A DNA stretch of 64,000 nucleotides from an uncultured Acidobacteriota bacterium (lineage in GTDB: Bacteria > Acidobacteriota > Thermoanaerobaculia > Multivoradales > UBA5704), in NCBI GenBank assembly GCA_963770895.1, contig CAVYRF010000001.1, positions 128,001 through 192,000 of the forward strand, in the 5' to 3' direction. Position numbers and translations under genes: made by a program. The notes under the pieces are model-generated. The model saw only the letters and a program-made list of their open reading frames with translations. It was not told the origin of the DNA and made no database searches. Below are positions 1 to 64,000 of this stretch, one piece after another (the stretch's first letter is position 1; every line of letters starts with the position of its first letter).

Positions 1-212
1 CTGACCTTCTGCATCCACGCCACGTACTGGTCGTCGGTCATGCCGTAGGTGATCGCCTGCACCGACTTGGTGTCCGCCTGGCGCAGCGGCTCACCCGCAT
101 AGGGGCTGCCCGGAGGGAAGCGGTCGCCCGAATAGTCGTCGTTGTTGGCGGTGCCGACATTGACCGCGATCAATCCCTTGACGTTGATGCGAGGGAAGCA
201 AAAGATGCTCAT
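1..212 (-). CDS. 5' part of a VioB/RebD/StaD-like protein (runs off the left edge)
   Basis: Hand translation from the ATG at 212 gives MSIFCFPRINVKGLIAVNVGTANNDDYSGDRF..., open to the window edge. RBS AAGGAG lies upstream. The N-terminus resembles my recollection of VioB (MSILDFPRIHFRG.ARVN.PTANRD). Not in the ORF track. Confidence 0.55.
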   Translation of the reverse strand, partial: MSIFCFPRINVKGLIAVNVGTANNDDYSGDRFPPGSPYAGEPLRQADTKSVQAITYGMTDDQYVAWMQKV

Positions 213-245
213 CCGGTGCGCTCTCCTTGAAAAGTTTCGTAACTC

Positions 246-274
246 ACCGTAATACCGAGAACACTGGAAGTCAA
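246..274 (-). promoter_or_regulatory. sigma70-type promoter for the VioB-like gene
   Basis: Minus strand reads TTGACT-N17-TACGGT, about 35 nt upstream of the ATG at 212. Confidence 0.45.
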
Positions 275-361
275 GCCCGCCTGGGTGGTGCTTCCGCTGC
301 CCGGACGTGGGCGAGGGTGCCGCGCCAGCTCCTTGAGCCTGGCGCGGCGACCCGTAGCCGA

Positions 362-2740
362 TTATCTCCGGTTGATTGGCAAAAATCGGCAGGCTGCGCC
401 GCATGCGGCGAGCGCGAGGAGCGTCGTGCCGGCGAGCGCCAGACCGATGTCAAATGCGTGCGGCCGGTATCGCAGCTCGAGAACGCCCTGGCCTGCCGGC
501 ACGAAAGCTCCCAGAAAGGCGCCATTGACGGTGACGGGAGGCAGCTGCGCGCGGTTCCAGGTGATGCGCCATCCGGGCCAGTTCACGTCGCTGGTGGTGA
601 GCAGGTTCCAGCCCCGCGAGTCGATGGCAAGGCGAGCGGTGCCGCCGGTGTAGGTCAGGAGGCGCACCGTGCCGCCTGCACCCCGTCCCTGCGCCGCTGA
701 CGCCGCCACGGGCGCACGGTCGACGACGGTGAGCGCGCGAAAGTCCGTCACGTCCTGCATCTGCTGCACCTCCTTGTCGAAGCCGCGGGCGATCTGCCAG
801 CGGGCGGCGAGGAAGTAGCGGGGCAGAGCAGCTGGATTGGAAAAGACCTGGCCGTCCGGGCCGTCGTAGATCTGCTGCCAGCGCGGATCGGGTGGCGAAG
901 TGTCGGGTGGAGCGTAGATGGTTGCCACGCCGAGAAAATCCAGGAAGGGACTGTCCCAATCGTGCACCCGTTGGTTGTAGTCGTCGGCGCGGACGTCGAG
1001 AAACGCGCCGAGCAGCTTTCTATATTCTGGCGCACGGATCGGGTCCGTCGTTTTGATGTCCTCAAGCCCGAAGAAGCCCGGCGTATCCGGCAGGAGGCCG
1101 GTGCCGACCGCCGCCATGCGATGGGGCTGGGGGCCCAGGTGCAGCGCTCGGATGGCTTCGGTCTCCGGCAGAACTTCGGCGGGGCGGGCCGGGGGATTGT
1201 ATTGCCAGGTGGCGAACAGCAGCTCGCAGAAGGTGAGCGCCGTGGCGACGGTCGCGAACGTCCGCGGTCGCACCCGGATGGCAAGGGCTCCGGCCAGGAC
1301 CAGGAGGACGCCGAGGGAGGCCGCGAGCTGCGACAGGGCCAGGCGGGCGGCGTCGCGGTCCGCAAGGTCGCGCCACTGCAGCCAATAGACCGCGCCAAGG
1401 AGCAGCCCCGCTCCGCCCAGGCCGGCCCACAGAGGACGTCTGCCCCTGTCGCTGATCAAAAATGTTGCCAAAGCGATCGAGGCCGCCACCGACGTGCCCA
1501 GCACCCACAGGAAGCGCAGGCGCTGATGGAGCGCCACGCCGACCAGCGGCATCCGGCAGACCAGGGGGTACCAGCCGGGAGCTTCCGCAATGGTCAGGAG
1601 GGCGACGGCCATGGCGGCGACAAAGAAGCCGGCGGGGCGCTGGCGCAGACACGCCAGGCTGGCAATGGCCAGGGCTAACGCGGCGATGCCGCCGTAGCCG
1701 GACGCAACCTCTCCATAGTCGGAGGGGATCGACGGGTCGGGCGTCACCGGCCGCCGGTACGTCCCCGACTGCACCGTGCCCAGGATGTTCGGTGCGACGA
1801 GCGGCAAGAGCCATTCGCTGCTCACTCGACGCGCGGGGTGTTGATCCAGGTTGCGGAACGCCTGGTAGCGATCGGTCAAAGGGAGCACCGCGAGCGTCGG
1901 CAGCCAGACCGGGGCGGTGAGCAGCACGGCGGTCCCTGCCGCGGCCAGTGCGGCCGCCAGCCGTGCCGCGCGCGCTCTTGGCGCGAGCGGCTCGACCGCG
2001 GCCAGGTACAGGGTATAGGCGCCCACGGTGAGGCCGGCAAACAGCGCCGACTCCGGGTGACCGCCGAGGATCGCGAGCGCGATCGCCAGCGCGAGGAGCA
2101 GAAACGATCGCCAGCGGGGACGGCGCACGAGCTCCGTTGCCGCCACCAGTCCCATGGGGAGCATCATCGTCGCGAGACCGAGCGGGAACAGCAGCCAGAC
2201 GACGTGGAAGGTCGAAAAGGTGTAGGTGATCGATCCAAAGAGCGCTGCCCACGCGGGCAGGCGCCACTCCGTCAGCAGGACGAAAAGAAAAAACATGCAA
2301 AAGAAAAGGCGGAGCCCGACCGAAAGGGTCCATGCTTTTCCCAGCGGCAGCGGCAGCCCCAGCAACGTGAACGGGTGGAAGATCGCTGTCTGCTGGTTGG
2401 CCAGGAGCGGCGAGCCGGCGGCGAGAGCGCGGTTCCACAAAGGAATTTCGCCGGCAAGAAGCTGCCGCCGCGCCGCGGCGGTCCATGGCGCCAGCTCGGT
2501 GATGACGATGCCGGTGTTGGCGCGCTCCGGCGTTCCCTGCAGCCCCTTCCACGGCAGGATCGAGTTGCAGATCCCTCCCGGCAGATCCACACGCGAGGTG
2601 AAGAGCGTCCTGGCCTGGTAGCCGGCGACGAGCGCGCAGAAGAGCACGACGATGGTCCAGGGAACCGGAGTGAAGAGACGGTTCCAGACCATGGTTGTGA
2701 GCGCGATGGCTGCGAAGAGAAGCAGCGGCGTGGCCAGCAT
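362..2740 (-). CDS. YfhO-family polytopic membrane protein (GT-C-like glycosyltransferase)
   Basis: 792 aa with many TM segments. Motifs GEIPLWN...GSPLLAN, GGHPE and C-terminal NWPGW..VNGAFLGAFVPAG..LRYRP are typical of YfhO. Confidence 0.8.
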   Translation of the reverse strand: MLATPLLLFAAIALTTMVWNRLFTPVPWTIVVLFCALVAGYQARTLFTSRVDLPGGICNSILPWKGLQGTPERANTGIVITELAPWTAAARRQLLAGEIPLWNRALAAGSPLLANQQTAIFHPFTLLGLPLPLGKAWTLSVGLRLFFCMFFLFVLLTEWRLPAWAALFGSITYTFSTFHVVWLLFPLGLATMMLPMGLVAATELVRRPRWRSFLLLALAIALAILGGHPESALFAGLTVGAYTLYLAAVEPLAPRARAARLAAALAAAGTAVLLTAPVWLPTLAVLPLTDRYQAFRNLDQHPARRVSSEWLLPLVAPNILGTVQSGTYRRPVTPDPSIPSDYGEVASGYGGIAALALAIASLACLRQRPAGFFVAAMAVALLTIAEAPGWYPLVCRMPLVGVALHQRLRFLWVLGTSVAASIALATFLISDRGRRPLWAGLGGAGLLLGAVYWLQWRDLADRDAARLALSQLAASLGVLLVLAGALAIRVRPRTFATVATALTFCELLFATWQYNPPARPAEVLPETEAIRALHLGPQPHRMAAVGTGLLPDTPGFFGLEDIKTTDPIRAPEYRKLLGAFLDVRADDYNQRVHDWDSPFLDFLGVATIYAPPDTSPPDPRWQQIYDGPDGQVFSNPAALPRYFLAARWQIARGFDKEVQQMQDVTDFRALTVVDRAPVAASAAQGRGAGGTVRLLTYTGGTARLAIDSRGWNLLTTSDVNWPGWRITWNRAQLPPVTVNGAFLGAFVPAGQGVLELRYRPHAFDIGLALAGTTLLALAACGAACRFLPINRR

Positions 2741-2848
2741 CGGAGGCGATTCCTAGCACAGGACCGCCGGACGCACAACGACACCCGCCGGCAACTTGAC
2801 AGGGCGTCCGCCGTTATGACTATTCAGATTTCCGGGAGGGCACCGCCC

Positions 2849-3040
2849 ATGCAGATCGCTGTCGGAGATGCCGCAAGAAGAGTGCTGCGCACGCTGCTGA
2901 TCTGCCTGCTGGCGCCGGCGGCGGCCGGGTTGGCGCAGGATCCGCTGAGCGGATACACCAGGTCTTTCTTTGGCGAGCCGGCGGTGACCACCGCACGCGG
3001 GGCATGCGGCCAGGGTATGGCGCCGCCGGGCGAGACCTGA
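2849..3040 (+). CDS. short signal-peptide-bearing ORF (63 aa), possible gene remnant
   Basis: TTGACA at 2796 and RBS GGGAGG upstream. Sequence RRVLRTLLICLLAPAAAGLA/QDP looks like a signal peptide, followed by an early stop. Confidence 0.3.
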   Translation: MQIAVGDAARRVLRTLLICLLAPAAAGLAQDPLSGYTRSFFGEPAVTTARGACGQGMAPPGET

Positions 3041-3052
3041 CAGCATGGCCGG

Positions 3053-3448
3053 ATGGCATCGGACCTGATGATCCTGGCGCACGGCGGCACGTGGGAGATG
3101 CGGTTTCAGGTGTCGTCGCTCGCGGGCAGCGCGGCGGCGGCCGGCGACCACGTGCTGGTGGCGCTCTACTTCGCGGCGCTCGACGCGTGGGTGGGGGAGC
3201 GCTGGGATGCGCTGGACCCGGCGCCGCCGGTGTCGGCGACCCGGTTGCAGACGCTGGGTCTGCCGCCGCTGTCCGCCATGCTGGAGCCGGGGCGCGCGGC
3301 GGGCCTGATCCGGATCTATGCCTGCAGCGCGTCCTGCCGCGTGCTGGGGCTGGACATGGACAAGGCGCAGGCGTCCGTGGACGCGATCGTCGGCTGGCAG
3401 ACGTTTTCACGCATGACGGCCACGGCCGGCCGCGTGGTCAGCTTCTAG
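3053..3448 (+). CDS. DsrE/DsrF/DrsH-like small protein
   Basis: 131 aa with IYACSASC and VDAIVGWQTF motifs, typical of DsrE_2-like proteins. Confidence 0.6.
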   Translation: MASDLMILAHGGTWEMRFQVSSLAGSAAAAGDHVLVALYFAALDAWVGERWDALDPAPPVSATRLQTLGLPPLSAMLEPGRAAGLIRIYACSASCRVLGLDMDKAQASVDAIVGWQTFSRMTATAGRVVSF

Positions 3449-3505
3449 GCGTGCGCCGCGCGCCCCGGGCGCCGGCGGCCTGAGGCCGGACGTGGGCGGC
3501 GGCGG

Positions 3506-3880
3506 TCAGGTATCGCGCCGGATCAGGTAGGTCTCGGGGCCGACGACCTGGGGATCGAGCGAAAACTCGTAGAGCTGGAGGCCGCCGAACAGGGCGCGCA
3601 CCAGGGGGAAGCCGGCGGTCTGCAGCTTGCGGGCGAGGTCGACGGTGGTTGAGCCGTCATCGTCCAGCAGCACCACGTCCAGCTCGCGCGGCGGCTTCCA
3701 TTCGGGGCCGGGAAAGGCGCAGGCGCCCATCAGGGACAGACGGCCGGGTTCGGTGCGCACGTCGATCAGCAGCGGCGGGTCACCTTCTTTCAGGCGCCTG
3801 AAGACGGTGTAAGGGGGTACCTCCAGCAGCGGGTCGAACTGCACGACCGGAGTGCCTCTGGTGGTGTGGCGGGTGGGCAT
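3506..3880 (-). CDS. rhodanese-like domain protein
   Basis: LLIDVR...GA...L.TAGF..VRALFGGL pattern. The active-site loop has Asp rather than Cys. Confidence 0.7.
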   Translation of the reverse strand: MPTRHTTRGTPVVQFDPLLEVPPYTVFRRLKEGDPPLLIDVRTEPGRLSLMGACAFPGPEWKPPRELDVVLLDDDGSTTVDLARKLQTAGFPLVRALFGGLQLYEFSLDPQVVGPETYLIRRDT

Positions 3881-3895
3881 GCGTGAATCTCCTTC

Positions 3896-5218
3896 TCAGT
3901 CATACCCTTGTACGCGCGACTTGTGGTCGCTCCAGGCCAGGCCGGACATCGCCTTGGGCAGAAAGCGCGTGGATTTGGGCGGCAGCATCTGGCCGCGGGC
4001 GACGGCGGCGGCAAAGTCCGCCGGGCGCATGGGTGGCAGCCAGAAGCCGGTCCCCAGGTCTCCCGAGGCAACCTGCGCGTACAGGTCCTGCGGGTTGGAG
4101 CGGTAGACCAGGGTGCCGTCGGTTGCCGCCTCCGGCGCCAGGCCGAGGGCCGGCAGGACGGCGCTTTGAAAGACGTCGACGACCAGCTGGCCGGGTGCCG
4201 CGGCAAGGTGCCAGATCTCGGGCCGGCTGCCTACCACCCAGACGCCCAGGGCCGGCTGCGGCGCGGCGGCCACCGCGGCGGCCAGGCCGTCGCCGTCGAC
4301 GCCGCCGAAGGGCAGGGCGGCGGTGCGCAGGCCGGCCAGCCGCGCCAGGTCGATCGGCTGGCGCAGGGCGCGATGGATGGGGTCGATGGTCAGCTCCCGC
4401 GAGGCCAGGCTGGTCACCACCGCGAGCTTGGCGCCGGCGGCGCTGCCGGCGGCGGCATGGTGCGTTTCGGCAAAGCGCAGGCCGACCTTGTAGCGATGGT
4501 GGCCGTCGGCGATCGCCGCCGGCCGCGACGCCACGGCTTGCTGATAGAGCGCGATGCGTGCCGGGTCGGCGACCTGGAACAGCAGATGAGAGTTGCCGTC
4601 TTCGTCAAGGTAGCGGACGAGCGGCGCCGGCGCGGCGCCGTTGGCCCGGCCGCCCTCGGCGGCTGGGCCGTCGCCGACGTCCTGGGCCAGCAGCTCTTCG
4701 AGGCGGCCATCGTCTTCGGCCAGCAGCAGCGCCGGCTCGAGATCGACCCGCATGGCCTCGAGCAGCGCCGTGCGCTCGGCGAGCGGCTTGTCCAAGGTCT
4801 GCTCGTGGGGGCGGATGACCGTCGGCGGCGCGTATTCGACCAGCGCCAGCACGCCGAGCCGGCGGCCGCCGCCGACCAGCTCGACGATATAGGGATAGAG
4901 CGACGGCTGCGGGTCGCGGGCGACGATGCCGTCCCGCAGCCACGCTGCGTGGAGTTGGGCGGCATGCCGGTACGCGGTGTCGGCGGTGGCGGCGGGCGCC
5001 GGCGCCGGTGCGGGGGTCTGTGCCGCCCCCGCCCCCCCGGCACCCGCCGGCGCGGCCGGAGCCACCGGACGCGTGAGATGGGCGAACTGGTACGGCGACG
5101 CGGCCTGGAAGCGGTCCCGCGCCGCGTCGTTGATCTGGTCGTACGGGGGGGCCGCCAGGCGTCCGGGGTCGCCCGCTCGGTCGGTGTAGCGCAGCCCCTG
5201 GAAGGCGAGTAGGCGCAT
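3896..5218 (-). CDS. DUF1015 family protein
   Basis: Motifs APPYDQI, IRPHEQT, IADGHHRY and MLPPKSTRFLPK. Confidence 0.9.
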   Translation of the reverse strand: MRLLAFQGLRYTDRAGDPGRLAAPPYDQINDAARDRFQAASPYQFAHLTRPVAPAAPAGAGGAGAAQTPAPAPAPAATADTAYRHAAQLHAAWLRDGIVARDPQPSLYPYIVELVGGGRRLGVLALVEYAPPTVIRPHEQTLDKPLAERTALLEAMRVDLEPALLLAEDDGRLEELLAQDVGDGPAAEGGRANGAAPAPLVRYLDEDGNSHLLFQVADPARIALYQQAVASRPAAIADGHHRYKVGLRFAETHHAAAGSAAGAKLAVVTSLASRELTIDPIHRALRQPIDLARLAGLRTAALPFGGVDGDGLAAAVAAAPQPALGVWVVGSRPEIWHLAAAPGQLVVDVFQSAVLPALGLAPEAATDGTLVYRSNPQDLYAQVASGDLGTGFWLPPMRPADFAAAVARGQMLPPKSTRFLPKAMSGLAWSDHKSRVQGYD

Positions 5219-5380
5219 GCAGGATCCTTTTGCGGCGGTCGTGCGGTCGGGATGTCCCTCACGCAGAGTCGCCTCTTATTCTACAGATGCTATGACACTC
5301 GCGGACGCACAACGGGGGATAACCGGCCGCAACCGTCACAAAGGAGACGCAGATGGCGTGCCAGGGCGGGGCCTACCCCG

Positions 5381-6127
5381 TCAGATCAGCTGCCCCAGCC
5401 AGCTGGCCTTGCTCATCCGCCGCAGGATGGTCTGGACGTGGCGCCGGTAGGCGCGGCTGTCCGCGCCGGGATGCCATTCGCTGGGCAGCGGCAGGCTGGC
5501 CGCCAGAAGGGCGGCTTCGCGCTCGGACAGCGCCCGCGCGGACTTGCCGAAGTAGTGGCGCGCCGCCGCTTCGGCGCCGTAGATGCCGGGCCCCATCTCG
5601 ACGACGTTCAGATAGAGCTCCAGGATGCGGCGCTTGCTCAGGTGGGCCTCCAGCTGGCGCGTCAGGGCCGCCTCCTTCAGCTTGCGCAGCGGGTTGCGCG
5701 AGGACGACAGCCACAGGTTCTTGGCCAGCTGCTGGGTGATGGTCGAGGCGCCGCGCGGCAGGCGCTTCTCCTCCCAGGCGTCCTCGATAGCCGCCTTCAT
5801 CTCGACGGTTTCAAAGCCGTGGTGGGAGAAAAAGCCGATGTCTTCGCCGCACAGCACCGCTCGCTTGAGCGCCGGCGAGATCTGCGCGTAGTGCACCCAT
5901 CGCCACTGGATCGGCCGCGGCGGCCCGAACCAGCCGCCGTCGCGGTAGTGCTCGATGAACGCCGTCATGGTCGGCCGGCGGTGGGTGAGCTCCGCCACGT
6001 CCGGCCAGGTGCAGACCTCCCAGATGGCCCACGTGGCGGTCAGGACGAGCAGCGCGGCGAGCGACAGCAGCCAGCGGGAGCGCGTCAGGCGTCCCCAGCG
6101 CGGCGGCTCGTAAGGCGACGCGATCAT
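5381..6127 (-). CDS. mtgA: monofunctional peptidoglycan transglycosylase (GT51)
   Basis: ED..F..HHGF, RGASTITQQLAKNL, RKLKEA, KRRILELYLN and an N-terminal TM. The start is uncertain (6127 or 6142). Confidence 0.9.
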   Translation of the reverse strand: MIASPYEPPRWGRLTRSRWLLSLAALLVLTATWAIWEVCTWPDVAELTHRRPTMTAFIEHYRDGGWFGPPRPIQWRWVHYAQISPALKRAVLCGEDIGFFSHHGFETVEMKAAIEDAWEEKRLPRGASTITQQLAKNLWLSSSRNPLRKLKEAALTRQLEAHLSKRRILELYLNVVEMGPGIYGAEAAARHYFGKSARALSEREAALLAASLPLPSEWHPGADSRAYRRHVQTILRRMSKASWLGQLI

Positions 6128-6175
6128 GGCGGAGGGCGCCATTGTACAGCGGGGAGGCGGCTATACTGCGCGCCC

Positions 6176-7903
6176 ATGAGCCCCGCCTCGCGCATCGACA
6201 AGAGGCCGGTCGACCGTCCCGCCGGCAATCCGACGCTCGCCCGGTTCCTGCTCGACCAGCTGGTCGAGGCGGGCGTGAGCTCCATCTTCGGCATTCCCGG
6301 CGACTTCATCCTGCGCCTCTGCCAGCTGATCGACGAGGACCCGCGGCTGCGCCTGCGCACCCTGTCGCACGAGCCCGGCGTGGGCTTTGCCGCCAACGGC
6401 GCGGCGCGCGGCACCCAGGGCCTGGGCGTCGCCTGCGTCACCTACGGCGCCGGGGCGCTCAACATGGTCAACCCGATCGCCGCCGCCTACGCCGAAAAGA
6501 CGCCGGTGCTGGTGCTGACCGGCGGCCCCGGCGAGGACGAGCGCTCGCGCGGCATCCTGGTCCACCACCAGGTCAAGAGCTTCGAGTCGCAGCTGCGGGT
6601 GTTCCACGAGGTGACGCAGTACCAGGCGGTGCTCAACGACCCGCTGACCGCCGCCAGCCAGGTGCGCTACGCCATCGACGTCTGCCGCCTGTACTCGCTG
6701 CCGGTCTACCTGGAGGTGCCGCGCGACATGGTGGAGCGTGAGATCCAGGTCGGGCCGCCGGGCCAGCTCGCCGTGCCGACGCAGGCGGGAGCCGTGGCGG
6801 AGGCCGCCGCGGAGATCCTGCGCATGGTCGCCGCGGCGCGCCGCCCGGTCATGGTCGTGGGCGTCGAGGTCCATCGCCAGCGCCTGGCCCGCGACGTGGT
6901 GGCGCTCGCCGAGCACCTGGGGCTGAGCGTGGTGAGCACCTTCATGGGGCGCGGCAGCTTCCCCGACGACCATCCGCAATACGCCGGGGTCTACCTGGGG
7001 CCCGCCTCGCCCCCCGGCGTCCGCGAGCTGGTGGAGGGCTCCGACTGCCTGCTGATGCTGGGCGCCCTGGTGAGCGACACCAACATGGGCGTGCGCATCA
7101 CCGCCATCGACCCGCGCGCCATCGTCCTGGCCGTCTCCCGCCAGGTCGAGATCGGCTACCACGTCTATCACGACGTGCCGCTCGACGCGCTGGTGGCGCG
7201 ACTGGTCGCCGATCCCGGCGGCCGGCGGCGCTCCGACTTCGTGCCGAGCGGCGGCCGCCGCCCGTTCATGCGCGCCGACGACGCCGCCTCGCCCGGACCG
7301 CTGCGCGTCGCCGCCCTGGTCGCCGAGATCAACCGCTTCTTTGCCGAGCACGGCGCGATGCCGCTGGTCGCCGACACCGGCGACTGCCTGTTCTGCTCGC
7401 ACGAGATCGACACCCAGCTGGTGCTGGCGTCCGCCTACTACGCCACCATGGGCTTCGCCGTGCCCGCCGCCCTGGGCTTTGAAAGCGCCACCGGCAAGCG
7501 CCCCCTGGTCCTGGTCGGCGACGGCGGCTTCCAGATGACGGGCAACGAGCTGCTGCATGCCGCGCCGCAGGGCCTGCGCCCGATCGTCGTGGTGATGAAC
7601 AACGGTTCGTGGGAGATGCTGCAGTCCTTCCTGCCCAGCAACTACAACCAGATCCCCGATTGGCACTACGCCAGCGTCGCCCGCCTGTGGGGGTGCGCCA
7701 GCTGGAAGGTCAAGACCGCCGCCGCCCTGCGCGCCGCCCTGGCCGCCGCCTTGACCGAGCCCCGCCCGGTCCTCATCGAAGCCCTGCTCGCCAAGGGCGA
7801 CATCTCCGACACCCTGTACACCTTCACGCGCAGCGTCGGCACCACCCCGCCGCCGCCCACGGCAACGCCTCCTGCCGCGGCGTCGCCGATGCGGGGCAGG
7901 TAA
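6176..7903 (+). CDS. ipdC: indolepyruvate/phenylpyruvate decarboxylase (ThDP-dependent)
   Basis: FGIPGDF, LSHEPGVGFAA, VHHQ and the GDGGFQMTG...NNGSW ThDP motif. Start placed at ATG 6176, 8 nt after TATACT. Confidence 0.85.
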   Translation: MSPASRIDKRPVDRPAGNPTLARFLLDQLVEAGVSSIFGIPGDFILRLCQLIDEDPRLRLRTLSHEPGVGFAANGAARGTQGLGVACVTYGAGALNMVNPIAAAYAEKTPVLVLTGGPGEDERSRGILVHHQVKSFESQLRVFHEVTQYQAVLNDPLTAASQVRYAIDVCRLYSLPVYLEVPRDMVEREIQVGPPGQLAVPTQAGAVAEAAAEILRMVAAARRPVMVVGVEVHRQRLARDVVALAEHLGLSVVSTFMGRGSFPDDHPQYAGVYLGPASPPGVRELVEGSDCLLMLGALVSDTNMGVRITAIDPRAIVLAVSRQVEIGYHVYHDVPLDALVARLVADPGGRRRSDFVPSGGRRPFMRADDAASPGPLRVAALVAEINRFFAEHGAMPLVADTGDCLFCSHEIDTQLVLASAYYATMGFAVPAALGFESATGKRPLVLVGDGGFQMTGNELLHAAPQGLRPIVVVMNNGSWEMLQSFLPSNYNQIPDWHYASVARLWGCASWKVKTAAALRAALAAALTEPRPVLIEALLAKGDISDTLYTFTRSVGTTPPPPTATPPAAASPMRGR

Positions 7904-7996
7904 GCGCCGGGAGCGCCCTGGCAACGGCGGGGCGTACACCGTGGGTGCCGCCCCGCCGGTGGCGTCGCCCTCAGCAGGGCGCTCCGGCCTTTGGCA

Positions 7997-8191
7997 CTAG
8001 CAGTACCTGGATTTGCAGGTGGTCAGGGTGTCGCAGTCCAGGCAGGAGGTGACACCACAGACGCTGTTTTCACAGACGGTCGTGTTCGAAGGTGTCGCCC
8101 CACCCATCGCCTGCCCGAGGGCCGGCTTGTCGAGATAGCGCAACGTCTCGCTGTTGAGGCGCAGCTTCTTCGGATTGGCGCTGGTCCGCAT
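7997..8191 (-). CDS. RiPP (lanthipeptide-like) precursor peptide, 64 aa
   Basis: RBS GAGGAG. Leader MRTSANPKKLRLNSETLRYLDKPALGQAMGG and core ATPSNTTVCENSVCGVTSCLDCDTLTTCKSRYC (6 Cys, 11 Ser/Thr). Confidence 0.8.
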   Translation of the reverse strand: MRTSANPKKLRLNSETLRYLDKPALGQAMGGATPSNTTVCENSVCGVTSCLDCDTLTTCKSRYC

Positions 8192-8322
8192 CGAATTCTC
8201 CTCTTCGATCAAGATTGTCCGGAAGTTGACTCAGGACGTTCCCGAGTGCGAGGAGCGAGGCTATCAAGTTTTCCGCGGAGTTTCAGCTCACTCGCAAGTA
8301 TACTAATAGGCCCTATCCGTGT

Positions 8323-10869
8323 TCACTTTCCGCGTGTGGGGTGCGGCGTGCAGGGGCCGTAGGCAGCCATGCGGTCGTTGACGAAGAGCAGGGGCAGGCC
8401 GCCGGCGGTCAGGGCGGCGCGGCTTTCGGGGTCGTCGGCCCAGGCGACGAAGACCAGCGGTTTGTCGCAGGCGGCCAGGGCGGTGGGCCACCAGGCGAAG
8501 GGGCGCAGCGGCGTCTGCCGCGGGTCGGCGGTCATCCACTTGTGCAGGTAGGCCAGGACGTAGTTGCTGGTCAGCTCGCGGCCGCGCGGGCTGGCGACCA
8601 GCACGGTGCGGTGCAGGTAGAAGGGGAGCGAGGGTGGAAAGGCGCGCACTCCCACCACGTCGGCGCCCGGCGGCAGCGCCGGCAGGATCGCCGCCGCCGC
8701 GTCGCGCGCGGAGCGGCGGCCGGCGATCTCGCCCAGCAGCGGCAGCGCCAGCGCCGGCATGATCGCGATGGGCAGCAGGAGGCCGAGCAGCAGCGCCGGC
8801 CGGGCGATGCGGCTGGCGCGGCCGTCCCACGGCAGGATGCCGCCGCGGCGGTGCCCCCAGGCGGTCACGGCGGCGCCGATCAGGAAGGCGACGGCCACCG
8901 CGGTCAGGGTCGCCGGCAGCCGCGTCGCGCGCGCCAGCGCCGCGGGATGGGCGACCATGCCGTAAGCGGCGGCAGCGGCGCAGAGAACTCCCAAGGCGAG
9001 CCAGGTCCATGCCACCGCGGCGGCTCCCGGCAGCGACCTCCATGGTGCCGCCCGCCAGTCGCCTGCGGCCAGCTCGCCTGAAGGGACGGCTGCGCCGGCG
9101 CCGGCCGGACCGGCGAGCTCGTGGGAGACGCTGGCGGATCGGTTTGTCACGGCGCCTTTCCGTGGGTCCGTGCCGGTGGCAGCCTGGGGACTGGTGCGTC
9201 GCGTGGCGTCGCCGTTGCCTGGTTGGTCCACGGCGGCGGCTTCGGCGTCCACCCAGACCTTGGCGGCGAGGATGGCGACGGCGGGCAGGAGCGGCAGGAT
9301 GTATTGCGGCCGCTTGGAGTGCGACAGCGAGAACATCACCAGCGGCACGGCGATCCATAGAAGAAGGTAGAGGAGCGCCGGGTTCCAGCCCCGGCCGGGG
9401 CCGCCGCGCGGGCGCAGGCTGCGCCGCCAGCCGGCCAGGACCAGCACCGACCAGGGGAGGGTGCCGGCGATGAGGCAGGGGATGTAGAGCCAGATCGGAC
9501 CTTCGCGGTTCATCTGGGTGGTGGTCACCCGCGCCCACGTTTCGGTGACCAGGGCGTAGTGCAGGAACTCCGGCACCTGGCGCGACACCAGCCAGACCCA
9601 GGGGCCGACCACCAGCGCCAGCACCGCCACCCCGGCCGGATGCCATACGGCGCGTGCCGCCCGCCGCATGAAACCGTAGGGGGCGGCCGCCAGCAGCGGC
9701 ACCGCGAGCGCCACCGGCCCCTTGGCCAGCACCCCCAGCCCGATCGCCGCCCAGGCCAGGAGCGTCCATCCCAGGTAGCCGCGATGACCGCCCGGCGGCA
9801 GCGGCGCCGCCGGCGTGCCCGCGGTGCCGCCGGCGGTGTCCGTGCGGCCCTCGACCCTGGCGACGATCGCGCCGGCGGCGGCCTCGCTGCGCTCGGCCGG
9901 ACCGTTGGTATCGCGGCGCCCGCTGGCTGCATCGCTCTCGCGGCGGCCGGCCGCGGCGGCGGCCCGCGCCTCGACCGCCATGTAGAACGCGCACAGCGCC
10001 AGGGTCAGGCAGAACGCCAGCAGGCTGTCGAAGATGACGGCGCGCGCAAAGGCGAGGGGCAGCGGCGCCACCAGCGCCGCCAGCGCGGCGATCGGGCGCG
10101 CCCGCGGACCGAACAGGCGGCCGGCGAACCAGGCGGCGAGCGCCGCAGTGGCCAGAGCGGCCAGCAGCGACGGCAGGCGCGCGGCGGCCTCGGTGACCCC
10201 GAACAGACGCTGCGACGCCGCGTCCAGGGCAAAGAAAAGCACCGGTTTGTCGAGGTAGGGGAGCCCGTCCAGGTGGGGCAGCGCATAGTCGCCGCCGGCC
10301 ATCATCTCCCTGCCGACCTCGCCGTTGCGCCCCTCGTCGGGGTCGAGCAGGGGATAGGCGCCCAGCCCCCAGGCGAGCACGACGATCAGCGCAACCCACG
10401 GCAGGATGCAGCGCACCCGCGCCATCCAGCCGGGCTGGCGATCGTGCCGATCAGCCTGGATACCGCGCGGTGGCAGCGCGCTGCCGCCGGTGTCCTGCGG
10501 GAGGTCTCTTGCGCTCAGCACTTCGCTTGCTCCCGCGTTGCCGGCGTGCCGCCGCCGGTGCCCTGCGGCCGTTCCCGTTCGCTCAACACTTTGGTTTGCT
10601 CCCGCGTCGCGGCGTCGCGGCGTCGCAGCGTGGCCGCTTCGCCGCCGCCAGCGCTTCGTCGCCCGTCTGCGCCATCCGCCACCCGTCCCTATGCGCCGCT
10701 CGCCGGTATCCGAAGAGCCCGCCCCGCCTGGGCGCGCCGCGCAATCTACGCCAAACCCCGCCGGATGACCACCCAGGAGGGGCACCGCCTCCGGCGGCAG
10801 CGCGCTGCCTGGGGACTGACGGGGCATTGGCACTCGTTGGTAGTGGACAAGCGATGGGGTATCTGGCAT
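8323..10869 (-). CDS. ArnT/PMT-like glycosyltransferase (GT39/GT83) with low-complexity insertions
   Basis: LLDPDEGRNGEVGREM, YLDKPVLF, ARLPS, LAKGPV and SKRPQYILPLLP motifs. Start at 10869 (RBS GGGAG) or at 10425. Confidence 0.85.
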   Translation of the reverse strand: MPDTPSLVHYQRVPMPRQSPGSALPPEAVPLLGGHPAGFGVDCAARPGGAGSSDTGERRIGTGGGWRRRATKRWRRRSGHAATPRRRDAGANQSVERTGTAAGHRRRHAGNAGASEVLSARDLPQDTGGSALPPRGIQADRHDRQPGWMARVRCILPWVALIVVLAWGLGAYPLLDPDEGRNGEVGREMMAGGDYALPHLDGLPYLDKPVLFFALDAASQRLFGVTEAAARLPSLLAALATAALAAWFAGRLFGPRARPIAALAALVAPLPLAFARAVIFDSLLAFCLTLALCAFYMAVEARAAAAAGRRESDAASGRRDTNGPAERSEAAAGAIVARVEGRTDTAGGTAGTPAAPLPPGGHRGYLGWTLLAWAAIGLGVLAKGPVALAVPLLAAAPYGFMRRAARAVWHPAGVAVLALVVGPWVWLVSRQVPEFLHYALVTETWARVTTTQMNREGPIWLYIPCLIAGTLPWSVLVLAGWRRSLRPRGGPGRGWNPALLYLLLWIAVPLVMFSLSHSKRPQYILPLLPAVAILAAKVWVDAEAAAVDQPGNGDATRRTSPQAATGTDPRKGAVTNRSASVSHELAGPAGAGAAVPSGELAAGDWRAAPWRSLPGAAAVAWTWLALGVLCAAAAAYGMVAHPAALARATRLPATLTAVAVAFLIGAAVTAWGHRRGGILPWDGRASRIARPALLLGLLLPIAIMPALALPLLGEIAGRRSARDAAAAILPALPPGADVVGVRAFPPSLPFYLHRTVLVASPRGRELTSNYVLAYLHKWMTADPRQTPLRPFAWWPTALAACDKPLVFVAWADDPESRAALTAGGLPLLFVNDRMAAYGPCTPHPTRGK

Positions 10870-11096
10870 AATGCTTCTCCCTTTCGTCCGCGCCGCGTGC
10901 CCGTGCTCGCTGGGCTGCCGGGCTGGTTGGTTTGGTTGAGGCTGGGGATCGCAATAGAGATCGCAACGGGGGGGCGGACGGCGGGATTTGGCCCGTTCGG
11001 GGTCTTTACAGGGATCAGGAGAGACGCTACTATTGACCGGTTTGACCGTTGGGCGGCTCGGGGCTTGGGCTTCGGGCGCGTCTACGGGTGTCTCAA

Positions 11097-11171
11097 GCCC
11101 ACGTGGCTCAGGGGTAGAGCACTTCCTTGGTAAGGAAGGGGTCACCGGTTCAAATCCGGTCGTGGGCTCCA
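11097..11171 (+). tRNA. tRNA-Thr (GGT)
   Basis: Cloverleaf with acceptor stem GCCCACG/CGTGGGC, anticodon arm CTTCC-TTGGTAA-GGAAG, T-loop TTCAAAT and encoded CCA. Confidence 0.97.
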
Positions 11172-11305
11172 CCGATTCAACGCCAAGCGTCCGACGTAGA
11201 TTCGCCGGTCTCCATGGGTCGTTGGAGGTGGCTTCGACAGAATTTTCCGGCGGCCGCCTGTACCGGCGGCCCCTCAACAAGCGTTCAGGAGGCATTTGAA
11301 GCGCC

Positions 11306-12499
<1,194 letters not shown>

Positions 12500-12576
12500 C
12501 GGCCGGCCCGATCGGCAGCGTCCGCCTCTGAGCAACAGAGCAACCAAACGCTGCCGATCAGCCGATCGATGGGATA

Positions 12577-12614
12577 GAACGATCTGAACGATCTGAACGA
12601 TCTGAACGATCTGA
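12577..12614 (+). repeat. tandem repeat (GAACGATCT)x4
   Basis: Four perfect 9-mers read directly from the sequence. Confidence 0.9.
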
Positions 12615-12643
12615 TTACCGCGAGGGATTACAGCGGGTAGAAC

Positions 12644-12720
12644 AGGCCAGTAGCTCGAACTGGTAGAGCATCGGTCTCCAAAACCGAGGGTTGGGGGTTC
12701 GAATCCCTCCTGGCCTGCCA
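12644..12720 (+). tRNA. tRNA-Trp (CCA)
   Basis: Acceptor stem AGGCCAG/CTGGCCT, anticodon arm TCGGT-CTCCAAA-ACCGA, TTCGAAT and CCA end. Canonical position before secE. Confidence 0.97.
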
Positions 12721-12756
12721 TCTCTCCACTCTCGACTCAAGGGGCCAGGCGCCGAC

Positions 12757-12963
12757 ATGAACGAGTGGTTCCACAAAGCCAGAACCTTCCTGGCCGAGAC
12801 GCGCATCGAGATGGGCAAGGTGTCCTTTCCGTCGCGCGACGAAGTGTTCTCGACCACGGTGGTGGTGCTCATCACGAGCTTCGTCTTCGCGGTCTTCCTG
12901 TGGGCGGCCGACCAGGCCATCCAGCGCGGCTACATCGCGATCGTAGGGGTGTTCACTCGATGA
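12757..12963 (+). CDS. secE: preprotein translocase subunit SecE
   Basis: FLAETRIEMGKVSFPSR followed by one TM segment; synteny with nusG. Confidence 0.95.
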   Translation: MNEWFHKARTFLAETRIEMGKVSFPSRDEVFSTTVVVLITSFVFAVFLWAADQAIQRGYIAIVGVFTR

Positions 12964-13679
12964 GCAAGGGCAGTAACGACGACCACGTGCCGCCGCGCGT
13001 GCTGCACGAGCCGCCGCCGGTGCGGCGCTCGCTGGAGCCCGAGGCTCCGGCGCACCTCCAGGGGGCGGCGGAAGGGCATGCGGGCCACGGCCACGCGCCG
13101 CACCTGCCGCCTTTGGGCGGCGGCGAAGGCGCTGAAGCGGGTGCGCCGCGCGACCGCAAGTGGTACATCGTGCACACCTATTCGGGCTTCGAGGAGCGGG
13201 TCAAGGAGACGCTGCGCCAGCGCGCCGAAGCGCTCGACATGGGCGACGCGTTCGGCGAAATCCGCATCCCGACCGAGACGGTGGTGGAGTACAAGAGCGG
13301 CAAGAAGCGTGAGACGCAGCGCAAGTTCTTTCCGGGCTACATCCTGGTCGAAATGGAGATGTCCGACGCCGCCTGGCACGTGGTCAAGAACACGCCCAAG
13401 GTGACGGGCTTCGTGGGCACGGGCCGCAAGCCGACGCCCTTGAGCCAGAGCGAAGTGGACGCGATCCTCGAGCAGGTGGTGACGGCCAAGGAAAAGCCCA
13501 AGCCCAAGTACGTCTTCGAGAAGGCGGAACCGGTGCGCATCACCGACGGGCCGTTCAACAACTTCACCGGCATCGTGGACGACGTGAATCTGGACCGCAA
13601 CACGCTCAAGGTGATGGTGACGATCTTCGGCCGCCAGACGCCGGTCGAGCTGGATTTCTCGCAGGTGCAGAAGATTTAG
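12960..13679 (+). CDS. nusG: transcription termination/antitermination factor NusG with N-terminal extension
   Basis: [16 protein letters not shown] and the KOW motif DGPF...[14 protein letters not shown] overlap with secE. Confidence 0.97.
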
Positions 13680-13698
13680 GGTTAGGGAGAAGACCGCG

Positions 13699-14124
13699 AT
13701 GGCCAAGAAAGTCGTTGGACAGATCAAGCTGCAGATCCCCGCGGGGGCCGCGACGCCGGCGCCGCCGGTGGGTCCGGCGCTCGGCCAGGCCGGCGTCAAC
13801 ATCATGGACTTCTGCAAGAACTTCAACGCGCGCACGCAGTCGCAGCAGGGCATGATCATTCCGGTCGTCATCACCGTCTACGCCGACCGCAGCTACACCT
13901 TCATCACCAAGACGCCGCCGGCGGCGATCCTGCTGCGCAAAGCGGCAGGGGTGGAAAAGGGCTCCGGCGAGCCCAACAAGAAGAAGGTGGGCAACGTCAC
14001 CAAGGCGCAGGTGGAAGAGATCGCCAAGACCAAGCTTCCCGACCTCAACGCTGCCAGCCTCGAAGCGGCGATCCGCATCATCGAGGGCACGGCGCGCTCG
14101 ATGGGGTTGGAGATCCAGGCGTAA
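13699..14124 (+). CDS. rplK: 50S ribosomal protein L11
   Basis: [16 protein letters not shown] and GTARSMG motifs. Confidence 0.99.
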
Positions 14125-14200
14125 AGCGGTGCCGGCGCGCCGCCGCGACCCGGTCCTCCGGGACGCCGGCGCCCGCAAGCAGACCCGATAGGAGACGCAC

Positions 14201-14905
<705 letters not shown>

Positions 14906-15000
14906 GGACGGGGCTTCCCCCGCCCGCTCCCCATCAGGCGAACCGCGCCAGCCGAGACGCCCGAACGATATCGAAGAGGAAGAGCCAGGAGACCTGACCC

Positions 15001-15543
15001 ATGCCGTTGACGCGAGCCGACAAAGAGAAGCTGATCGCTGAATACCAAGAGGGGTTGGCTCAGGCTCAGCACGCCTTCCTCCTCGGTTTCAAGGGCATCA
15101 CGGTGCCGCAGGTGACCGAGCTGCGCAACCGGGTGCGGGCGACCGGCGGCGAATACCTGGTGGTCAAGAACAACCTGGCGTTGCGGGCGATCGATTCGAC
15201 CGCCCTGGCGGCCCTTGAGGAACACTTCGTGGGGCCGACGGCGGTGGTGTTCAGCACCACCGACCCGGTGTCCCTGGCCAAGGCGCTCACCGACTACGCC
15301 AAGGACGTGCCGGCGGTCGAATTCAAGGGTGGCATGGTGGAGGGGCGCGCCATCGCCGCCGGCCAGATCAAGGAGATCGCGCAGCTGCCCACCCGCGAGC
15401 AGCTGATCGCCAAGCTCCTGTTCCTGCTGCAATCGCCGATCGTGCGCTTCGCTCGCGTGCTGGCGGCCTTGCCGCAAAGCCTGGTGGTGGTGCTCGACCA
15501 GGTTCGTCAACAGAAAGAAGAAACGGCGCCGCCCGCCGCCTGA
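15001..15543 (+). CDS. rplJ: 50S ribosomal protein L10
   Basis: VVKNNL, GPTA and LPTREQL motifs; synteny. Confidence 0.97.
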
Positions 15544-15621
15544 CCGGTCCACCGGCGCGCGCAGGCGACTTCAAGTTCTTGGAAATAGAAGCTTCGGGCC
15601 TCCCGAGCGGAAGGAGAGAAA

Positions 15622-16002
15622 ATGGCAATCGCGACGCAAGAATTCATCCAGCAGATCGACACCATGTCGGTGCTGGAGCTCAACAACCTGGTCAAGGCGC
15701 TCGAAGAGCACTACGGCGTTTCCGCCGCCGCCGCCGCCGCGCCTGTTGCAGCAGCCGGTGGCGCCGCCGCCGCGGCGCCGGTCGAAGAGAAGACCGAATT
15801 CGACGTGGTGCTGAAGGCCGTCGGCGACAAGAAGATCAACGTCATCAAGGCGGTGCGCGAAGTCACCAGCCTCGGCCTGAAGGAGGCCAAGGACCTGGTG
15901 GAAGCCGCGCCGGCGACGGTCAAGGAAGCGGTTTCGAAGGACGAGGCCGAGTCCATCAAGAAGAAGTTCGAAGAAGCTGGGGCGACGGTCGAAATCAAGT
16001 AA
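15622..16002 (+). CDS. rplL: 50S ribosomal protein L7/L12
   Basis: Ala-rich hinge, EEKTEFDV and [11 protein letters not shown]. Confidence 0.99.
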
Positions 16003-16368
16003 ACGTGGAGCGACCCACCGGCCGCCAACCCTTCTTTCCCGCGATCGGCCCGCTCGTCGGGGCGCCGCGCGCAAGAAGGGCGTTGCTGTCTGGAGACAAG
16101 ACAGTCTTTTCTTCAACGCCGTACAAAGCGCCGAAAAGCGCCCTTGGCCCGGCTTTTCACCAACCGGGCATAAATCGGGCGCAAAGGGTGTTTAGCTTTG
16201 TGCACACCCCACCCGCCTTCCTGCTGAGGAGCAGGGAGCGGGTGCGGTGTCGTCTCTGCTGCTACGGCCGAGGTGCCGGCTGCGCCCCACCGGGCGACGC
16301 CGGCAGAACCCGAACCGCCCAGGCGGCGTAGCAAGCTCACCAGTACCGAGGAGAGACAAGGACCCCAT

Positions 16369-24830
<8,462 letters not shown>

Positions 24831-24894
24831 TCGCAGCGGCCGGCCGGCGGCGCGCCTTGCGGTGCCGCGCGGTCCGGCAACCTGCCGCATCTTC

Positions 24895-24925
24895 AGGGCG
24901 GTCCTTCGGGGCCGCCCTTTTGTTT
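24895..24925 (+). terminator. intrinsic terminator after rpoC
   Basis: AGGGCGGTCC-TTCG-GGGCCGCCCT followed by TTTGTTT. Confidence 0.85.
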
Positions 24926-24950
24926 GGGGTTTGGTGGTCGCGCCGACGTC

Positions 24951-25556
24951 TTATTGCGGGACGTCGCCGCCGTAGGTGCGGCCGTAGCCGTAGGTGGGGA
25001 TGAGGCGCTGGGCGGCATCCAGGTCGCGCTCGCAAGCGGGGACCAGGGCCAGGGCGAAGCGGCGCAGGTCGGCGTCGGCGGTGTGGCGGGCCTCGTGCTT
25101 CAGGGCGCGCAGGTTGCGGATCTGGTACTCCATGACGATATTGACGTAGTAGCGGTCGAAATACTGGCCGACCTGGCGGGCCAGCTCCTGGTGGTCCCAA
25201 CGCTGCTTGTGGGTGGGCGGCGCCGGCAGCGCGATGCCCAGGCGGGCGGCCAGGGGCCGCAGCTGGTCGGCGTTCTGCGTCCAGTCGTCGTGCAGCGCGC
25301 GGCCCAGGTCCTGCACGCGCGGGTCGTCGGCCTGGTGCGTGGCCAGGGCGCCGAATTCGGCTTCGACGCCGGCGTGGCGCGCCATTTTAGCGACAAAGGC
25401 GCGGTCGGCAGCGACGTCCGGCGAGCCCCCGGCGGTGGCGGCGCTGGCGCAGGCGGTGAGCAGCGGTGGCAGGCCGGCAAGGAAGGCCAGCAGGGCGGCG
25501 GACGGGAGCAGCGCGAGCGCGCGGTGCGAACGGTGGGAGCAGGGACGGGTGGTCAT
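24951..25556 (-). CDS. DUF4142 domain putative lipoprotein
   Basis: Lipobox-like LTAC, ADRAFV..MA, FDRYYV and LRRFA..L.P helical pattern. RBS GGGAGG. Confidence 0.7.
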   Translation of the reverse strand: MTTRPCSHRSHRALALLPSAALLAFLAGLPPLLTACASAATAGGSPDVAADRAFVAKMARHAGVEAEFGALATHQADDPRVQDLGRALHDDWTQNADQLRPLAARLGIALPAPPTHKQRWDHQELARQVGQYFDRYYVNIVMEYQIRNLRALKHEARHTADADLRRFALALVPACERDLDAAQRLIPTYGYGRTYGGDVPQ

Positions 25557-25584
25557 GCGGCGGTACCTCCCATCGCAGAATCGC

Positions 25585-25600
25585 AGCAAGCTCCGTTCCA
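25585..25600 (-). promoter_or_regulatory. sigma54 (-24/-12) promoter
   Basis: TGGAAC-GGAGC-TTGCT, correctly placed upstream of the RBS of the DUF4142 gene. Confidence 0.6.
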
Positions 25601-25652
25601 GGTGACCGCAGGCCGGGGCCGGCGGCGGACTGGCCGGCGCGCCCCCAGGCTT

Positions 25653-27107
25653 CTACAGGTAGCCCAGGCTGCGCAGGCGCCGGGCGTCTTCGTCGGCGGG
25701 GAGGGGGGGACGGGGGCGGTGGCGGATGAAGTCGCCGCGCAGCTGGTAGGCCATCGCATTGACTTCGAGCGGAAAGTCGGGTCGCCAGGCGGCGGCGGCC
25801 CGGCTCCAGGCGGCCAGCTCGGCCGAGTCCGGCAGCGGCGCCGGCAGCGGGTGCCGTTCGCCGGGGTCGCCGGCGAGGTCGAACTGCAGGCCGGTGCGCT
25901 GGCTGGCGACGAAGCGCGCGGGGACCCGGACCTCGCCCTGGGGCGTGGCTTCGGCGGGCAGGCTGAGGAACGTCTTGCGGCCGGCGCGGAGCTCTCCATA
26001 GAGCGGCGGGTCGACGTGCAGCTCCATGAACACGCCGGCGCCGTCGCCCGGGATGCCGGCGACGAGCGGCAGGAGGCTCCGGCCTTGGAGCGCCGCCGGC
26101 CTGGGCTGCCCCAGCGCCGCCAGGACGGTCGGCAGCAGGTCGACCACCGACACCGGCTGCCCGACGCGGCTGCCGCGTGCCGCCGCCATGCCGGCGGGCG
26201 GCTTGATGATGAGCGGCACGTGGACGTTTTCTTCGAACAGGTCGTCGCTATGGACGAAGCGGCGGCCGTGCTCGCCCATCTGCTCGCCGTGGTCGGCATT
26301 GAAGACGATGAGCGACCGGTCGAACAGGCCGGCGCCGCGCAGGTACTCCAAAAAGGCGCCGGTTTCGTGCGCGGCGTAGGCGATCTCGCCGTCGTACAGG
26401 TCGCGGTAGCGGTTGGCGTCCAGGACGCCGGGGATCCGCTGGTAGAGCGGGATCGCCGACTGCGGGATCGGCGCGGCGGTGGCGGAATGGAAACGTTGCG
26501 CAAACTCTCCCGGCGGCGTGTAGGGGCCGTGCGGATCGATCAGGTGGATGAAGCAGAAGAACGGTTGATCGCGATGGCGGTCGATCCAGGCGCGGGCGAC
26601 GGCCAGCGTGCCGGCGGCCTTGCGCTCGTAGTTTTCGCGGTACGCCTCGCGCTCGGTGACGAAGTCGTCGTAGGTCTGGAAGCCGCGATCGAAATGCGAG
26701 AAGTCGCGGATCATGACGAAGCTGGAGACGAAGGCGGCGGTTTTGTAGCCCGCCTGCGCCAGCAGCGTGGCGGCGGTGGGAGCGCGGTTGGGGAGGCGCA
26801 TGTAAAGGTGCTCGACACCGTGCCGGTAGGGGTGCAGGCCGGTCAGCATCGAAGCGATCGCCGGCGAGGTTTCGGGGGTCGTCGTGTAGGCGCGCTCGAA
26901 GAGCACTCCCTGGTCGACCAGCGGGCGCAGCTGGGGCGCCGTGGCGCGTCCGTAGCCGTACCACTCCAGGTGATCGGCGCGCAGGGTGTCGATGACGATC
27001 CAAATGACCGGAGTCGGCGGTGCGGGCCGGGAGCGGGTACACCCCACGATGGTGCCGCTCCCGATGACGAGAACCGCGAGCAGCGCGGTCGCGGCTGGCC
27101 GGTTCAT
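25653..27107 (-). CDS. sulfatase-like hydrolase/transferase (alkaline phosphatase superfamily), exported
   Basis: IDTLRADHL, T.P..ASMLTG, DPHGPY, YDGEI, ADHGE and C-terminal RLRSLGYL. Confidence 0.85.
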   Translation of the reverse strand: MNRPAATALLAVLVIGSGTIVGCTRSRPAPPTPVIWIVIDTLRADHLEWYGYGRATAPQLRPLVDQGVLFERAYTTTPETSPAIASMLTGLHPYRHGVEHLYMRLPNRAPTAATLLAQAGYKTAAFVSSFVMIRDFSHFDRGFQTYDDFVTEREAYRENYERKAAGTLAVARAWIDRHRDQPFFCFIHLIDPHGPYTPPGEFAQRFHSATAAPIPQSAIPLYQRIPGVLDANRYRDLYDGEIAYAAHETGAFLEYLRGAGLFDRSLIVFNADHGEQMGEHGRRFVHSDDLFEENVHVPLIIKPPAGMAAARGSRVGQPVSVVDLLPTVLAALGQPRPAALQGRSLLPLVAGIPGDGAGVFMELHVDPPLYGELRAGRKTFLSLPAEATPQGEVRVPARFVASQRTGLQFDLAGDPGERHPLPAPLPDSAELAAWSRAAAAWRPDFPLEVNAMAYQLRGDFIRHRPRPPLPADEDARRLRSLGYL

Positions 27108-27400
27108 GAGGGGTGCAGGATAGCACGCGCGATCGATCGATCACGATATGCGGAGGCGCCGCGGCGACGCCTTCGGAAAGCTATCGAAGATCGTCTATGT
27201 TCGCATGGTTAAAAGGTTTGCATGGGGTCGGCGGGTATTTCTATTTCGACTCGATTCTGCGCATAATCCACGCGTTCAATTAGAAACCCGCGATGCCCGC
27301 GGGTGGGATTCATGAGTGCCCGCCGCTGAGCGGGGGGTGTCGTGACGGCCTTCGGGCGGGGCCGAGCGGACCTGACTGTGCCATCTGGGAGGATGACTGC

Positions 27401-30400
27401 ATGAGCCGCAAAGTGGTCTGTTGGATCGGTGCCCTATGGTTCGGAATCGTCGCTGCGCAGGTGTCGGCGCAGCCCCTGCTCAAGTCGGCGGTGCAAGTGA
27501 ACGCGGGGAACACCATCCCGGCGGGCCAGACCTTTGGCTATCGGCTCACCTACAACTGCAGCAGCACGTCGGGCCCCTGCCTCAACTCCGAGGTGGACGA
27601 TCTGCTGCCGGCTCAAGTGCAGTACGTCTCGACCGTGCCGGCCAGTCCCACCGGCGACGTGGCGGCGATCAACGTCACCAACAACTACATGGGTTCGGGA
27701 CAGACGCGGGTGCAGTTCGTGATGAACAGCCCGCTGACCGCCGGCAACAGCGGCGACCTGCTGATCAACGTGCGCTTCCCCGACGGCTCGACCGCCAACG
27801 GCACCACGGCGGTCAACACCGCCGACGCCATCAACCTGAGCGCCACCCCCGGCACCTTCACCACGCCGCCGGTCACCGTCACCGCCACCGCGGCGCTGGA
27901 CGCGACGCTCACCAAGACGCTGCTCACCAACCCGGCCAACCTGGACATGCCGGTGTCCTACCGGCTGAGCATCGCGGTCCCGAGCGGCGGCGGCGACCTG
28001 GAGCTGACCGCCATCGGGCCGGTGACCGATACGCTGCCCACCGGCGTGGTGTTCACCAGCGCCAGCCCGGCCGCCGACTGCGAGCCGGGCTGTGACGGCA
28101 CCACCCCGGCCACCATCACCTGGACCGCCCCCTGCACGGTGCCGTTGGGCTCGGGCAGCAGCTGCAACATCCAGGTCAACGTCACCTACCCCAGCGCCAC
28201 GTTCACCAGCGGCACCAGCGTCACCAACTCGTTTACCGCCACCGGCACGCCGCTGGGCGGCACGCCGGAGAGCCTGGGCACCGGCCACGTCACCCATACG
28301 GTGACCACCTTCGTGCCCAACCCAAGCGCCGGCCTGGGCAAGGACATCGCGGGCGGCAGCCCCAACCCGCCGACCCTCAACCAGGCTTTCACCTGGGAGC
28401 TGACGCCGTCGGACAACGGCAACGTGCCTCTCGACACCATGGTCTTCATCGACACGGTGCCGGTGCAGCTGCAGATCGCCAGCGTCACGACCGGCGCCTA
28501 CAGCGGCGCCGCGGACTTCGCCGCCGGCGTCGGCGTGCAGGTCAGCTACGAAAAGAACACCGCGCCGGGCACCTTCACCCTGTGGGGCTCTTCGCCCAAC
28601 ACCACCACCAACACCACGCTCACCTACCCGCCGCCCGGCCTGGGCGCCGGCGAATACGTCACCCGCATCGAGTGGCAGTTCGGCCAGGTGCAGGCAGGCA
28701 TGAACGCCACCACGCGGCCGGCGATCAACGGCCAGATCGTCAACCCCGACAACGCCGGCAACCCGGTGGCGTTCGGCAACAGCATCCAGAACTGCGCCGC
28801 GCTCACCGCGGTCTACACCGCCGGCCCCACCAACGTCAGCCACAACGTCTGCTCGACGTTCACGCTCAGCGGTCCGTTCGTGCAGCTCAACCCCGAAAAG
28901 GACAACCTGTCGGGCGGCGGCCCCTTCAACCAGGGCCAGACGGTGAACTGGCGGCTGCGCGTGCGCAGCGCGCCGCAATCGAGCGACCCGGCGCCGCTCG
29001 CCGGGCTGGTGGCGGCCGACCTGCTGCCGGTGGATCTGGTGTACAGCGGCAGCTGGACGTTCGACGATCAGGGCACCGGCCTGCCGGCGCCGCAGACTTT
29101 CGAAGAGATCCCCAACTTCGCCGGCACCGGCCGCACCCTGCTGCGCTGGACCTGGACCGCCGGCAGCGGCGACCTGGGCGTCAACCAGGAGGTGTTCATC
29201 CTGTACAGCACCACGGTGCGCTCCGGCGCCACCTATGGGCCGCTGTCCAACACGCTCAGCCTGACCTCCAACAATCCCGGCCTGGCGCTGCGCTGCTCGG
29301 GATCGTCGTCGGCGGACACCCTCAACATTTCCGGCGACGGCACGTCGCAGACGCTGTGCAACGCCTCCGGCACCATCAACGTGGCGCCCATCGCCCAGCT
29401 GGTGTCCAACAAGCAGGTGCGCGGCACCTGCGACAGCGGTTTCACCGCGACGTCGAACGGCACGCTGGTCGGCGGCGCGCTGCAATACCAGCTGACGGTC
29501 GAGAACGTCGGCACGGTGCCGATGCAGAACATGGTGATGATCGACATCCTGCCGTTCGTCGGCGACACCGGGGTGCGCGACACGTCGCCGCGCGGCTCGA
29601 CCTGGACGCCGCTGCTGGCGGCGCCGATCCTGCCGCCCGCCGGCACGATCCTGTACTACTCGACGTCGGGCAACCCCTGCCGGCCCGAGGTGGGAGGGCC
29701 GACGAGCAGCTGCGACCCGCCCAACTGGACGACCGTGGCGCCGGTGCCGATCACCTCGGTGCGCTCGTTCAAGGTGGACTTCGGCAGCCGCGTGATCGGC
29801 GCCTTCGACTCGCTGTCGTTCACCTTCAACCTGACCACCCCCGGCAACCTGCCGGCGGGCAGCGCCTACAACTCGTTTGCCTACCAGGCCAACCGTGCCG
29901 ACGGGCTGGGCTCGCTCGCCGCCGAGCCGCAGAAGGTCGGCGTCGCGGCCGGCACCTGCACCGCCGGGCTGCTGGGCGACTTCGTGTGGGTGGACACCAA
30001 TAAGAACGGCCTGCAGGACGACGGCCCCACCGGCCTCAACGGGGTCAACGTGCGGCTCTACTCGCCGGGCGCCGACGGCCTGCCGGGCACGCCGGACGAC
30101 GTACTGCTGGCGACCTCGGTGACGCAGCCGGGCCCGACCAGCGCGCCGGGCTGGTACAACTTCCCCGGCCTTGCCGCCGGCAGCTACTTTGTCTGCGTCA
30201 CGGCGCCGCCGACGTTCATCTTCACCATCCCCAACCAGGGGGCGCCGGGCAACAACTCGGTCGCCAACCAGGTGACCGGCTGCTCGCCGGTCGTCACGCT
30301 GGCGACGGGCGGTTCCAACCTGAACGTCGATTTCGGCCTGCAGGACACAGAGACCGCGTCGCTCGGCGACTACGTGTGGTTCGACCGCAACGCCGACGGT

Positions 30401-32890
30401 CTGCAGAACGAATCCACCTGGGACGGCGCCAACGGCGTCACCGTCAAGCTGTGGGTGGACAACGGCGATGGCGTCGCGCAGCCGGGCACCGGCGACTCGC
30501 TGGTGGCGACCACGCTGACCGCCGACGACGTGTACGGGCGCCCCGGCTACTACCGCTTCGACAACCTGGTGCCGGGCCTGAGCTACTACGTGCAGTTCAT
30601 CCTGCCGGCGGCGGCGACCGGCTTCACCACGCAGCACGCCGGCAGCGACACGACGATGGACTCCGACGCCAGCCAGACCAACGGCGTCACCCAGATGGTG
30701 GTGCTCACTCCGGGCGAATACAACAACACCCTCGACGCCGGCCTGATCGCCGCCAGCGGGACGCTGGCGATCGGCGACCAGGTGTGGCTCGACAGCAACA
30801 ACAACGGCATCTTCGAGCCGCAAAGCGGCGAAGCCGGCATCGACAACGTGCGGTTGGACCTGTACCTGGACGCCAACGGCGACGGCCTGCCGACGGTCGG
30901 CGAGTACGCCGGCTCCACCTTCACCAGCACCTCGGGCGGCTTCGCTGGCCGCTACCAGTTCGACAACCTGGCGGGCGGCAAGTACATCGTGGTGGTCGAC
31001 CCGGTGAACTTCACCGGCAACGGCGCGCTGTCCGGCATGATGTCCAGCACCGGCAACGATCCGGCGCCCAGCCCCAACACCTGCACCGACGGCGTCGACA
31101 AGGGGACGCCCATCGGCGCGCTCATCGGCACCCTGCAGTTCACCCTCACCGTCGGCCAGACCAACTGCGGCACCGGCGGCCCCAACACCAACTTCACCGT
31201 CGACTTCGGCTTCCTGCCGTCGGCCGGCACGCCGCCGCCGATGTACGACTACGGCGACGCGCCCGACAACGGCACGGTGGGACCGGGCAGCTACAACACG
31301 ACGGCGCTCAACAACGGCCCCTACCACCTGCTCGGCGTCAAGAACGCGCCGTTCCTGGGCCACTGCGTCGACGCCGACACCGGCTTCAACCAGGGCTACC
31401 TGGCCAAGGCTGACGACGAAACGCTGTCCGCCTTCGTCGTCGGCACCTGCGGCCCCAGCGGCAACGACGAAGACGGCGTGGTGTTCAGCAATCCGTTCAC
31501 CCCCGGCGGCACGGCCAGCTTCACCGTCACCGCCGGCGGCCCGGTGCCCTGCGTGCTCAACGCCTGGGTGGACTGGAACGGCGACGGCGTGTTCGGCGAC
31601 TCGGCGGGCGAGCAGATCGCAACCGACCTGACCGTGTCGCCGGGCACCCCGGCGGTGCTCACCCCGACGGTGCCGGCCGGCGCGGTGCCGGGCGTGACCT
31701 ACGCCCGCTTCCGCTGCTCGACGGCCACCGGGCTGGGACCGACCGGTCCGGCTCCCGACGGCGAGGTCGAGGACTACGCGGTCAGCATCGTCGGCTACGA
31801 CTACGGCGACGCCCCGCAGACCTACGGCACCGCCGGCGCCGGCGCCGCCCGCCACAAGGTCGACCCGCTGGCGCCGCCGCTGATGCTCGGCCAGTGCGTC
31901 GACACCGAGCCCGACGGCCAGCCCAGCGTCGGGGCGGACGGCGACGACACCCATGCCGGCACCAGCCGCATCGGCAACTGTTTCAACGACGAGGACGGGG
32001 TGACCTTCCCGACCCCGATCGTCGCCTGCGCGCCGGCGCAGGTCAGCGTCTTCGTCACCGGCACCGGCGGCAAGCTGGACGCCTGGATGGACTTCGCGCA
32101 GAGCGGCACCTTCAGCACCGCAGGCAACCAGATCTTCACCAGCCAGGCGGTCACTCCGGGCGTCAACCTGCTCACCTTCACCGTCCCCTGTTCGGCCAAG
32201 GTCGGCACCAGCTACGCCCGCTTCCGCCTGTCGTCGGCGGGGGGCCTGGGACCCACCGGCACCGCCAACGACGGCGAGGTCGAGGACTACCTGATCACCC
32301 TGGTCGAGCACCCGCTGATCGGCCTGGCCAAGGAGGTCCTGTCGGTCACCCCCGACCCCTCGGTCGCCGGTGATTCGCAGGTCACCTTCCTGTTCACCGT
32401 GGAGAACATGGGCAACGTCGCGCTGTCCAACGTCAACGTCGTGGACAACCTGGTCGCCACCTTCGTCGCCCCGGCCAGCTTCACCGTGACCGGCATCAGC
32501 AGCACGGCGCTGCCCGTCAACTCCGCCTTCAACGGCAACTCCAACACCTCGCTGCTGGCCGCGGGGGCCACCCTGGCCGTCGGCCAGACCGCCACCATCA
32601 CAGTCACCGTCCACGCCCACTCCGGCGGCTTCTTCGGCCCCTACAGCAACACCGCCACCGCCAGCGGCGTGAGCCCGGCCGCGGCTACCGTCACCGACGT
32701 CTCGCAAAACGGCACCAACCCCGACCCGGACGGCGACGGCAACCCCGGCAACAACAACCAGCCCACCATCTTCGACCTGCCCACCAGCATCGCCCAGATC
32801 CCCACCCTCACCCCGTGGGGAGCCGCGATCCTGGTCCTGTTCCTGGCCCTGGCCGCCTGGCACCAGCTCCGCCGCCGCCGGCGGGCCTAG
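27401..32890 (+). CDS. large secreted surface protein/adhesin: DUF11-like repeats, SdrD B-like domains, two GEVED domains, IPTL-CTERM anchor
   Basis: Signal peptide; three (L/I)GD.VW.D.N..G SdrD-B repeats; YDYGDAP and GEVEDY each twice; C-terminal IPTLTPWG-TM-RRRRR. Confidence 0.85.
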   Translation: MSRKVVCWIGALWFGIVAAQVSAQPLLKSAVQVNAGNTIPAGQTFGYRLTYNCSSTSGPCLNSEVDDLLPAQVQYVSTVPASPTGDVAAINVTNNYMGSGQTRVQFVMNSPLTAGNSGDLLINVRFPDGSTANGTTAVNTADAINLSATPGTFTTPPVTVTATAALDATLTKTLLTNPANLDMPVSYRLSIAVPSGGGDLELTAIGPVTDTLPTGVVFTSASPAADCEPGCDGTTPATITWTAPCTVPLGSGSSCNIQVNVTYPSATFTSGTSVTNSFTATGTPLGGTPESLGTGHVTHTVTTFVPNPSAGLGKDIAGGSPNPPTLNQAFTWELTPSDNGNVPLDTMVFIDTVPVQLQIASVTTGAYSGAADFAAGVGVQVSYEKNTAPGTFTLWGSSPNTTTNTTLTYPPPGLGAGEYVTRIEWQFGQVQAGMNATTRPAINGQIVNPDNAGNPVAFGNSIQNCAALTAVYTAGPTNVSHNVCSTFTLSGPFVQLNPEKDNLSGGGPFNQGQTVNWRLRVRSAPQSSDPAPLAGLVAADLLPVDLVYSGSWTFDDQGTGLPAPQTFEEIPNFAGTGRTLLRWTWTAGSGDLGVNQEVFILYSTTVRSGATYGPLSNTLSLTSNNPGLALRCSGSSSADTLNISGDGTSQTLCNASGTINVAPIAQLVSNKQVRGTCDSGFTATSNGTLVGGALQYQLTVENVGTVPMQNMVMIDILPFVGDTGVRDTSPRGSTWTPLLAAPILPPAGTILYYSTSGNPCRPEVGGPTSSCDPPNWTTVAPVPITSVRSFKVDFGSRVIGAFDSLSFTFNLTTPGNLPAGSAYNSFAYQANRADGLGSLAAEPQKVGVAAGTCTAGLLGDFVWVDTNKNGLQDDGPTGLNGVNVRLYSPGADGLPGTPDDVLLATSVTQPGPTSAPGWYNFPGLAAGSYFVCVTAPPTFIFTIPNQGAPGNNSVANQVTGCSPVVTLATGGSNLNVDFGLQDTETASLGDYVWFDRNADGLQNESTWDGANGVTVKLWVDNGDGVAQPGTGDSLVATTLTADDVYGRPGYYRFDNLVPGLSYYVQFILPAAATGFTTQHAGSDTTMDSDASQTNGVTQMVVLTPGEYNNTLDAGLIAASGTLAIGDQVWLDSNNNGIFEPQSGEAGIDNVRLDLYLDANGDGLPTVGEYAGSTFTSTSGGFAGRYQFDNLAGGKYIVVVDPVNFTGNGALSGMMSSTGNDPAPSPNTCTDGVDKGTPIGALIGTLQFTLTVGQTNCGTGGPNTNFTVDFGFLPSAGTPPPMYDYGDAPDNGTVGPGSYNTTALNNGPYHLLGVKNAPFLGHCVDADTGFNQGYLAKADDETLSAFVVGTCGPSGNDEDGVVFSNPFTPGGTASFTVTAGGPVPCVLNAWVDWNGDGVFGDSAGEQIATDLTVSPGTPAVLTPTVPAGAVPGVTYARFRCSTATGLGPTGPAPDGEVEDYAVSIVGYDYGDAPQTYGTAGAGAARHKVDPLAPPLMLGQCVDTEPDGQPSVGADGDDTHAGTSRIGNCFNDEDGVTFPTPIVACAPAQVSVFVTGTGGKLDAWMDFAQSGTFSTAGNQIFTSQAVTPGVNLLTFTVPCSAKVGTSYARFRLSSAGGLGPTGTANDGEVEDYLITLVEHPLIGLAKEVLSVTPDPSVAGDSQVTFLFTVENMGNVALSNVNVVDNLVATFVAPASFTVTGISSTALPVNSAFNGNSNTSLLAAGATLAVGQTATITVTVHAHSGGFFGPYSNTATASGVSPAAATVTDVSQNGTNPDPDGDGNPGNNNQPTIFDLPTSIAQIPTLTPWGAAILVLFLALAAWHQLRRRRRA

Positions 32891-32997
32891 CCCCGGCCTC
32901 CCGCCTCTGGCATCGCCTCACCGGCGGGTGCGCGCAAGCGCACCCGCCGGCCGCCCCACCCCATTCACCCTCGGGGCTGGGGCGCCGTGGCAACCCC

Positions 32998-33153
32998 TCA
33001 GCAGTGGTGGATCCCGCAGGACGCGGTGCAGCAGGCGGTGGCGCCGCCGACGCTGGCCGGTTCCGTGTTGTAAGGACCGTCGGGACGACGCAGGTCGTCA
33101 AGGCCGCGCAGGGTTTCGCGGGACAGGTGCATCTTGGTGCGTGCTGCCTTCAT
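32998..33153 (-). CDS. RiPP (lanthipeptide-like) precursor peptide, 51 aa
   Basis: RBS AAGGAGG. Sequence MKAARTKMHLSRETLRGLDD...SVGG/ATACCTASCGIHHC carries the same leader motif as 7997-8191. Confidence 0.7.
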   Translation of the reverse strand: MKAARTKMHLSRETLRGLDDLRRPDGPYNTEPASVGGATACCTASCGIHHC

Positions 33154-33262
33154 GAGAGCCTCCTTTCGGGGCCGGCGGCATGCCAACCCCTACAGAAGCC
33201 AGTGCCGCCGGACCTCCAGGAGCGCTCCTGTCGGCCGGCCTGAGCGGAGTTGCTGCGGGGTG

Positions 33263-34276
33263 TCAGGTGGGGCGGGTGGCGCCTTGGGCTTGAATGTGGG
33301 CGGCTTGGATGGTGGTGTCGTTGAGGAGGTAGATGATGTTGCGGTCGGGGCCGCCGAAGGTGAAGTTGGCCAGGTTGTCGATGAGGATGGCGCCGATGAG
33401 GTTGCCCTGGGGGTTGTAGACCTTGAGGCCGTCGGCGGAGGAGGAGTAGACGCGGCCGGCGGCGTCGACCTTGAGGCCGTCGGGGATGCCGGGGGTGACG
33501 ACGGCGAAGAGGCGGCCGTGGGTGAGGTGGGTGCCGTCTTGGACGTCGAAGGCCAGGATGTGGTGGGGCAGGGTGGGGTGGTAGGAGCCGGGGCCTTGGA
33601 TGGCGGCGCTGTCGTTGATGTAGAGGATCGATTCGTCGGGTGAAAAGGCCAGGCCGTTGGGCTTGTTGAAGTTGTCGGCGACGACGGCCAAGCTGCCGGT
33701 GGCCGGGTCGAAGCGGTAGACGTAGTCGCCGACCAGCGGCTCGGGCTTGAAGGATTGCAGGAAGCCGTAGCTGGGGTCGGTGAACCAGATGCTGCTGTCG
33801 CTCTTGACCACGATGTCGTTGGGGGAGTTGAAGGGCAGGTGGAACCACTGCTCGACCAGGCTTTGATGCCTGCCGGTCGTGAGGTCCAGGCGGGCGATGG
33901 CGGCGGGGCTGGACTTGGTGCCCTGTTCGCAGACGATGAGGCGGCCTTCGCGGTCCAGGGTCATGCCGTTGGCCATGTTGGAGGGCTGGCGCACGACGGT
34001 GATCGCGGGCGGGTCCGTTGTCAGGTCCAGCCGGCTGATGGCCACGGTCTTGTAGCCCGGCGCGGGGACGTTGACGTTTTGCGGCACGGTGGTGAAGTAG
34101 AGCGCTTCCGGGTCGCACACATAGACCGGCCCTTCGTGGGCGTCGGTCGCCACCACCAGGTCCAGTCTTGGATGCGCACCCAGGACGTCCAGGAACTCGT
34201 CGGCATAGACGATGAAGGGGCAGTGCGGGTCGTGCGGGTGGAGCGGCCTGCCTTGCGGGTAGCTCTTCGCGTTCAT
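33263..34276 (-). CDS. SMP-30/gluconolactonase family beta-propeller
   Basis: HEGPVY, ANGM, FNSPND, WFTDPSYG, PNGLAFSPDE and PDGLKVD motifs. Confidence 0.9.
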   Translation of the reverse strand: MNAKSYPQGRPLHPHDPHCPFIVYADEFLDVLGAHPRLDLVVATDAHEGPVYVCDPEALYFTTVPQNVNVPAPGYKTVAISRLDLTTDPPAITVVRQPSNMANGMTLDREGRLIVCEQGTKSSPAAIARLDLTTGRHQSLVEQWFHLPFNSPNDIVVKSDSSIWFTDPSYGFLQSFKPEPLVGDYVYRFDPATGSLAVVADNFNKPNGLAFSPDESILYINDSAAIQGPGSYHPTLPHHILAFDVQDGTHLTHGRLFAVVTPGIPDGLKVDAAGRVYSSSADGLKVYNPQGNLIGAILIDNLANFTFGGPDRNIIYLLNDTTIQAAHIQAQGATRPT

Positions 34277-34379
34277 GGCGTTGCGATAATAGCGGATTAC
34301 GCCTCCACGGGCATCTGTTTCAGCATCCGCGTGCAATCCATTTCTTTGCCGGCCGGCGCTCCCTGGGGCCCGGCCGCCA

Positions 34380-37300
34380 TCAGACGCGCAGGCGATCGTT
34401 GGGGCGGGCGACCAGGGCGTAAAGGGCGGGCATCAGGAAGACGCTGATCAGCAGGCGGGAGAAGAGGCCGCCGACGATGACCTGGGCGAAGGGGCGCTGG
34501 GTGTCGGAGCCGACGGTGGTGGAGAGCGCCGCCGGCAGCAGGCCCAGGGCGGCGACCAGGGCGGTCATCATGATCGGGCGCAGGCGCAGGACGGCGGCTT
34601 CGCGGGTGGCGTCGGCGATGCCGCGGCCGTCCCTGCGCAGCTGGTTGGCGTAGGAGATGTAGATGACCGCGGTCTGCACCGAGACGCCGAAGAGGGCCAG
34701 GAAGCCGATGGCGGAGGAGACCGAAAACGGGGTGCCGGACAGGTAGAGGGCGAGCAGGCCGCCGACCGGATCGGAGATGAGGACGGCGAGCACGGTGATC
34801 AGCGGGAACTTGAGGTTGTCGTACAGCATGAAGAGCAGCAGGAAGATGAGCATCAGCGTGAGCGGCAGGATGAAGCTCAGCTGCTTGCGCGAGGCGGTGT
34901 ACTCTTCGTATTCGCCGCCCCACACCATGCGGTAGCCGGCGGGGAGCTTGACCGCCGCGTCGACCTGGCGCTGGGCGTCTTCGACGGCGCCGGCCAGGTC
35001 CCGCCCCTCGACCGAATATTGCACGCCGATGTAGCGCGAGTTGTTTTCGCGGTAGATGAACGAGGCGCCCTTGACCTCGCGCACGTCGGCGACCTCCTTG
35101 AGCGGAACCTGCTGGCCGTTCGGCGTGGCGATCAGGATGTTGCCGATGGCTTCGGGGGTCTGGCGGAACTGCGGTTCCAGGCGCACCACCAGGTCGAACA
35201 GCTTTTCGCCCTGCACCACCTGGGTGGCGGCGGCGCCGCCCACCGCCGCCTGGACCAGGCCGTTGACGTCGGCGACGTTGAGGCCGTAGCGGGCGATCTT
35301 GGCGCGGTCGGCGGTGACGGTGAGGGAGGGCTGGCCCAGCTGCTTGACGACGGTCAGCTCGGTGATGCCGCGCACGTGTCCCAGGACCTTCTTGACCGAG
35401 GTGGCCAACTCTTCGAGCGTCTTCAAGTCGGTGCCGAAGATCTTCACCGCGAGCGAGCTCTTGAGGCCGGTTTCGGCTTCGTCCACCGCGTCTTCGGCCG
35501 GTTGGGTGTAGTTGAAGACGATGCCGGGGAAGGCCTTCAGCTTGTCGTTGATGGCGTCGACCAGGGCCGCCTTGTTGCGGTACTTGCCGTGCCATTCGGA
35601 ATACGGCTTGAGGCCGACGAAGAACTCGTTGTTGAAAAAGCCGGTGGGGTCGGTGCCGTCGTCGGGCCGGCCCAGCTCGTTGGCGACGGTGGTGACCTCG
35701 GGGAAGGTGCGCAGGACGTTGCGCACCTGCGGCGAGATCTTGGCCGCCTCTTCGAACGAGATGGTGTAGGGGGTGGTGGCGCGGATCCACAGGGCGCCTT
35801 CGTCCAGGTGCGGCATGAACTCGGCGCCGATGCCCGGCACCATCAGCAGCGAGGCGGCAAGGATCAGCACCGACACCAGGCAGGTCAGCCAGGGGAAGGC
35901 CAGGCAGACGTCGAGCGCCCGCGCGTAGCCGCCGCGGATCCATTCGAAGACCACGTTGCGGTGCTCGCGCACGCCGCGCGACAGCGCCCAGCCGCACAGC
36001 AGCGGCACCAGCGTCAGGGTGAGGATGAACGAGCCGATGAGGGCGAAGATGGTGGTGTCGGCCATCGGCTTGAACAGCAGGCCGGCCGGCCCCGCCAGGG
36101 CGTAGATCGGCAGGAAGCCGGCGATGATCACCGCCACCGCGTAGAAGATCGGCCGGTCCACCTCGGACGCCGCGCGCACCACCAGGTCGCGCACCGAATC
36201 GCCGTCGCGGCGCTGCGACAGGTGGCGGAAGATGTTTTCCACCATCACCACGGCGCCGTCGACCAGGATGCCGAAGTCGATGGCGCCGATCGACAGCAGG
36301 TTGGCCGGCACGTGCTTGAGGTCCAGGCAGATGAAGGCGAACAGCAGCGCCAGCGGGATGGTGGCGGCGACGATGAGGCCGGTGCGCACGTTGAACAGGA
36401 AGAAGATCAGGACGATCAGCACCAGCACCATGCCGCGCAGCAGGTTGTCTTCGACGGTGCGGATGGTCAGCGCGATCAGCTCGCGGCGGTCGTAGTACGG
36501 GTGGACCTTGACGTCCGGCGGCAGGATCGCCGCGTTGAGCTCGCGGGTCTTCTTTTCCAGCCGGTCGAGCACCACCTGCGCCTGCTCGCCGGTGCGCATC
36601 AGGATGACGCCTTCGACCGCCTCGTCGCGGTCGTTGTAGCCGAACTGCCCCAGCCGCGGCGCTTCGCCGATGACCACCTGGCCGACGTCCTTGACCAGCA
36701 CCGGGATGCCGTTGTTGACCGCCAGCACGACGTTGCCGATGTCCTCGGGGGTGGCGATGCGGCCCAGGCCGCGCACGTAGTAGAACTGGCTGCCCTGGGT
36801 GTAGAAGCCGCCGCCGGCGTTGCTGTTGTTGGCGCCCAGCTGGGAGATGATCTGCGGCACCGACAGCCCGGCGCCGGCGATCTTGGTGGGGTCGAGCAGC
36901 ACCTGGTACTGCATGCGTGGGGCCGCCCAGGCCCGAGTCGTCGGCGACGCCGGCGACCGATTTGTACTGCCGCTCGACGACCCAGTCTTCGATCGTCTTG
37001 AGCTCCATGGGAGTGCGATCGGGGCTGTCCAGGACGTAGCGATAGATCAGGCCGGACGGCGGCGACAGCGGCGCCAGGTTGGGGGCGACGCCGGACGGCA
37101 GGGTGACGTCGGCCAGGCGCTCGAAGACCTGCTCGCGCGCGAAGTAGTTGTCGGTGCCGTTGTCGAAGCTCATGATCACGTCCGACAGGCCGTACAGCGA
37201 GATCGAGCGGACGACGGTCAGGTTGGGGATGCCGTTCATCTCGATCTCGATCGGCACGGTGATCAGCCGCTCGACCTCTTCGGGAGCCTGGCCCTGCCAC

Positions 37301-37527
37301 TGCGTGATCACCTCGACCATCGGTGGCGAGATGTCGGGGTAGGCGTCCACCGGCAGGCGGCGGAACGAATAGATCCCGGCGCCCAGCAGCAGCACCGAAA
37401 ACAGCAGCGTCAGGAAGCGCTGGCGCACCGCCGTCGCGACGACGCGGTGGATCAGCGACGTGGTCCGCTGCTGCGGCGGGAGCGGCGGCGGCGGCGGCGA
37501 TTCCGGCAGCGGGGGATGTTCGCTCAC
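34380..37527 (-). pseudogene. CusA/CzcA-family heavy-metal RND permease split by a 1-nt frameshift near 36915
   Basis: The N-terminal part (LPVDAYPDISPPMV...DDSGLGGPT) is in one frame and MQYQVLLDP...RLRPIMMTAL in another. Removing one base restores GGPTMQYQV. GTG start overlaps the upstream stop. Confidence 0.85.
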
Positions 37528-38723
37528 AGCGTCTCCGCGGTCTGCAGGAAGAGGCCGCCTTCGATCACCACCGATTCGCCGGCGCGCAGGCCGGAGCGGA
37601 TCTCCTGGCGGTCGCCGCTGCGCGCGCCGATCTCCACCCGGCGCCGGCCGTAGGTGCCGTCGGCGTTGGCGACGAACACGAACGGCAGGTTTTCGTCGTC
37701 GCGCAGCACCGCGGAGACCGGCACCAGCAGGCTGCGCACCGGGCGGCGCGAATGGATCGTCACCTGCACGTACAGGTCGCGCTTGAGCACCTCGCCGGGG
37801 TTGGCGACGTCGAGCCGCACCGCCACGGCGCGGGTGTTGGGGTCCACCAGGGCGGCGATGTAGGTGACGGCGCCCGGCAGCGGCGGCCGGTCGCCGGCGA
37901 TCCGCACTTCCGCCGGGTCGCCCAGCGCCACGTCCGGCAGGTCGGTTTCGAAGATGTTGGCCAGCACCCACACCCGCGACATGTCGGCGATGGTGAAGGT
38001 CGGCGTGGTGCCGCCCGCCAGCAGCTGGCCCGGCGTGATCAGCCGTTCGACCACCGTGCCGGCGATCGGCGAGCGCAGCGAGGCGCCCGGATTCTGGGTG
38101 GGGCGGTTGTCGCGGATCGCCGTGATGGTGGCGGCGTCGACGCCCAGCGACTTGAGCTGTTCGAGCGCCGCGTCGCGGTCGGATTCGGCGCCCACCGCGT
38201 CGCTCTGCGCCTGCTCCAGGTCGCGGCGGGCGATGGCGTCGTTCTTCCACAGCTGCTCGTCGACGTCGGCGATGCGGCGCGCGTTGCGCGCGGCGGCTTC
38301 GGTCTTGCGCAGGGCGCTGACGTCCGCGGCGTAGTCGGGCGACGCCACGGTGGCGAGCGGCTGGTCGCGCCGCACGTGGTCGCCCAGGGCGACCAGCAGG
38401 CGCGTCACCGGCCCCGAGATCGGCGCCAGCACCTGGGTCGAGCGGTTCTGGTCGAAGGCGACGGTGCCGGTCGCCTCGATGGTGCGCGCGAACGAGGCGA
38501 CGGCGGCGGGCTCGGTGTGGATGGTCGCCGCCTGCGCCGGGGTCAGGCGCAGCTCGCCGGCGCGCGGCCCGGAGGGTGCCGGCTCGCCGGGGGCGGTGCC
38601 GCCGCCGCGGCCGCAGGCGGCGAGCAGGGCGAGCAGCAGGCAGGCGGCAAGCGCCGGGGCGGCGCGGACTACGGCGGCGGCGGCGGTAGGCCGCCAGGCC
38701 GGCGGACTGCCAGGTCGCTTCAT
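37524..38723 (-). CDS. RND efflux periplasmic adaptor (CzcB/CusB-like), lipoprotein
   Basis: LAAC lipobox, LRSPIAGTV, VDPNTR and VPVSAV motifs. Confidence 0.9.
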   Translation of the reverse strand: MKRPGSPPAWRPTAAAAVVRAAPALAACLLLALLAACGRGGGTAPGEPAPSGPRAGELRLTPAQAATIHTEPAAVASFARTIEATGTVAFDQNRSTQVLAPISGPVTRLLVALGDHVRRDQPLATVASPDYAADVSALRKTEAAARNARRIADVDEQLWKNDAIARRDLEQAQSDAVGAESDRDAALEQLKSLGVDAATITAIRDNRPTQNPGASLRSPIAGTVVERLITPGQLLAGGTTPTFTIADMSRVWVLANIFETDLPDVALGDPAEVRIAGDRPPLPGAVTYIAALVDPNTRAVAVRLDVANPGEVLKRDLYVQVTIHSRRPVRSLLVPVSAVLRDDENLPFVFVANADGTYGRRRVEIGARSGDRQEIRSGLRAGESVVIEGGLFLQTAETL

Positions 38724-40408
38724 GAATGGCCTCCGGGAGTTGCCTGGGGGAGCGGGAGCGGTGCGCCCACCGCCTGTTCCAAGGCGGCCTGGGCGTCGTT
38801 GGCGGAGCCCAGCGCGTCGACGTACTGGCGTTCGGCGTCGACCAGGGTGCGCTTGGCGTCAAGGAAGTCGAGCGCCGAGGTGGCGCCCAGGCTGTAGCTG
38901 ACCGAGGCGACGCGGTACACCTCGCGCGCTTCGGGCAGCAGCTCGTCGCGGATGAACACCACCTGCCGCATCGCGGTCGAAGCCGTGGCGTAGTTGCTGC
39001 GCACGTCCAGGCTGACCTGCACTCGCTCGTCGCTCAAGTCGGCCGCCAGCTCCGATTCGCGGTGCTCGGCGTTGGCGACCTCGCCCTTCTGGTGCTGCCA
39101 GAAGAAGATCGGAAAGCCGATCAGCAGCGTCGAGGTCCAGGTCGTCGGGCCGCCCTGCAAGGTGTTGCGCGCCAGGGTGACGTTGAAGTCCGGCGCCCAG
39201 AACTCGCGCGCCAGCCGGGTGGCGCTGCGGGCGCCGCGCTGCTGCGCCACCAGGCTCTGCAGCTCGGGCCGCGACTGCGCGGCCAGGCGCTCCAGCGTCT
39301 CGATGTCGGGCAGCGTCCCCGGCACGTCCAGCGCCTGGGTGAGCACCAGGGGGGCGCCGCCCATGCGGCCCATGATGCGGTTGAGCGTGGCGCGGGCGCT
39401 GTCGATCGTGCGCTCGTTGGCGATCAGGTCGTTGTCGGCCTGCGCCACGTCCACCTTGGCCTTGATGACGTCGACCTTGGCCACGGTGCCGCCGGCGAAG
39501 CGGGTTTCGGTCTTGGCCAGGAAGTCGGCCGAGAACTGCTTGCTCTCCTGCAGGTCGACGCGGTGGCGTTCGGCGACCAGCAGCGCGTCGTAGTCCTGCG
39601 CCGTCTGCGACTCCACCTGCTCGCGGTTCTGGATGAGGGTGAACTCCGCGGCGTGCAGCGTCGCTTCGGCCACTTCGCGGCGCAACCCGCGCTTGCCGGG
39701 GAAGGGGACGGTGAAGCCCAGGTACTGGTCGGTGATGTTGCCCGAGCCGACGTCGAGCGGGTGGTGCTCGCCCATGGTGTCGGCGCTGATCGTGGGATCG
39801 GCGAACGCGGCGGCGGTGACCGCCTGGGCCCGCGCCTCTTCCACCTGCTCGCGGGCGGCGACGATGCCGGCGTTGTGGGCCAGCGCATAGTCGATCGCCT
39901 CGCGGCGCGTCACCCGCAGCGCGTCCGGCCCCACCGCGGCAGCGCCTTCGACGCCCGTCGCCTGCGTCGCGATCGGCGGCGGCGGCACCGCACCGCCCGA
40001 GGCGGGCGCCCCTGGCTGTCCCATCGCCGGCGAGCCGCCGGGCGCTGCGGCCGGCGGCGTCTGTCCGGTGGTGGTGGCCGGCTGCCCCGCGGTCGTCGTC
40101 GGCTGGCTGGTGGTCGTCGCCGGCTGGCCCGTGCCTGTCGTGGCGGACGGCTGGCCCGGCTGGCCTGGCTGGGCGGCCTGGGATTGCGCGGTCGCCGACT
40201 GCGCCGCCGATTGCGCGGCGTCCGACTGTGCCGCCGCCTGCCCGGCCTGGGACTGCGCCGCTGATTCGGCACCCTGCGAAGAGTGCGCCGCGGGCGGCGC
40301 CGGGGCGGGGGCCGGGGCGGAAGGCGGCGGAGCCAGCCCCCAGCCGGGCAGCGCCCAGAGCGATGCGCCCAAGACGGCGCCGATGGTGCGACCTCGGAAT
40401 CCGATCAC
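38720..40408 (-). CDS. TolC/CzcC-family outer membrane efflux protein with low-complexity N-terminus
   Basis: GTG start after AGGAGG; signal peptide; OEP repeats ALAHN, FPGKRGLR and YSLGATSALDFLDA. Confidence 0.88.
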   Translation of the reverse strand: MIGFRGRTIGAVLGASLWALPGWGLAPPPSAPAPAPAPPAAHSSQGAESAAQSQAGQAAAQSDAAQSAAQSATAQSQAAQPGQPGQPSATTGTGQPATTTSQPTTTAGQPATTTGQTPPAAAPGGSPAMGQPGAPASGGAVPPPPIATQATGVEGAAAVGPDALRVTRREAIDYALAHNAGIVAAREQVEEARAQAVTAAAFADPTISADTMGEHHPLDVGSGNITDQYLGFTVPFPGKRGLRREVAEATLHAAEFTLIQNREQVESQTAQDYDALLVAERHRVDLQESKQFSADFLAKTETRFAGGTVAKVDVIKAKVDVAQADNDLIANERTIDSARATLNRIMGRMGGAPLVLTQALDVPGTLPDIETLERLAAQSRPELQSLVAQQRGARSATRLAREFWAPDFNVTLARNTLQGGPTTWTSTLLIGFPIFFWQHQKGEVANAEHRESELAADLSDERVQVSLDVRSNYATASTAMRQVVFIRDELLPEAREVYRVASVSYSLGATSALDFLDAKRTLVDAERQYVDALGSANDAQAALEQAVGAPLPLPQATPGGHS

Positions 40409-40428
40409 AGAGCCCTCCTGGGAGCTCT
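40409..40428 (-). promoter_or_regulatory. hairpin sequestering the RBS of the TolC gene
   Basis: mRNA-sense AGAGCTC-CCAGGA-GGGCTCT overlaps AGGAGG immediately before the GTG. Confidence 0.5.
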
Positions 40429-40479
40429 TCAGGTACAGCCGACGACGATGCGGAAAAAGCGGCGGTACGGCGGGGAAGG

Positions 40480-40854
40480 CTAGGCGAGGGGCGGCGCGCG
40501 GCCGCAAGCGCCGGCCTGCCGCGACGCCAGGCAGGGCGCCGGCGGCGCGACGAACGGCGGCGCCTGGCGCGGCAGAGGCGCCGCAACCGGCTGCGTCCGT
40601 GATGCCACCAGGACCAGGCCCAGCAGGCGGCAGGCAGGGCAGTCTTCGGCCGGTGGCGCGATCTGCCGGCCGCCGAGCCGCGCCGGCCCCGCGGCGGGCG
40701 CCGCGGCGACGCGCGTGTCGCCGGCGGCTGCCGGGGTGGTGGCCAGCGCCGCCGAATGCCGGACGCATTCGTGCAGACTGGGCAGGAAGCCGAAGATTTC
40801 GGCCGCCGCCACGATCAGGCAGAGCAGATAGGCGGCCAAGCGACGTACACGCAT
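40480..40854 (-). CDS. DUF2946/CutF/CruR-like leader protein with CxxC and C-terminal RAPP (124 aa)
   Basis: N-terminal hydrophobic helix, HEC..H, CPAC and a Pro-rich tail ending GRAPPLA. Lies directly upstream of the efflux operon. Confidence 0.75.
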   Translation of the reverse strand: MRVRRLAAYLLCLIVAAAEIFGFLPSLHECVRHSAALATTPAAAGDTRVAAAPAAGPARLGGRQIAPPAEDCPACRLLGLVLVASRTQPVAAPLPRQAPPFVAPPAPCLASRQAGACGRAPPLA

Positions 40855-41040
40855 CGCCAATAGGTTAGCACGACAGGCACTCCAGCGCGCGGCGGCGCCA
40901 GTGGTTGTAAGCCCCGAGCGCGCGGCGGTGGTCCTTGGTGGCGGGCTCACGCCGCCGCCCTGTAATAGAGTGGACGTCCATCGAGGTGCCAGCCGCGGAG
41001 TTCGAGGGGGCGTGGTCCGGCGCTTGCCCTGTGGACGGAG

Positions 41041-41685
41041 GTGAGGGTGATCATCCGGGAGTACCGGCCGGCGGATTTTGAGCGGCTCCTGGCGATCGAT
41101 CATGCGGCGTTCGTGCCGGCGCTGGCGTATTCGCGCTCCGAGCTGCGCTATTACGTGCTGGCGCGGCGCGGCAAGACGCTGGTGGCCGAGGCTGCCGCCG
41201 GGGACCGGCGGCACGATGACGGCGCCGGCGGCACTGGTAGCGATGGCGCCGGTGGCGCCGGCGGTGGCGGTAGCGCTGACGCCGGTGGTGACGGCGAGGT
41301 GGTCGGGTTTGTCATCGCGCGCTGCGCTCAGCGCGGCTGGGGGACGGTGGTGACGCTCGACGTGGCGCCGGCCTGGCAGCGACGCGGGATCGGCGGCCGG
41401 CTGATGGCCGCGATCGAAGCGTGGCTGGCGGCGCAGGGGGTGCGGGTGGTGTCGCTGGAGACGCCGGCGGACGAAAGCGGCGCCAGCCAATTCTACGAGC
41501 GGCACGGCTACCAGCTGGGAACCCTGCTGCGCGGCTACTACCACGGCCGCGTCGACGCCTTCGCGATGTTCAAGCGCCTGCCGCCGCCGCCGCCGGCTGC
41601 CGCCGGCCGGGATGACGCGGCCGGGTCGGACGGCCCGGACGCCCAGCCCGGCCCGCACGGTCCGCAAAGCGGCAGCGACCACTAG
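41041..41685 (+). CDS. GNAT acetyltransferase (RimI-like) with a Gly-rich insert
   Basis: LDVAPAWQRRGIGGRLM, FYERHGY and GYY motifs. Confidence 0.85.
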   Translation: MRVIIREYRPADFERLLAIDHAAFVPALAYSRSELRYYVLARRGKTLVAEAAAGDRRHDDGAGGTGSDGAGGAGGGGSADAGGDGEVVGFVIARCAQRGWGTVVTLDVAPAWQRRGIGGRLMAAIEAWLAAQGVRVVSLETPADESGASQFYERHGYQLGTLLRGYYHGRVDAFAMFKRLPPPPPAAAGRDDAAGSDGPDAQPGPHGPQSGSDH

Positions 41686-41726
41686 TGGCCTGCGGGTAGT
41701 GGCCGGGCCGGCTGGTCGGGGGCGGT

Positions 41727-44402
41727 TCAGGCGACCGGCAGCGGGGCCAGGGCGGCGATGACGTCGCCGGTCGTGGCGCAGCGGTCTTCGGGGCGCTTGG
41801 CCAGGAGCTTGTCGATCACCAGGTCGCTCCACGCCTGCGGCAGGCCGGGGCGCAGCGACAGCAGGCTGGGCGGCGGCTGCTGCAGGTGCTGGATGGCGAT
41901 CGCCGTCGAGTTGGCGCCGTCGAACGGTTCGCGGCCGGCAAGCAGGGCGAAGGCCAGGACGCCCAGCGAGTAGATGTCGGAGCGGCCGTCGATGGCCAGG
42001 CCCTGGATCTGCTCGGGCGACATGTAGAGCGGCGAGCCCAAGGCGAAGCCGGCCTGCGTCAGCCGCTTGTTCTCGAAACCGCTCATGCGGGCGATGCCGA
42101 AGTCCAGGATCTTGAGCCGCGTCGCGGTCAGGATGACGTTTTCGGGCTTGAGGTCGCGGTGCACCACTCCCAGGGCGTGGGCTTCCCCCAGGCCCGACGC
42201 GATTTCCGTCAGGATGGTCTTGATGCGGTCCAGGGGCAGCCGCCGGTCGGGGTCGATCAGGTCGGCCAGGACCTCGCCTTCGAGCAGCTCCATGATGATG
42301 AAGATCCATTCGCCGTGGCGGCCCAGGTCGAACACGCGCACCACGTTGGGGTGGGTGATCTTGCGGCAGATCTGCACTTCGCGCAGCAGCCGCTCGACGT
42401 CCACCGAGCCGTCTTCGTGGTGGCTGAGCAGCATCTTGATCGCCACCGGTTCGCCCAGCTCGATGTCCTGCGCCTTGTAGACCCTGCCCATGCCTCCCTG
42501 GCCCAGCTCGGCCAGGATCTGGAAGCGGCCGGCGAGCATCTGGCCGACGCTCAGGGTGCCGATGGGGCGGCCGGGGCCGCGCGGCCGCGATGGACGGGCG
42601 TCCGCGCCCGCGGCGCCGGCGGCTTCACCGGCGCCGGTGCCGCCGGCCGGGATGGCACCGGTCTGGCCACCGGCGGCATCGGCGGCCGTCACCTGCCGCG
42701 ACCGCGACGCCCCCGGCGGTGCCACCGAACGCACGTCCAGCTCGTCGCTGGCGAACAGGCCGGTCGCATGGGTCGGCGGCGGGTCCACCGCACCGGGCCT
42801 TGTCCCGGCTCCAGGCCTCGCCGCGGTGCCGGCGCCGAGCGCGGCGCCATCGAAGGCGACCGCCATCGTCGGCGCCGCCGCGGTCGGCCGCGCCGTCAGG
42901 CCCGGCATGGGCGGAAACGGCGTGACGCGGGTCGCCGCCGTGTCGGGTTCCTGGCGCCGCCGCACGGTGGCCAGGCGCTCGGCCGCGTCCTGGTATTGGA
43001 TCGACGGGTCCGCCAGCTCCTTGAAGCAGGCCGCCGCGTGATCGAGCTTGCCCAGCTGCTCGTAGGAGCGCCCCAGCAGGTAGAGGCGTTCGCAGGCGAC
43101 CTGGAAGCGCTCGCCGCTGCGCGCGTGCACCAGCGTCGAGGGCCGCGCCTGGGGCAGCTGGCCGAGCCGGCGCAGCGCCTCTTCGGCCTTGCCCTCCGCC
43201 AGCAGCAGCGGCGCCAGCTGCAGCATCGCCGCTTCATGCTCGGCGCTGCCGGCGGCGACCTGCATGAGCGCCTGGGCGGCCTTGCCGCGCTCGCCCGCCG
43301 CCAGCAGCTGCGTCGCGGCGGCGACGCGCTGCTTCGCCTTGAGGTATTGGTCGGCGGCGGCGAGCGGGTCGCCCGCCTTGGCGTAGGCCGCTGCCGCAAG
43401 CGCATGCTTGCCCAAGGCGGCGTAACAGCGGCCGGCGTCGCGTGGGCGTGAGGCGCGCAGGTAGGCTTCGGCGGCGCGCTCGTGCTCCTGCGCCGTTTCC
43501 CAGCGCGACCCGGCCTTGGCCCAGTCGCCGCCGGCCTCGTAGGCCTCCGCCGCTTCGCGCGCCAGCCCCGCCGCGGCAAACACGTTGCCGGCTTCCACCG
43601 CGTGGCCGCTGCGCAGATAGATCTGGGCGGCCAGCCGGCGATCGATGTTGGGGGAGCGTTGCAGCAGCCGCACCGCCGCCTCGGTGTCGCCCATCTGCAG
43701 CGCCGCTTCGATCGCCTCGCGGTACTTGCCGCTGTCGGCGAGCAGGCGCACCCCCTGCGTCGTCGGCCGCACGTCGCGCAGCAGCGCCGCGGCTTCGGCC
43801 TCCTTGCCGAGCTTGCGCAACACTTCGGCGCGGCGCAGGCCGATGCGCGCCAGCTGCTCCTGGTTGGCCGCCGGCGGGCGGCCTGGCTCACCCTGGCCGG
43901 ACAGGCGCCTGGCTTCCAGCTCGAGCACGCGCAGGGCGTCGTCGAGCAGCTCGGCGTTCTCGTACTGCTGGGCGGCTTCCCACAGCGCCCTGCCGCGTTC
44001 GAACAGCCGGCCGGCGCGGGCGGCCTGGCCCAACGCCAGGGCGCTGGCCGCCGCCCGCCGGAAGGCGTGCGCCAGCTCGAAGAGGCCGATCGCTTCGTCG
44101 TGGTGGCCGCGCGCCACCAGGTACTCCGCCGCCGGCACCGCCCGCAGCGGCCCGCCGCCGGCGGTCAGCTCGGGCGGCACGGTGCCGAACACCGCCTTGA
44201 GCGCGCACTCCACCGCCAGGCGCTCGTCGCCCGCTTCGACCGCCAGGCGCGCCGCCTTGCGCAGGTCGCCCGCCAGCGCATACATCTCGGCGGCCTTTTG
44301 CGTCCTGCCTTCGCGTTGATAGATCTCGGCCCGCTGCCGGGGATCACGCTTGAGCTTCGCGGCGAATCCAGGCTTAGGGGGCTTCAGAACCATGCCGACC
44401 AC
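41727..44402 (-). CDS. Hanks-type Ser/Thr protein kinase with N-terminal TPR/alpha-solenoid repeats
   Basis: LGQGGMGRVY, VAIK, HRDLKPEN, DFG and YMSPEQ. Repeated AA..Y..AG helices precede the kinase. Confidence 0.92.
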   Translation of the reverse strand: MVGMVLKPPKPGFAAKLKRDPRQRAEIYQREGRTQKAAEMYALAGDLRKAARLAVEAGDERLAVECALKAVFGTVPPELTAGGGPLRAVPAAEYLVARGHHDEAIGLFELAHAFRRAAASALALGQAARAGRLFERGRALWEAAQQYENAELLDDALRVLELEARRLSGQGEPGRPPAANQEQLARIGLRRAEVLRKLGKEAEAAALLRDVRPTTQGVRLLADSGKYREAIEAALQMGDTEAAVRLLQRSPNIDRRLAAQIYLRSGHAVEAGNVFAAAGLAREAAEAYEAGGDWAKAGSRWETAQEHERAAEAYLRASRPRDAGRCYAALGKHALAAAAYAKAGDPLAAADQYLKAKQRVAAATQLLAAGERGKAAQALMQVAAGSAEHEAAMLQLAPLLLAEGKAEEALRRLGQLPQARPSTLVHARSGERFQVACERLYLLGRSYEQLGKLDHAAACFKELADPSIQYQDAAERLATVRRRQEPDTAATRVTPFPPMPGLTARPTAAAPTMAVAFDGAALGAGTAARPGAGTRPGAVDPPPTHATGLFASDELDVRSVAPPGASRSRQVTAADAAGGQTGAIPAGGTGAGEAAGAAGADARPSRPRGPGRPIGTLSVGQMLAGRFQILAELGQGGMGRVYKAQDIELGEPVAIKMLLSHHEDGSVDVERLLREVQICRKITHPNVVRVFDLGRHGEWIFIIMELLEGEVLADLIDPDRRLPLDRIKTILTEIASGLGEAHALGVVHRDLKPENVILTATRLKILDFGIARMSGFENKRLTQAGFALGSPLYMSPEQIQGLAIDGRSDIYSLGVLAFALLAGREPFDGANSTAIAIQHLQQPPPSLLSLRPGLPQAWSDLVIDKLLAKRPEDRCATTGDVIAALAPLPVA

Positions 44403-44641
44403 GTTCTCCGGGGCCGATGTCGCTGCCGAAACGTCGAACTTGCAGTATAGAGCATATGTTCACGTGCAAAAAGCGCTCTGCATCGCAGCCCCGGGGCAAA
44501 AAAGTAGCATAGCACCGAGCCCTCTCCGCCGCGTGCCGCCCAGCCAACACCAGGCGCCGGCCATTCAGACATACATATATACGCGAGCGGCGAGCCGTTG
44601 GCGGACCGGGCGGGGGGGCGGCAACGGCCCGGCGGATGCTA

Positions 44642-45743
44642 TTGATACCTGCGTAACAAATGTCCTATACTCTGGGCAGGAGGATAGCCATGCGTCCTCA
44701 AGGAAGCCCAGAGGAGTTGGAACGGCGGCGCAAGCGGGCTGTAGAGCTTCTCCGTGAGGGGTTGCCGCCGGTTGAAGTGGCCCGGATGGTGGGTGTCGAT
44801 AGAAGGAGCGTTCGGCGGTGGAAGGCGGCGCATCAGCAGAGCGGAGCGATGGGCTTGCGGGCCAAGCCTGTTCCGGGACGCCCGAGTCGACTTCCGCAGG
44901 CGGCCAAGGCTGCGCTGGAAGAGTTGCTGCTCCAGGGCGCCGCGGCCGCAGGGTATCCAACGGACCTGTGGACATGCCCACGGGTCGCAGACGTGATCTT
45001 CTCCCGGTTTGGGGTGCATTATCACGCTGATCATGTCGGCCGGCTGCTGCACAGTCTCGGCTGGAGCCCGCAGAAGCCTCAGCGACGCGCCGTCGAACGC
45101 GATGAGGAGAAGATTCAGACATGGATTAAGCAGGAGTGGCCCCGCATTAAAAAAAAGCTTGGCGCCTGAATGCAACGCTGGTTTTTATCGACGAGAGCGG
45201 TTTCTTGATGGCTCCGTGGGTCCGTCGGAGCTGGTCGCGCCACGGCCAAACGCCGGTACTGGTGCAGCGGACGCGCTCTCATCAAAAGGTCTCGGCCATC
45301 GCCGCTCTCTGCATCTCGCCGAGCCGCGACGAGCTGTCGTTGTTCTTCCGACTGCATCCAGATCGAAATATTTGCATCCCCGAGATCGTGGAGTTTCTCC
45401 GCGGCCTTGCTCGCCACTTACAGGGCCGGGCGGTAGTGATTTGGGATCGCCTCCAAGCTCACCGCAGCAAGCGGGTTGACGAGGTTCTTCGGCAAAGCCA
45501 GGGGTCGCGAGCGTCCTTTCTGCCTCCGTACGCCCCCGACCTCAACCCCGTCGAATGTGTCTGGTCGTATTTGAAGACCGGCGCTATTGCCAACCTCGCG
45601 CCAACTCAACTCGACGTACTCACCGCCGCCGCGCGTCACGGTCACCGCAGCCTTCAGCGGAATCAGCCTCTGCTTCGATCCTTCCTGGCGCACAGTCCGC
45701 TTTTTTTGCGCCTCAACTAGGACATTGGTTATGCATGTATCAA
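44642..45743 (+). mobile_element. IS630-family insertion sequence, about 1.1 kb
   Basis: Terminal inverted repeats TTGATACCTGCGTAACAAATGTCCTA and TAGGACATTGGTTATGCATGTATCAA (3 mismatches), flanked by duplicated TA in a CTAG target. Confidence 0.93.
44690..45720 (+). CDS. IS630 transposase (orfA HTH + orfB DDE joined by a -1 frameshift)
   Basis: HTH/winged-helix orfA; A8 run at 45149-45156. The -1 frame continues KKAWRLNATLVFIDESG...IWDRL...LPPYAPDLNPVE. Confidence 0.9.
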
Positions 45744-45759
45744 TAGTAGGCCCCGCCGC

Positions 45760-47007
45760 TCACGAAAGGCGCACCGCTGCAGCATGGTCTTTGAGCAGGG
45801 GGACCCGACGCCAGTGCCGAAACAGGGCGTCAGCGTGCTCGCTAGGCATGACATCCCTGCCGGTCGAGAGGCGCCATGCGGTGGTGATTCGGGACAGCGC
45901 CTCACGCACGGTCTCGATCGTTTGTCCGGCGTCTGCCTGTGCATGCGCCGCCAGCCGCGCAAAGGTTTTCTCGCTCACCTGCGCAGGATCGCGACTACCG
46001 AGGAGGGACAGCGCCAGATCGGCGCGCACTTCGGGCCATGCTACGGTGCATACCTGGTCGTAGAGCGGTGAGAGCTCAGCTGTGATGCCGTCGGGGTAGA
46101 CCAGGGACCAATTCTTCAAATGGGCATCATTGTTGCCACTGGCGATGATGAAGACCAGCCGACGGACAAATTCGAGGTATGCTTCCTGGCCGGCGATATT
46201 CTTGATCAAGAGCGCACACTGTTGGTATTTAATGTTGTCGTACTTTGCCTCTGGCGGCGTGTTGACGGCTTGTGCCAAATCTTCCTGGTGAATGCGTTGC
46301 TGGCCCTGCCGGTCATAACGCCTAATCAAGAGAACGTGACCACCGGTAGGCGCGTGCACCTGAAGTTCACGGGACAGCGCCGACCGCGGCAGTATGTGGC
46401 ATTCAGGTACTTCGAAGCCTGCAGCACGTGCCCATTCGAGCATGGCATACTCGTTCTCCACCACCTGTGCAAAGGTCGAAGAGTCTAGCTTGGCAATCCA
46501 TTCTCCTCCGTGCCCATGGACCGGGAGCGTAAGCTTGTCATGCTGCCTCAGCACTGAGAACTTGAGCTGTACTCCAGCGAGAGAGAAGCGAAGCCCCCCA
46601 TCGGCCGACCCTGCGGTAAACCGTGTTACTCCGTTCGAGGCCCCATCATCAGTGCCTTCCTCGATCTCCTCAAGGTTCTCTGACGCAGAGCGGATCTCGA
46701 CCGCACCTGGAAGATCCCGGCCCACCGCGGCAAGCAGGGCTATGTCGTCGCCTTGGGGAAGACTTGCATCGCTCTCGATCAGGGCGCGTAAGGGGCCTTC
46801 GGGTACCAGGTTCGCGAAGAACGCCGGAAGACCTCGCTTTCTACGATAGACCTTGCTGAGGTCGTCCTCAAACGATTGGCTAAGGACGGGGCGCCTGGTT
46901 CGGCGCCGGTACTCGTCTGTCAGCCGGAAAGATACCTTCCCGTCATCATTCTCCAAGAGATAGCCAGCACGAAGACCCTGGAGAAGAACCTCGAGGCTGC
47001 GGCTCAT
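45760..47007 (-). CDS. HipA-family Ser/Thr kinase (N-terminal coupling domain + kinase)
   Basis: FFANLVPEG, RFSLAGVQLK (Gly loop), RYDR, HQEDLAQA, NNDAHLKNWS and LSPLYD. Confidence 0.92.
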   Translation of the reverse strand: MSRSLEVLLQGLRAGYLLENDDGKVSFRLTDEYRRRTRRPVLSQSFEDDLSKVYRRKRGLPAFFANLVPEGPLRALIESDASLPQGDDIALLAAVGRDLPGAVEIRSASENLEEIEEGTDDGASNGVTRFTAGSADGGLRFSLAGVQLKFSVLRQHDKLTLPVHGHGGEWIAKLDSSTFAQVVENEYAMLEWARAAGFEVPECHILPRSALSRELQVHAPTGGHVLLIRRYDRQGQQRIHQEDLAQAVNTPPEAKYDNIKYQQCALLIKNIAGQEAYLEFVRRLVFIIASGNNDAHLKNWSLVYPDGITAELSPLYDQVCTVAWPEVRADLALSLLGSRDPAQVSEKTFARLAAHAQADAGQTIETVREALSRITTAWRLSTGRDVMPSEHADALFRHWRRVPLLKDHAAAVRLS

Positions 47008-48635
47008 ATGTCGTCTGCCTGCGACAGCAGATATTCAATTGAAGGCCGGTCAGTTCGCGACCAGCCCGCAAGGCGCTCGGCCATGCGATCGACCGCTTCT
47101 TCGATTGACCTCTTCCGTTCATATAAGAATGAGCGCGTATCTCGTTCTCGGAGAGCTACCACGCCGGCCGACGAAATAGCGTGGGACGAGAAAACTGGCA
47201 AGATTTCGCCGGCCTGTGCCGCAAATTCCAACAGGTCCCTGGCTGCGCCGCTAGCCCCCGGCAGCAGGATTCGATTTGCCGGGGTACGGGCAAGCGGGTC
47301 CCCGGGCGCGAAGATCCTGCGGAATGCCGCCACACCTCTGGTTTCGATCATAGCGGCGACATCAAGCTGCGTACCATCCAGGAAACGGCGGGGCGCGAGC
47401 GATGCCATTCCCAAGAAAGCCACCCTGCTGTCGGCCGCACGCGCGTCGGTACGCTCAGGAAGATGGTATCGCCTGAGCGGTTGTTTAGGGACCAGCGCGA
47501 GCAGGTTTTGCACGCTGGGCTCCTCTTGATTCTCCTCGATTGCTGTAACTCCGTGCCGGAGGAACCTACGCTCGTCGAAAGCTTCGACTGCCAGCAATAG
47601 GCGCCAAACGAAACGAACGAGGAGATCTCGGGTCCGGGGCCTCGGTTCCGGATGGAGTGCGAAGAAGCGGGTCAGGATCATCAGCGGCAGCGATCGTGGC
47701 AGAAGGAGCAAGTGAGGGATCTCTGCCGCTTGGCGCAAAAAGGAGAGAACGTTACGCAGGGCAGGCAGGGCGTCGCTGACGACTCCTTTGAGCATCGTTG
47801 GATCTTTGCGATACAGTTCGGTCAAGGTACGTGTGACGTCAAGGCCCTTCCAGGCTATCAGGCAGCGGAGGAGCTGTTCTTCCTCCGGCCGTCCCATTCC
47901 CATCTCGCGCAGTTCGTCTGCCAAGCTGGCCAACGTCGAGGGATGCTCGCCGACGTGACCGAAAAGGGCGTCGTGGACATCCTGCCACTGCATGCTCTTA
48001 CCGTATTTATTGATACGGAAGAAAATCTCCCGCAGAAGCTGTTCGTCATCGGTCTCGACAATGTACAAAGGTATGCGATATTGACGGATCAAGCTTCCTG
48101 CCCGAAAAACTGCTGCGCGCAGCGTTACATCGTTTGCGTGGCGCCATTGAAAAACCCATTCGCTGAGCGAGGACGCGTCGAGCAACTGTGCTGCCGGCAC
48201 CCACTCGGATGGTACGTTGCCATTTTTTTGCGGTGAGGCAAATTTTTGGTTTGCGGCGTCGAAATAGACCACCCAAGGATCGTCAGGTGAAGGCGAGATC
48301 GGTTGAGGATGAGCCAGTCCGGCGGCGAGCGCGGTCAGGCGCTGCTGGCCGTCTACCACCCAGAGAGCTGAGTGAGTTTCTGGAGCGTCGATCCGCAACG
48401 GTCCAATGGCAATTCTAGCCGCGTCGGCATGTCCCTTCCTAAGCAGGAAAGAGCCGATCGGATAGCCCTGATAGATGCTGTCGAAAAGAGCGACGATATC
48501 GTCTGCCGCCCACCTCAGCGGTCGTTGGAAGCTGGGAATTCTCACGCCCCCCCGGCGCACCATATCGACCAAGTCCTCGACTGTCTCGGTGTCGGCCTCC
48601 GGGCGTAGATTCAACCTATGGGGCTCGGGGTCCAT
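47004..48635 (-). CDS. DUF262 (GmrSD N-terminal, ParB/Srx-like) domain protein
   Basis: IPSFQR...W, DSIYQGYPIGSFLL, VVDGQQRLTAL and IFFRIN..G motifs. Stop overlaps the HipA start (ATGA). Confidence 0.88.
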   Translation of the reverse strand: MDPEPHRLNLRPEADTETVEDLVDMVRRGGVRIPSFQRPLRWAADDIVALFDSIYQGYPIGSFLLRKGHADAARIAIGPLRIDAPETHSALWVVDGQQRLTALAAGLAHPQPISPSPDDPWVVYFDAANQKFASPQKNGNVPSEWVPAAQLLDASSLSEWVFQWRHANDVTLRAAVFRAGSLIRQYRIPLYIVETDDEQLLREIFFRINKYGKSMQWQDVHDALFGHVGEHPSTLASLADELREMGMGRPEEEQLLRCLIAWKGLDVTRTLTELYRKDPTMLKGVVSDALPALRNVLSFLRQAAEIPHLLLLPRSLPLMILTRFFALHPEPRPRTRDLLVRFVWRLLLAVEAFDERRFLRHGVTAIEENQEEPSVQNLLALVPKQPLRRYHLPERTDARAADSRVAFLGMASLAPRRFLDGTQLDVAAMIETRGVAAFRRIFAPGDPLARTPANRILLPGASGAARDLLEFAAQAGEILPVFSSHAISSAGVVALRERDTRSFLYERKRSIEEAVDRMAERLAGWSRTDRPSIEYLLSQADDI

Positions 48636-48843
48636 CCTCGGATTATCTCACTACTGGATCTCCCTTAGCCTGTGGCTATGGATCCGACGCGGTGGGGCCA
48701 CAGAGGGACGTCACATGAGGGAAGCCACGGCTCTTGTCCCACCCCAACGGTGGTATTATGGATGGGTCGGGGGGCCCCACGCTGCTGGATCCTGCGCCTT
48801 GGATTCCGGGCGGCAAGCAGGGGGCCCAAAAGGACGACGCACC

Positions 48844-49776
48844 ATGTACACCTTGCGGACGTTGGCTGCGATGGCGGTGCTCTCTTGGGGGTTGGGGGCC
48901 GTGGTTCCGGCTCCTCTCCGTGCCGACGATGTGTATCTGAAGAACGGCCGATCCTTCACCGGCGTGGTGGCCGAAGTGGGGGAGACGCAGGTGCGCATTG
49001 AGATGCCGGGCGGCAGCCTGAGCTTGCCGCTGTCGGCCGTCGACCGGGTGGAAAAGTCGGGCTCGACGTTTGGCGGCTTCCTGCAGCGCAAGCAGGAGCT
49101 GCTGGCCGCCGAAGCGCACGCGCGTGGCGAGCGGCATGCGACCGACTGGCTGGACCTGGCGCGTTGGGCCAAGCGCAACGGCTTCACCCAGGGGGCGCGC
49201 GAAGCGGCGCTGGTCGCGGCGGAGATCGACCCTCACGTGGACGGGCTGGCGCCGATCCTGGTCCCCATGGGCTACGTGTTCGCCCAGAAGCAGGACCGCT
49301 GGGTCTCGTTCGAGGAATCGATGCGCATGCAGGGCTTCGTCCAGGACGGCAACGGCCAATGGGTGAGCCGTGAGCAGTACGCCGCCGAGCAGGCCGCCAG
49401 CCGGCAGGCGTGGCTGGCGCAGCAGCAGGCCGCCACGGCGGCGGCGGCGCAGGCCGGGGATGAGGTGGCCTACCAGGCGGCGATCGCCCAGCAGGCTGCA
49501 GGCGACTTCTCCAACAGCAACGCCTATCCCGGCGACGCCTGGCCGATTTTGTACGGCGGCGGCATCGCCGTGCCCGGCTACGGCGCGTACGGCTACGGCC
49601 GCTACGCTCGCCGCGGCCAGGCGTTCGGCGCCGCGCGCATCGGCCCGCCGTTCCGCCAGCCGGGGAGCCTGCCGGTCGGCCATCCTCGCGCCGGCCACTT
49701 TGGCGGTGGCGGCGCGCACGGTGGCGGCGGCCACTTTGCCGGCGGCGGCGGCCACGCGGGCGGGGTGCGCCGTTAG
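48844..49776 (+). CDS. secreted hypothetical protein with Gly-rich C-terminus
   Basis: Signal peptide, then ADDVYLKNGRSFTG. Good GC3 codon pattern and a GGGHF repeat tail. Confidence 0.7.
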   Translation: MYTLRTLAAMAVLSWGLGAVVPAPLRADDVYLKNGRSFTGVVAEVGETQVRIEMPGGSLSLPLSAVDRVEKSGSTFGGFLQRKQELLAAEAHARGERHATDWLDLARWAKRNGFTQGAREAALVAAEIDPHVDGLAPILVPMGYVFAQKQDRWVSFEESMRMQGFVQDGNGQWVSREQYAAEQAASRQAWLAQQQAATAAAAQAGDEVAYQAAIAQQAAGDFSNSNAYPGDAWPILYGGGIAVPGYGAYGYGRYARRGQAFGAARIGPPFRQPGSLPVGHPRAGHFGGGGAHGGGGHFAGGGGHAGGVRR

Positions 49777-49870
49777 CGGCGCCAGCGGCTCTTCCAGCTC
49801 GCCGACTCGTGGCGCCACAGCTTCCGTTCCAACTCTTCGCCAGACTCGCGGCCGGCGGCATCAGCATCGG

Positions 49871-50689
49871 ATGAGCTGGGCGATCGAGGTCACCGACCTG
49901 CGCAAGTCGTACCCGGGCGGGGTCACGGCCCTGGCCGGGGTGTCGTTTGCGGTGTCTCCCGGCGAAGTGTTTGCCCTGCTGGGCCCGAACGGCGCCGGCA
50001 AGTCCACGACGGTGCGCATCCTGACGACGCTGGCCGCGCCCAGCGCGGGGCGGGCGGCGATCGACGGCATCGACGTCGCGGCGCAACCGCGCGAGGTGCG
50101 CCGGCGCATCGGTTGCGTGGCGCAGGCTTCGGGCGTCGACGGCACGGCGACGGGCCGCCAGAACCTGCAGCTGCAGGGACGGCTCCACCGCCTGCCGGCG
50201 GCGGAGCTGGCGGCGCGTGTCGACGAGCTGCTGCATCGCTTCGACCTGGCCGCGGCCGCCGATCGCCCGGCGGGTGGCTGGTCGGGCGGCATGAAGCGCC
50301 GCCTGGACATCGCGATGGGGCTGGTGCACCGGCCGTCGGTGCTGTTCCTGGACGAGCCGACGGCGGGGCTCGATCCGGCGAGCCGGGCGGTGCTGTGGGA
50401 GGAGGTGCGCAACCTGGCGCGCGGCGGCATGACGCTGCTGCTGACCACCCACTACCTTGAGGAAGCGGACCAGCTGGCCCAGCGCCTGGCGATCCTGGAC
50501 GCGGGGCGGGTGGTGGCGCTGGGCACCCCGGCCGAGCTCAAGGCGCGCCTGGTCGAGTCCGCAGTGGGAGGCGCCGGCGGCGCTGCCGGCACTGCCAGCG
50601 CTGCCGGCAAGGGGGGCCGCCAGCCGACGCTCGACGAGGTGTTCCTGGCGGCCACCGGCCACGCCTTCCAGGCGAACAAGGTCCAGTAA
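49871..50689 (+). CDS. ABC exporter ATP-binding protein (DrrA-like)
   Basis: GPNGAGKST, SGGMKRRL, LDEPTAGLDP and TTHYLEEAD. Confidence 0.92.
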   Translation: MSWAIEVTDLRKSYPGGVTALAGVSFAVSPGEVFALLGPNGAGKSTTVRILTTLAAPSAGRAAIDGIDVAAQPREVRRRIGCVAQASGVDGTATGRQNLQLQGRLHRLPAAELAARVDELLHRFDLAAAADRPAGGWSGGMKRRLDIAMGLVHRPSVLFLDEPTAGLDPASRAVLWEEVRNLARGGMTLLLTTHYLEEADQLAQRLAILDAGRVVALGTPAELKARLVESAVGGAGGAAGTASAAGKGGRQPTLDEVFLAATGHAFQANKVQ

Positions 50690-50692
50690 GGC

Positions 50693-51463
50693 ATGTGGGG
50701 CGCGGCGGCCGACCTCTGGTACCTGTTCCTGCGTTTGGCGCGCGCCAACCTGCGCATGCCGGTGTTCATGTTGATCTCGCTGGTGCAGCCGCTGGTGTGG
50801 GTGGTGCTGTTCGGCCAGCTGTTTGCGTCGATGGCGCGGCTGCCTGAGCTGGGCGGCCGATCGTACGTGCAGTTTCTGGCGCCGGGGATCTCGATCATGA
50901 CGGCGCTGTTCGCCGCCGCCTATTCGGGGATGGGGATGCTGGGGGACATCGACCGCGGCGTGCTCGACCGCATGCTGGCGACGCCGGTGGCGCGCGGCGC
51001 CCTGCTGGCGGCGCGCATCCTGATGTCGTCGGTGCAGGTGGTGGTGCAGTGCGCCATCATCCTGGCGGTGGCGGCGGCGATCGGTGCCCGGCCGCACGGC
51101 GGCCCCGGCGGCGTCGCCGCCGTGCTGCTGGCGGCGGCCCTGCTGGGCGCCGCGGTGGCCGCCTGCTCGAACGCCCTGGCGCTGGTCGCGCGCCGCCAGG
51201 AAGTGGTGATCGCGGTGATGAACTTCGTCGTGCTGCCGGCGACGTTCAGCTCCAGCATGCTGATCGCCGGCAACCTGATACCGCCCTGGATTCGCTGGCT
51301 GGCGCGCTTCAATCCGGTCAATTGGGCGGTGGTCGCGGCGCGCGGCGGCTTCGAAGGCGCCTGGCGGGCGGTGCTGCCGTCGCTGGTGGCGCTGGCCGCC
51401 TTCGCCCTGGCCGCCGGCTGGCTTGCCTCGCTGACCTTCCGCCGCTACCGGCGGGCTGCCTGA
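50693..51463 (+). CDS. ABC-2 type permease (DrrB-like)
   Basis: QPLVW..LFG, Y..FLAPG, MLATPV.R and NPVNW motifs. Confidence 0.9.
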   Translation: MWGAAADLWYLFLRLARANLRMPVFMLISLVQPLVWVVLFGQLFASMARLPELGGRSYVQFLAPGISIMTALFAAAYSGMGMLGDIDRGVLDRMLATPVARGALLAARILMSSVQVVVQCAIILAVAAAIGARPHGGPGGVAAVLLAAALLGAAVAACSNALALVARRQEVVIAVMNFVVLPATFSSSMLIAGNLIPPWIRWLARFNPVNWAVVAARGGFEGAWRAVLPSLVALAAFALAAGWLASLTFRRYRRAA

Positions 51464-53421
51464 TGGCCGGGCCAGCTCAGGATGCCGCCGCCTTGGCCCC
51501 CTTCCGCCGCGACGCCGAGTGGCTGGAGCCGGACGGCCTGGGCGGCTTCGCCTCCGGCACCGCCGGCGGCCTGCGCAGCCGGCGCTACCACGCCCTGCTG
51601 CTGACCGCGCGCACGCCGCCGACCGGGCGCATGGTGCTGATCAACGGCTGCGACGCCTGGCTGCGGATCGGCGCCGCCACCTACCCGCTCAGCTCGCAGC
51701 TGTACACGCCCGACGTCGTGGCGCCCGACGCGCGCGACCACATCGAGTCGTTCACCGTCGATCCCTGGCCGCGCTGGACATTCAACGTCGGCGGCGCGCG
51801 CGTCGATCACGAGGTGTTCGTGCCGCACGGCGCGGCGGCGACCGCGATCTCGTGGCGGCTGCGCGAGCCGTCGCCGCCGCAGGGGGTCGAGCTGGTGGTG
51901 CGCCCCTTCGTTTCCGGGCGCGACTACCACGGCCTGCACCGCGAGAACCCCACCTTTCGCTTCGAGGCCGAGGGGCGCGGCCCGCTGCGCATCTTCCGCC
52001 CCTACCCCGACGTGCCCGCCTGCGCGGTGTTCTCCAACGGCGTCTTCGAGCGGGAAGCGGTGTGGTACCGGTCGTTTCTGTACACCCGCGAGCGCGAGCG
52101 CGGGTTGGACGCGGTGGAGGACCTGGCGTCGCCCGGCACCTGGCGCTGGGACCTGCAACGCGGCGAAGCGATCTGGATCCTGTCCGCCGAGGGGCAGGAG
52201 CTGCCGGCCGGGTCGCCGGCCGCCTGCCTGGGCATCTTCCGCGGCGCCGAGCGGCGGCGGCGCGCCGCCCAGGGGCCCCCTCTGCAGCGTGCCGCGGCCG
52301 CCTACCTGGCGCGCCGCGGCGAGGGACGCACGATCGTCGCCGGCTACCCCTGGTTCACCGATTGGGGGCGCGACACGTTCATCGCCGTGCGCGGTCTGGC
52401 GCTGGCGACCGGCCGCCTGGACGAAGCGGCGGCGATCCTGGCGCAGTGGGCGCGTGCGCTGTCCCAGGGCATGCTTCCCGACCGGTTTCCGGACACCGGC
52501 GCGGCCCTCGAATACAACTCGGTCGATGCCTCGCTGTGGTTCGTGGTGGCGGTGGACGCGCTGCTGCGCGCGCCTGGGGCAGCGGTGGGCGCCGCCGATC
52601 GCCAGGCGCTGCTCGCCGCGGTCGAAGCGATCCTGGAGGGCTATCAGACCGGCACCCGCTACGGCATCCGCGCCGCCGACGACGGCCTGCTGGCGGCCGG
52701 CGAGCCGGGCTCGCAGCTGACCTGGATGGACGCCCGGGTCGACGGCCGGCCGGTCACTCCGCGCTGCGGCAAGCCGGTCGAGGTACAGGCGCTGTGGATC
52801 GCGGCGCTCGGCATCGCCGCGGCGCTGCCCGGCGCCGCGGCGGCCGAGCGCTGGCGCGCCCAGCACGAGCAGGCGCTGGCCAGCTTCCAGGAGCGCTTCT
52901 GGAACGAGGCGGCGGGGTGCCTGTTCGACGTGGTGGACGTGGATCACCGGCCGGGCGTGGTCGATGCGGCGATGCGGCCCAACCAGATCCTGGCGGTGGG
53001 CGGCCTGCCCGTGGTGCTGCTGGCGCCGGATCGGGCGCGGCGGGTGGTCGACGCGGTCGAGGCGCGGCTGTGGACGCCGCCCGGCCTGCGCTCCCTGGCG
53101 CCGGGCGAGGCCGGCTACGCGCCGCGCTACCAGGGCGAACCGAGCGCCCGCGACGGCGCGTATCATCAGGGAACGGTGTGGCCCTGGTTGCTGGGGCCGT
53201 TCGTCGAGGCTTGGGTGCGGGTGCGGGGCGGCGGCGAACAGGTCAAGCAGGCGGCGCGCGAGCGGTTCGTCGCCCCGGTGCTCGCCCGGCTGGGCGACTA
53301 CGGGATCGGACACGTGCCTGAGATCGCCGACGGCGACCCGCCGCACGCGCCGCGCGGCTGCCCGTTCCAGGCCTGGTCGCTGGGCGAGCTGCTGCGGCTG
53401 ACCCTGGACGTGCTGCGCTGA
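51463..53421 (+). CDS. glycogen debranching enzyme-like amylo-alpha-1,6-glucosidase
   Basis: EWLEPDGLGGFASG, AGYPWFTDWGRDT, QLTWMDA, YHQGTVWPWL and PFQAWS. Confidence 0.92.
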   Translation: MAGPAQDAAALAPFRRDAEWLEPDGLGGFASGTAGGLRSRRYHALLLTARTPPTGRMVLINGCDAWLRIGAATYPLSSQLYTPDVVAPDARDHIESFTVDPWPRWTFNVGGARVDHEVFVPHGAAATAISWRLREPSPPQGVELVVRPFVSGRDYHGLHRENPTFRFEAEGRGPLRIFRPYPDVPACAVFSNGVFEREAVWYRSFLYTRERERGLDAVEDLASPGTWRWDLQRGEAIWILSAEGQELPAGSPAACLGIFRGAERRRRAAQGPPLQRAAAAYLARRGEGRTIVAGYPWFTDWGRDTFIAVRGLALATGRLDEAAAILAQWARALSQGMLPDRFPDTGAALEYNSVDASLWFVVAVDALLRAPGAAVGAADRQALLAAVEAILEGYQTGTRYGIRAADDGLLAAGEPGSQLTWMDARVDGRPVTPRCGKPVEVQALWIAALGIAAALPGAAAAERWRAQHEQALASFQERFWNEAAGCLFDVVDVDHRPGVVDAAMRPNQILAVGGLPVVLLAPDRARRVVDAVEARLWTPPGLRSLAPGEAGYAPRYQGEPSARDGAYHQGTVWPWLLGPFVEAWVRVRGGGEQVKQAARERFVAPVLARLGDYGIGHVPEIADGDPPHAPRGCPFQAWSLGELLRLTLDVLR

Positions 53422-53524
53422 GGCACTGCCACCGCCCGCGCCAATGCCGCGGGCGGCGCGGGCGCCGCCCCCCCGGCCCACAGTCGTGTGCCGCGCCGCT
53501 TGCCGGCGGCGCGCAAGGAGACGC

Positions 53525-56377
<2,853 letters not shown>

Positions 56378-56436
56378 TGTAGGTTTAGCTCATTCAAGCG
56401 CGCGCTCGGCAGGGTGGGCAGCCGCGGAAAGGGGCT

Positions 56437-57192
56437 ATGACTGAGGCGTTTCTGCGCCAGGTGGCGATCTTCGAGCAGGTCGACGATGCCAGCCTGGCGG
56501 CGCTCGCGGCGGGCGCCGAAGCCAAGGAGCTGGTGGCCAGCACCGTGGTGTTCCAGGCCGGCGACCTGTGCGATGGGCTCTACCTGGTGCGGCGCGGCGT
56601 CGTCGCGTTGCGCCACCTGGCGGTCGGCCAGCCGATCGAGCGGGTGCGCGATCACGGCCCCGGCGAGCCGTTCGGCGAATCCGAGGTGCTGGACGGCACG
56701 CGACGCCAGTTTCAGGCCCGCACGGTGGGCGCGGCGTCGCTGGTGCGCCTGCCGCAGGAACCGTTCTGGTCCTTCCTGGACCACCACCCGCAGGTCGAGC
56801 GGCGCCTGCGGACGCTGGCGATCTACCAGCGCACGGTGCGCCTGCACTCGCTGCTGGCGCCCTCGACGCGGCGCGATCCGCGCATCCGCGTCGACCGCGA
56901 GGCGCGCCTGCGCCTGGGAGCCGGGCCCGCGGCCCTGGTGCGGGTCGAAGACCTGTCGCACGGTGGCGCCTGCCTGAGCGCGGCGCCGGACACCTGGCGG
57001 CCGGGCGACCTGGTGCGCTTCGCGCTGGAGCTGGACGGCCACCCCGACCTGCTGGAAGTCGAAGCCAGGGTGCGCTGGCGCATGCGCGATCTGGTGGGCC
57101 TGGTCTTCGAAGGCGGCGCCTCGGCCCGCAAGGTACCGCGCCAGGTCGATCGCGCCCTCCGCGTCCTGCTCGACAAACCCAGTCGCTTCTGA
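56437..57192 (+). CDS. cyclic-nucleotide-binding domain + PilZ domain protein
   Basis: cNMP domain VFQAGD...LYLVRRG...FGE...R. PilZ motifs RRDPR and DLSHGG. Confidence 0.8.
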   Translation: MTEAFLRQVAIFEQVDDASLAALAAGAEAKELVASTVVFQAGDLCDGLYLVRRGVVALRHLAVGQPIERVRDHGPGEPFGESEVLDGTRRQFQARTVGAASLVRLPQEPFWSFLDHHPQVERRLRTLAIYQRTVRLHSLLAPSTRRDPRIRVDREARLRLGAGPAALVRVEDLSHGGACLSAAPDTWRPGDLVRFALELDGHPDLLEVEARVRWRMRDLVGLVFEGGASARKVPRQVDRALRVLLDKPSRF

Positions 57193-57278
57193 CCGCGACC
57201 GCTGCCAGCCCCGACGGGGAAGTGCCGCGGTGCCGCATCCGGCGCGGCACCGCGGCAGGGGAGCGCCGGCGCGCGCCC

Positions 57279-58064
57279 TCAGTCGGTGATCGTGCCGGAG
57301 AGAATCCAGGTGAAGGTCTGGAAGCTGCCGGAGTTGGTGGTAAAGCTGATGGTCGCCTTGCACGGCCCCGCGGTGTCGCCCTGCATGCGCCAGCGGTAGG
57401 ACTGCGGCGACCCGTAGCTGATCGAATAGGGGAAGCTGCCGTCGATCAGGCTGAAGCACGAGCCTTCGACCTGGGTCAGCGTGTAGTTGCTGACCGCCAG
57501 CGGGCTGTCGCCGGGGTTGGAATCCAGGTCGCTGATGGTGAAGGCGCGCGACACCGCGACTCCCACTGGCGTGCTGGGGTAGTTGTAGGTGTAAGGCTGC
57601 GGCTCCGACGTGATGTTGATGCCGTCGCCCGAAACGACGCTCAGGATCGGGCAGCCGTCGACGCAGTTCTGCATGTTCAGCACGAACGACGACGGGGTGG
57701 CGTTGGTGTTGAGCGTCATGGTGGCATCGTTGGCTCCGCCCTGACCGGTTTCAAAGGTCATCACCAGTTTCACGAACTTCCCCCCCTTGATGGTGGTCGG
57801 AGGAATCTCGCAGGACCACACGCCATTGGGACAGAACGACGTCGTGCTGATCGTCATGGTGCTGGTGCCGTTGTTCTGGATGGTGTACCAGATCTGGCTG
57901 CCGTTCACCATCGAAACGGTCTGGCCGCTCGACACCTGGTGTGAGGAACTGACGTTGCCGCCGACGACCGTCTGCGCAAAGACTGCCAGCTGCGGCTGCG
58001 CGGACGCGGCGGTGGTTGCAAGGGCGGCACAAGCGACGAATGAAGCAAGGCACAACCTACGCAT
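57279..58064 (-). CDS. secreted protein with two Ig-like (choice-of-anchor D/ASH-like) domains
   Basis: RBS AAGGAG and signal peptide. Beta-rich, with YTIQNNGT and FTISD..N.G..PL patterns and terminal LSG. Confidence 0.65.
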   Translation of the reverse strand: MRRLCLASFVACAALATTAASAQPQLAVFAQTVVGGNVSSSHQVSSGQTVSMVNGSQIWYTIQNNGTSTMTISTTSFCPNGVWSCEIPPTTIKGGKFVKLVMTFETGQGGANDATMTLNTNATPSSFVLNMQNCVDGCPILSVVSGDGINITSEPQPYTYNYPSTPVGVAVSRAFTISDLDSNPGDSPLAVSNYTLTQVEGSCFSLIDGSFPYSISYGSPQSYRWRMQGDTAGPCKATISFTTNSGSFQTFTWILSGTITD

Positions 58065-58410
58065 CTCAAGTCTCCTTTTCGTACTCGGTTCGAATCCAGG
58101 CAGCGCTGCCATGACGCACAATACAAAACACCTTGCATAAAATCAAATTGTACTAGTACATATGGCATCTGTTGTTGCATTTATAGACATTTCTGATGCC
58201 GTACAATTGATCAACACATCAAAAATGACAAACATCCGAACGCCAACTCACCTATCCAGCCTCATGGAACCAAGCGCCCTCGCGCCGCCCTCACAAGCGC
58301 CTCCCCGCTCCACCCAGATGCCGCCTCCGTCCTCACCAGTGGTCAGCCCGTTGCCAGCCCAGGCCGGTTCACCCTGCGCTGGTGATGGCAACTCCCTGGT
58401 ATCTCGTGGT

Positions 58411-58426
58411 TGGCACCGAGGTTGCT
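58411..58426 (+). promoter_or_regulatory. sigma54 (-24/-12) promoter
   Basis: TGGCAC-CGAGG-TTGCT matches the consensus, 45 nt upstream of ATG 58471. An AT-rich stretch lies further upstream. Confidence 0.7.
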
Positions 58427-58470
58427 GTAGGAGCATGTCGAAACGGGAGTACCTAGAGGAGATCGAACCG

Positions 58471-59217
58471 ATGAAATCGATGCGCGCACATCTCATATCG
58501 GGTCTGGCGGCTCTCGCGCTCAGCGCGGCGCCGGCCCTGGCACAACCGCCGCAACCGCCGTGCTGCCCCGACCCGTATGCCGCTCCCCCGGCCCACCGCG
58601 ACAACAATCAGTTCGTCGAGTTCCGGCTATGGGCAGGCGGCTTCCGTCCCACTTTGGGGGGCGACTACTGGGACAATAACTTCCGCAACTTCACCGGCAA
58701 CAAGAGCGACTTCCAGGACGTGATCGGCGGTGGCGACTTCATCTTCCACTTCGACCGCATCAACGCCCTGATGGTTTCGGCCAGCTTCTACAGCGGCAGC
58801 TCGACCGAGGCCTACCGCAACTTCGCGGATCAGAACAACAACCCGATCCTGCACCACACGACGCTCGACATCAGCTCCGGCACCGCCGCCTACACGCTGT
58901 TCCCGGCCGGCACGCACAACGCGGTGATCCCCTACCTGGGCGCCGGCGTCGGCATCTACGGCTGGCGTCTGCACGAGGGCGGCGACTTCATCGACATGAA
59001 CAGCAACATCTACAGCGGCGGGTTCGGCGACAGCGGCACGGCCTTCGGCTACTTCTTCCTGGCCGGCCTGGAAGTGCCGGTCACCCGCCACCTCGCCATC
59101 CTGGTGGATGGCCGCTATACCGTCGCTCACGCCAACCTGGGCGGCGACTTCAACGGCTTCGGCCGCCTCGACCTGTCCGGTGGCCAGGTCGCCGGCGGCG
59201 TCGCGTTCCATCTATAA
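58471..59217 (+). CDS. outer membrane beta-barrel protein
   Basis: RBS GAGGAG, signal peptide, PYLGAGVG strand and C-terminal GGVAFHL. Confidence 0.75.
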   Translation: MKSMRAHLISGLAALALSAAPALAQPPQPPCCPDPYAAPPAHRDNNQFVEFRLWAGGFRPTLGGDYWDNNFRNFTGNKSDFQDVIGGGDFIFHFDRINALMVSASFYSGSSTEAYRNFADQNNNPILHHTTLDISSGTAAYTLFPAGTHNAVIPYLGAGVGIYGWRLHEGGDFIDMNSNIYSGGFGDSGTAFGYFFLAGLEVPVTRHLAILVDGRYTVAHANLGGDFNGFGRLDLSGGQVAGGVAFHL

Positions 59218-59263
59218 GTTCTGGGGTGGGGGGCAACGGAGCCCCCCGGCTCGGAACGAGGCG

Positions 59264-59320
59264 AACCCCGCCTCCCTGGCTAGGATCGGTGACGACCGAT
59301 CGCCAGGGGGCGGGGTTTTC
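59264..59320. terminator. long hairpin between convergent genes (terminator)
   Basis: AACCCCGCCTCCCTGGC...GATCGGT-GACG-ACCGATC-GCCAGGGGGCGGGGTT followed by TTC. Confidence 0.65.
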
Positions 59321-59331
59321 TGCGGTGTGGC

Positions 59332-62070
<2,739 letters not shown>

Positions 62071-62314
62071 TCTGTCTCCTGACTCTTCCCCGCCATCTTC
62101 GGCCGGGAAGCACCGAGCCGCCGGTCGGGCCGCTCAGCCACGAAAACCTGCGTCCCTCCACTCAATATTCCGATTTCATGCCAGGATCTTAGCCAGAAGG
62201 GCTCAAGCCGCCGAGGACGGCTCGCGACGAGCTCCTTTTGGCCGCCCGGTCGACGGCGGGGGCCGCGTGGGCAACCACGAACCGGCGGGCGGATGTGGGT
62301 GGATGCGGGGGTCG

Positions 62315-63259
62315 CTACAAGCCCTCACGGGCCAGGTCCATGACCCACAGCACCTGGTAGCGGTGCTCGTAGGCGCCCAGGGCGACGCCGGTCCCCAGGC
62401 TGTTGAGGCGCGGGTCCAGGATGTTGCGGCGGTGCTCCGCGCTGGCCATCCACCCGGCCATCACCGAGGCGGGCGACAGGTGGCGGGCGGCGATGTTTTC
62501 GGCGACCAGCGCGGCGGCGATGCCGGCGGCTTCGACGCGGGCGCGGGGGTTCGTCCCCTCTGGCGCCTGGTGGGCGTAGTAGGAGCGCGCCAGCATGTCG
62601 TCGGCGTGCGCCTGGGCCGCGGCGTCCAGGCGCGGGTCGGCGGCCAGGGCCGCGACGCCGGCGTCGCGGCGCGCCGCATTGACCGCGGCGAGCAGGGCGG
62701 CGCGCACCGCGGCCAGGTCGCGCAGCGGCTCCGCCTCGCGCCCCCAGGCTTCGGTTTCGGGCCCGGCGAACAGGAACACGTAGAGCGGCACGGCGTGGAA
62801 GCTGGCGACCCCGATCCCCACGTCGGCGATCTCGGGGCGCAGCGCCGCCGCGCGGTCCGGCAGGCTGCGCCAGTAGGCCACCACCGCCGCCGGGTCGCCG
62901 GCGGTCGCCGCCACGCTCTCGGTCCACAGCCGGGGGCGGTAGCCGGCGCCCACCATCCGCCGCTGGATGGCGCCGAACAGCGACAGCGATTCGCTCTCTC
63001 CAGGCAGCGCGCCGCGCGCGCCGATCTCGTCGGCGCGCTGCTGGGCCACCTGGTCGAGCGCCGCCACCGGCCGCAACGCCGGCAGCCCGGCAGCCTGACG
63101 TTCGCCGTCGAGCTCCGCCGCCAGACGCTGGCGCAGCTCGGGCAGCGGCAGCGCAGGCTGCGCGGCCGCCGCGGGAGCGCGCAGCGGCGCCAGCAGGAGC
63201 GGCAGGGCGGCGAGCAGCGGCCGCAGCCGGCGGTTTGCGGTGGCGGCAGTCGAGGGCAT
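62315..63259 (-). CDS. secreted tandem CAP/SCP domain protein
   Basis: Signal peptide and two CAP repeats: AAQAHADDM..RSYYAH, AENIA and WMASAEHRRNIL. The start is uncertain. Confidence 0.85.
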   Translation of the reverse strand: MPSTAATANRRLRPLLAALPLLLAPLRAPAAAAQPALPLPELRQRLAAELDGERQAAGLPALRPVAALDQVAQQRADEIGARGALPGESESLSLFGAIQRRMVGAGYRPRLWTESVAATAGDPAAVVAYWRSLPDRAAALRPEIADVGIGVASFHAVPLYVFLFAGPETEAWGREAEPLRDLAAVRAALLAAVNAARRDAGVAALAADPRLDAAAQAHADDMLARSYYAHQAPEGTNPRARVEAAGIAAALVAENIAARHLSPASVMAGWMASAEHRRNILDPRLNSLGTGVALGAYEHRYQVLWVMDLAREGL

Positions 63260-63323
63260 CTGTGGTGACACCGGTCTCGCTATCATTGTGCCACCGCACA
63301 GCGATGAGAGCGATGGGATTGCG

Positions 63324-64000
63324 ATGACGACAACCAGGCCCACCGAACGATCTTCCATCGCCGCCCTGGCGGTCTACGTCCTGATGGTCGCGGCGGCGGT
63401 GCTCGGCTTCGTGTGGGTGCGCCACCTGGGCGAGCAGCTGACCGCGCCGCCGCCGACCGGGCCGGCGTTCGGCAGCAGCCAGGCGGGCGGCGGCGCCCAC
63501 GTGATGAACGAGCTGCTGCCGCACGTGCTGCTGGCGCTGGTGGTGATCCTGGTCGTCTCGCGCGCGGTGGGCCTGGTGTTTCGCCGCTTGGGCCAGCCGC
63601 AGGTGGTGGGGGAGGTGGTGGCCGGCATCCTGCTGGGGCCGTCGCTGCTCGGCAGGATTGCGCCGCAGGTGCTGGAGTTCCTGTTTCCGGCGGCGGCCGC
63701 GCCGTACCTGGGGGTGCTCTCCCAATTCGGCGTCATCCTGTTCATGTTTCTGGTCGGCCTGGAGCTCGACCTGGACGTGATGCGCGGCGGCACGCAGTCG
63801 ACGATCGCCATCTCGCACGCCAGCATCACGCTCCCTTTCATCCTGGGCGTCCTGCTGGCGCTGCCGCTCTACCCGGTGCTGTCCAGCCGCGACGTGCCGT
63901 TCAGCGCCTTTGCGCTCTTCCTGGGCGTCTCGATGTCGATCACCGCCTTCCCGGTTCTGGCCCGCATCCTCACCGACCAGGGCATCCAGCACACCCGCCT
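63324..64000 (+). CDS. cation:proton antiporter (CPA2/Kef-type), 3' end truncated by the window
   Basis: Hand translation gives LGQPQVVGEVVAGILLGPSLLG, FMFLVGLELD and MSITAFPVLARIL. Confidence 0.9.
   Translation, partial: MTTTRPTERSSIAALAVYVLMVAAAVLGFVWVRHLGEQLTAPPPTGPAFGSSQAGGGAHVMNELLPHVLLALVVILVVSRAVGLVFRRLGQPQVVGEVVAGILLGPSLLGRIAPQVLEFLFPAAAAPYLGVLSQFGVILFMFLVGLELDLDVMRGGTQSTIAISHASITLPFILGVLLALPLYPVLSSRDVPFSAFALFLGVSMSITAFPVLARILTDQGIQHTR

Follow-up and report, generated by a model that had tools for sequence, protein, structure and literature searches.

Described HipA modules and DUF262 proteins

Work on persistence and on toxin-antitoxin biology takes HipA kinases as a reference model, and a link of these kinases to phage defence has recently emerged. 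In the hipBA module of E. coli K-12 (HipA/HipB), a full-length HipA with a Couple_hipA domain and intact motifs is encoded second, behind the gene of its partner, with overlapping stop and start codons. Gerdes et al. (2021, PMC8262856) describe ten Hip organisations, none of them with a GmrSD-like partner; neither DUF nor GmrSD occurs as a term in the main text of that paper. In the accessible part of the DefensePredictor report (PMC13092281), a HipA-like kinase and a DUF3037/DUF1829 protein (DS-6/HipAD) form a validated anti-phage pair, for which defence required kinase activity.

DUF262 domains of the ParB/Srx type have been proposed to be NTPases and nucleases (Machnicka 2015, in the portion available). 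BrxU, HEC-06 and SspE are type IV restriction enzymes of the GmrSD family. The HNH motif reads DHIYP in BrxU and EHICP in HEC-06, and the available text of a preprint (Payne 2024) gives the [D/E]-H dyad as needed for defence by both. In ptuXYZ, a DUF262 protein lacking DUF1524 is encoded with a PtuA-like ATPase and a PIN-BECR RNase in a proposed defence operon, according to the sections at hand of its description (Gerdes 2025, PMC11980606). The PADLOC candidate PDC-M55 consists of an ABC-type ATPase, an unknown protein and a DUF262 protein, for example on the Paracoccus yeei plasmid pYEE5.

The locus described here lies in a window of 64,000 nucleotides (the whole stretch of DNA that was analysed) from an uncultured Acidobacteriota bacterium. 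Like hipBA, it places a partner gene ahead of a full-length HipA with Couple_hipA and intact motifs, stop and start overlapping, and the nearest kinases outside the DUF262-linked group belong to hipBA. Unlike hipBA, it is without an HTH HipB and instead has a 543-aa GmrSD-like protein upstream. As in DS-6/HipAD, a HipA-family kinase stands with a large non-HipB partner; that partner carries only GmrSD_N and neither DUF3037 nor DUF1829, which sets the two pairs apart by the description in the accessible part of that report. Similarly, the pair resembles ptuXYZ, as far as the available sections describe it, in teaming a DUF262 protein whose HNH is not functional with a toxin-type effector, whereas ptuXYZ has three genes, an RNase effector, an ATPase and a shorter PtuX; in the pair there are two genes, the effector is a kinase, and the DUF262 protein retains its C-domain in degenerate form.

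PDC-M55C is a sister family of the DUF262 protein, which is its full-length relative (190.5 bits over profile positions 8–537 of 554). A true M55C scores 417 bits and is preceded by M55A (262 bits) and M55B (112 bits), whereas our pair is without an A or B gene and its HipA matches no PDC-M55 model. With only a C-like protein at 190.5 bits against 417, PDC-M55 was ruled out as the identity of the pair. No named system in PADLOC v2 matches the pair and we found no description of it in the literature searched, in agreement with an earlier note, made from the sequence of the window, which knew of no such pairing.

Locus, kinase and GmrSD-like partner

Both genes are encoded on the minus strand. 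The GmrSD-like protein (543 aa, Pfam GmrSD_N) is encoded at 47004–48635 and the HipA-family Ser/Thr kinase (415 aa, Pfam HipA_C and Couple_hipA), which is full-length with N-subdomain and kinase core, at 45760–47007. Their stop and start codons overlap in an ATGA at 47004–47007 (...GAC ATA TGA / ATG AGC), indicating translational coupling. The start of the DUF262 gene at 48635 is supported by its homologues, which are conserved from about residue 10. Upstream, the intergenic region 48636–48843 reaches a divergent host gene, and from its position on the minus strand is presumed to be the promoter region of the two-gene operon; a scan for the sigma-70 consensus on that strand upstream of 48635 (48636–48843) gave no site. 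The sequencing runs listed as matching 45760–48760 comprised 9 DNA or unknown-type runs from 4 studies, with no RNA run among them.

In windows of 500 nt, the GC content is 0.55–0.65 between 44250 and 48999, and 0.69–0.80 in both flanks, giving a low-GC stretch of roughly 4.5 kb around the pair. An IS630-family element adjoins it, with an HTH ORF (44660–45169) and a DDE_3 ORF (45205–45720) recognised by Pfam and 38-nt terminal inverted repeats at 44630–44667 and 45718–45755. Orthologues of the left-flank kinase (41727–44402) and the right-flank ABC ATPase (49850–50689) lie on separate contigs in two genomes of the same family (G266 and G365). The earlier note had seen the ATGA coupling, a segment lower in GC than its surroundings and an IS630 beside it, and all three observations hold.

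The kinase is a full-length HipA rather than a HipT, as judged from the Couple_hipA match over residues 5–105 (E 2.2e-20, 73.4 bits against a cut-off of 22.5), and it also matches HipA_C (E 1.2e-48, 166.1 bits against a gathering cut-off of 30.5) and the NCBIfam couple_hipA model (60 bits against 27.8). The profile of its family covers E. coli HipA chains over 5–388. On the minus strand, the Gly-rich loop SLAGVQLK (46561–46584), the catalytic loop DAHLKN (D-x-H-x-K-N; 46111–46128) and the Mg-binding D317 (the D of PLYDQV; 46057–46059) all align with the same motifs in the solved HipT chains 7ab3–7ab5. These catalytic motifs do not vary among the 29 aligned family members, which indicates that the kinase is under selection. 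A full-length kinase with intact catalytic motifs, as first read from the letters alone, is thus upheld by the Pfam matches, the HipT alignment and this invariance.

In the partner, a helical linker joins a DUF262/ParB-Srx N-domain to a degenerate DUF1524-like C-domain; the AF2 model of the protein has a pLDDT of 84.7. Its DUF262 (GmrSD_N) domain spans residues 19–220 (47976–48581, minus strand; PF03235, E 5.9e-23) and was found by Pfam in all 29 family members. Within it lie the domain motifs FQR (residues 36–38) and LFDS (residues 50–53), and DGQQR (residues 95–99) at 48339–48353 on the minus strand, coordinates that were checked by translation. Q37, R38, D52, S53, D95, G96, Q97 and R99 are invariant in the 29 aligned members. 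FQR is kept in 28 of these, as is DGQQR, the remaining member having DGQHR, and the residue preceding D52 in the xDS motif is F in 17/29 and L, I, V or Y in the others. DGQQR and the BrxU-like xLFDS motif are shared with the GmrSD/BrxU enzymes. NCBIfam provides no family-level name for the protein (DGQHR model, 19.5 bits against a cut-off of 58.85).

The overall fold matches BrxU (7p9k; Z 15.8, rmsd 17.3 over 457 residues, model 12–528 against chain 1–583), the overlay extending through the degenerate C-terminal region to residue 528; the C-terminal domain of SspE aligns over 278 residues with a Z of 8.9. The C-terminal strings RRIFAP, ANRILL and FLYER are present as quoted in the earlier note. 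RRIFAP (residues 439–444; 47304–47321, minus strand, translation checked) occupies the place of the GmrSD-type [D/E]-H-I-x-P HNH motif, with the acid-His dyad changed to Arg-Arg, and a beta-strand is modelled at residues 438–440. None of the 29 members has a His in alignment columns 436–445, so that the [D/E]-H dyad of BrxU and HEC-06 is absent from all 29. The resemblance to a GmrSD HNH-like region with its His replaced, which the earlier note had pointed out, therefore extends to all 29 members, and the suggestion of a ‘nuclease-dead’ protein fits a family whose sequences lack the dyad in 29/29 and keep the NTP-site motifs. Pfam searches of the C-terminal region (E <= 1) matched no family in any of the 29. 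A weak match to the Pfam ‘Dimerisation’ family (winged-helix-like) was seen in 5 of the 29 proteins.

Two further features are conserved in the C-terminal half. A Ser-His pair (S484–H485) is kept in 27/29 members, and the protein ends in a tail (residues 517–543; 47007–47087, minus strand) that reads W..DRPSIxYLL with an acidic end and is the predicted HipA-binding element. In this tail D529 is invariant among the 29 members, and the residue of the window is retained at R521 (90%), R530 (86%), P531 (90%) and S532 (83%). The family-specific DRPS tail distinguishes the protein from GmrSD/BrxU, as does the company it keeps: GmrSD/BrxU is a single-gene system, whereas the DUF262 protein comes with HipA in 76/80 loci, the four misses being explained below.

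Conservation of the pairing and the predicted complex

The loci examined were the best 80 of 349 genomic relatives of the DUF262 protein, and HipA is encoded directly downstream on the same strand in 76 of them. Three of the others are contig ends (L038, L066 and L067) and the fourth (L030) is a decayed copy that reads into a remnant of the HipA Gly-rich loop; pairing therefore effectively holds in 77 of 77 testable loci, the decayed one included. Twelve phyla are named in the record titles of the relatives. Conserved adjacency across many phyla is thus the answer to the search for it that the earlier note had proposed. The gap between the genes is −4 to +4 in 51/76 loci, as measured on mechanical first-start ORFs. 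When flanking ORFs of at least 80 aa were clustered, the two largest clusters were the pair itself (80 and 76 loci) and the third (71 loci) consisted of other-frame or opposite-strand ORFs of the pair. There is no third conserved gene: no other flanking-ORF cluster occurs in more than 11 loci, and these are mainly Myxococcus-type with shared synteny. Pairwise distances of the two proteins correlate with an r of 0.93, a value reached by 0 of 2000 permutations.

The module also occurs as a second, divergent pair in the genome of the window (36% and 44% identity), again in a low-GC islet, and as one copy on a conjugative Azospirillum plasmid beside resolvase and T4SS genes. A search of 50,697 phage records gave no phage-borne copy. 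Fused DUF262-HipA proteins were absent among proteins of 952–2715 aa, which is weak evidence, and among the best 150 of 13,713 profile matches. At three loci (L011, L014 and L035) HipA is shortened or split beside a retained partner gene, and in L030 little of HipA is left, the partner gene being retained with internal gaps. Degraded loci therefore lose HipA and not its partner, a pattern that would follow from HipA being the harmful one of the two.

A tblastn search with 8 HipB queries from hipBA loci gave no match anywhere in the window, which extends to its whole length the earlier remark that no small Xre/HTH hipB gene stands on either side. With the same queries, the HipB of another locus was recovered in 17 of 19 hipBA-type control loci, whereas L086 and 79 of 80 related loci gave no HipB-like match. 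The closest other HipAs (L088–L093, 36–40% identity) have an HTH HipB of roughly 100 aa upstream. Together with the DUF262-linked kinases they form one clade with 100% SH-aLRT support, and a single origin of the DUF262-linked kinases was not rejected (AU p 0.44). Since the closest relatives of the kinase are ordinary hipBA kinases, the DUF262 protein stands in the position of HipB.

Modelling of the two proteins together, another check put forward in the earlier note, supports direct binding. The predicted complex reached an ipSAE of 0.85, 0.86 and 0.85, compared with 0.01 for the best control. For calibration, 58 of 80 solved complexes had reached that mark, as had 2 of 110 mismatched pairs; these figures are only roughly valid here, the models being 1:1 and made from our own alignments. 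At least 86% of contacts were common to separate model runs, and the partner pLDDT was at least 80. On the DUF262 side the predicted interface comprises residues 517, 520–521, 526–528, 530–534, 536–537 and 539–542; the tail and residues around R334 are predicted to contact the HipA N-subdomain (35–52) and core surface (247–271). The active site is not obviously covered by this interface, leaving inhibition without a structural explanation. Conservation was compared as the mean share of members keeping the residue of the window, in the interface and in the rest of the protein, and no excess was found at the interface of the DUF262 protein (0.42 vs 0.45, one-sided Mann-Whitney p 0.68) or of HipA (0.36 vs 0.46, p 0.93). 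PDB sequence searches matched BrxU-type DUF262 chains and HipA, HipT and HipS chains, with no entry containing both.

Candidate roles of the module

The DUF262-HipA pair, with its conserved operon, co-diverging products, intact kinase motifs, lost HNH dyad and predicted binding, forms a genuine and novel version of the HipA module, with the appearance of a toxin-antitoxin or phage-defence system that has not been described before. With moderate confidence, we regard it as a self-contained, horizontally mobile two-gene module in which an HNH-less GmrSD/BrxU-like partner replaces HipB and gates an intact HipA. We postulate that a GmrSD/BrxU-like protein, having lost its HNH dyad and kept its ParB/Srx-type nucleotide site, took the place of HipB before HipA. 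The two proteins would be co-translated and form a complex, in which the conserved W..DRPSI..LL tail and the residues around R334 may clamp the HipA N-subdomain and core surface. While the cell is at rest, HipA is most likely kept inactive in this complex, an antitoxin role for the partner, whose DUF262 domain and dead-nuclease body most likely act as a sensor that depends on NTP and/or DNA. HipA would then be freed by a signal, for instance DNA that is invading or modified, an imbalance of nucleotides or the loss of its partner, and could phosphorylate a translation factor and stop growth; other HipA kinases phosphorylate aminoacyl-tRNA synthetases. This would amount to abortive infection or to post-segregational killing.

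We offer tentatively the reading that a type IV restriction lineage without its nuclease has been reused as a sensor and gatekeeper, which would read foreign or modified DNA or nucleotide state through the ParB/Srx-type NTP site and the dead HNH and release the tail-held HipA, so that translation stops. A role of the pair in phage defence is plausible but finds weak support in the genes nearby: among 78 of 153 near-neighbour ORFs, from 20 of 39 loci chosen from the 80, PADLOC matches (E <= 1e-8) lay within about 2.2 kb at 4 of the 20 sampled loci, a count that has no baseline. So few nearby defence genes would also suit a plain addiction module of mobile elements, with the DUF262 protein as a labile antitoxin, perhaps an autoregulator, that senses neither phage nor foreign DNA. 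The resolvase and T4SS setting of the copy on the conjugative plasmid fits plasmid addiction as well as defence, both pairs in the genome of the window lie in low-GC islets, one adjoining an IS, and HipA is the first to decay in degraded copies. However, a protein of 543 aa with conserved NTP-site motifs (FQR and DGQQR, 28/29 each) far exceeds the needs of antitoxin binding, its sister family PDC-M55C belongs to an ATPase-containing defence candidate, and the accessible part of the DS-6/HipAD report (PMC13092281) describes validated defence by a HipA kinase whose partner is not HipB. We therefore consider simple addiction rather doubtful.

The strict retention of the NTP-site motifs, and the proposal that ParB/Srx-type DUF262 domains are NTPases or nucleases (Machnicka 2015, available portion), would suit a reversal of roles, in which HipA would regulate the DUF262 protein, switching it by phosphorylation, and the latter would be the effector, working as an NTPase or as a nuclease through its ParB/Srx domain. 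S484–H485 (27/29) might, speculatively, provide the phospho-acceptor. This arrangement is unlikely, as the HNH dyad required for defence by BrxU and HEC-06 in the available text of Payne 2024 is missing in 29/29 members, the kinase is a full HipA with hipBA toxins as its nearest kin, and it is HipA, not the partner, that is lost in degraded loci. Lastly, that two functionally unrelated genes are adjacent by chance or local synteny, for which nothing speaks except their separate annotation in RefSeq (‘DUF262 domain-containing protein’ and ‘type II toxin-antitoxin system HipA family toxin’), is highly improbable and effectively refuted by the 76/80 pairing with the same order, strand and coupling across 12 named phyla and differing flanks, by the flank clustering and by the co-divergence (r 0.93), and the binding model, for its part, passes its controls.

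For the control of HipA when HipB is absent, the module, with two genes in about 2.9 kb, offers a widespread and compact case. The controller here is a recognisable restriction-enzyme derivative with an intact nucleotide site, and GmrSD-like proteins appear to have been reused as non-nucleolytic partners, of HipA in this module and of an ABC-type ATPase in PDC-M55. Neither current Hip classifications nor PADLOC v2 contain the organisation that the pair would add. If the sensor and gatekeeper reading is true, it would link the sensing of DNA modification directly to abortive infection, and constitute an eleventh Hip organisation.

The DUF262–HipA gene pair and its surroundings

The DUF262 protein gene (47004-48635, minus strand; 543 aa, with Pfam GmrSD_N/DUF262 at residues 19-220) is followed by the HipA kinase gene (45760-47007, minus strand; 415 aa, with Pfam Couple_hipA and HipA_C), the stop codon of the first overlapping the start codon of the second in an ATGA. 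Both genes lie in a low-GC stretch at about 44250-48999 (GC 0.55-0.65, versus 0.69-0.80 on either side). An IS630-family element (44630-45755) with 38-nt terminal inverted repeats (44630-44667 and 45718-45755) adjoins the HipA stop codon, 5-40 nt past it. Its split into an HTH ORF (44660-45169) and a DDE_3 ORF (45205-45720) suggests a frameshift in the transposase. Since a second, 91% identical copy occurs elsewhere on the same contig (C1), we regard the element as a neighbour and not as a component of the module. The earlier note had described the locus correctly in every point that could be checked (ORFs, ATGA overlap, low GC and IS630), and the strings it quoted, RRIFAP, ANRILL and FLYER, are found in the DUF262 protein translation. 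Directly left of the island, a host gene (41727-44402, minus strand) encodes an 891-aa protein that has TPR-like repeats at its N-terminus and, at its C-terminus, a Hanks-type Ser/Thr kinase domain whose HRDLKPEN and DFG motifs are visible in the translation; paralogues of this kinase are abundant in same-family genomes (20 matches in G266 and 9 in G365).

Conservation and spread of the pairing

The DUF262 protein is a member of a well-defined family of ~545 aa. A word-indexed search returned 703 matches at E <= 0.001 among 8000 scored candidates, with 52-72% identity in the 120 listed, and a profile search of 1.84 billion cluster representatives returned 1540 at E <= 1e-30, the best 150 of which all have a single-domain architecture and about 390-595 aa. 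In species-representative genomes a relative is encoded in 349 stretches, of which the 80 best were analysed as loci. A HipA homologue was detected by tblastn directly downstream on the same strand in 76 of the 80, so the adjacency from which the earlier note drew its candidate system is conserved elsewhere. Three of the four loci lacking a HipA match (L038, L066 and L067) stop at a contig edge. The fourth, L030, is a decayed copy of the module: in its region 5950-7710 a DUF262 ORF with internal gaps reads into a HipA Gly-rich-loop remnant of ~20 residues, the rest of HipA is absent, and recX-like and alaS-like genes follow. With ORFs called mechanically from the first start, the gap between the two genes is -4 to +4 in 51/76 loci. 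In the remaining 25 this rule puts the start of HipA in the wrong place; HipA homology there begins within 41 nt of the stop, L019 (68 nt) and L035 (224 nt, due to a split HipA gene) being the exceptions. HipA ORFs are shortened to 342 aa and 309 aa in L011 and L014 and split in two in L035, beside an intact upstream DUF262 gene; the toxin may have been inactivated, or the assembly may be at fault.

When all flanking ORFs of 80 aa or longer were clustered across the 80 loci, no third conserved gene emerged. The largest clusters are the pair itself (80 and 76 loci), the next (71 loci) consists of alternative-frame or opposite-strand ORFs within the pair, and no flanking-ORF cluster exceeds 11 loci, those being mainly Myxococcus-type loci with shared synteny.

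By record title the pair-bearing loci span 12 phyla, a few MAG labels being doubtful: Acidobacteriota, Cyanobacteriota, Myxococcota, Pseudomonadota, Bacteroidota, Rhodothermota, Gemmatimonadota, Planctomycetota, Actinomycetota, Thermomicrobiota, Ignavibacteriota and Eremiobacterota. Three labels conflict with HipA placement, which points to recent transfer or else to records that were mis-binned or mislabelled: L013 is labelled Rhizobium, yet its HipA gene is nearly identical to cyanobacterial copies, while those of L042 (Comamonas) and L068 (Stygiobacter) are placed among Myxococcus and Azospirillum copies, respectively. One copy is carried by a conjugative Azospirillum plasmid, where RefSeq gives each gene a name of its own ('DUF262 domain-containing protein' and 'type II toxin-antitoxin system HipA family toxin'); none was found in 50,697 phage records. 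The window's own genome contains a second, divergent pair (contig C2, locus L086, 7035-10144, minus strand; HipA 44% and DUF262 36% identical to the window's pair), also in a lower-GC islet (0.58-0.67 versus 0.70-0.80).

The DUF262 protein as partner of HipA

The AlphaFold2 model of the DUF262 protein (mean pLDDT 84.7) has as its best structural match BrxU, a GmrSD-family type IV restriction enzyme (Foldseek E 3.7e-11). VIA-align superposes model residues 12-528 on chain residues 1-583 (Z 15.8, 457 residues aligned), the high rmsd of 17.3 resulting from domain orientation; the SspE C-terminal domain (Z 8.9, 278 aligned), DndI (Z 8.6) and ParB N-domains (Z about 4.7) match more weakly. Judged from the alignment of 29 paired members, the nucleotide-site motifs are retained: FQR and DGQQR are each present in 28/29, and D52-S53 of the BrxU-like LFDS motif are invariant, preceded by F in 17/29. 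In the available text of the Payne et al. 2024 preprint, DGQQR and the HNH motif (DHIYP in BrxU, EHICP in HEC-06) are each needed for defence. The strand matching the HNH motif is (A)F-R-R-I-x-P in the subclade of the window's protein and varies in the rest of the family; columns 436-445 are devoid of His throughout (0/29), and the C-terminal region matches no Pfam family at E <= 1 in any of the 29. The protein is thus a GmrSD-like scaffold lacking the canonical nuclease centre, in line with the earlier suspicion that it is nuclease-dead. Elsewhere in the alignment, a Ser-His pair (S484-H485) occurs in 27/29 members, and the His of an ANRxxHP motif (columns 453-458) is confined to the more distant half of the family.

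Eight HipB queries taken from hipBA loci recovered another locus's HipB in 17/19 hipBA-type control loci and found none in the window, as the earlier note had observed, in the second pair or in 79/80 loci; the exception, L078, is a long-branch outlier. Read from gene order, the position of HipB is replaced by the DUF262 protein, beyond mere absence. A HipA match at E <= 1e-20 was found in 17 of 401 same-phylum genomes, the window's own included; in the six non-self matches at 36-40% identity (L088-L093) the kinase gene is immediately preceded by an HTH gene of ~100 aa, and a DUF262 gene is absent. A maximum-likelihood analysis of 85 kinases groups these six hipBA kinases with 75 DUF262-linked kinases in one clade (100% SH-aLRT), apart from four hipBA kinases that are more distant; the branching order along the backbone of the clade is not resolved. 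A tree constrained to keep the DUF262-linked kinases together is 2.04 log-likelihood units worse (AU p 0.44), which neither rejects nor proves a single origin.

DUF262 and HipA pairwise distances correlate across the 29 paired loci (r 0.93; 0/2000 permutations as high), as is also expected from the shared history of a linked pair. The two proteins are predicted to bind each other: the complex modelling that the earlier note had proposed gave ipSAE values of 0.85, 0.86 and 0.85 versus 0.01 for the best control, with at least 86% of contacts in common between runs and partner pLDDT of at least 80. The ipSAE mark is reached by 58/80 solved complexes and 2/110 mismatched pairs, a calibration that is only rough because our own alignments were used. 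In PDB sequence searches, BrxU-type DUF262 chains and HipA/HipT/HipS chains were matched but never within one entry, so the score is unlikely to stem from recall of a solved complex. Confident contacts involve the DUF262 C-terminal tail (517-542), which bears the family motif W..DRPS(I/L)..L, and residues 332-337, together with HipA residues 35-52, 247-271, 308-310 and 355-357. HipA R39, Q44, E47, D48 and D49 are each conserved in 76% of members or more; across family members the predicted interface overall is no more conserved than the remainder of either protein.

Relation to named systems and candidate role

In PADLOC v2 the DUF262 protein matches PDC-M55C along its whole length (190.5 bits). 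However, the window has no M55A or M55B gene, and its HipA matches only PDC-M03A, weakly (24 bits); the module is therefore a sister of PDC-M55 and not a member, and with PADLOC v2 yielding only this sister candidate, the pairing matches no named system there. A genuine three-gene PDC-M55 operon lies on Paracoccus yeei plasmid pYEE5 (2663-6662 of the stretch compared), adjoining a resolvase and a RelE/ParE-CopG pair, and reveals the composition of this unnamed PADLOC candidate: an ABC-type (AAA/ABC) ATPase (M55A, 262 bits), a hypothetical protein (M55B, 112 bits) and a DUF262 protein (M55C, 417 bits). The pair is not described in the full-text literature searched, subscription journals being largely beyond reach. 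The accessible portion of Gerdes et al. 2021 (PMC8262856) presents ten Hip gene organisations, none of them, as given there, with a DUF262/GmrSD-like partner. The closest functional precedent, going by the part of PMC13092281 available, is DS-6/HipAD, in which a HipA-like kinase is paired with a DUF3037/DUF1829 protein and whose role in defence is validated.

Three lines of evidence favour HipA as the harmful component. First, its nearest kin are hipBA toxins. Second, its catalytic motifs are invariant. Lastly, degraded loci lose HipA, damaged in L011, L014 and L035 and almost deleted in L030, and keep the DUF262 gene. Defence-like neighbours were seen at only 4/20 sampled loci, with no baseline for comparison. 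The most economical reading is a toxin–antitoxin pair in which HipA would be held by a large, nucleotide-binding partner derived from a DNA enzyme, the DUF262 protein acting as antitoxin and sensor at once. Such a module may serve in phage defence, in plasmid or island maintenance, or in both.
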